From assembly GCF_009914755.1 (NCBI RefSeq), contig NC_060929.1: a stretch of 64,000 nucleotides of DNA. The stretch is one strand, 5' to 3'. The position numbers and the translations under genes were made by a program. Origin of the DNA: the human T2T-CHM13v2.0 reference genome, Homo sapiens. The notes beneath the pieces are model-generated. The model did not search any database and was not told where the DNA came from. It saw only the letters and a list, made by a program, of their open reading frames with translations. Below, one piece after another: positions 1-64,000 of this stretch (positions are counted from its first letter, which is position 1; each line of letters starts with the position of its first letter).

Positions 1-344
1 CCACAAACTCCTGGGCTCAAGTAATCCTCCGCGCTCAGCCTCCGGAGTAGCTGGAATTACAGGAGTGCACTGTAATTTTTGTTGTTGTTGCTATTATTAG
101 TCAGAGGTGGGACTCCATGACAGCCCACAGAGAGGGGAGGAACAAAGACCTGCCTTCCCACATGGGTTCTCTTCCCCTATTTCTTATATTTCCCCTTCTT
201 CCTTCTCCTCTCTTAAGTCTCTTTCTTCCCATTGCCTTTTTTTCCTTCCCTGTCTTCTGTAAGGTCTTCGGCCTCCCGTTGTTGTCCATAGATATTGCTT
301 CTGGTATCTGGACTCTGAATGCCTTGTGATCAAAACTATGTTGT

Positions 345-380
345 TTATATAGATATGTGTGTGTATGTATGTAGATGTAG

Positions 381-423
<43 letters not shown>

Positions 424-515
424 TGTGTATGTATGTATATTGTATACATACATATAAAATATGTACATATATTTATGTACATAAATATGTAGATATGTAA
501 AATATGTACATATGT
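345..515. repeat. (TA)18 microsatellite (386-421) within AT-rich low-complexity tract
   Basis: Directly visible. Confidence 0.95.
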
Positions 516-814
516 TAAAAATAATACAAGGATCTCACATCATGCCTAGTCCAGAGCTCAAGAGGGATGTAGCAACTAAATGTATTATGACCATCTAGAT
601 TGCAGGGAAAATCATTAGCCAGGCTCAAAAAAGTAAACCTCTGCTGCTTTCTAGATTGAGCAATACACAAGATATTGTTCATGTGGCAAATCAATGCCAG
701 CAATTCCGTGTCTGCCTTTATGGCTTGGACTTAGGGCTTTTATTTTAAATGATTTCTTATTTTCTCTGCCAACTGGTCTCTAAATATAAGTTCGTGTTTT
801 TCTTGAACGGACAC

Positions 815-1189
<375 letters not shown>

Positions 1190-1223
1190 TAGTCTATATG
1201 TAGATCTTTTCAGATAGACCCTT

Positions 1224-1581
1224 TGTTATGAGCTGAGTTGTGGCCCCGCCCCACCCCCAAAGTGATATGTTGAAATCCAAACCCCCAGTTCCTCAGACTG
1301 TCACTGTATTTGGACATAAAGTTAACATGAGGCCTTTAGGGTGGGCCCTAATCTAGTATGACTAGTATCCTTATACAAGGAGAAAATTTGGACTCATGAA
1401 GAGACACACACAAGGGATGTACATGCACAGAGAAAAGTCCATGTGGTGACACAGTGAGCAGCTGTCTGCAAGCCAAGGCAAGAGGTCCCAGGAGACATCA
1501 GCCTGCTGGGTGACACTTTGATCTTGGATTTCCAGCCTCCAGTCTGTGGGATTTTGTAATGGCAGCTCTAGAAGACTAACA
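1224..1581 (+). mobile_element. MLT1A/B-type MaLR solo LTR
   Basis: tgttatg...gactaaca termini; gggtgggccctaatc and gatttccagcctccag motifs. Confidence 0.8.
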
Positions 1582-1596
1582 TCCCCTCCGGTTTTA

Positions 1597-2231
<635 letters not shown>

Positions 2232-2264
2232 TTATGGATCCACTGTGGAGTGATGGTGAGGGTA

Positions 2265-2719
2265 TATATTAGAGTTCTCCAGAGAAACACAACCAATAGG
2301 ATGTTTATCTATATACCTATATATAGATGTGTATATAGGATGTTTATTTATCTATAGAGAGAAAAAAAAAGGAGATTGATTGATTCTAAGGAATTGGCTC
2401 ATGTGATTGTGGGCTGGCAGAATCGGAATCTGTAGGGCAGCCTGACAGGCTGGAGACTTCAAAGAAGAGTTGGTATTTCAAGTCAAAATGCAGTTTGGAG
2501 ACAGAATACCTTTTTTGTGTGAGATCTAAGTCTTTTGGTCTTCAACTATTCGGATGAAGCCCACGTACATTATGGAAGGTGCTCCTCTTTACTCAAAGTT
2601 TACCGATTTAAGTGTTAATCATATCTAAAAAGTACATTCACAGCAATATCTAGACTGGTGTTTGACCAAATAACTGCACCGTAGTTTAGCCACCTTGACA
2701 CATAACATTAACCGTCGCA
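2265..2719 (-). mobile_element. MLT2 (ERVL) solo LTR
   Basis: attagagttctccagagaaac, aaggaattggctcatgtgatt, ttgacacataacattaacc motifs. Confidence 0.8.
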
Positions 2720-3112
2720 TAGTGGAGATGAGGAAGTGGTAGTCTGGGCCTACGTTATATAAGAATAGTGAAATTTCACCTGATTTAAGGAAAGCTAAAT
2801 GTTAAATGTTAACAATGTGTTTTTACATGTATAACATCACTTAATTATTTGAATCAACCTTTTGTTTTAATACATGAGTGAGTTGACCATATATTTAGTT
2901 TTAATATACTCATCACCCATAAATTTCTGTTGATGATATAAGCATTACGTGTGATATAGGCTGTGGACTGGTATTTACATATGCTTCAAAATTTCAATAC
3001 TCATGCTAGGAAATTGCTTGGTCTATGCTTTTTTGCCTTGGTGTGACTTTTTGCCTTAAGTATTATTATTATCTTTATTATGGCATAAAGCAGTATTTTA
3101 TACACTAACTCC

Positions 3113-3413
<301 letters not shown>

Positions 3414-4677
3414 AGTTGTTCCTTTCTAGAGGACAGATCCATATCCTTTAAATCTGCTTGATAAGATACCCATTTCTATCCAGATAATGAAATGTTTTGG
3501 TTATTAAAGTATGCCCGGTATTTGGGCAAAACTAGAATCTAATAAATTGTAACCCACAAATCATATGTGGGCTATCAGTGAACACTTTCCCCTAACTCCC
3601 CATGGCGTGACAGGAAGCCATGGAGAATAAGAGTAAAGTGATAAAACTGGCAAGTGGACCGAGAAATCCAAGCCATGAGAATTCTGAGAACAGAGAGCAA
3701 GAAACAGCTCTCTGTCAGCATTCAAGGACAGAACTGAAGTTCAAATAGGAAAAAAGGATGCTGCTTCAAGGATCAGGAGTTGATTCTCAGAGACTCTGAT
3801 GCATTGCCTTGGTGTCTTAACCTGTAGCTTAGTTTTCCTTGGGACTTTGCACCACAATCCTACTCAGCTACCGTGGGAATTCTTGCTTGAAAGTAAATCT
3901 AGGACTATAGTTGTGGTAATATTTGAGCTTTACTTTTCTTCTGTTACTCTTGTCCATTTGATTGAGGCTAAGAAAACTGGCCCTCTGTTAAATTGAAGTT
4001 GCTTTTCTAAGGCAATAGGCTCTGGGAGAATGGAGAGGTGGGGTCTCCTAGGTTACCAAGCTTGTGCACTCCCATGAAAAAGCCTGGGTCTCTGTAAAAT
4101 ATGTTGGTAACAGTTAAAGCAGAAGCCATTGGAGAGAGAGAGAGGGAAAAAAAAAACCAACTTCATTATGATTTAAATTAATCTCTACTTTTTATTCTTA
4201 GATAGAACTAATTAAAGTTCTAATTATTTTGAGTGCTTTAAAACTAGGTGACAGGGTTTCCCTTTCTCTAAAAGGGATTGGAATTTTTCTTTAGGAACAA
4301 AATTGATGGGTAGTCTGCAAAAGGATTCAAATTGTTTAGAAATATATGACCATTATGAAGCATTATTTTCTGTCAGTGTCTATGATTTAGGGGTCGTAGA
4401 AGACCTGAATGTAATTAGTGATGTGGTGACTTTGTGAAGCTAGAAAAAAAAGAATTGAATTTTCATTCTATCTTTGAAGGAAGAAAGACATTGTGAGCTT
4501 AGAAGCAATAGAAGAAGTCACAAAGTACACTTAAATTAGAAAGCTTAAGTTTATTGTGTAGTGGATAGTCAAGAGGGAAGACTCTCCCACCCCCTTCCCT
4601 CTTGGTAGGCAAATACCAGACAGAAAATATTTGTAGCCAAAATGGCTACCAGTCTTTATTGTAAGCGCATCAACTCA

Positions 4678-5075
<398 letters not shown>

Positions 5076-5307
5076 GCCACAAATACATTACAATTTTAAA
5101 ATGTGAATACTTTTGTTATTTGATAATATTAAGGAATTATTCTTAAAATATTTAGACGTTATACTAGTATTTTGTAAAAGATTTCAGAGAGGCCAGACAC
5201 GGTGGCTCATGCGTATAATCCCAGTGCTTTGGGAGGTTGAGGTGGGAGGATTGCTTGAGGCCAGCCAGGAGTTTGAGACCAGCCCAGGCAACATAGCAAG
5301 ACCCTTG

Positions 5308-5685
5308 TGTATTAGCTTCTTCCCACACTGCTATAAAGAACTATTGGAACTCAGTAATTTATAAAGAAAAGAGGTTTAATTGACTCATAGTTCCAAAAGC
5401 TGTACTGGAGGCATGCCTGGGGAGGCCTCATGAAACTTATGGTGGAAGGGTGAAGGGGAAGCAAGCACGTCTTCACATGGTGGCAGGAGAAAGAGTGAGT
5501 GAAGGGAGAGGTGCTACACACTTTCAAACAACCAGACCTCATGAGAACGCACTCACTATCACAAGAACAGCAAGGGGGAAATCCGCCCCCATGATCCAAT
5601 GACCTCCCACCAGGTCCCTCCCCTAACACTGGGAATTACAATCCAAGGTGAGATTTGGATGGGGACACAGAGCCAAACCATATCA
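5308..5685 (-). mobile_element. MSTA-type MaLR solo LTR
   Basis: tgtattag...agccaaaccatatca termini; flanked by ccttg/ccctg. Confidence 0.88.
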
Positions 5686-5690
5686 CCCTG

Positions 5691-7840
5691 TGATACTTGG
5701 GTGAATTGTAATAATCCCCATGTGCCATTGGAGGGACCTGGTGGGAGGTAATTGAATCATAAGGGCAGATTTTTCCCGTGCTGTTCTCAGGATAGTGAAT
5801 AAGTCCCATGAGATCTGATGGTTTTATAAAGGGGAGTTCTTCTGCACATGCTTTCTTTTTGCCTGCCACCATGTAAGATGTGCCTTTGCTCTTTTTTGTG
5901 TTCCGCTATGATTGTGAGGTCTCCGCAGTCATGCGTAACTGTGAATTCATTAAACCTCTTTCCTTTATAAATTACCTAATCTCAGGTATGTCTTTATTAG
6001 CAGCATAAGAACAGACTAATACAGTAAGTTGGTACTGCAGAGAATGAGGTACAGCTGTAAAGATACCCAAAAATGTGGAAGTGACTTGGGAGCTGGGTAA
6101 CAGGCAGAGGTTGAGACAGTTTGGAGGACTCAGAAGAAGACAGGAAGATGTGGGAAAGTTTGGAACTTCCTAGAGAAGCCTTGTTGAATGGCTTTGACCA
6201 AAATGCTGATAGTGATATGGACAATGAAGTCTAGGCTGAAGTGGTGTCAGATGGATTTGAGGAGCTTGTTGGGAATTGGAGTAAAGGTCACTCTTGTTAT
6301 GTTTTAGCAAAGAGACTGGCAGGATTTTGCCCCTGCCCTAGAGATCTGTGGAACTTTGAAGTTGAGAGAGATGATTTAGGGTATCTGGTGGAAGAAATTT
6401 CTAAGCGGCAAAGCATTCAAGAGAAAGTAGAGCATAAAAGTTTGGAAAATTTGCAGCTTGATGATGCAATAGAAAAGTAAAACCCATTTTCTGGGAAGAA
6501 ATTCAAGTCTGTTGTAGAAATTTGCATAAGTAACAAGAAGCCGAATGTTAATCACCAAGTCAATGGGGAGGATGTCTCCAGGATGTGCCAGAGACCTTTG
6601 TGGCGCTCCCTCCCATCACAGGTCCAGAGGCCTAGGAGAATAAAATGGTTTCCTGGGCCAGGCCTGGGGCCCCCTTGCTGTGTGCAGCCTAGGGACTTGG
6701 TGTCCTGCATACCACCTGCTCCAGCCGTGGCTCAAAGGGGCCAAGGTACAGCTTGGGCTGTGGCTTCAGAGGGTGCAAGCCTCAAGCCTTGGCAGCTTCT
6801 GCATGGTGTTGAGCCTACAGGTGCCCAGAAATCAAGAATTGAGGTTTGGGAACCTCCGCCTAGATATCAGAGGATGTATGGAAATGCCTGGATATCCAGG
6901 CAGAAGTTTGCATGGGGGTGGGGCTCTCATGGAGAACCTCTGCTAGGGCACTGTGGAAGATAAATGTGGAGTGCGAACCCCCACACAGAGTCCCCACTGG
7001 GGCACTGCCTACTGGAGCTGTGAGAAGAAGGCCACTGTCCTACAGAGCCCAGAATGGTGGATCCACTGACAGCTTGCACCGTGCACCTGGGAAAGCCACA
7101 GACACTCAATGCCAGCCTGTGAAAGCAGTGTGGCCTGGGTGTGAGACTTGTAGTCACAAGGGATCATCTTAAAGATTTGGCTCCCCCTCTGGATTTTGGA
7201 CTTGCATGGGGCCTGTAGCCCCTTTGTTTTGGCCAATTTCTCCCATTTGGAAGGGCTATATTTACTCAATGTCTGTACCCCCACTGTATCTAGGAAGTAA
7301 CCAACTTACTTTTAATTTTACTGGCTCATGGATGGAAGGGACTTGTCTTGTCTCAGATGAGACTTTGGACTGTGGACTTTTGAGTTAATGCTAAATGAGT
7401 TAAGACTTTGGGGGGCCGTTGGGAAGGCATGATTGGTTTTGAAATGTGAGAACATGAGATTTGGGAGGGGCCAGGGGCAGATTGCTATGGTTTGGCTTTG
7501 TGCCCTAACCAAATCTCACCTTGAATTGTAATAATCCTCACTCCATGGGAGGGACCCAGTGGGAGGTAACTGAATCACGGGGCGGTTTTTCCTGTGCTGT
7601 TCTCGTGATAGTGAATAAGTCACACAAGATCTCATGGTTTTATAAAGGGGAGCTCCCCTGCACATGCTCTGTCTTTGCCTGCTACCATGTGAGATGTGCC
7701 TTTGCTCTTCCTTTGTCTTCTGCCATGATTGTGATGTCTCCCCAGCCATCTGGAACTGTGAGTCCATTAAACTTCTTTCCTTTATAAATTACCCAGTCGT
7801 GGGTATATCTTTATTAGCAGCATGAAAACAGACTAATACA
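5691..7840 (+). mobile_element. Complete THE1 (C/D-like) MaLR element: LTR 5691-6023, internal 6024-7482, LTR 7483-7840
   Basis: Two direct LTRs ending gactaataca, typical THE1-int sequence, perfect TSD ccctg (5686-5690, 7841-7845). Confidence 0.93.
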
Positions 7841-8180
7841 CCCTGTTTCTACAAAAAAAAAAAAATGTTTAAAAATTAGCCAGGTGTGGTGGCACCTGTA
7901 CTCCCAGCTACAAGGCTGAGGCTGGGGAGGAGCTCTTGAGTTGAGGAGTTTAAGGCTGCAGTGAGCCATGATGGCGTCACTGCACTCCAGCCTGGGCAAC
8001 AGACTCTGTCTCTAAACAGATAGACAAAAGATTTCAGAGATACACACTGAAATATTGAGAGTTGAAATTATAAAATGTCTGAATTTTGCTTACATAATCT
8101 AGGTTTCTACAGGGAATGAGTGAGGGCATCGATAAAATAAAGGTGAGGCAGATAAGTGAGTTATTTGATAAAGCTAGTGA

Positions 8181-8543
<363 letters not shown>

Positions 8544-8589
8544 CTAAAAATATTAAAAATCCTTGAAAGACCCCAGTGACTTCAAGAAA

Positions 8590-9270
8590 AGAGAGAAGCC
8601 ACCAGACATTTTGTGCTTCCAGATGGAAGTACGCGCTACCTTCTATGAAGTATTTATTGTTGCCAAAATATTCAACTTGAATCTGGTCAGCCTCTAAATC
8701 CTATTGCCAATTAATGCGAAATACTGAAGATAGGAAAACATGTTAAATGTCATGGTGAGATAGGATCAGTCAGAATCAAGAGCATGAGCCACTCTAGAAT
8801 CCACCTGGCTTCTTCAACAAGTAGATTAAAAGAAAAGGGGGTTGGGGCAGGAAGAAGAAACTCATAAATTAAGAGACTCATGAGACAGAGCCACCATTTG
8901 CAATGTATGAACCTCATTTGTAACCTGATTTCATCAAACCAAGAAAAATTCATGAGACAGTTGGGAAAATTTGGATACCAACAGAATATTTGATGTATTA
9001 AGGCACTAGTATAATTTTTTCTAAAGATGTGTTATTGTGTTCATTTTTTTAAAAAAAGTTCTCATTGTTTAGAGACACATACTGAAATATTTATTGATGC
9101 TGTGCTATGTGGTCTGGGATTAATTCAGATGATCTGGCAGGCAAGGGTCTAAAATGGGGTTACAGCTGAAAGGCACGAGACTGACATGAGTTGATAATCA
9201 TTGAAGCAGGATGATGAATTATCCACTCTATTTTTGGATATATTTAAGTATTTCCATAATAAAAATACTA
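8590..9270 (+). mobile_element. Ancient L1M (L1MC-like) 3' UTR fragments
   Basis: tttagagacacatactgaaatattt and gagttgataatcattgaagc motifs; similar pieces at 5076-5190 and 8041-8170. Confidence 0.55.
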
Positions 9271-9487
9271 GTTTTCACCTATTGTTATCGTGGTAAGCAT
9301 TTTCTACAGTGATTGATATCCAGTGCTCTCATACTTTGCTGGTGTCTTTATATGCACAAATGTAGTACTAGCCATGTCCTGTGTATCACTTTCCTAAAAA
9401 TAACCTACATGTTAACAAATGAATGTTGAGTTAAATAAGTATAAAACTTTATGGAATTTTATGTATCTTATAAAATAACAATTTATT

Positions 9488-10222
<735 letters not shown>

Positions 10223-11536
10223 TCACTTAAGGGAAATACAACAAAATGCTCTTTGTTTTTAGTAGAATATTAAAGTATGGGTGTGGATTTTTATCCCCCT
10301 TCTTACAGTGTTTGGTTATGTGGTTATGTTTTGTTTCTAAGGCCTTAAAATAAATAGATAAAAATGTATACTATAGTAAATTGAGAAAATATACTCATAT
10401 ACATATATTTAAATTACATACTTATCTTCACCTAAAATAAAGATACTTTGTCTAACAAAGTAATATTAGGGATTTATTTTATGTTTTAAGTGAATGATAA
10501 ATTATCTTGCAATGATATACCTCAGATGAACTCTTCTATTAAACATCTGTGTATTTGTGCATCTACTTATTTACTTTAGAACGGGCAAGAGAAAATGGCC
10601 TTGGGACTTTTGACCTGTGGAAGTTTTGCATTTTCCAGCCTGGATATGTGGAGGCTGTGGGCAAAGCCATCTTACTTCCACATTGTTTTTCTGTTTCCCA
10701 GTTCCTGGGCACTCAGCTGCCTAAGTGCTTCTCTTTTGCAGGAACAAAAAGAAAAAAAGGTAATAAGCATCTCAGAACTCATCTGGGGAAAAAAAAATAA
10801 AGAAATGAATAGTTAATTTGCTGCTACTGTGATAAACTTTCTTTGTAAACATTGTCATCTCAACTTCTGTTTTGATAGAGGACAGTTGAAAACACTGTGC
10901 TTGCACTGGCTGGCTGAAGTTTACACTTATTCAAAGCAAGGCAGTTGAGAATTAACCCAAAAACGAATGACCTGACCTTCCAGGAGTCCTGATGCGGCCA
11001 GGGGGCCATGTGCTCAGGGAGGCTTTGCAGGGCAGTCATCCCAGGAGCTCGGTGGAGTGGAGGGAGAGGTCAGGAAAGGGAATGCCTCGGCCTCCTGCTG
11101 TCTGTTTTCAGTCTCCTAAAGACTCCTCGGAGATGACCACAGGCCCTGGAAATGGGAGTGGCCCCTGGAGTTGGGGTGGTCAGAAAAAGCAGAAGTGCAA
11201 GTCCAACATGGGATCGGCCAGCATTGGGCATGCCTAGGGACAATCAGTTGTCTAGGGACTGCCCAAGAGGCCTGGGCTCCCTGCTGCCAGGGAAGGTGGT
11301 GTTTCTGTTCTGCCATGGGTTTCAGCTGCAGCCAATGGACCCTTGCCCAGGAGGGGTTTTAATCACTACAAAGAGCCAGACAAATGTGGCCCATGGACTC
11401 GACAGTATATATAGAAAGAGCAATGGCAATGGGTGTGCAGAGTCACTGTCACTAATTTTACCAAGATAGTTCTAATCTTAACTTATACAGGTACTAGCTC
11501 TTACCAATAATCTTGCAAAATATTTACCATGCTTGA

Positions 11537-11812
11537 TTTTTTTTTTTTTTTTGACATAGTCTTGCTCTGTCACTCAGGCTAGAGTACAGTGGCGTGATCT
11601 TGGCTCACTGCACCCTCTGCCTCCCGGGTTCAAGCAATCCTCCTGCCTCAGCCTCCTGAGTAGCTGAGACTACAGGTGTATGCCACCATGCCTGGCTAAT
11701 TTTTGTGTTTTTAGTAGAGATGGGGTTTTGCCACGTTGGCCAGGCTGGTCTTGAACTCCTAACCTCAGGTGATCCACCCTCCTGGCCTCCCAAAGTGCTG
11801 GGATTACAGGTG
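11537..11812 (-). mobile_element. AluS, slightly 5'-truncated
   Basis: Reverse-complement Alu; tacc(a)tgcttga on both sides. Confidence 0.93.
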
Positions 11813-13762
11813 CCTGGTACCTGCTTGATATTTAAAAGTCATATATATGTATACATATATATATTATATTTATGATATATATTTTAAAGTCATTTATGTA
11901 TATATATAATATGTATATATATTTTTTCTCTAATAGGATTACTTCGAGGATTTTTCCCCAGTACACCTAGAAACAATGATAATAAGGCTATAATTAACAC
12001 AAGGCAAACTATTCCTGACTTTCTCATAGCCACTATCCTCACTCTGTCCTGAGAGCCTGGAGAGTAACTTCTCTGTGTTGAGAAGCTTCAGTGTGACTTG
12101 TACTTGTGTTTCTGAGACACAAACTGATCTGCTCAGTTTATTTGTTTGAAGTGTATGTTGCTTTGAGAAAAAAGATTGTTTTATTATATTCTATTTCCAT
12201 GATTTTTAGGAATGGATCAGAGGAGGAATATCAGAGCAAGATTCCATGAGAAATCTGAGGCACAAGGTTAAAGAAATTCTCCAGAATTATATATACACCT
12301 GGAATTTAACTTCCCAGAGCACAGGGCTTTGTAGTTCTTGTTCACAGGCCTGTCCAATGCATAGAAGGTGCTCAATGAATACTGCTAAATAAGCGAATGA
12401 ATGAACAAGCCAGGATCTGAGCCCAGGTCTGTGTTAGTACTCGAATGCTCCTATTGAACATATGCATTTAACCATATTTGAGATGTAATTGATTTATTGA
12501 ACTGCTCAAGTTAATGAGGTGTACATTTGAAAGGGTCTTTATTTCTCTCTAGTTGCTGATTTCAACCATGCCAGGTAGAACCTCCTTTTCCTGTCCCATC
12601 ACAATGTTCAACCTCCATAAGCTTTCAGAGTAATCCAGTTCAAAAACTGAATCTCAAACTTGATTTAAATCTCTCTTTCACCTAGAGCATCTGGACCCTT
12701 CTCTAAAGCACCTGAAGGGAGAGAAGAGATAGAGGGCATTCTGTCCTTTTTCTCCTTCTGCCTCTTTCTCATCTGGGATCAACCTGTCTCCCGCAAAGGT
12801 TGGGGACAGAGAGGAAGCACTGGGGTCACAGGGAAGGTGAATGAACACCTCTCTGCTCAGCTGGATACAGATGCTGTCCTCTTATTGCTGCTCAGATGTT
12901 AGCTCAGTGTCCCACATCTCAGCTCCGTGACTCGGGCTCTGCCTTCAGTTGGAACTTTTCCCACTCTTCCTGCTGCCCTCCTACTACTGCAGGGGTCCTC
13001 TCCCCCAAGGGCAGCCATCTTGGTTGGGGTACAGGCAAGATAGCACAAGTCAGGCTTCATAACGTAGTGTCCCAGGAAACTCACTCATCCCTGCCGCTCC
13101 CAGCTGGGGGTACATAGGCTGCTTCTCTGGAGCTACCACCGTGCCACGCTTTTCTCTCCAGTTCTTTTCTTCTCTGTGGCTCAGAGGAACACAGAGAAAT
13201 CAGCAACCTACTGCCTTAGCAGATGAGCAGCCAGTGAAAGTGATGTTGGTCTTCCCCTCTTTAGGCCCGCCCCCCTGGTCTCTGTGTGATTCCGTTGATG
13301 ACCCCACCAGTTGGTGGGCAGGGGGTGGGGTCAGTGAACTGGGGGGGCTGGGGTGCCTGAAGGAACGAGCACTGCTCTTCCCTTGAGGGATTCTGATTGC
13401 CCGCTCCCCAGTGTTCTGATATAGTCTAGGAAGCTGGTATTAGCAGGGCTACCTCTGTTATCTTTTAGTAACTTCTAAAGGAGGTATATGACCCCCCTCT
13501 TTCTGAAGGTGGTAACTTTGTGGTTCGCTATCCTCAGCAGTAGGCTTTTGTCTCTAATGCTGGTGCAATAGAAGACATACCAAGGCTTTTATCTCAGCCC
13601 CTAAAGACTTTTTAGTAGAAGGAGTAGAAGGAAAAGGATTTCTATTGAATGATGTCATTAGTGATCTCAAAGATTAAAAAAATTATAAATGTATGAATTG
13701 GGGCATTAACTGGCAGGCCAGGAAGATTCCAGCAGTATTTGTGCATATCTCATTTATTCTTT

Positions 13763-14052
<290 letters not shown>

Positions 14053-15212
14053 ATCTCATTTATCCTTGAAGTCACACTATACTACACAGACATGAAGGTT
14101 GAAAGATGCTAGAGGTGGAGCTGCTTATAATGAAAACCTGGTGGCAACCTAGATGTTTAATATCGTTTAGCTTTAAAGAATGTTGATGCAGCTCTTTATT
14201 GATAGGAAGAAAGTTCAGCATATGTTACTTGGTGAGAAAACTGGGCTGTTGAGCAAAATATTTGCTATATGCATAGAAAAAATATGGACTGATAGAAAAA
14301 ATGGGCAGGGTAATTCTTGAGTGATAGGACTGATAGTGATTTCATTTTTATTTTTAAATTTTCTGTATCTTTGAAACTTGTTTACGGTGAATCTTGTTTA
14401 TATATGCAAAAGTTTTGTAAAGAAATTATACTATCAAACTTAATGAAAAGCTAGAATATATACTTACACCAGGTCTTTAGCATTTTAGGTGTCCTATGTC
14501 CTTAATTACTGAAGATTTTTTTACATTTTTCATCATCTCTGAGTGTTAAAGTCTCTGTACGTAAAAGCTTTTAGTAAGTTTCACAATCTGGCTTATATTT
14601 CAACAACTGAATGCACTAAATATTACTTGGCATTTACAAATGCATGTGGTAATTTGGAAAAGTGCCTTTCTTACAACATAAATCTTCCAAGTAACTTTGA
14701 AAGTTGTTGTAGTCATCATCTTGAAAACTAGAAAATGTGAACACTCTAACTTGTATAAAGAAATTCCAAATGTTATTCATCTTATGGTCTATTTTGTAAT
14801 TTGTTGGAATCATTGAAGTGCTTCAGGGAAATTAATTCGGCAGGGTTTATTTAAGTGCCTAGAGCTTGATAAATTAGAGTGGAGTTTTAGCATGCAGAGA
14901 AATGGTGCCGTCATAGGACTGCATCTTTTTGTCTGTACAATTCCAGTATCAGCCTATAAGCTCTGCGAGTTAGGAAACTTGGCTGTGGTTTTCCTGTGGT
15001 ACTCATAGGACCTCACAGAGTGCAGAATACGTGATACAAGTGATCATGACAAAATAGTGAACTTTTACTCAGCAGTTAATATGTGCAAGGCACATACTAT
15101 GGTTTTTATGCATTATCTCATTTAAACTTCACAGCAGGTCTCGATAGGTGGTTTTCAACCTTTTGGTAGGGGGCAGGGCTGGACTGTGCTTTGCAATGTA
15201 TAAGAAAAATTC

Positions 15213-15512
15213 AGCTGGGCGCGGTGACTCAAACGCCTGTAATCCCAGCACTTTCGGAGGCCAAGGCGGGCGGATCACCTGAGGTCAGGAATTCGACACC
15301 AGGCTGGCCAACATGGCGAAGCCCCGTCTCTACTAAAACTACAAAAATTAGCTGGGCATGGTGGCGTGTGCCTGTAATCCCAGCTACTCAGGAGCTGAGG
15401 CAGGAGAATAGCTTGAACCCGGGTGGCGGAGGTTGCAGTGAGCCGAGATCGCTCCACCAGGCACTCCAGCCTGGGCAATGAGTGAGACTCCATCTCAAAA
15501 TAAAAATCAAAA
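15213..15512 (+). mobile_element. AluS
   Basis: Full Alu. Confidence 0.95.
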
Positions 15513-15662
15513 TGGCAAGTGTTTTTTGTTTTTTTTTTAATTCCAAACTGCCCTAAATTTTCATAGTTATGGAAATGCTTTGTAAAGCCGTTCATTAAGT
15601 AGACTGATATTCAGGTTAAATTAGAGCATTTTCTTAAAAGTCTGTGTCAATTGTGGGTTAGC

Positions 15663-15798
15663 TTTTTTGTTTGTTTTTGACAGAGATGAGGTCTCACTGT
15701 GTTGCCCAGGCTGGTCTCAAATTCCTGAGCTCAAGGGATCCTCCTGCCTTAGCCTCCCAAAGTGCTAGGATTACAGGCATGAACCATCATGCCCAGCC
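15663..15798 (-). mobile_element. FLAM/Alu left monomer
   Basis: Single reverse-complement monomer. Confidence 0.85.
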
Positions 15799-15960
15799 AG
15801 AATGTGGGTTTGAACAAATTGAGATAACAGTGAGAAAAAACACCAGAGTTCTTTAGGGTTACATCGACAACTTTCTTTGTAAGAATGATCTTTTCAATGT
15901 TTGCCATGTTTTACTTTGCTGTCTATAATGTGCAGAATTCCTGCTAGTGATTGAGTAATT

Positions 15961-16298
15961 CAGGAATCCCCAGTCCCTGGGCCACAGACTGGTATTTGTC
16001 TGTGGCCTGTTAGAAGCCAGGCTGCACAGCAGGAGGTGAGTGGTAGGCAAGCAGGCATTATCACCTGAGCTCTGCCTCCTGTCGGATGAGTGGCAACATT
16101 AAACTCTCATAGAAGAGCAAGTCCTACTGTGAACTGATCATGTGAGGGATCTAGGTTGAGTACTCCTTATCAGAATCTAATTGCTGATGATCTGAGGTGG
16201 AACAGTTTTCTCCCAAAACCATCTCCCCTGGCCCCTGGTCTATGGAAAAATTGTCTTCCATGAAACTGGTCTCTGGTGCCAAAATGGTTGGTACAGCC
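15961..16298 (+). mobile_element. MER1B (hAT-Charlie MITE)
   Basis: cacagcaggaggtgag, gagggatctaggttg, tggaaaaattgtcttccatgaaactgg motifs; homologous to 38430-38932. Confidence 0.85.
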
Positions 16299-16576
16299 AG
16301 GATACTAAATAGAACAATTCAGAGGCCAGGTAAGCACACAGATACTCCTAATGTAGTGCAGGATGTGCTGAGGCTGAAGGTGCTGGCATTTATGCTGGGC
16401 TTGAAGGATTTTTGACAAGTTAAGGAAAGTAGTATTAGCGTAAAATTTTGAAGGAAGGTCTTGAGAACAGATTGGTTTTTAAAAATACTGTGGGTAATTA
16501 TGGAGTTATTGGAATTACTACCTGTTACTCATTCCAAATAGATCACCACCTTTAGGAGAAAGTTCTTTAGATGTCT

Positions 16577-16881
16577 TGGCACGGTGGCTTACACCTGTAA
16601 TCCCAGCACTCTGGGAGGCCAAGATGAGGATCGCTTGAGCTTAGGAGTTTGAGACCAGCCTGGGCAACACAGACCTCATCTCTACAAAAAAAAAAAAATT
16701 TAAAAATTAGCTGGGCATGGTGGCTTGCACCTGTAGTCTCAACTACTCAGGAAACTGAGGTGGGAAGACAGCTTGAGCCTAGGAGGTTGAAGCTGCAGTG
16801 AGCTATGAGCCCACCACTGCACTCCAGCCTGGGTGACAGAGTGAGACCCTCTCTCAAAAACAAAAAACAAAACCAAAAAAA
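16577..16881 (+). mobile_element. AluJ
   Basis: Alu dimer with J diagnostics. Confidence 0.9.
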
Positions 16882-17239
16882 GCTTCAAAATTATCTGGAT
16901 TCCTCAATCTGCTCTTTGCTGCTTCCAACACATTTCAAATTTGGCATATTTCTGATTTCAGATTGTTTTCTAGAGCAGTGTCATGGACATATTTTTTCCT
17001 GAATCTAATTGAAAGCACACATTAGAAAACCTGTCTGGTTTCTTAGAGTCATTCTGTTTTGCAGGAACAAATGTTCTCTGATTCCTCAAAGAACTTCTCT
17101 TCTTTTGGACTGCTAAAGCTTTTCTTAGGAACTGTGCCATTTCTGTCTGCTCATATTTATAGAGGGAGGGCTATGGAATTGAGGAATGAGATGGGGTCTA
17201 TTAGAAGTTGTAAGATTTGTATTCAAATATTTTAGTCCA

Positions 17240-17380
17240 GGCCGACCACAGTGGCTCATGTCTGAACCCCAGCACTTGGGGAGGCTGAGGCAGGTGGATT
17301 GCTTGAGCTCAGGAGTTTGAGACCAGCCTGGGCAACACGGTGAGATCCCATCTCTAAAATTTAAAAAAACAAAAACAAAA
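17240..17380 (+). mobile_element. FLAM/Alu left monomer
   Basis: Monomer + A-rich tail; caaatattt(t/c)..gtcca on both sides. Confidence 0.85.
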
Positions 17381-18239
17381 CCCCAAATATTTCTGTCCAA
17401 AATAAAAAAGCGGAAGGAAAAGCTGTAGTTATTGTTCTACAGTTTGCTATTTCTACACTTTGCTAATTCAGAATTCTGTCACCCAAGGAATATGTGCATT
17501 GGAGGTGACTGCCAGATGCTCTTTTCCTTGCCAGGAGCAGTGTGGAATTCATGGGAGCAGTGCCCTTTTCTTGCTGGGCACCTTGGCACTGGCTGCGCAC
17601 ACCTGTACTCTTGGCCTCCCTTGTTTGCTTGGTGTGCTGTTGGTGTGGTGCCTTTTGTGGTGACACCAAGTGGGAATCAGGTAGACTTGACATACCCTCA
17701 CCATCACCCTTTATTCCTCTGAATTAGGAACTGTGAATGGGATTTTGTTGGGATCTCTTCCAGACATTTTCCTGGCAGACAAGAAGGCAGCTTGTTGACA
17801 TCACTGGTCCAATTGGCCTTCCTTCAAATTTGTCCCCTCTGACTTAACACTCTAAGAGATATCCTGAAATTTCTAGCTTGAGGATACCATCTTACCACAG
17901 TTTCCTATGCAGATACAAGTTTTCCCTTAATTGTATATTCTGCAGTTTATTTTGATGGGACATCGATACATTGCTCAAGATATGGATGAATTTTCCCCTA
18001 AGTTCAAACCTCCTTAGTAGCTTAAAAATCAGTTATTCTCTGGATAAGTATGGTGGCAGCTGAAGCTTCTGGGCTTGTATACAGCCTGCGGTATATCTCA
18101 TCTGTGCTGTAGACAGTCTGTAAATCTGGGTTTGGCCATGAAAGTATATTGTGAATATGAACATCAGCTAATTCTAGAGAAAAAGAAGCGCTATTCAAAA
18201 TAACGGAGTGGAATTTCCCATGGGTCTTTGAATAATAAC

Positions 18240-18485
18240 CATACCAGCTAACACTTACTGAATGTTTACCCTGTGCCAGACATGGTTTTCAATATTTTAT
18301 AAATATTTGATTCATTTAATTCTCACAACAACCCTCTGATAGAGGCTACTCTTATTATCTCGTGTCTTGCAGTTGAGGCACACAGGGGCAACTAACTTGC
18401 CCGAGATAATAAGTGGTAGAGCGAGGCTGTGCACCCAGGTGGTCTGGCTTCTGGGTTCTTGCTTTTAAGCACTATATTATACTGC
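18240..18485 (-). mobile_element. MIR
   Basis: tcatttaattctcacaacaaccct, gaggcacacagggg..aacttgcc core. Confidence 0.7.
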
Positions 18486-18876
18486 ATTTCAAAAGGCGGG
18501 ACTGAGATTAGAGATCTGTGGTCTTCTAATGCTAGTATAAAGAGTTTGGATTTGCTAGAATAGACAGAAGGGAGCCAGTTTATTCTCAGTAGTAGAGAGG
18601 TGTCAAGATGAAACTGTCAAGATAATAACATTCAAATAGTTGCAATGGAGACATAAAAAGGATATTTTGGGGGCAGTTGGGGCAAAAGGAAAAGTTGTGA
18701 AAGCTGGCTACTTCCTCAGTGTTTTAGTAGCAATATTATCTGTTAAGCCCAGTGTTCTGCTTGAGTCTTTTCCTCAGGCAAGCATTCATTCACTCAGTAA
18801 ACATTTATTCATCACTAGCCTGGTGTCAGCCCTTGTGCCAGATGCCTGGGATACAGACGTAAAAGCCATGGTCCCT

Positions 18877-19160
18877 GGCCAGGTGTGGTGGCTCATGCCT
18901 GTAATCCCAGCACTTTGGGAGGCCGAGGCGGGCGGATCACCTGAGGTCAGGAGTTCAAGACCAGCCTGACCAACATGGTGAAAGCCCATCTCTACTAAAA
19001 ATACAAAATTAGCCAGGTGTGGTGGCACACACCTGTAATCCCAGCTACTTGGGAGGCAGGAGGCAGGAGAATCCAAGAGACAGAGGTTGCAGTGAGCTGA
19101 GGTCGCACCACTGCACTCCAGCCTGGGTGACAGAGCAAGACTCTGTCTCAAAAAATTAAA
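18877..19160 (+). mobile_element. AluS inserted in an L2 3' fragment
   Basis: Alu with TSD taaaagc...gtccct; upstream cattcattcactcagtaaacatttatt is an L2 end. Confidence 0.92.
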
Positions 19161-21739
19161 ATAAAAGCTACAGTCCCTGTTCTTGAGCTCTCAACTTATG
19201 TGACACTACTAGGTATATACCAAGTGACTTTCAGTAAAAAATGTAAGTGATAAGAAGTTGTGTATAGGATGCCCTGGAAATAAAGTTTCAGAATTTCAAA
19301 AGCATTCATATTATTATTTCATTGTTTTAACAATAAATAGACTCATTGCTTTTCAGTGTGTGGGGTCAAACTGCAGATTGCTGACAAATGTCTTAGATTA
19401 AGGCCTGAATCCATAGCACAAGACCACACGCTAGAGTTCCAGTATTACTTGAGTCGAATTTTCCTGCTTTTGGTGATTTGTGTGTGTGTTCACTGGCTAC
19501 TTGGCATCTAGTTAAATCACAAAACTCTAAGCCAAGATGGTTTTGGAGAATCCCTTGTGATCTTTAAAAGGGTAATGAATGAGGCTTCCCATATGGGAAC
19601 CTCAATGACTTTTCCAAAGTTCTCCATATCTGCCAGCATCCTTGGTTTGGCTCCTCTGTTGCTTTTGTTAAGAAATGTTCAGTTGCAGAGTTCAGCCTTC
19701 ATGGGCTTGCCTTGGAGGCCTGTGTCTTCTGGGGGCTGGGGAGACCGTGATGAAGAGGGCCATCTGTGCACATGCTCGTCTGAAGCCCAGACCAGACTGA
19801 TACTGAATGTCATGGCCCCTTGTCTCATGCTTTTAAAAAATGCTGACCTCTGCCTTTAGACACCAGGCAGAAGTGATTTCTTGGAACTAGATTTTTCCCC
19901 CTGTGGGTGGATATTAGCGTTTATTTTGGGCTTGCTATTATTGGAGTGTAGGAAGGCTATAACAAATATGCCCTTTCTTGAGAACTATAAGAGTTCTGTT
20001 TTAAATAAATCAGTGGTGTCTCTTGCCTGAAATATACTAAACTATCCAGACTACTTAAAATTAACCTCTGATAACATTAGACATCGTGCTCATATGTGTG
20101 TAGTATTTTGATTATTTAAGTCACTCTGTTTACTAAGGCTTCCAAACCCACTTACATTGCTTATAGAAACTTGGAATGACAATAATGAGTTTGGAGCATT
20201 GTGGAACATCCCCTCCAAGCCAGAAAAAATTCTATTTTAATGGAACAATTCATTCAAAAATATCTGGATAGATCTACCAGGAAGGGCATGGTGGAAGAAT
20301 GTGAAAGTTTCTGCCATTAAGTACAATCTGTTTGGGAATTCAAATATGTTAAAATGTGCTGGCATCCCCTATTTTACAATGGAGAAAACAGAGGCATGCG
20401 AGGTTAAGTAACTTCTCCAGGGTCACACACATGGTAGAGCCAAGATTTGAACTCAGGAACCCAGAATCCAGGCTCTTAGCCCTACACTGTTCCCCTCTCT
20501 GTAAGCAGATATGAAGTGGGAGCACCATATACTTGGAATGCTAGTGTAAAGCTTTGTTGAAATAGATGGCAGGGAGCAACTTTATGCCTAGTTGGCAGAG
20601 AGATGGCCAGATAAAAATGGGAGGAAAAAGTACTCGTAGTTACAATGTAGAAGAGGACAGAATAACTTGGATTCCAGAATCAAGAGCTTGGCTGAGGCAG
20701 AGCATTTGTGTGGCTTATATGGCATGGCCCAGAGGGAGCGCTGGGCAAAGAGGGATTTAAGGTTTGAAACTGGATTAAGAAAAGCCTTGAATGGGGGCAT
20801 GGAAGAGTGTGGGATCTCTTGTTGACCATGGACAGCCACGGATGGTTTTGAATAAGGAAGTGAGCCACAGCAGTGGACAAGAGTACATCACTATGAGGGA
20901 AGTTGGCATGGGAAGAGGGAAGAGGGGAAGTGAAGCAGGGAAGACAAGTTAAAAGACAATTGAAATGTCCTAAACAATGATCAGTGTCAGAACCTCTTCC
21001 ATGGTTTTATGAAGAATCCACACGTGTCATTGTGCCCCAGGAGCTTGGCAAAGAGGAAGTGTCTAGCACGATGCCTGGCAAAAGTAGGAACCAAAAAGGT
21101 GTTTGTTGAACCAAATTGGACTGAATAAGAGGATTGGCCATAGGGATGGAAAAGAAGTCAATGCCAGGGAAACGAGAGACGTGGCGCTGACAGTCTTTGA
21201 TGAGTAATTGGCTGGGGAGGTGGAGGGAGAAAAGATGAAGCTTCTCCAGCTTGGGTGGCCTCGTCGCTAACCAAGGCAAGGGGCTTATGACTCGGGGCTC
21301 AGCAAGCCTGGTTCAGGTCCTTTTCTCTCTATGGGGCATCTTGATTGCCCATTGGCATGTATTAAGTCTATATGTGCTGAGTCGTGTGAGTGCTGAGATT
21401 TAACCTCTCGTCTTGGTCAACATTTTAATAAATACAGGCGTGGTTAATATCAAGCCAGTGTGTCATCTTCATTGTTGGCAAGCGAAGAGTAATTTTGGCC
21501 GACAGTAGAATCGTAGGGAATATCTAAAAGCATTCATACTTTTTTCAGACACCTAGGTGATTCTAATGTGCAGCCTTGAGCCATATTCTTTGAGAAACAT
21601 TGCGGTAAACAGTTGCTTTTTTTTTAATCATAAAAATGTGTTTTCTTTAAGAAATGTGAAAAACATAGAGAGGTAGATTTAAAAACATTTGACGTGTGCA
21701 GCAGCCTTGAGCTAAGTGCCATACACTACTGCAGTTTGC

Positions 21740-22058
21740 TGTTTTTTGTTTTTTTTGTTTTGTTTTGTTTTGTTTTTTAAGATGGAGTCTCACTCTGTCG
21801 CCCAGGTTGGAGTGCAGTGGTGCGATCTCGGCTCACTGCAACCTCTGCCGTCCCAGTTCAAGTGATTCTCTTGCCTCAGCCTCCTGAGTAGCTGGGATTA
21901 CAGGCGCCTGCCACCACACCTGGCTGATTTTTTGTATTTTTAGTGGAGAAGGTGTTTCACCATCTTGTCCAGGCGGTCTTGAACTCCTGACCTCGTGATC
22001 CACCCGCCTTGGCCTCCCAAAGTGCTGGGATTACAGGCATGAGCCACTGTGCCCAGCC
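21740..22058 (-). mobile_element. AluS (Sc/Sg-like)
   Basis: Reverse-complement Alu with (GTTTT)n tail. Confidence 0.95.
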
Positions 22059-22227
22059 TGCTATTTTTAGTGTCTATACCCAAAGCACCACCCGGTGATT
22101 TTGAACAAACAGGAAACAAATCAACGTAGCGTGTGGTTCCTGCAGAAGGCTGCTGTCAGACTGCAGTCAGTAGGGGTGGAGTCCTCTGGGGATGTTTGTG
22201 CTGGTTGAGCAAACCCTCTCCATGTGT

Positions 22228-22675
22228 CACCGCATCAGTTTCTTAGGGCTGCCATAGCAGATTACCACCAGCTGTGGCTTAAACAATGGATGCCTCTCGC
22301 AGTTCAAGAGGCCAGAAGTCCAAAATTAAGACATCAGCAGGGTTGGTTCCTTTTGGACATTCTGAAGGAAAAACTGTTCCATGTCTGTCTCCTGGTTCTG
22401 GTGGTTGCCAGCAATCCTTGGTTCCTTGGCTTGTAGGCACACCACTCTAATCTCTGCCTCCATCTTTACATCGCCTTCTTCCTCATGTCTCTGCATCCTC
22501 TGTTCCATTTCTAAGGATACCAGCTGTCAGATTTAGGGTCTATCCCGAGTCTAGAATAATTTAATCTCTAGAACCTTAGTCAGTTACATCTGTAAAGACA
22601 CTATTTCCAATTAAGATTGCATTCTGAGGTTCCAGGTAGACATGAATGTTTGGAGGACACTATTGAACCCCCACA
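22228..22675 (-). mobile_element. MLT1C-type solo LTR
   Basis: cagtttcttagggctgccatagca, tggttgccagcaatccttgg, acatctgtaaagacactatttcc. Confidence 0.8.
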
Positions 22676-23829
22676 GTCACTTAGGACTTACATGTACGTA
22701 GGGCTAGCCAACACCAAGTATGGGAAGCTCTCTTGGACTCCTACCCTAACCTTGGGGTCCCCAATTTTTTTCTTAGTGTTCAAACAAGAAACTAGTCATA
22801 GGCAATTGAGATACCCTGGGCCTGGGGTAGACCCCAGCTTCATAGAAGATCCCTTCTTTCACATGTTGAACTAACTAGTTCCAAAAGGGTGTGTATGGGG
22901 CGGGGGTGCAGAGAAAATACAGATTAATTAGCACTCACGTAGAATTTATAACTTGAAGGACTGTTTCCATGGCATGTGAATTTCTTTAGCTATCTCTTTG
23001 CCCTTTGTTAATTCTTTAACATCTGTAAAGGGCATGATCAGGACAGGAGATTACTTTGGTCCTCGACTCTGACTATTTAGACACTTAAAGTGCACTTAAG
23101 CAGACTTTGTGGATGAAATCATTTTGTCTGGATACTTCATGTGAAATGTGTAATGTATCGCTTGGGTGAAGGGCAAAGCTCAGGAGTTGTGGCTGCTTAT
23201 GATGCTCAGACACATGCCAGGAATACTTTTGGAGTGTCCTTGGATAATAGCCAGACCTGTCTCCAAGTGTCTTGTCTGTGGGCAAGGAAGCCTTGCTCAG
23301 ACTCTAAAATATTCATTGTTACATGCGTACCTCCCTTTAAGCAATGAATGAATGTTTGAGTAGATCAAATCCTATATTTTTTTTTCCGCAAAAGCTTGCT
23401 ATTCACAGAGGCCTTATGAACATGTTTATAAAGCAAATAATCTTGTTTTAAATGCTTTTGTGTAACTACAAATTTTATATTTAATACTGAGTTTTCTTTA
23501 GGTGTGGTTCCTGTGTTTAAAAGGCACTTATTCAGACCTCAGAGTTCCCAGTCTTGATACCAGCAGACTGAGGTCTCTCCCTCGCCCCAGTGACCACTGT
23601 GCTGTGATCTGCTGTTCTCTTCCAGTTGGCTTGGTTTTTTGGAAGTCTTCTCAATGTGATGGGCATATGCGGGAGGCAGGAAAGTGCAGTGATAAGAGCA
23701 TTGGAGTGCAGGGTTTGAATTCCAGGTCTTCCACTCTCTGACTTTGTAACTTTAGGCAAGATGCTTATATTTTCTTTGCCTCAGTTTTCTCATCAGTAAC
23801 ATGAGGATAACAATATCTGCCTCAGGATG

Positions 23830-24275
23830 GTCTATCAGTTTCCTGTGACCGCTGTAAGAAATGACCACAAACTGGGTGGCTTAAAACAACAGAAATGTAT
23901 TCTCTCAACAGAAATGATTCTCGAAAATCAAGGCATTGGCAAAGCCATGCTCCCTCCCAAGGTTCTAGGGAAGAATCCTTCCTTGCCTCTTCTAGCTCCT
24001 GGTAGTTGCTGGCAATCTTTGGTGTTCCTTGGTTAATGGCAGCATAATTCCAGTCTCTGCCTCCATTATCACATAGCCTTCATTCTGTGTCTCTATGCCT
24101 TTGAGTCTCTCTCTCCTTACAAGGACACCAATCATTGGATTTTGGATCCAACTTAAACGAATATGACCTCATCTTAACTTGATGATGTTTGCAAAGACCC
24201 TATTATCCAATAAGGTTACATTCTGTGGTACTGGGAAAATGTGCATTTTCTGGGGACACTGTTCAACCCAGTAAA
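23830..24275 (-). mobile_element. MLT1C-type solo LTR
   Basis: accacaaactgggtggcttaaaacaacagaaat, ggcaatctttggtgttccttgg, tgcaaagaccctatt. Confidence 0.8.
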
Positions 24276-25018
24276 GGTGGTTATGGTGATTTAAATGAAA
24301 TAAATTATTTATGGCACCTGGAAGGTACTAGCACATACTCAAAATTCAGCAAATCACAAGAAGCCACTTTGTCATAAGGCTTGACTCATTTTCTGTACAA
24401 TCTCATTGCTCCTTTTTCATTTGACATTTGCTGCTCTTGCTTATACTGGGCCACCCTCATCTCATGCTTTTCACCATATTTTGGGGACATCTAAGTGGCT
24501 CCCTAATATTTCACCAGGATTTTTCCTTTCTGCCATCATTCTGGGAACTCTAACATTCACATCAATGACCCATCCAACACCTTGCCTCTGATCTATAGGA
24601 CCAGTCCCTGGACCTTGTCCTTACCTGTCCCCAATCCCATAGTCATTGCAGGTACTCTCTCACTGCCACTTCTCACCCTTTGACCCTGGAATCTCTGCTT
24701 CACTCTCTGTCTTTTCAGTCTCCCATGATAGATCAAGCCAACTGCCCCTTTCTCCCATCCTACCCGATGCCTCCAGTGAAAAATCATGTGACCTTACCAA
24801 ATGGTTTCTCTATGGAGTTACAAATGCTGCTCCCAGCTGGACCTTTGGAGCTGTTCAAAGACCCTTATATTTATTTTAAGCAGGTTTCCTTACTCACTTC
24901 CCCCCGGGAGCTATTGGAGCATTACCATGTGTAGGGCTTCTTGGCCCACCACTGACCGGGCTTACTCTGTCTCCCATTTCCCCAAGAAAAGGTAAAAGCC
25001 ATAAAACACCAACAGTGA

Positions 25019-25797
<779 letters not shown>

Positions 25798-25871
25798 TGA
25801 CTCCTTTGCTTGCCCCAGTGTATGAACACATTTAAACCCCCCTAAAAAGTTTAAACATCCTAAAAAGTTCC

Positions 25872-26226
25872 TGATATGTCTTGGCTGTGTCCCCACCCAA
25901 ATCTCAACTTGAATTGTATCTCTCAGAATTCTCACATGTTGTTGGAGGGACCCAGGGGAAGGTAATTGAATCATGGGGGCTGGTCTTTCCTGTGCTATTC
26001 TCATGATAGTGAGTAAGTCTCACGAGATCTAATGGGTTTATCAGGGATTTCTGCTTTTGCTTCTTCCTCATTTTTCTCTTCCCACTGCCATGTAAGAAGT
26101 GCCTTTTGCCTCCTGCCATGATTCTGAGGCCTCCCCAGCCATGTGGAACTGTAAATCCAATTGAACCTCTTTTTCTTCCCAGTCTCAGTTATGTCTTTAT
26201 CAGCAGCGTGAAAACCAACTAATACA
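25872..26226 (+). mobile_element. THE1A solo LTR
   Basis: tgatatg...actaataca; perfect TSD gttcc (25867-25871, 26227-26231). Confidence 0.93.
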
Positions 26227-27790
26227 GTTCCCTCCTTCATTTTCCTTTGAATTGCTTTGGCTTTCTCCTCTGGAGAGAACCAACTATATTGTAAATGGAG
26301 TGACTGCATATGTTTTTTAACTTCTTTGTTATTTTCCTTATCTGTAAAGGGCTAATAATAGTACCTACCTCATAGGGTTATTGTAAAGGTTAAATTGTAA
26401 TATAGTACAGCTCCTCGCACTGTACATTTTAATTTTAGTAGTAATGGTATCCTCTTTGGGCTTTCATAGGACTGAGTCCACAGCACTAGTCTAGCACGGA
26501 TAAACAATGACATAAGTAGCTATTGGGTATGTTTCTCTTCTCAGAAGTCTGAAGGCTCCTCAAGGAACAATATTCCTGTCAATCTTTCTATGCCAAGCAC
26601 TTCACATAGTACATAAGATAAACACACACATACTCTCTCACTCTCTAAATAATGAATATAAGTAAATGAGTAGTTGAAACCAATAGAATTGGATGGGATA
26701 ATTTTTCTCCATGAAGGAAAAAATTGGCTTCACCTATTTTAGGCTTATCTCTGCCCCCATGAGACTGTGCTTTGACTTCTTGTGACATGGTGGGTCTTTA
26801 AAATTATTTAATAATTTAAAATTCTTAAAGAGGTTAATTAATAGTAGCTCCCAAGGTAGAAATGAGAAAAACAAAGCCTTTCCATGCACAGCTCTGAACT
26901 GAGCCCCTACCATCCAGTGGGCAGTGGGCAAGGGGCATGGGGCTTAGTGGTGAACGAGACAGATGCTAGCCATTGCCCATGCCCTGGAAGTCTAGTCCAG
27001 TGGAAGGTGGACAGACCTTTACAGATACTTTGGAAATACTATTTAATTACAACCATGCCAAGGCCTATGGAAGAGAGCATGGGGGACCCCAGCAAAGAGA
27101 ACTAACCTGGTCCTGGTGGCCATGAAGGGCTGGGGAAAAGGAAAGCAATGAGGAGGAGGAGCTTGCTGAAGTGGGTAGGGCAGAGGGACCAGCCTGTTTC
27201 TGGATGGAGGTGTTTATGTATTATGTACACGCCACAGCACTCGGCAGTTATGTAGAAAAGACCTCAGGAAGTGCTGACACTCTTCATTTAGGGAGAGTGA
27301 TGGATTTCGGGGTGAATAGCAGGGACAGTGTAACCTGCATGTGTGAATAATCTTAAGCAAAAATGTAAGTAAAGGGAAAAGACATTTTAGATAAACTCAT
27401 CAGGTATTGGTCTGAAGTAACGAACATTATCTGGAACACTCTTTTATGAAACTGCTGGTTAGGTGCTTGCCGTGTTGTATTGGTAATTTTCTGGTTGTAA
27501 GGTTTCACTTGTATCAACTTGTTGTTTATGCTCTCTACTAAATACATCCTGTATGTTTCAATCCTTGTGTCTTTTCTTCTCTCCTTTAATTTAAATATTA
27601 CTTCTTGCAAGGACTGGTTCACAATCCAGTCAGGAAATTCCCTGCTTGCCCAGCTGAGAGTTGTCTTTCCTTGCTAGTGTGTCAATTCACCATTTTGCTC
27701 ACTTTGCCACTTCTAATATCCTATTTTGCATTGTTGGCGTATTTCTGGTATTACCGTATTTGATCTCTGCAACTATATAGAAAATTTGGG

Positions 27791-27928
27791 AGCCTCATGC
27801 CTATAATCCAGCCCTTTGGAAGGCTGAGGTGGGAGGATCCCTTGAGCTCAGGAGTTCAAGATCAGCCTGGGCAACCTAGGGAGACTCCGTCTCTACAAAT
27901 TAAAAAAATAAAAATAAAAAAAAAAAAA
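27791..27928 (+). mobile_element. FLAM/Alu monomer
   Basis: Monomer + A-tail; TSD agaaaatttggga. Confidence 0.87.
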
Positions 27929-29942
27929 GAAAATTTGGGAAAGGCTATACTGCATGTAAAACACACTTATTTGTTGAATAAGTGAATGAATGATAGGGAT
28001 TAGATCTCACTTATCTGTGTAACAGCTATAGAATCTTCTTTATTACCCTGCACCTAGTAGATACATATCCGTAAGTACTGGTGGATATAGTCAACTGGGG
28101 AAAATATTATTTGAGACTGAAGCTTGCCTGTTCCTTGTACCCTTTCTTAAAATGATGAGGTGTGCGCAAGATTTTTTCCTGGACAATGTGAATCTGAAAC
28201 CTTCCCAGTGAAAACAGTTTACTTTGTCTTTCGTCTTAGACTTGCTGATTATATTGGCAAAACAGTCTCCTCACCGAAAACTGGAGCAAGAAATGCAGCT
28301 TTTCTCAAGATAATCTCAGATAGATTCCTCCAGATGGCTGCCCGAGCAGAGGCACAGAACAAGAGCATTCTAATTGGTGATGGTTAGGGTTTTGGCATCT
28401 TTTCTCAGGAAAGTCAAAGAAACTCTCTTCCTGGCTTATTCTGTGCCACTGGATTATTTTGATTGAGTTGATATGTTTGAAAACTCAGAACCTCTTGACT
28501 AGCCAGATGTCTGTGACCACTGAGTTCCACTGGTTTTTCAGGTCCCAATGATTAAACCAAAATAAAAGAAGGTGATGCCATGTCTGGCCAAGGGCAGACA
28601 CTGCCGGTTGCCAAATCCCCAGCGTTCATCACCCGGTTGACATGATGTTTGCTATTCTAGATGGAGGCAGGCAAGGCTTCAAAAAGGCCAAGCTTCAAGA
28701 GAAAACCTTTAAGTAAGTCAGTGTCATTTGGAAATGATTTGATGAATAGGAAACTTACCGGCCAGCCAATATCATTTGTGATATATTAGCAGGAATGTTT
28801 GGAGCCCATATTGAGGGTAAGGGCTCTTTCCCACATGCCGCCCTTCATAGCTGACACATTACACATGTCTCTGCAGCATAACATATGGCTTCCTGAACTT
28901 GCAAGTATGGCTTAATGTTCTCTGTTGAAATCGTGTCTGTTTAAACAGTCTCTTGGAAAAGTGAGCCATATTCAATAAAATCATTAATTTCATGTCTGTG
29001 AATGTTTCTCTAGAGCCCTTTAAAATATGATTTTGAAGGAGCATAGTAGAAAATTTGCATTAAGCTGTTATCAGCCTCTAAAAGGGTATTGGACTATCAG
29101 TCCTAAATTGTAAATATTAAAATATTCACAGAACATTAGTCAAGAAGGAACAGTGCAGCTCATCAAATTCCAGAAGAATCACCATTTTAGGTACCTAGTA
29201 TGTGCCTGGCTGTTTATGTATGCTGCATCTGATTCTCAGGATAATTTACAAGTAGGGGGGATTTCCTGCCATTTATAGATAAGGACAGGGAGGCCCAGGG
29301 ACACGGATGACCACCTAGAAGTGATGGAACTGGAATTTCAACTCAATAGCACCGAACTCTGAAGTCTGTCTCTTCTTTTCTACACCAGGAATTTTAAACT
29401 TGGGCTTAGGAGTGGGCTGGGTGGGGGTAGATATTTAGGCCAGAAATCATATGCAAGTTTTTGTGTGGATGTGCATTATTCTGAGGAATGTCTGTAACTG
29501 TACCAGATTCTCCAGGGGGTCCATGAGGCCTCCAGAAGATTAAGAACCAGATTTTGGCGCCACTCTGCCTTTTTTTTAAGCGACGAGGAAACAGCAAGTG
29601 AGACTGAACCGTTCGAAGGCGTTTGACCTGGTGTTGACCAAAAACTGAAGCACAGGACTTCTTTCTAAATTCTGTGTGTATGTGTTTTGTATGCCTCAAG
29701 GGGGATGGTGAGGGAAGGAGAAGGAAATAAAAGAAATAAATCACATATGGAGAAAAGTACACAAAACCATGTACGTTCTGACAAGTAGTTATAAAGTGAG
29801 CATCTGAGGAGCTGCTAATCAGACCCTAAAACAGAGCAAGTCCCAGAATGGCCCCGGGTGTCCCTTCCTGATAGGATGCCACACCTTCACCCCTAATCAT
29901 GACCCTTACTTTTATACTGACCTTATCCTTACTTTGCTTTAT

Positions 29943-30545
<603 letters not shown>

Positions 30546-31782
30546 TATAATTTTATCATCTGTGTATACATCCCTAAACACTATGGTTCCATGTTTCCTG
30601 TTTCTATCTTTATGTGCATGCAGTCATACTATTGTGGGTTTTCTTGTGTGTGTCTTGCTTCTTTCAACAGTACTGTTTTTAATACCCATCTGTGCTGTTG
30701 TACCTAGTTGTAGTTTGTTCATTTTCATTGCTGTGTGTTATTCTGTTGCTTGACGACGTGATAATTTATCCGTTGTTTGTTATTGGAAATTTGGGTTATT
30801 TGTAATTCTTGCCTGTTATGAGCGATGCTTTCGTTGACATTCTAATGCATGTCTTATACACAGGTTGGGGAAAGACCAATATTTACTCAGCTTTTATGGG
30901 AAACAAAATACCTAGTTCTACAAGAAAATAGTGAAGAATTCTTCTCTTCACAGGCCTGCTTCCTTAATGCCTTGTGGAAGAAGAAAATTCTTTCAAGTGA
31001 ATTCTCCTGTTAGTCTTAACATAGGTTCCAGTTGTCCTCAAGTTAGCAATAAAAATCAAAGGATGCACTCGTTGAACCTAAGTGATTCCAGGGCTCCACC
31101 CCAGACTCCTGGGGTCAGAGTCTGCTAGATGGGGCTTGGGAGTCTGCAGATTTAACAAGCACCCAGGTGATTCTTGTGACTGGGAGACATCGCGTTCACC
31201 CTGATTGAATTTATAAGGCTGGGCTTCTTAGTTGGGAAGAGATTTGAAGAAAGTATTTACATGATTAAAATCTTGGAAAATTGGCCTTTTAAAAAAGTTA
31301 AGGGAGTTGGATTTATTTAGCCTATAAAAAAAACCTGAAACACGATTTAATAGTTGTTTGCAAAAGAATGAAACTTTTGTAAATGAAAAAACAAATATTT
31401 GCTAAGTCGAGAGTGATTTAGGCCAATCAACCTCCTGCTAAAATCAGCAGCAAATGCTGAGCACCATGGGGGTAAGAAATGAAGACTGTTCTCAGGGCCT
31501 TCAGGGAGCTAAACACAGGAGAAAAACCGTAAGCTCTCGAACAAAAACCAGGATGCGATATTTCATCAAGTCTAGACTGTGGGCTTCGGTTGAGATGAGC
31601 GAGTGGATGGCCCCCAGGGACGCAATGGAGTAGAGAAACAGAGAGAGGCCACCAGGAAAGGGTGGAGAGGGCCCGCGGGGCTTGAGCTAGGCTTTCGAAA
31701 TACGCCTTTGCTTAGGCAGATGGGGTGACAGAGCATTCTGAAGCAGTGGCTGCCAGTGTTTTTTCTTGTGATCCTCCAGTAA

Positions 31783-32076
<294 letters not shown>

Positions 32077-32594
32077 TAAAAGCTTCATAAGACATTTAAC
32101 TTTATTAAAGGTGGTACATCTGATGTTTTCTATTTTATTTTTTTAACATGTGAGGTTAACCGATAAACTATACAGCTTTCATAGAGTTGAAAACTATAAG
32201 AGGACCAGAAGCCCAGGGTGGAGGCAGAATCAGTCCTGTCCTATGGAGGGCATGCTAGTTAGAGGAGAGGATTTTCATGGAAAGTGGTGAGAGGTAATTT
32301 TGTTAGTTTGATGGTGGTCTCCAAAAGCCTTCCTTGATTCTAGAGTATGAATGAATTACTTTGGGATGTTATGATAAAATTTCAAACTTTACCTATTTAT
32401 TTGACCAGCTCTACTTTTGGACAGTAGATTGACCAAAGTGACTTTTTGAGATTTCTTTTGATGCTTGGGGGTGGGGGTAGGGGAGAGGATTTGCTTCTGG
32501 ATTCCAAAGAATGACTCAAAGTGCTTATTGAACATCTGTTTTGTCTCATGTTGTGATTGGCTATGGGAATTTTGGTATAGAAAATGGCACTGGA

Positions 32595-33382
<788 letters not shown>

Positions 33383-33504
33383 CTAGACAACTCTGCTATT
33401 TGATCAGAATCCAGATTCCTGGATCAGACGTCTAATTGGGACCCTACTTGGCCTCTAGTTTTAGCATGCTTGTGAGAATTTTAAGAGCAAAACTCTTCTT
33501 AAAA

Positions 33505-33626
33505 TTTTTTATTTTTAGAGATGGCGTCTCACTGTGTTGCCCAGAGTGGTCTCGAACTCAAGCAATCCTTCTGCTTTGGCCTCCCCAGTAGCTGGGATTA
33601 CAGTTATGAGCTACCACGCCCAGGCT
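33505..33626 (-). mobile_element. FLAM/Alu monomer
   Basis: Reverse-complement monomer. Confidence 0.8.
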
Positions 33627-34539
33627 CTTACCTTCCCTCCTCTTTTCCCAACCTAGCTCTGCTTACTGTGAACCCCATCTGCAGCACTTCTTGAATGGTG
33701 TTGTGGATTATTTATTGAAGATTTGCTTGTGTAGCCATGTTCTCTTCATCTGCTCCAAGAGAAAAGTAAATTCTGGCCTGCACTGAAAAGAGGCTCTAGA
33801 TAGAAGAGAGGCATTTCAGACCACTAGGAATGTTGCATTGACCTTGTCTTCCAAAGAGCAGGATAGGGAAGATCTCTCCTGCCATGTCTTATAGAAACTG
33901 AACTCCCTTAAAGATCCATGTGGAACGAATTTTAGGGAACCCCTGCAATCAGATTTTTCTCTACCTAAGAGTAGAGTGCCTTAGCAACGTTGAAAAGGAA
34001 AATCCTTTCATGCGGCCGTTCCTTTGCTTGAATACTTTCAGTCCTGTCCTCTGAGATTTGATCATATCCTTTTGATCTTCCCAGTCCAGTTTTAATTTGT
34101 TCAGTTTAGGTTAGAAAAGGATTTGGAAAAACAATACTTTTCTCTTTTAGGATTCTATAGGTAGGGATCATTGGTCCTAAATGTTCTTCCCTTTTTTCTT
34201 TGCTTGTAAAGTGCACTCTGGGGGAATAAGCTGCACTGTGTTTCTTGGGGCTTGATCATTTGCTGTAGTTGTTTGTACAGTTGTTAAGTTACGCTTTCTA
34301 TTCTACTAACAAATGATGGTGTGAGGAACGCCATATTTCTTATGTTTCCCTTCAACAGGAAGCTTGATTGGTAACTAAAGACAAAAATCTCATTTCTTTG
34401 TGAGTAAATTGCTGTAGTAGGAGCGTGGCTGATGTTGGTCCAGACACATTCTTACTTTGTTAAACCTATGAGGAGAGTCATCAAGGAGAGCTGCACTGGT
34501 CTACATGGTGGCCTCTGGCTAACGTCACGTGAAGTCTCG

Positions 34540-34815
34540 AGGTTAAAAATTCACTTCTTCAGTAGCACTAGCCACATTTCCAGTGCTCAGTAGCCACAAG
34601 TGGCTCATGCAGTATTGACATTTTGGGCCAGATTATTCTTGGTGGGGGTAGGAGGACTGTCTCATGCATTTGTGCATTGTAGGACTTTCAGCAGCACACC
34701 TGGTCTCTACCTACTCAATGCCAGTAGCACTCTATAGACATAACAACCAAAATGTTTCCAGAGATTGCCAAATGACCCCACAGGGGCAAAACAAATCCTG
34801 GTTAAGAATCACTGG
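34540..34815. mobile_element. MER3 fragment followed by MER20 (hAT)
   Basis: cactagccacatttccagtgctcagtagccaca; tattgacattttgggccag...aaaatgtttccagagattgccaaatg. Confidence 0.7.
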
Positions 34816-36532
34816 CTTTGTGGCTATAGTATTTGAAAGCCCAGATAAAGAACATTTCCATGACGGCAGACAGTCCTGTTCTAGAGTAATCCCTAGCAGA
34901 GTTTGGGGAATTTTATATAATAAGAATTTTGAGCTTTGGTGGAATCACAGTGGACATCCAGTCCAAAGCCTGGGGAAACTGAGGCACAGAAAGATTATGG
35001 GTGACTTCAGGTCACACAACATGTAAGTGTCAGTCTGGAGTTCTGGACTTCAAGTTCACGCAGCCCAGAGAACAAGCTGCTGATTTTTGTTCAAACCTGC
35101 TTCATTCCTACTGTGCACCTGCACTCAGTGTTGGTGGGGGAGGACAGAGTCCTAAAAACTGGGAATGGTTCAGTCCTGAGACGTTCAGAGATGCAAATTC
35201 TGAACACATCTCTTTTATCCCTCCCTGGCTTAAGGCCCTACATATGGGCTAGGGTTGGGAGGGTGACTGAGACATCTGATGGACAAAGACTTGTTGGGTT
35301 TCCTCATTTCCATCAGTACAGAGATTGGGAACATACTCCCGGGGCCGTGGAAGACTGTCATCCTGTAAAATTTCTTCTTTTTAGTTTTTAAATCTACAAT
35401 ATCTCCTCTGTCTGCTTCCTTTTAAGGGTCGATCGTAAAGCTGTTAATACGAAATACCTGGAGGTTCATCCCTTCAGAGGCTGCAAGGAAGCAGAGTCTA
35501 TAGAAAGCTTTGGGAAGGGAAAAGGAGTCTCTCCCAGGGTGTGGTGTCCACAGCCGAAGGGGCCAGAAAGTGGGCTTAGCTCAGGGGCCGGGCGCAGGAG
35601 ACGACTGGAAGGCAGCCCGGGCTTGCAAAGTGCCCAGAGCCTCTGATATGCTCAACATCTTTCCTTCCTCCCCTCTTTCCCTCATTAATCCCACGTGCTT
35701 CAACACCTCCCAATGACTCTTCAGTCACTGGTTCTATAATTCTCTCCCTCCTCTGCTCCCAAACCTTCAGTGGCTCACTGCTGCCTTTCATGTCTTTCTT
35801 AGTCTTATATTCAGAGCCCATCTGCTCTTATATAGAAATCGTCTCTTTCCCTCCTAAGTGTAGAAATCAGTTTTGCACATACGAGTGCCTTACTGTTACT
35901 GTGGTTTGCAGAATTATTCAGTTGGGGTTTGGCATTGACAGTGATTGAGGCTTTGCTCAAAGCTCTTTGACGTTTAAGAGCTTGCTCAGGAAGAAGTTTT
36001 GTTTCTGGTGAGACTTTGTTGAGTCGGTAGCCTGGACAACTACTTAAAATCAGTATCCAGCTCAAAATTCAGGGCCTGGTAAACAGACCAGAAAGAGAGG
36101 CAATAAAAGCAGATGAAAAATTATGTGTCTGTAAACCTCGGGTAACCTTGAGCTGCTGGTTTGGTTCTGTAACACGGTGGACAGAGTGAGCTGTGGATGA
36201 GGTCAAAGGCCAACGTGCTGAGGAGCAGCTGTCTAGTTCAGCGAGAAATTAGCTAATGTGTAAACTGGCCTTGAGGTCTTTTTACGTTGCTTCATATTCC
36301 TAGTGTTAGTTAAAAGAAGTAAATTTTATCTCAGAGTTTGGTGACTAGCCGTGATTTCATTGCACTATTTATGTTTTCTTTTGGGAAAGCGGCCTTCTTG
36401 GGTGTCTCCATGGTGAAGGGGAAGGTATTTTAAAACACACTCATTCGGGAGCAGGCTTTAATTTGAGTGACAGGAGGGTGGGGGCTGCGAGGACTGCAGC
36501 CCTGCTGGTCAGTGCGGCTGTGGCCAGTGTTG

Positions 36533-36565
36533 TTCATGACCTCTGTTTCTTCTCTTTCTCTACAG
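36533..36565 (+). promoter_or_regulatory. 3' splice site: candidate branch point, polypyrimidine tract and AG
   Basis: ttcatgAc (A at 36539) then ctctgtttcttctctttctctacag immediately before the exon. Confidence 0.85.
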
Positions 36566-36696
36566 ACCAATGAGTGGAACAAGAATGATGACCGGCTACT
36601 GCAGGCCGTGGAGAATGGAGATGCGGAGAAGGTGGCCTCACTGCTCGGCAAGAAGGGGGCCAGTGCCACCAAACACGACAGTGAGGGCAAGACCGC
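36566..36696 (+). CDS. RAI14: Internal coding exon of RAI14 (ankycorbin), first ankyrin-repeat region: [43 protein letters not shown](A)
   Basis: Peptide matches the RAI14 N-terminus as I recall it (follows MKSLKAKFRKSD, precedes FHLAAAKGH); the paralog UACA differs here. Polypyrimidine tract + tacag acceptor before 36566, gc|gtaagc donor after 36696; 131 nt, phase 0 in, phase 2 out; CpG-enriched relative to flanks. Confidence 0.96.
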
Positions 36697-37811
36697 GTAA
36701 GCTGAAACACTGGTTTGCAGATATGCTGGTTCTGGGTTTTTGGGGTGTTCTCTGGAATCCTTAGTATCCATAGGGGAATTTCACACGTGCTCCCTCTCCA
36801 CTCCCATGTTGAAATATGTAAGAAGATATTTTAATCTAGTGCCTTTCTCTCCAAATTCCAAGTCACATATGGAGCTCTACCTTGAATGGGTATACATGTT
36901 CCCAAGTATAAGCAAAGGTTTTACCTCCTAAGATTGCAACCAATTGTAGATGAGACATGAATTCTCTCTTCGATAAGAAATAGCATAAAAGAGAAAAAAG
37001 TATTTTCCTATAACCCTCAAACCTTACTGTGTATTTATCTTAAACTACTTGTTTATTTATTTGATCTTCCTTAACATAGATCATTAAGTACATGAGTAGT
37101 ATGATTTTGCTTTATGGTTTGCTGTATGTAGTACTCTTCCTTGCCATAATTAAAGCTGTATATTTGATTAAGTATTTGTGTGTGTTTGTGCATGAGCATG
37201 TATTTGTTTATATCCATTCTTACGTTGGCAGTGTTGTGGAGAGAGCACTGACTTTGGAGCCAGATAGACATCTCACAGGAACTCTATCACTTACGAGTTG
37301 TGTAATCTCTGAACCTCAGTTTCCTTACTATAAAATGGAGATGGTATTAGTTAACTGTTAGAGTAGTTATGAGTATAAAATGAAATAATAATGTAGGTTG
37401 GGTGCCCTCAGAAGCAGGCTCTGAGACAAGGATTTAAGTGCAAGTAGTTTTATATCTTTTCTTTTTTCTAACATGTCAAATGATGGTTATTGTGTAATTA
37501 CTGTGAAACACAAAGTGGTAATATATATTACTTAGGGATGTATACACACATACAATGCAAGTAATTTCTATAGCCGGTGATCCCAGGAAGCGTAAGAAAG
37601 GAAGAAACCTCTATTTTTAAGGTGTGTTATTGACAGGTTCCAACTTTGTCACTTTTTCTTGATGAGGATTCTGGGAATCTGTTTAGACCTAGAGCAGGGT
37701 TTGGCTATGTTACCGAGGCTAGACTTGAACTCCTGGGCCCAAGCAATCCTTCTGCCTCAGTCTCCCAAATAACTGGGACTACAGGCATGTGCCACCGTGC
37801 CTGGCTGTTGT

Positions 37812-37990
37812 CTGATTTTATAAATAAAGTTTTATTGAAACACAGCCATACCCATTCATTTAGGCATTGTTCGTGACTGCTCCCACACTACAAAGGCAGA
37901 GTTGAGTAGTTACAGCAGAGACTACATGGCTCACAAAGCCCAGAGTATTTATCTGGCCTTTTACAAAAAGGGTTTCCTTATCCCAGGTTT
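37812..37990. mobile_element. MER58A (hAT) fragment
   Basis: aataaagttttattgaaacacagcca, ggcagagttgagtagt. Confidence 0.75.
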
Positions 37991-38050
37991 ATAGTATGCC
38001 TCAGAGTTATTCCACCCAAGGGGTAAGAAACCTGGGGTATCTGTCCCTTA

Positions 38051-38932
<882 letters not shown>

Positions 38933-39103
38933 GTCTAAGGGGATTTGGGAATGGCACCTTCAGCTGTAGGTGCTCTATATAAAGAGTGGCACAGCACCCA
39001 GCCCACAGTGAGCGCTTGATAAAGCCAGTCACCTACCCTGCTCGTCCTAGATTAGTGGTTTGCAATCTTGGCAGCTTCTGCGTTCGAATCACCTGGAGTG
39101 CTT

Positions 39104-39437
<334 letters not shown>

Positions 39438-39814
39438 TAAAAATATTGATGCCATGTTGATCAGAATCAACCCCAGATGCTCTGAATCACTTGGTCTGGG
39501 GAGAGGCCCAGGAATCTATATTTTTTGTTCTGAGGTGTTTGGTGGTAAATGTTGGGGCTTTTGGTCTCCCTTTTGAATCACTACTCGGCCTTCTTTGTCC
39601 CTGTTCTCCCTAGTCCAGGTTTGCACATGTTTGTGCAAGACAACCTCTTCATGTCATCCCAGAGAAAGGGGAGAGAAAGGTTTATGATAATTTTGTCCAA
39701 GATAGTACTTACTAAAGAGAAGACAGAAAATTTAGATGAGCAGCTTAGCTACAATTGTGATCACCTTAACAAATTTGAACCTTTTGATCATAAGATATTT
39801 ATTACATGTGTTCT

Positions 39815-40180
39815 CTTTATTTATTGTGGTAAAATGCGTATAACATAAAATTTACCATTTTAACCATTTTAAAGTATACAATGTAGAGGCATTAAGTATA
39901 TTCACAATGTTGCACAACCATTGTCACTTTCTAGTTCTAGAACTTTCTAATCAACCCAAAGAAAACCCCGAACCCATTAGGGAGAAACTCCCCAACCTCC
40001 CCTCCCCTTCCTCTGGCAACCATGAATCTGGGTTCTGTCTCTGGATTTGTCTGCTCTGGATATTTTTTATAAATGCAATCATATAATATGTGGCCTCTTG
40101 TCTCTGTTCCTTTCACTTAGCATAATGTTTTCAAGGCTCACCCGAGTTGTAGCTTCTGTCAGTACTTCATTCTATTCTCT
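39815..40180 (-). mobile_element. L1MB-type 3' end
   Basis: taacataaaatttaccattttaaccatttt, tttcacttagcataatgttttcaagg. Confidence 0.8.
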
Positions 40181-40276
40181 CTTCATGGTAGACATATACA
40201 TAGCAGTTAGGTAAGAGTCACCACCTCCCTTTTGCAGATAATAAAACTAAGGCCCACATAACACAGCTCTTCCTGA

Positions 40277-40577
<301 letters not shown>

Positions 40578-42025
40578 TCTATTTTCTAGAGAGCTTTCGT
40601 GGTAATTTTGCGCTGGAATCTACAGTTGCCTGTCTGTCTAGAGGCTTGATTTTGGCCTTCAAGGTCTTTCCTCTGGCTCTGCCCCACTTACCTACATCCT
40701 GTCTCCCCGCTGTTTCTTCTGGAAGTGGAGCTGTCTGCTCCCGCCCTCCCCACAGGTCAGAACGTCCACCTGTGCACCCAGGTTCTATGTCCAATCCAAA
40801 ATGCCACCCTCCCTGGTTCTCTTCCGCCTTTTTGACTTTTCTTCTCTTTGAAATACTAGAAATCTTGATTTAGAACCCATTATATTCGATTATTTTATTC
40901 TATTTATTTAGAGATGGGTCTTGCCATATTGCCCAGACTTGATTTGAACGCTTGGCCTCAAGTGATCCTCCTGCCTCAGCCTCCTGAGTAGCTGGGACTA
41001 TAAGGCATGCACTACCACACCCACCTTTATTCTATTATATCAAATGAACAGGAACGACAACAGAAATGTCTCCATTCTAAGAAAACCTTTGTTTTCTGAA
41101 AGACTTGAATCCCGTAGAGTACAGTAAAGCTCCCTAAGGACAGGGATGGTACAATCTTATTGTGTTGGTCTTTCCCATTGTTCTAGGCCCAAAGGAGGCC
41201 TTCATTTGGGATTTGTGTAAATAACTTTTCAGTGTGTTCTTGTGGAGAAAACATTCTTTTTTTGCTGATAATATCTTATGGGTAAATTGCTTAGGGGTGA
41301 ATTAACTTGGATTCAGAGGGGAAAGAATTCTTCTGGTGAACATCACAACCTGACTTGGCCCCCAAGCTTCCACGGCAATTTAAATAGAGAAGTACTCAAC
41401 CTTTACCACCTAGAGAGCCAGGCAGTCTAGAAAGTCCCAACAATGTGGCAACAAAGGCAGCCATCTCCACAGACGTTCTCCAGAAGCCTCCATAACCCAA
41501 GGTCAATAACCAGATGGGTGGTTGGGTAATGCCTTAGACTTTTGAGTTTCTTTCTGGAGTATTTTCTTTCAGGGAAAGATGAGAATGCATGCCAGGAAAT
41601 TTTCTTCCTCTAAGACTGATCAAAGAGGGGTTAAAAAAAAAGTAAAAGCAATTGAATGACTGGAATTCATTTAGGAAAAGAATAAAGGAAGGGTGGTGTC
41701 TTGGGTAGGAAGGGAACAAAATAGAGCAGAGCCAAGAGTTATAGCTGCAGCCTGTGTTTATGGAGTCAGGCCTGGCGTGCCTCTGCCCAGCTGTTCTCTT
41801 TCCATGGTGGATGTGAGGAAGTGGGAGGAGGTCAATGTCCTCAAACCTCTTACCGTAGAAGAGTCTAATTGTTTCAAGATGGGTTCCCTACATTTGGATG
41901 TGCATTTAATTAAAGTTATGTGTGTTTGTCTTACGAACAACCAGACTAAATAAAATCACTGCCGGCACTGTAGTATTTGAACAAATACCACCTGGGCATG
42001 TGTGTGTAGATATAAGGAGTGTGTG

Positions 42026-42027
<2 letters not shown>

Positions 42028-42073
<46 letters not shown>
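42028..42073. repeat. (TG)23 microsatellite
   Basis: Directly visible. Confidence 0.97.
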
Positions 42074-42080
<7 letters not shown>

Positions 42081-42954
42081 CTGTATCATTTTATGTTGCC
42101 CACTTTTCAGAAACCTGATCTTTTTGGCTATGAAAGCAAGAATTTGTGAGAGTATTTTTAGATGACTCTGTGGAGCTTGACTATAAAGTGGGAGAGGCAG
42201 GCCTTGAACTTTAGAAATCACTATAATAAGGGCTTCTCTGGCTGGTGGTTTGTTGCACATTCTCCCTTCCTGTTTTCTCAGTATAGGGATGTATTAGATA
42301 TTTTACACCAGCAGTTCAGTCTTGGAAATCGAGTTATACCACCTGATCAGCTCTCTCCAGTTCTTCTCACGTACAGCTGCCAAATTAATTTACCTAAAAC
42401 CACTACATGTTATTTGTGCAATTGCAGCCTCCTACCTTCCCTGTGAAATCACCCTATGTCTTTTCTAAGACCTGTTGATATTTGTCAGAGTGATAAACTG
42501 AAGAATGTAATTGCTATATCCACTCTGCTTTGAGTCATTTTTGAAGTTGAGATAACCTCTTCTTATACTTTGCAAATATGCTTAAATGTTGTGTTTCATT
42601 AATCTAGTTGGGAGGTACTCCCTGGGTCCAAAATGTTCCAGACTTTTTCATAAGTAAATACAAAAGGAGAAAATATGCTCCTGGCCTCAAGATGCATAAC
42701 ACCTAGTCGGAAAGACAAGGCCAATGAAAATACTGGAGAATAATCAGATGCTAACCTGTAAAATACTGCATGTAAGGGGTTCAGGACAGAAGAGCTCATG
42801 AGACACTGGAGATGCTAAGAAATGCTTCCTGCCTGAAGTGTGATATGAGGTCGGCCTTGTAGAATGGAACCAGTAGTGGATTATACTGTAACCAGGGTGG
42901 ATACAGGCAAATGGGGTTCAGGTAACAGCATGAACAGAGGCCACCCTAAATTGA

Positions 42955-43247
42955 TTGTTTTGGTTTGGTTTTTTGAGACGGAGTCTTGCTCAGGCTAGAG
43001 TACAGTGGAGTGGTTTCGGCTCACTGCAACCTCCTGCTTCCTGGGTTCAAACTGTTCTCCTGCCTCAGCCTCCCACATAGCTGGGATTACAGGTACCCAC
43101 CACCACACCTGGCTAATTTTTTATTTTTAGTAGAGGTGGTGTTTCACCATGTTGCCCAGGCTGGTCTCGAGCTCCTGACCTCAAGTGATCTGCCCGCCTT
43201 GGCCTCCCAAAGTGCTGGGATTACAGGCGTGAGCCACTGCACCCGGC
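42955..43247 (-). mobile_element. AluS
   Basis: Reverse-complement Alu; TSD caccctaaatt. Confidence 0.95.
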
Positions 43248-43632
43248 AATCACCCTAAATTAAAACAGGAACAATGACACCATGGCCATGCTTTCTTTCC
43301 CTTCTTTAAGAGCTCATCAGAGCAACTTGAGTTCAGGGCCCCACTCACTAGATCATTGGTTCTCAGCTTGGCTCCCATTAGAATCACCTGGGCAGCTTTG
43401 ACAAATGCTGAATTCCACCTGCAGAGATTCTGGTTTCAGTGGTATGGCGGTACTCCTGGGGATGGGGTTTCAGAAAGCACTTTAGGTGATCTGAATGGTT
43501 TGTCCAAACAGAACCACTGAGCAGGACAGGATACAGTGAGACCCTGCATTTCCTAGCCCAGAGCGTTCCAACAGGTGCTACATCGTGATACATTATAGGT
43601 AGGCTGAGGAAGGCCCAGGAAGCACAGGTGAA

Positions 43633-43636
<4 letters not shown>

Positions 43637-43676
<40 letters not shown>
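43637..43676. repeat. (CT)16(CA)4 microsatellite
   Basis: Directly visible. Confidence 0.95.
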
Positions 43677-43677
<1 letters not shown>

Positions 43678-43943
43678 ATACATCCCTGTATACATGCAAT
43701 ATATGTATATAAGACTTGTACACAAAATAGAATTGCAATGAAAGGTACATTTTTGCTTAAAGTAAATTATATTAAAGTAACAATTCTCGAGTTTTTTTTT
43801 TAAAGGAAGCAGTGTTGTATGTTAAAGCTGAACTTAATTTATTGCAAAATTGTGCTTTAGAAGGAAGACTTATAACCAAGATTGTGGTGCAAAATTGATG
43901 AGAATAGATTTGGAAATTAGAACTACATTGGTTAAAATATTGG

Positions 43944-46237
43944 TGATATGGTTTGGCTTTGTGTCCCCACCCAAATCTCATCTTGAATTGTACTCCCATA
44001 ATTCCCATGTGTTGTGGGAGGGACCTGGTGGGAGATAAGTTGAATCCTGGGGGCAGTTTCCCCCATACTGTTCTTGCGGTAGTGAATAAGTCTCACGAGA
44101 TCTGATGATTTTAGTAGGGGTTTTTGCTTTTGCTTCTTCCTCATTTTTCTCTTGCCATTGCTATGTAAGAAGTGCCTTTCACTTTCTGCCATGATTCTGA
44201 GGCCTCCCCAGCCATGTGGAACTGTAAGTCCAATTAAACCTCTTTTTCTTCCCAGTCTCAGATATGTCTTTATCAGCAGCATGAAAATGGACTAACATAG
44301 TAAATTGGTACCAGTAGAGTGGGGCATTGCTGAAAAGATACATGAAAATGTGGAAGTGACTTTGGAACTGGGTAACAGGCAGAGGCTGGAACACTTTGGA
44401 GGACTCAGAAGAAGACAGGAAAATGTGGGAAGGTTTGGAACTTCCTAGAGACTTGTTGAATGGCTTTGCCCAGAATGCTGATAGCGATATGGACAATAGG
44501 GTCCAGGCTGAGGTGGTCTCAGATGGAGATGAGAAACTTGTTGGGAACTGGAGTAAAGGTGACTCTTGTTATGTTTTAGCAAAGAGACTGGTGGCATTTT
44601 GCCCCTGCCCTAGTGATTTGTGGAAATTTGAACTTGAGAAAGATGATTTAGGGTATCTGGCAGAATAAATTTCTAAGTAGCAAAGCATTTAAGAGGTAAC
44701 TTGGGTACTGTTAAAGGCATTCAGTTTTATAAGGGAAGCAAAGCATAAAAGTTTGGAAAATTTGCAGCCTGACTATTAGATAGAAAAGAAAAATTCATTT
44801 TCTGTGGAGAAACTCAAGCCAGCTGCAGAAATTTGTATAAGTAGCAAGGAGCCTTCCCAAGACCATGGGGAAAATGTCTCCAGGCCATGCCAGAGACCTT
44901 CACGGCAGCCTCTCCCACCACAGGCCAGGAGGCCCAGGAGGAAAAAGTGGTTTCATGGGCTGGGCCCATGGTCCCTGTGCTGTGTGCACCCTAAGGACTT
45001 GGTGCCCTGTGTCCCAGCTGCTCCAGCTGTGGCTGAAAGGGGCCAACATAGAACTTGGGCTGTGGCTTCAGAGGGTAGAAGCCCCAAGCCTTGGCAGCTT
45101 CCACATGATGTTGAGCTTACAAGTATACAAAAGTCAAGAACTGGGTTTGGGAAACTACACCTGGATTTCAGAAGATGTATGGAAACACCTGGATGCCCAG
45201 GCAGAAGTTTGCTGCAGGGGTGGGGTGCACATGGAGAACCTCTGCTAGGGCAATCCAGAAGGAAATGTAGGGCTGGGATCCCCTCACAGAGTCCCTACTG
45301 GGGTACCAGCTAGTGGAGCTGTGAGAAGAGGGCCACAATCCTCCAGCCCCCAGAATGGTAGATTCACCAACAGCTTGCACCATTCACCTGGAAAAGCTGC
45401 AGACACTCAACACCAGCCCGTGAGAGCAGCTGGGAGGGAGCCTGTACACTGCAAAGCCACAGGGGCGGAGCTGCACAAGACCATGGGAGCCCACCTCTTG
45501 CATCAGTGTGACCTGGATGTGAGACCTGGAATCAAAGGAGATCATTTCGGAGCTTTAAAATTTGATTGCCCCGCTGGATTTCAGACTTGTGTGGGCCCTG
45601 TAACCACTTTGTTTTGGCCAATTTCTCCCATTTGGAATGGGTGTAATTGCCCAATACCTGTACCCCCATTGTATCTAGGAAGTAATGAGCTTGCTTTTGA
45701 TTTTACAGGCTCCTAGGTGGAAGGGACTTGCCTTGTCTCAGATGCGACTTTGGACTGTGGACTTTTGGGTTAATGCTGAAATGAGTTAAGACTTTGGGGG
45801 AACTGTTGGGAAGGCATGACTGATTTTGAAATTTGAGGATTGAAATCTCTCCACATGAGATTTGGAGGGACCAGGGGCAGAATGATATGATTTGGCTCTG
45901 TGTCCCTACCCAAATCTCATCTAAAATTGTACTCCCATAATTCCTACATATTGTGGGGGTACCCAGTGGGAGATAATTTGAATCATGGGTGTGGCTTCTC
46001 CCATACTGTTCTTGCAGTAGTGAGTAAGTCTCACGAGATCTGATGGTTTTAGTAGGGGTTTCCACTTTTGCATCTTCGTCATTTTTCTCTTGCCACCACC
46101 AAGTAAGAAGTGCCTTTCACCTCCTGCCATGATTCTGAGGCCTCCCCAGCCATGTGGAACTGTAAGTCCAATTAAACCTCTTTTTCTTCCCAGTTTTGGG
46201 TATGTCTTTATCAGCAGCATAAAAACAGACTAATACA
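43944..46237 (+). mobile_element. Complete THE1 (A/B-like) MaLR element: LTR 43944-44299, internal 44300-45882, LTR 45883-46237
   Basis: Two direct ~355-bp LTRs, THE1-int, TSD attgg/attgc. Confidence 0.95.
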
Positions 46238-46677
46238 ATTGCTAAGATCACAGCATTTTTCATTTTAGAGCTATTTTCAAAGTTGGATTAAGTATATTGA
46301 GAACAAAGGATTTTAGACACTTAAATGGGTAATTGTTGCCCAGGGTCAAAGCTCTTTGGCTTTGCTTTTCCTCTCTCTGTTCCCTCCACTGGCTGGACCT
46401 GCCCCAAATGCAGAGGTCAGGAGAGCCTGGGAAACGTAGTTGGCTGTGATAGACAGCAGAGTAAGGGAGGGTGGAGATGGATCTCAGAACCCACAGCAGC
46501 GAGCGACCTGCACTCAGCCGCTATCACACTGGGGCTGCTGGAGCGGGAGATTCTCATGCTGAGCAGCAACCAGCCTGCTCAGAGGCTGGGGTACATGAGA
46601 TCATTAGCGTGTGCCAGTTCTTTAGAAGCACTTCTGCTTTCCCTGCTCAGTTCCTGCCTTCCAAGATGCTGTCGCTG

Positions 46678-46727
46678 CCACCGCCACCGCCCCCACCACC
46701 CCCACCACCCCCACCACCCCCCACCCC
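46678..46727. repeat. C-rich (CCCCCACCA)n tract; G-quadruplex-capable on - strand
   Basis: Five runs of 4 or more C with short linkers. Confidence 0.9.
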
Positions 46728-46852
46728 ATTCCACCAAGTCTGGCGTATCATTCAAGGCCCAATTTACCATCTCTTTCCTGAAGCCATTTCTAAAATTTCC
46801 TGAGTGAGTGCTGTCTTGCCACTGCCTCTCTGAAATCACCTAGGATTTGGTG

Positions 46853-47487
46853 GGTTTTGGTTTCCTACGTACTTGTCTGATTTCTGTTATCAAATTATCA
46901 AGGCGAGAGCCCAATCTTTCCTACTAAGAAAGGAATTGTTTCTTATTAATTATGTTAATACTGAATGTCCCAACACCGGGCTAGGTTCTCATGGAGAGCC
47001 TCTGCTAGGGCAGTGCAGAAGGGAAATGTAGGGCTGGGACCCCCTCATAGAGTCCCTACTGGGGCACCACCTAATGGAGCTGTGAGAAGAGGGCCACCAT
47101 CCTCCAGACCCCAGAATGGTAGATTCACCGACAGTTTGCACCGTTCACCTGGAAAAGCTGTAGACACTCAACACTAGCCCGTGAGAGCAGCTGGGTGGGA
47201 GGCTGTACACTGCAAAGCCACAGGGGCGGAGCTGCACAAGACCATGGGAGCCTACCTCTTGCATCAGTGTGACTTGGATGTGAGGGACTCTGTGAGGGGG
47301 TCCCAACCCTACATTTCCCTTCTGCACTGCCCTAGCAGAGGTTCTCCATGAGCACCTAGCCCAGTGTTGGGGCATTCAGTATTAACATAATTAATAAGAA
47401 ACAATTCCTTTCTTATTAGGAAAGATTGGGCTCTCGCCCTGATAATTCGATAACAGAAATCAGATAAATACCTAGGTAACAAAAACC
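46853..47487. repeat. Long inverted repeat: arms 46853-47057 and 47283-47487, 225-bp spacer
   Basis: Manual ungapped alignment, 14 mismatches in 205 bp. Confidence 0.95.
46984..47284 (+). mobile_element. Isolated THE1-internal fragment, copy of ~45224-45523
   Basis: Colinear with the upstream THE1-int; no LTR, TSD or poly-A. Confidence 0.9.
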
Positions 47488-47749
47488 GTGTCATTCATTC
47501 AGCCAACAGTTTATTCATTCAACTTAGAGATCTCGTCAATTTCCATCAGGTGTTTCCCATCTGATGCTCTCAATCACCCTGAAGTAAATTTACGAAGAGG
47601 GAAGTGGGGATCAGAGAAGTTCTGAAATTAGTACAAATCGCCTGTTCTACATACTGGAGTCTGGGGGTGTGTCAGTGAATACAACATAGAAATCATTTGC
47701 CCTAATGGAGATTTCATAATGCCCAAGTACCATTTCCAGACTATCCTTA

Positions 47750-48196
<447 letters not shown>

Positions 48197-48837
48197 TTAG
48201 CACATCACAGGCACTTAAAGGATAGTAATCCTGTTTTTTTTTATAGCATTCATTTTTTACATGCCAGTCATTTATTATACCTTTTGAGCAGGGAAAGGCA
48301 ACAAATGTTTCCATCTCAAACTTTCTGCTACATCAGTTCCTAATAGAAGCAGTGATCAGCTATTGCAGCTGCTTTTGAAATCACTGAAAGCCGGGCAGCC
48401 CATCACTTTTCTGCTGAAAAGATTTGTCTCTGGGCCAATAGAGTTAATTCTACAGAGTAGAATTTAGTTTTTCAAGGCTTTTATAACTAAAGTTATAAGA
48501 TAGTGCTGCCTTCCTTACCCTCAGTATAATCTGAAATGGGAATCCAGACCTTTTAATCCTATTGTTAGGATTGGCCTGCTGAAATATTCTGTGTGCGCTA
48601 AGCCTCATTTGAACTCAGTGACCTAGAATTTAGATATTGCAGCAAATGAGTGCCATAGAACACTTGGTAGGCTGGAATGGAATCCTAGACTTTTAGAGGA
48701 GAAAAGGCTTAGTAATTCTGTAGATCAGATGAGTACACTGAAGTAAGTGAATTTGAGTGGCTTTAAATTGTCCCATAGCTTGGGGTTGGCAGAGTTGAGA
48801 CCAAAATCAAGGACTAATGACTTTTAGTTTGTATATA

Positions 48838-49126
48838 TTTTTTAAGACAGACTCACTCGGTAGCCCAGGCTGGAGTGCAGTGGTGTGATCTCAGCCTCAC
48901 TGTAACCTCTGCCTCCTGGATTCAAGCAATTCTCATGCCTCAGCCTCACGAGTAGCTGGGATTTCAGGCATGTGCCACAATACTTAGCTAATTTTTGTAT
49001 TTTTTAGTAGAGATGTGGGTTTCACCATGTTGGCCAGGCTGGTCTTAAACTCCTCACCTCAAGTGATCCACCTGCCTTGGCCTCCCCAAGTGCTAGGATT
49101 ACAGGGATGAGCCACTGCGCTCAGCT
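48838..49126 (-). mobile_element. AluS
   Basis: Reverse-complement Alu. Confidence 0.93.
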
Positions 49127-49152
49127 CCAGTTTATACTTCTTTCTACTGTGC

Positions 49153-49318
49153 CAGTGGTCCTAAAAATCGAATGTGTATAAGAGTCATCTCCCGGGTAGG
49201 GGAGCTTGCAGGGCTTCTCCCCTGGCGTCAGGACAGGATCCCGACATTGCGCATGTCCAGCCCATTCCCCGGTGATGCGGATGCTGCTGGCCCGGAAACC
49301 ATACTTTGAGAACCACTG
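49153..49318. mobile_element. MER5A-like hAT MITE
   Basis: TIRs cagtggtcctaaaa / tttgagaaccactg; ggtgatgc.gatgctgctgg motif. Confidence 0.7.
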
Positions 49319-49499
49319 CACGACACTGTTGGGAAGCAAAATCGAGCTCATGTCATAAAGGACACAGCTTTCTCTCCTAAGAATGTAAATTACAACCTGA
49401 GAAAAATATCTGTTTATGCCAGTATATAGGTGTGCCTTGACGTGAGAAAACTCAAAAAGTTCAGGCTAAAAAAGCAAATTCAAAACTAAAGATTTACAT

Positions 49500-49915
49500 G
49501 ACCTAAAAATTAATTCTGTGTGCTAGGAAAATAAAGTCTCTGCCTTCATGGTACACACAGTCTAATAGGGCAGACAGACAATAAACAGATACCTCTTTAC
49601 TATAATGTCAAATACATTCAAGAAAATAAAGAAGACATTGGACTGTGCGAATAAACCTGGAGAAGGAAGCCCTCTCAGCAGATTCCTGAATGGAGTGAGG
49701 GATTCAGCTGCGTACTTTTCTGCAGGAATGGCTCTCCTGGTGGAAGGAACTGCAAGGCAAAGGCCCTGAGGTGGAAGGACGCTTGATGTGCTCAGGAAAC
49801 AGCAGAGAGCCCAGTGAATAGGGAGAGTCCTAGAAGGTAGGTCAAAAGGGAGCCAGGACACTGCGTGTAGAGCCTTGTATGCTACAGGAAGGAATTTACC
49901 TAATTTTAAAAATAT
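49500..49915. mobile_element. L2 fragment
   Basis: tgcaaggcaaaggccctgaggtgg, gtgctcaggaaacagc, gtagagccttgt motifs. Confidence 0.65.
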
Positions 49916-50994
49916 GATCTAATATTAAAAATATTTTAATCCTGTTTTTTAAAATATTATTTAATATCATTAGTTTTTTTCTCTCCAGAAAGACATCATA
50001 TAAAAAGAGTACAATAAAAATATAAGCAGTTTGAGGTGGTCAGGATACAAGGCTCCTGTTGCAGAACTGAGATGCTGAGGCTCTCAAGGGATTGTGGGAA
50101 AGTTGTTATGTACCATGAAGTATTTGAGTCTCTTCCTGATCACAGTCACTCCTTTCTTGGAAATGAAGATTTTTTAAAAGGAAAGAAGGGAGTCGTGGGT
50201 GTATTAGGGAGAAAATACCCTTGGGGCAGGGCAGTGATCTTTGACACATTTCCTAACCTCTCTGAGCATCAGTGCTTCCATCTGTGAAATGAAGATGTTG
50301 GACCAGTTATTCTTCTGCAACGTCCTAACACTCTGGTATTCTGGGGTGTGGCTAATGCTGGTAGGGTCGTGTATGGTCATTTCTTTGTGTGAGCGTTGGT
50401 GGCTTGCTTCATTTGGGGAAGTGAATATTGGTTGCAGAGGCAATGGAAGGAACTGATCATGGTAACAGACGCCCTGGTGGTGAAGAAGGCAAGAAAGACT
50501 GGTTTGAGAGAAATTTTCAGTGAATGAATATGCCTGAGAAATTGAAGTCTTGTAAAAGTAGCCAGTGAGTTTGTATTTCCTCCCAATATCTATTTCAGCC
50601 GGTAATCAGAAACCAGAATAATTGTGTTTGTTATTATTCTGAAAGATAGAAGGAGCTTTCTGGGTTATAACTTAAGAGTTTTTGAATAGCAACAGTTCAA
50701 GCCTCCTTTGGCTTAAGAGCCTTGAGAATTATCCCAGCCTTGTCCCATGGTATTTATTTTGGGAAGGTTTGCACAACTTGTTGAGTGGTTTGGTAGGAAA
50801 TGAAACCTCTCTTGCAGGCTCTGTTTGCTTCTGTGCTTGGGTTATATCCCCATCTATTTGAGAGCCCTGGCAACCCTAATCTGTCCCACTGAGAACACTG
50901 TTTGCTTTTTTGCCAAATACTTCCAGATTTTAGTTTAAACTTTGATTTTTAAAGACTAGCACAACCAGTAGGTTATATTACATAGGGTGTCACT

Positions 50995-51308
50995 GTTTTT
51001 TGTTTTTTGTTTTTTTGGGACAGGGTCTTGCTCTGTTGCCCACGTTGGAGTGCAGTGGCACGATCATAGCTCACTGCAGCCTCAACCTCTCAACCTCCTA
51101 GGCTTAAGTGATCCTCCCTCCTCACCCTCTCAAGTAGGTGGGACTATAGGTACGTGGCACCTCACCTGGCTAATTTATTTTTGTACTTTTTGTAGAGATG
51201 GGGTTTCACCATGTTGCCCAGGCTTGTCTTGAACTCCTGAGCTCAGGTGATCCACTTGCCTCAGCCTCCCAAAGTGCTGGGATTACAGGCATGAGCCACT
51301 GCCCCCAG
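50995..51308 (-). mobile_element. AluJ
   Basis: Reverse-complement Alu with gatcatagctcactgcagcctc. Confidence 0.92.
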
Positions 51309-51436
51309 TTGTGTGCATAGTGATTTAACAAATGGTGCCGTTTCTCAGTAAAATGATAAAGAACCAGCTCTAGTTGCAGAATGCCTGGGTTAGAATCCAG
51401 AAATTACTTGTAATTTCTGGGACTTTGGGCAAGTTA

Positions 51437-51515
51437 TTAAGTTAGTGCAAAAGTGATTGTGGTTTTTGCCATACTTTTAATGGCAGAAACCACAGTTACC
51501 TTTGCACTAACCTAA
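51437..51515. mobile_element. MADE1 (Hsmar1-derived MITE) inserted in a MIR (~51360-51670)
   Basis: 79-bp near-palindrome ttaagttagtgcaaaagtgattgtggtttttgcca...tggcagaaaccacagttacctttgcactaacctaa, TA on left; MIR core gactttgggcaagtta / cttctctgcctcagtttt on either side. Confidence 0.92.
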
Positions 51516-53016
51516 CAGCAAACTTCTCTGCCTCAGTTTTCCTCGTCTGTTAAATGGGAGTAATAAAGTTTACTCCAACCCCTCACAGGCTTGTTGTGAG
51601 GATGAAATGAGTTAAAACTTAAGATGTTCCTAGAGTGTAATGTTTCCATAGAGTACCTGCTATTATTATTGATGTTGTTGTTATTCAACTGCCTCAGATT
51701 GGTTTAGAAATGAGGGAACTGAAGTTAAGCACTGTAGCAACAAGGCAGCTGACCAGCCTTGTCACCTGGGCCTCCTGAATCACCCTCCAGCCTCCTGGCA
51801 TGCTCCCTATTGTGCCTCCGTTGGTCCCTCCATCATTCATTCAGGCTGCCACCCGGCTGCTATTTGAGGCTGCTAGGGACATCAGTGAGTTGACTTTCTC
51901 TTCAGGAAAAAGAAAATGAGAGCGAGAGAAAGAGAGTGCACTACAAAACTCTTATTAGCACTGAAACCTTGGAATCTTTCCAAGTGACAAGAGTAGGGAC
52001 ATTCCAAATATCAATAAGCAGCAAAGGGATCAAAGTCATTTTGTGTAAATCTTCAGGCTGCTTATTTGTGCCATTTTGCTACATTGCTGCTGAAGGGCCC
52101 CAGCTGAGTTTTATAAGCAAATCTAAACATTTCCTATTGTAATGAAATGTAAAACAGCAGATTCCTTTATTTGTGGAACATATCCATAAAATTGTTTTTA
52201 TGGCTAAGTTTGTTTTCAAACAAACTTTGAAACAATGGGTGCCTTGGCAAAAAACGATGGTGTGACCCTCTTCAATAAATAGTGTGGGAAAATTGGATAT
52301 CCATATGTAGAAGAATGAAATTGGACCCTCCTCTCTCCCTATATACAAATATCAACTCACAATGGATTCAAGACTTAAATGTAAGACCTGAAACTGTAAA
52401 ACTACCAGAATAAAACATAGGGGAAACACTTCAAAACATTGGTCTAGGCAAAGATTTCATTGCTAAGACCTCAAAAGCGTAGACAGCTATAACAAAAATA
52501 GACAAATCGGATTATATTAAACTAAAAAGTTTTGGCACAGCAAAGGAAAGAACAAAGTGAAGAGACAACCTGTCGAATGAGAGAAAAATATTTGCAAACT
52601 ATTCATCAAGGAACTAATATCCGGAATACACAAGGAACTCAAATAACTTGACCATCAAAAAATAAATAATCCCATTAAAAAGTGGGCTAAGGACATGAAT
52701 AGATATTTCTCAAAAAAAGACATACAAATGGCCACAGCTATATGAAAAAAAATACTCAACATCACTAAGCATCAGGGAAATGCAAATCAAAACCACAATG
52801 AGATGTTATCCTACCCCAGTTAGAATGACTATTATTACAAAGGAAAAATAACAGATTCTGGAAGGATGCAGAGAAAAGAAAACTCATACACTGTTGGTGG
52901 GAATGTAAATTGGTTAAACTACTGTGAAAAATAAAATGGAGCTTCCTCAAAAAATTAGAACTACTGTACATCCAGCACTTCCACAACTGGGTGTTTATCC
53001 AAAGGAACAGAAATTG

Positions 53017-56283
<3,267 letters not shown>

Positions 56284-56595
56284 AGAAGGAATTCAGTATA
56301 TCAAAAGGATATCTGCACTTGCATTATTTACAATTCACAATAGCAAAGATATGCAGTCAACCCAAGTGTCAATCAATGGACCAATAAATAGATAAAGAAA
56401 ATGTGGTACCATATACACAATGGAATACTATTTGGCCATAAAAAGAATGAAACCCTGTCATTTGCAGCAACATAGATGGAACTGTGGGTTATTATGTTAA
56501 GTGAAATAAGACAGGAACAGAAAGACAGATGCCACATGTTCTCACTAACATGTGGGAACCAAAAAAACAAACAAAAACAACAAAAACCTGATCTC

Positions 56596-56908
<313 letters not shown>

Positions 56909-57510
56909 TCATGAAGACAGAGAATAGAATGATAGATATTAGAGCATGGGACAGGTGTGTGGTGTGTGTGGGGGGGGTGTGGATAAAGAGAGTAGAAACA
57001 TAGTTAGAGCTACAAATGAATAAACCCCACTATTAGATAGACTAGGGTGACTATAGTTAGCAACAATGTCTTGTCTATTGTAAAGTATGTAGAAGAGAGG
57101 ACTTTAAATGTTACCCATACATGGAAATGATAAATATTCAAGGTGATGGATATCCCAAATGCTCTGACCTGAATTATAATCTATGCATGTAACAAATATT
57201 CACATGTACTCCATAATAAGTAAAATATTTTGTGTCCAAAAAAATTTTAAACATATTTTTAAAAGGAAAAAATGACAGTGTGAAGTTTTTAACTTATTCT
57301 ATGTTTAGTGTAGTGCTACTCAAACTTGGATGTGTACATGGAACCAGCTCGGGATCTTGTAAATGCAGCTTTTGATTCAGTAGATTTGGAGTGGTGCCTG
57401 AGAGTCTGCATTTCTAACATGCTCCTGTTCCCCAGGCCACTCTTTAAGTTAGCCAAGACTTAGGCTGTCAAAGTGTTATTTCAGCTACATCAGAATCTGG
57501 ATAGTACCCT

Positions 57511-57594
57511 GGCCGGGCATGGTGGCTCACGCCTGTAATCCCAACACTTTGGGAGGCTGAGATGGGAGGATTGCTAGAGTCCAGGAGTTGGAGA
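57511..57594 (+). mobile_element. 3'-truncated Alu 5' fragment with no A-tail
   Basis: ggccgggc...ccaggagttggaga flanked by agaatctgg(a/t)tagtacc. Confidence 0.85.
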
Positions 57595-57954
57595 ATCTGG
57601 TTAGTACCTGCTATCCCAGGTAGTGACCAGCATCCCTGTCACTGGGCTTGAGTTAGGAAGTAGATAAAATGTTTTTATACTCTTCGCATCTCCACAGCTC
57701 CACTGCATTCTTGACCTATCTAAATGAAGATGTAGGCGGGTTTGGTGGCTCACACCTGTAACCCCAGTTTGGGAGAATCGCTTGAGGCCAGGAATTTGAG
57801 ACCAGGCTGGGCAACACAGTGAGACCCCGTTTCTGTGATTTTTTTTTTTTTAAAGAAAGGAAAAAAAAAAACTATCTTAATGGTATAAATATATTGGCAT
57901 ATAGACTTTTGAATGACATTTCGTGTCTTTGAAAGGAAAGCCCACACTTCTTAA

Positions 57955-60489
<2,535 letters not shown>

Positions 60490-60873
60490 GCTTATGTAGA
60501 GACAAAGCTGAAGGATGTTTCTAATTTGTTTTGCATTCACTCTGTTATATTCCTTTAAGTGCAGATTTCAGCTGATAATTAACCAAAAGAACTACCTCAG
60601 AGGGCTCACTGAGAAAGATCTAAACGTTTTACATCTGGACATTTAGGTTGTAATTCAAATTCTCATCTCTTAAATTTTGCAGAAGATAATAAGGCTTGGC
60701 TAGGATGTGGAGAAATTGGAGCTCTCATGAATTGCTGATAGAGATGTTAAATGGTGCAGCAGCTTTAGAAAACAGGTTAGCAGTTCATCAGAAAGTTCAA
60801 CGTAGTTGCCATATGACTGAGCAATTCCACTCCTCGGTATGTACCCATTAGTACTGAAAAATGTGTCTACACT

Positions 60874-61361
60874 TGCTGAGACCAGCTTGATCATGGAGAC
60901 CCTAACCCAGCAGCACTAGAGGAATTAAAGACACACACACAGAAATACAGAGTGTGGAGTGGGAAATCAGGGGTCTCACAGCCTTCAGAGCTGAGAGCCT
61001 CAAACAGAGATTTACCCACATATTTATTGACAGCAAGCCAGTCATGAGATTTACTAAAAGTATTCCTTATGGGAAATATAGGGATGGGCGGAAATAAAGG
61101 GATGGGTCTGGGTAGTTATGTGCAGCAGGAATATGTCCTTAAGCCACAGATCACTCATGCTATTGTTTGTGGTTCAGGAATGCCTTTAAGCGGTTTTCCA
61201 CCCTGGGTGGGCCAGGTGTTCCTTGCCCTTATTTCGGTAAACCCACAACCTTCAGCGTGGGTGTCATGGCCATCACGAACATGTCACAGTGCTGCAGAGA
61301 TTTTGTTTATGGCTAGTTTTGGGGCCAGTTTATGGCCAGATTTGGGGGCCTGTTCCCAACA
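60874..61361 (-). mobile_element. MER9a LTR = 3' LTR of HERV-K(HML-3)/HERVK9
   Basis: On - strand tgttgggaacaggccccc...ctggtctcagca; AATAAA in LTR; polypurine tract adjacent (61362-61390); interrupts an old L1 fragment (~60700-60873). Confidence 0.9.
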
Positions 61362-61439
61362 TGTCCCCCTTGTCTTTTTTTCTTTTTTTTCAAAGTGATA
61401 AAAGCAAAGGCAGCATTATCACGGTGAGCTACTTCTCCC

Positions 61440-62480
61440 AGGAGTCAGGTTCCGCATCTGCAGACTATACAGAGACAACACAGATTAAAAGCACAGTCAT
61501 CATTGAAATCACAGAGCTTTTAAGTGTTTTTATGCATTTTAATGGGTTACTAGCTCCTAATGTGTCTGCAGCTCCTTCAAGCACTCCAGTTCCTGGCATT
61601 AAGTTCAGGTGTGCCTGGGATGCTTTAAATATTTGTTCTTTTAGTTTTGCAATATCCAAAGACAAATTTGTAGAGTGTCCTTCTAGATGCTTTTTTATTC
61701 TTTCCCAAAATTTGATCTTATTAACAGCTATTAATAGTGTCTACAAATCCTTATGTTTAGCTCCTACAGTGGGCCATATCATTTGAGGTTGAGGTGCCAC
61801 TATACCTCCATGTTTCCAGATAATAGGAACTTTTGCCATATTCCTTATCATTTCTACCATCTGACCATTTTGTTCAGACCAGCTGAACATAGTGTGGCCA
61901 TGACACACAGACTGAGAGGTGCAATTCAAGCTAAACATCTCCATAGGGGAATAATCAATGATGATTCCACAGGAATCGTTGCACAGCATGTCTGCCTGTT
62001 CTGCAATGCAATCTTCCCAAACAGGTACGTTCATTATTTCTGGCCAGGTCCAATTCTGTTTACAAATAGGTTTTTGAGGGTAGTATGCCTCAATTATAGG
62101 AGCAGATTTATAATGGTAAATACTGAGATCAGAAAGCATGTGTAACTGTGTCAGATCGATTATATCCAGGCATTATTGCCAGCCAAGATTGATAAATATG
62201 CCCAATAAGTATAATTGTTCTCTGTGTCAGCCCTTGCTAAAGGAATACTCAAGGCAGTGGTGATCACTGCTATCGCAGCTACCATTAAATTACTCATTGT
62301 GACTGGTTGTCCCGCTTTCCTCTGGTTTTCTTCTGCCATTTGTGACAGCTTCTTGTTCTGTCCTCAAGTAGGTGGCTGTGTTCAATGGGTGTTGCTCATG
62401 ACAGTTGGGGTCCTCCTCAGCGTCAGTCTTGACATGGCTGCAACCGGGGGGTCCTCGGGATCCTCCTGGTATCTCTTCCT
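61440..62480 (-). pseudogene. env: HERV-K(HML-3) env remnant (SU N-terminal part and TM C-terminal part)
   Basis: ORF fragments 61741-62139 and 61465-61665 (SLDIAKLKEQIFKASQAHL...VLLICVV), betaretroviral TM-like; between pol and PPT. Confidence 0.85.
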
Positions 62481-62499
62481 CGGCATCTGGCTCATGATA

Positions 62500-64000
62500 A
62501 GGTTTCAGGTATCTTGATGGTATCCAAATTGGCTGCTGGTTCTGGCCTGGAGAAACACAAGCATAACCTCTACCCCAAGTTATTATTTTACCTATTTCCC
62601 AAGTTTTTGTTATTGGATTTCTCCCACCAAACCAGTTGTTCTGCTTCTGTCTTTGCAGCTGGTTTCTGTAGATGCTGTTCAGCTGCTGACAGCATCTGGC
62701 CTTTAGGCAGGCTCAAAAAATTTTAAGTCAATAATACGAGATTCAATTGCATATGTGGTGTTCTGTACTCCCTGTTTTCCCCCCTTAGCTCTTGCAACTG
62801 CTGTTTCAGGGAGAGATTCATTCTTTCCACTATGGCTTGTCCTTGAGAATTATATGGGATGCCAGTAATGTGTTTAATATTCCATATAGAGAAAAATGTA
62901 GCTAGAGCTTGGCTAGTATAGCCTGGGGCATTATCTGTTTTAATAGAAGCTGGAATGCCCATCACCGCAAAACACTGCAAAAGGTGACGTTTAACACAGG
63001 CAGAAGACTCTCCTGATTGGCATGTAGCCCAGACAAAGTGAGAAAAGGTGTCCACACATACATGTACATAAGCTAGTCTCCCAAATGAGGGAACATGTGT
63101 GACATCCATTTGCCAAAGAGAATTAGGTTCCAATCCTCGAGGATTAACTCCTCCTGGAAAAGATGCGGAATGCACCATTTGGCAAGTTGGGCGTCGCTGG
63201 ATAATAGCTTTAGCTTCTTTCATCATTTTCAATTAATTGTGTGTAATGAACCACATATGAAGAATCAGAAATCACATTAATGGGCATATTAAAAGCAGTC
63301 AATACCTCAATTACAGCTACAAGCTCTGCTTTTTGAGCTGAAGTATAGGGTGTCTGGAAAACTTTATCTTTTGAGCCAGAATAAAAAGCTTTACCATTAC
63401 TAGACCCATCTGTAAAGACATTTTCAGCACCTTCAATTGGTTTAAATTTAGTTATACTAGGGAGGATCCAATTAGTTAATTTCAAAAATTGAAACAATTT
63501 TGTTTAGGAAAATGATTATTGAGAATACCCACAAAGTCAGCTAAATGGGTTTGCTGAGTAAGACTATTTATAAAAGCTTGCTGTATTTGTGCCTTTGTGA
63601 GAGGGACAGTAATTTTTCCAGGATCATATCCATGTAATTTAACAATCTGAGTTCTCCCATTTCCTATCATAGTAGTGATTTGATCCAAATAAGGAGTTAG
63701 AGTCCATGAATTAGTATGTGGAAGAAAAAACCATTCTACTAAGTCCTGCTCATGGACAATAACACCAGTAGGTGAATGCTGAGTTGGAAAAATTAGCAAA
63801 TCTAGAGCCTTCTCTGGATCTATTCTATTTATTTGAGCTTTATAGACTTGCTTTTCGATTAGCTGCAGCTCTGGCTCAGCTTCTTTTATTAATTGCCAAG
63901 GGCTAGTGAGACTAGGATCTCCTCTAAGAATAGAAAATAGATTACTCATGGCATAGGTAGGAATGCTTAGAGCAGGTCGTATCCAATTAATGTCCCCTAG
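62500..64000 (-). pseudogene. pol: HERV-K(HML-3) pol remnant: RT thumb/connection, RNase H, integrase; continues beyond window
   Basis: [26 protein letters not shown] (RNase H); [25 protein letters not shown] (integrase DDE); frameshifts between fragments. Confidence 0.93.

What the first reader, a model, noticed from the sequence alone, without database searches (positions are those of the whole stretch)
46853..47487. 205-bp-arm inverted repeat made of unique DNA plus THE1-int, inside the RAI14 pre-mRNA
Seen: 46853-47057 is the ungapped reverse complement of 47283-47487 (14/205 mismatches by hand, ~93%), with a 225-bp spacer. About 130 bp of each arm is sequence I do not recognise as a repeat and about 75 bp is THE1-internal, so this is not two independent transposon insertions, and a repeat masker would show only a small THE1 piece. 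The inner junction has 2-nt microhomology (gatgtg-AG-ggactc). Established: closely spaced long inverted repeats are unstable and depleted in the human genome, and long intronic dsRNA is an ADAR substrate. Inference: an old fold-back duplication that has persisted and would form a ~200-bp non-Alu RNA stem that could be edited, processed to small RNAs or affect splicing; the spacer or arms might also invert or gene-convert recurrently.
Basis: partly seen in the sequence, partly recalled or inferred. Interest (0 to 1): 0.8.

Follow-up and report, generated by a model that had tools for sequence, protein, structure and literature searches.

The report
Old fold-back duplication in RAI14 intron
A real 205-base inverted repeat in a RAI14 intron looks like the scar of an old DNA-copying accident that pasted in a piece of a nearby retroelement and then copied back on itself, and nothing found here suggests it has a function.

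Summary
Arms 46853-47057 and 47283-47487 pair over 205 nt with 14 mismatches and a 225-nt spacer. As RNA the region folds at -421 kcal/mol, z = -30.

The outer 131-133 nt of each arm occurs in only two places in the whole T2T genome, which are the two arms themselves. The flanks are single-copy. That refutes a MITE.

New here: the retroelement part (46984-47284) is not an independent insertion remnant. It is a direct copy, 279 of 300 identical, of 45224-45523, inside a full-length LTR element (43944-46238) 1,760 bp upstream. It shares 8 private states with that element against 10 other genomic copies.

Arm-to-arm divergence (14 of 205) equals source-to-copy divergence (21 of 300; Fisher p = 1.0). 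Both are below the element's LTR-LTR divergence (41 of 353). No derived change is shared by the two arms.

Best reading: one compound template-switch or break-repair event added 504 nt. That is 300 nt copied from upstream, then a 204-nt snap-back copy of the nascent strand.

There is no sign of arm homogenisation or of selection for pairing. ADAR editing of the hairpin is plausible but untested. This is a large member of a known kind, of modest interest.

The parts
43944..46238 (+). Full-length LTR retroelement (MaLR/THE1-like; the family name is recalled, not tested). LTRs at about 43944-44299 and 45883-46238. It is flanked by ATTGG / ATTGC, a possible 5-bp target duplication.
   Evidence: Direct repeats D1 and D6. 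LTR alignment has 312 matches, 41 mismatches and 3 gap columns. Sequence read.
45224..45523 (+). S: the source segment inside the element's internal region, the template for the copied piece.
   Evidence: 93% match to 46990-47282 against <=89% for the other 39 scored copies. Direct repeats D2 and D7. 279/300 identical, with 8 private shared states.
46853..46983 (+). U: outer left arm, single-copy DNA, taken as the native copy.
   Evidence: Genome search finds only the two arms, even at E<=10. It is contiguous with the single-copy left flank.
46984..47057 (+). Inner left arm: the first 74 nt of the copy T of source S.
   Evidence: (D7, D2).
47058..47282 (+). Spacer (loop): the rest of copy T, in the same orientation as S.
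   Evidence: (D2).
47283..47356 (-). Inner right arm: inverted copy of the first 74 nt of T. The AG at 47283-47284 overlaps the end of T (fold-back junction J2).
   Evidence: (I8, I9).
47357..47487 (-). Outer right arm: inverted copy of U. It carries junction J1 (U|T) in mirror image, so it was copied from the left arm after J1 existed. J3 lies at 47487/47488.

Best explanation
This is a fossil of one compound template-switch or break-repair event in a RAI14 intron.

PROPOSED ORIGIN (inferred)
- A 3' DNA end at the end of the single-copy segment U (46983) was extended on a template 1,760 bp upstream, the internal region of the neighbouring LTR element (45224-45523), for 300 nt.
- The released nascent strand snapped back on itself at a 2-nt AG overlap.
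- It was then extended for 204 nt, copying back through its own first 74 nt and through U.
- It was rejoined to the downstream sequence at 47488, with no microhomology.
- The net result is a 504-nt insertion (46984-47487) that created a 205-nt inverted repeat with a 225-nt loop.

SHOWN: the three-part homology, the junction positions, the single-copy state of U, and the equal divergence of arm-arm and source-copy pairs.

INFERRED: the order of the steps, that the left arm is the native one, that it was a single event, and the enzymology (MMBIR-like, or fold-back synthesis plus end joining).

AGE (inferred): divergence is about 7%. That is roughly 0.57 of the age of the LTR element's insertion, or about 16-36 Myr with recalled primate neutral rates of 1-2.2e-9 per site per year.

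SINCE THEN it has drifted neutrally. In RAI14 pre-mRNA it should fold into a long imperfect hairpin, with longest perfect runs of 43 and 35 bp. That is a likely ADAR substrate, removed with the intron and without selected function.
For: - Inverted repeat confirmed and strongly folding.
- U has 2 of 2 genome matches, both being the arms. The flanks are single-copy apart from a simple repeat.
- T and S are 279/300 identical. Each is only 258-268 of ~300 identical to 10 other copies. There are 8 columns where S = T and at most 1 of 10 other copies agrees.
- In the genome search S is the best non-self hit at 93%, against <=89% for the remaining 39 scored of 4241 first-look candidates.
- S lies inside an intact LTR-internal-LTR element, so it is the donor and was not moved.
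- Junction J1 (U|T) is present in both arms, so the right arm was copied from a strand that already carried J1.
- The spacer continues the S homology in direct orientation, so the left arm plus spacer is the first-made part.
- Divergences: arms 14/205, S-T 21/300 (Fisher p = 1.0), LTRs 41/353. Arms and S-T pooled against LTRs gives p = 0.02.
- Polarised by 10 other copies, the 74-column triple region has 5 changes on S, 3 on the left arm, 1 on the right arm and 0 shared by both arms. That is a star tree.
[quoted passage not shown] Fold-back synthesis plus end-joining capture, with median 2-bp microhomology, in yeast (PMC11724301, passages). Template-switch mutations creating inverted repeats in human-chimp comparisons (PMC5453318, passages).
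Against: - No pre-insertion allele could be examined, because no primate or other human assemblies were at hand. Which arm is native, and whether it was one event or two, rests on parsimony.
- The zero shared-arm changes come from only 74 columns. Even a long interval between two steps would give zero with a probability of several percent (my estimate, not from a call).
- Microhomology is short (2 nt at J2; at most 2 nt certain at J1) or absent (J3), and ~7% later divergence blurs the junctions.
- The copied tracts (300 and 204 nt) and the template distance (1.76 kb) exceed those of the short template-switch events described in the papers read: tens of bp with templates within ~100 bp; yeast fold-backs 2 to ~150 bp.
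- A 3-nt GTG sits directly outside both arms (46850-46852 and 47488-47490). It could hint at insertion of the whole 635-nt unit.
- One column (47034/47306) needs a parallel change or a conversion.
- Neutrality is inferred from two weak internal tests only.
Confidence: 0.68

Rival explanations
1. Two separate events. First a 300-nt templated insertion or duplication of the element's internal piece next to U. Later an independent fold-back (inverted) duplication of U plus the first 74 nt.
For: Each step alone is a simpler, known mutation type. The 74-column triple region is too short to exclude a moderate interval. The confidence intervals of 14/205 and 21/300 overlap widely.
Against: Divergences are the same (6.8% against 7.0%, p = 1.0). 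None of the changes is shared by both arms against the source. The fold-back junction sits exactly at the 3' end of the copied piece, which is expected if the end of the nascent strand primed the fold-back.
Confidence: 0.2
2. The whole 635-nt palindromic unit was inserted as a block into a GTG target, as a foldback-type mobile element, MITE or captured hairpin DNA.
For: GTG lies directly outside both arms. The structure is terminal-inverted-repeat-like.
Against: The outer arm has no other copy in 3.1 Gb, with 2 of 2 matches being the arms at E<=10. The search is BLAST-type behind a word filter, so only very old copies could hide. The inner part has its donor 1.76 kb away. A 3-nt match is expected by chance about 1 in 64 per alignment (my estimate).
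Confidence: 0.05
3. The retroelement piece at 46984-47284 is an older, independent fragment that was later gene-converted by the neighbouring element. Only the fold-back is a local duplication.
For: Nearby homologous repeats do convert each other (established knowledge). The 8 private shared states would also arise by conversion.
Against: It needs an isolated 300-nt internal fragment without LTRs. It also needs a conversion tract that spans the fragment exactly end to end, with the same age as the fold-back.
Confidence: 0.04
4. The hairpin is maintained because it does something in RAI14 RNA, as an ADAR-dependent regulatory duplex, a small-RNA precursor or a splicing modulator.
For: It is the strongest local duplex in the window. 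It lies in the sense strand of a transcribed intron (hub annotation). Template-switch hairpins in introns have given rise to miRNAs (PMC10710096, abstract).
Against: Arm divergence equals the neutral internal comparator. There are 4 G.U against 5 A.C among transition mismatches in the sense strand, so no bias. No Rfam family matches inside the arms at E<=1 other than one chance-level hit at E = 0.95. No paper holds RAI14 with 'A-to-I' and 'intron' (0 papers). RAI14 with 'RNA editing' gave 2 papers, judged irrelevant from their titles and abstract starts.
Confidence: 0.06

Closest known systems
Microhomology-mediated templated insertions (MMBIR/FoSTeS-type serial template switching), including complex germline events in humans (PMC8421209, passages read)
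   Same: The inserted DNA is copied from nearby templates. One segment is an inverted copy of adjacent sequence. Several templates are used in one event. Overlaps at the switch points are short. There is no gross rearrangement.
   Different: The tracts here are 300 and 204 nt and one template is 1.76 kb away. The tool in that paper looks for inverted templates within 100 bp and read-length insertions. One junction here has no microhomology. This event is old and present in the reference rather than a fresh variant.
Fold-back (snap-back) synthesis at a break followed by end-joining capture (yeast, PMC11724301, passages read)
   Same: A 3' single strand folds on itself at a tiny microhomology, is extended, is unwound, and is joined to the other end with 0-5 bp microhomology. 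This creates a longer inverted repeat with a loop.
   Different: The yeast events are 2 to ~150 bp, mostly under 14 bp, with a 41-nt loop. Here the fold-back is 204 nt with a 225-nt loop, and it follows a first round of copying from a distant direct template.
Short template-switch mutations of the four-point model, which create hairpins and some primate miRNAs (PMC5453318, passages; PMC10710096, abstract)
   Same: A reverse-complement copy of neighbouring sequence produces a perfect stem in a single event, often in introns.
   Different: Those events are tens of bp and are a single switch and return. That model explicitly leaves out multiple successive switches. This stem is about six times the ~35-bp stem length that the abstract gives as preferred for miRNA primary transcripts. 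No small RNA is known from it.
Intronic inverted Alu pairs as ADAR substrates (established knowledge; PMC7006430, passages read)
   Same: An inverted duplicate within one pre-mRNA, predicted to form long dsRNA that is removed with the intron.
   Different: It is not made of two independent repeat insertions. It is better paired and more closely spaced than the other 12 inverted pairs in this window. It falls below that paper's 'long, nearly perfect' class of >300 bp and >96%.
MITE / foldback transposon
   Same: Long terminal inverted arms around a short middle, with 3 identical bases outside both ends.
   Different: It has no other copies in the genome. The inner arm and middle derive from a neighbouring retroelement.

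Membership tests
Templated insertion by serial template switching (MMBIR-like) | Every inserted segment has a nearby template | tested here: met
   46984-47284 matches 45224-45523 at 279/300. 47283-47487 matches the reverse complement of 46853-47057 at 191/205.
Templated insertion by serial template switching (MMBIR-like) | Microhomology at the switch points | tested here: inconclusive
   J2 has a 2-nt AG overlap. J1 has at most a GG overlap that can be assigned to either side. J3 has none. The junctions have aged by ~7% divergence.
Templated insertion by serial template switching (MMBIR-like) | A pre-insertion allele lacking the insert exists in outgroups | not testable with these tools
   The genome search states that the assembly has no relatives held. 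No primate collection is available.
Templated insertion by serial template switching (MMBIR-like) | All segments are of one age (single event) | tested here: met
   14/205 against 21/300, Fisher p = 1.0. No change is shared by both arms in 74 columns. The power of this test is low.
MITE / foldback transposon | Multiple dispersed copies of the terminal repeat | tested here: not met
   The outer arm has 2 matches in 3.1 Gb, both the arms, at E<=10.
MITE / foldback transposon | Target-site duplication | tested here: inconclusive
   GTG lies on both sides. Three nt is compatible with chance.
ADAR-edited intronic dsRNA | Both arms lie in one transcript and form a long duplex | tested here: met
   The fold gives a 205-pair stem with 43- and 35-bp perfect runs. 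The transcript strand comes from the hub's annotation, not from a call.
ADAR-edited intronic dsRNA | Clustered A-to-G changes in RNA reads | not testable with these tools
   No RNA-seq or editing database was at hand. Literature searches gave nothing specific. RAI14 is absent from the 3 held supplements of PMC7006430. The supplement of PMC10628436 was unreadable.
Known miRNA or other Rfam family | Match to a curated covariance model | tested here: not met
   The only hit inside the arms among 5 at E<=1 is IRES_HepA, at 12.6 bits and E = 0.95. The others lie in the downstream Alu.
LTR retroelement (MaLR/THE1-like) for 43944-46238 | Two LTRs in direct orientation around an internal region, a target duplication, and high copy number | tested here: met
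   The LTRs are 312/353 identical. The flanks are ATTGG/ATTGC. The internal piece has 4241 first-look candidates in the genome. The subfamily name was not tested, because no repeat library was available.

The most novel reading that the evidence does not exclude
A single germline template-switch event created, in one step, the strongest duplex of the RAI14 pre-mRNA. This non-Alu 205-bp hairpin would be hyper-edited by ADAR and/or diced into small RNAs in RAI14-expressing tissues. That would make it a datable, ape-lineage example of de novo birth of a long hairpin RNA locus from unique DNA, at a scale several-fold larger than the template-switch hairpins described so far.
Probability: 0.07. Interest if true: 0.55.

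Novelty: new member of a known kind. Interest (0 to 1): 0.27.

Why it matters
This is a clean, internally datable example of a multi-template replication or repair error preserved in the human reference. The donor, the first copy and the snap-back copy are all still readable side by side. The event therefore carries its own molecular clock (source against copy) for testing whether the arms were homogenised, and they were not.

It shows that a closely spaced inverted repeat can persist for roughly 7% of sequence divergence with no detectable homogenisation of its arms.

It also shows that template switching can build ~200-bp RNA stems from unique DNA, not only miRNA-sized ones.

For RAI14 itself nothing suggests a consequence. 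The practical value is as a non-Alu test substrate for editing and dsRNA studies, and as a caution for repeat annotation. By inference, a masker would label the middle as a retroelement fragment and miss the structure.

Tried and rejected
- **MITE or multicopy outer arm:** rejected by genome-wide searches at E<=0.001 and E<=10. The flanks were also searched for any repeat family crossing the arm boundaries, which would have told which arm is native. Only simple-repeat hits to a (CCACC)n-like tract appeared, and nothing crossed a boundary.
- **Independent retroelement remnant:** rejected by the 93% match to the neighbour and the 8 private shared states.
- **Tandem duplication of a 1,760-bp unit followed by loss of most of the second copy:** considered and set aside. 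No other direct repeat links 45524-46983 with sequence after 47284.
- **Right arm as the native copy:** set aside on parsimony. It would require copying both strands of the source and re-creating junction J1 in mirror image.
- **Rfam scan:** no family in the arms.
- **Literature on editing at this locus:** RAI14 with 'A-to-I' and 'intron' gave 0 papers. RAI14 with 'RNA editing' gave 2 papers, unrelated by title and abstract start. RAI14 is not in the 3 readable supplements of PMC7006430. The supplement of PMC10628436 was unreadable, so it may still bear on this.
- **Microhomology readings at J1 and J3** (a possible GGTG overlap, and GTG flanks): looked at by eye and left as undecidable without the ancestral allele.

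Full report
**1. Observation**

The inverted repeat is real and lies at the stated coordinates.
- The repeat finder reports arms 46853-47057 and 47283-47487, 205 nt, 93% complementary, 225 nt apart.
- A base-by-base count gives 14 non-Watson-Crick positions of 205, ungapped. Complementarity ends abruptly at both the outer and inner edges.
- Folded as RNA, 46840-47500 gives one long stem at -421.3 kcal/mol. Twenty dinucleotide shuffles give -202.4 +/- 7.2, so z = -30.
- Among the 13 inverted pairs of at least 100 nt within 1.5 kb in the 64-kb window, it is the longest, the best paired and the closest spaced. The other 12 are 76-89% paired with 306-1368 nt between the arms.

**2. What the arms are made of**

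The outer part of the arm (46853-46985) was searched against the whole assembly (3.1 Gb, 24 contigs).
- It has two matches, the two arms themselves, at E<=0.001 and again at E<=10.
- The left flank plus outer arm (46560-46985) and the outer right arm plus right flank (47355-47800) also found only themselves. The one exception is short hits to a (CCACC)n-like simple tract in query positions 113-178, about window 46672-46737.
- The search is BLAST behind a word-based first look, so very old repeats (MIR/L2-like) could go unseen. A transposon family young enough to keep 93% arm identity would not.

**3. The new point: the retroelement part has a donor next door**

The inner arm plus spacer (46986-47282) was searched against the genome.
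- It hit 4241 first-look candidates, of which 40 were scored.
- The best non-self match, at 93%, lies in the same window at 45230-45521. The other 39 scored places are at 89% or less.
- The repeat finder shows this as direct repeats 45261-45523 / 47022-47284 (94%) and 45224-45265 / 46984-47025 (86%), with an offset of 1760-1761 nt.
- A global alignment shows homology from 45224/46984 to 45523/47284 and none outside it.

The donor segment, S, lies in the internal region of a full-length LTR element at 43944-46238.
- Its two LTRs are 312 of 353 aligned bases identical.
- It is flanked by ATTGG and ATTGC.
No repeat library was available, so the family name is recalled and not tested.

S and its copy T were aligned with ten other genomic copies of the family.
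- S and T are 279/300 identical to each other.
- Each is only 258-268 of about 300 identical to the ten others.
- In eight columns S and T share a base that at most one of the ten others has.
- T is therefore a copy of this particular neighbour, not an independent insertion remnant.

**4. Anatomy and junctions**

Reading left to right:
- single-copy flank A;
- U, 46853-46983, single-copy;
- T, 46984-47284, a direct copy of S; its first 74 nt form the inner left arm and the rest forms the spacer;
- an inverted copy of the first 74 nt of T, 47283-47356;
- an inverted copy of U, 47357-47487;
- single-copy flank B.

The three junctions are:
- **J1 (U|T)** occurs in both arms, once in each orientation. 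The right arm was therefore copied from a strand on which J1 already existed.
- **J2** is the fold-back point. S homology ends with ...GATGTGAG at 47284 and the right arm starts at 47283.
- **J3 (47487/47488)** shows no overlap.

At J1 the first two bases (GG) could belong to either side. A longer overlap cannot be judged without the ancestral allele.

**5. Order and number of events**

The spacer continues the S homology in direct orientation, so the left arm plus spacer is the first-made stretch and the right arm is its snap-back copy. The opposite polarity would need both strands of S to be copied and J1 to be re-created in mirror image, so I set it aside on parsimony.

The three copies provide an internal clock.
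- Arms: 14/205 differences (6.8%, Jukes-Cantor 0.072).
- S against T: 21/300 substitutions plus one 1-nt indel (7.0%, JC 0.074). Fisher p = 1.0 against the arms.
- LTR against LTR: 41/353 (11.6%, JC 0.126). The pooled duplicates against the LTRs give p = 0.02.

The S-T differences were polarised with the ten other copies.
- 12 fall on the S lineage. 9 fall on the T lineage. One more, at 46987, is placed on the T lineage because the right arm agrees with S, giving 10.
- In the 74 columns present in all three copies there are 5 changes on S, 3 on the left arm, 1 on the right arm and none shared by the two arms.

That is the star pattern expected if copying from S and the fold-back happened together. 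With 74 columns the power is low, so two events close in time remain possible (rival, 0.2). One column (47034/47306) needs a parallel change, because the right arm carries the base of the other ten copies while S and the left arm share another.

**6. Mechanism**

- Shown: the templates, their orientations, the junction positions and the equal ages.
- Inferred: a break or collapsed fork at the end of U. The 3' end was extended on S, 1.76 kb behind, for 300 nt and then released. The single strand folded back at AG and was extended for 204 nt on itself. It was released again and joined to B without homology.
- This is serial template switching of the MMBIR type. Equivalently, it is the hybrid of microhomology-primed synthesis and end-joining capture shown in yeast. 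There, fold-back inversions of 2 to ~150 bp form with a 41-nt loop, and the far junction has a median 2-bp microhomology (PMC11724301, passages).
- The four-point template-switch model explains inverted repeats created in one step. It deliberately leaves out long-range and multiple successive switches (PMC5453318, passages).
- Such events have seeded intronic miRNA hairpins (PMC10710096, abstract).
- This locus belongs to that kind at a larger scale.

**7. Age (inference)**

The event has about 0.57 of the divergence of the element's LTRs. With recalled neutral rates of 1-2.2e-9 per site per year, it happened roughly 16-36 Myr ago. It should therefore be shared by apes and perhaps Old World monkeys. 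This was not tested.

**8. Does it do anything?**

The hub's annotation places it in a RAI14 intron on the sense strand, about 10 kb after the exon at 36566-36696. The transcript would carry a 205-pair stem with perfect runs of 43, 35 and 22 bp. By established knowledge of ADAR substrates, that should be editable in the nucleus and then be discarded with the intron.

Three tests that could be run here give no hint of selection.
- Arm identity equals that of the S-T pair, so there is no homogenisation or constraint.
- Of the nine transition-type mismatches, four are G.U and five are A.C in the sense RNA, so there is no strand bias. The other five mismatches are transversion-type.
- No Rfam family matches the arms beyond a chance-level hit at E = 0.95.

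The literature gave nothing specific.
- No paper in the searched library holds RAI14 together with 'A-to-I' and 'intron'.
- The two papers holding RAI14 and 'RNA editing' are unrelated by title and abstract start.
- RAI14 is absent from the three readable supplements of the genome-wide long-dsRNA survey PMC7006430. That survey's 'long, nearly perfect' class (>300 bp, >96%) this stem would not reach anyway.
- The supplement of PMC10628436 could not be read.

From recalled work on inverted Alu pairs, a spacer of a few hundred bases and several percent divergence already greatly reduce instability at the DNA level. Persistence of this repeat is therefore not in itself surprising.

**9. Verdict**

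The fold-back origin and non-MITE nature are right. The donor relationship was missed. Function and recurrent conversion are unsupported.
- It is a new, unusually large and well-preserved member of a known kind of mutation, most likely neutral. Interest is modest, at about 0.27.
- Primate orthologues would settle the polarity and the number of events. Editing and small-RNA data would settle the RNA side.

Noticed in passing
window 43944-46238: A full-length LTR retroelement (MaLR/THE1-like by recall). Its LTRs are 88% alike and a likely 5-bp target duplication, ATTGG/ATTGC, flanks it. It is the donor of the copied piece.
   Followed up: yes
window 46850-46852 and 47488-47490: The same three bases (GTG) lie directly outside both arms of the inverted repeat. 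This may be chance, a trace of the joining step, or a target duplication.
   Followed up: partly
window ~46672-46737: A C-rich simple repeat of (CCACC)n / (CCACCCCCA)n type lies about 120 nt upstream of the left arm. It was the only part of the flanks with other genomic matches. Such tracts can stall replication, which might bear on why a switch happened here.
   Followed up: no
window 47806-48088 (+), 42991-43247, 48852-49125: An Alu lies directly downstream of the right arm (two partial SRP-RNA matches). It forms inverted pairs with Alus at ~43.0-43.2 kb and ~48.9-49.1 kb (71-87% complementary). These duplexes would compete with the hairpin in the same intron.
   Followed up: no
window 47034 / 47306: At one column the right arm carries the base found in all 10 other family copies, while the donor and the left arm share a different base. 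This is a parallel change or a small conversion.
   Followed up: partly
window 42019-42084: A (GT)n microsatellite of about 65 nt.
   Followed up: no
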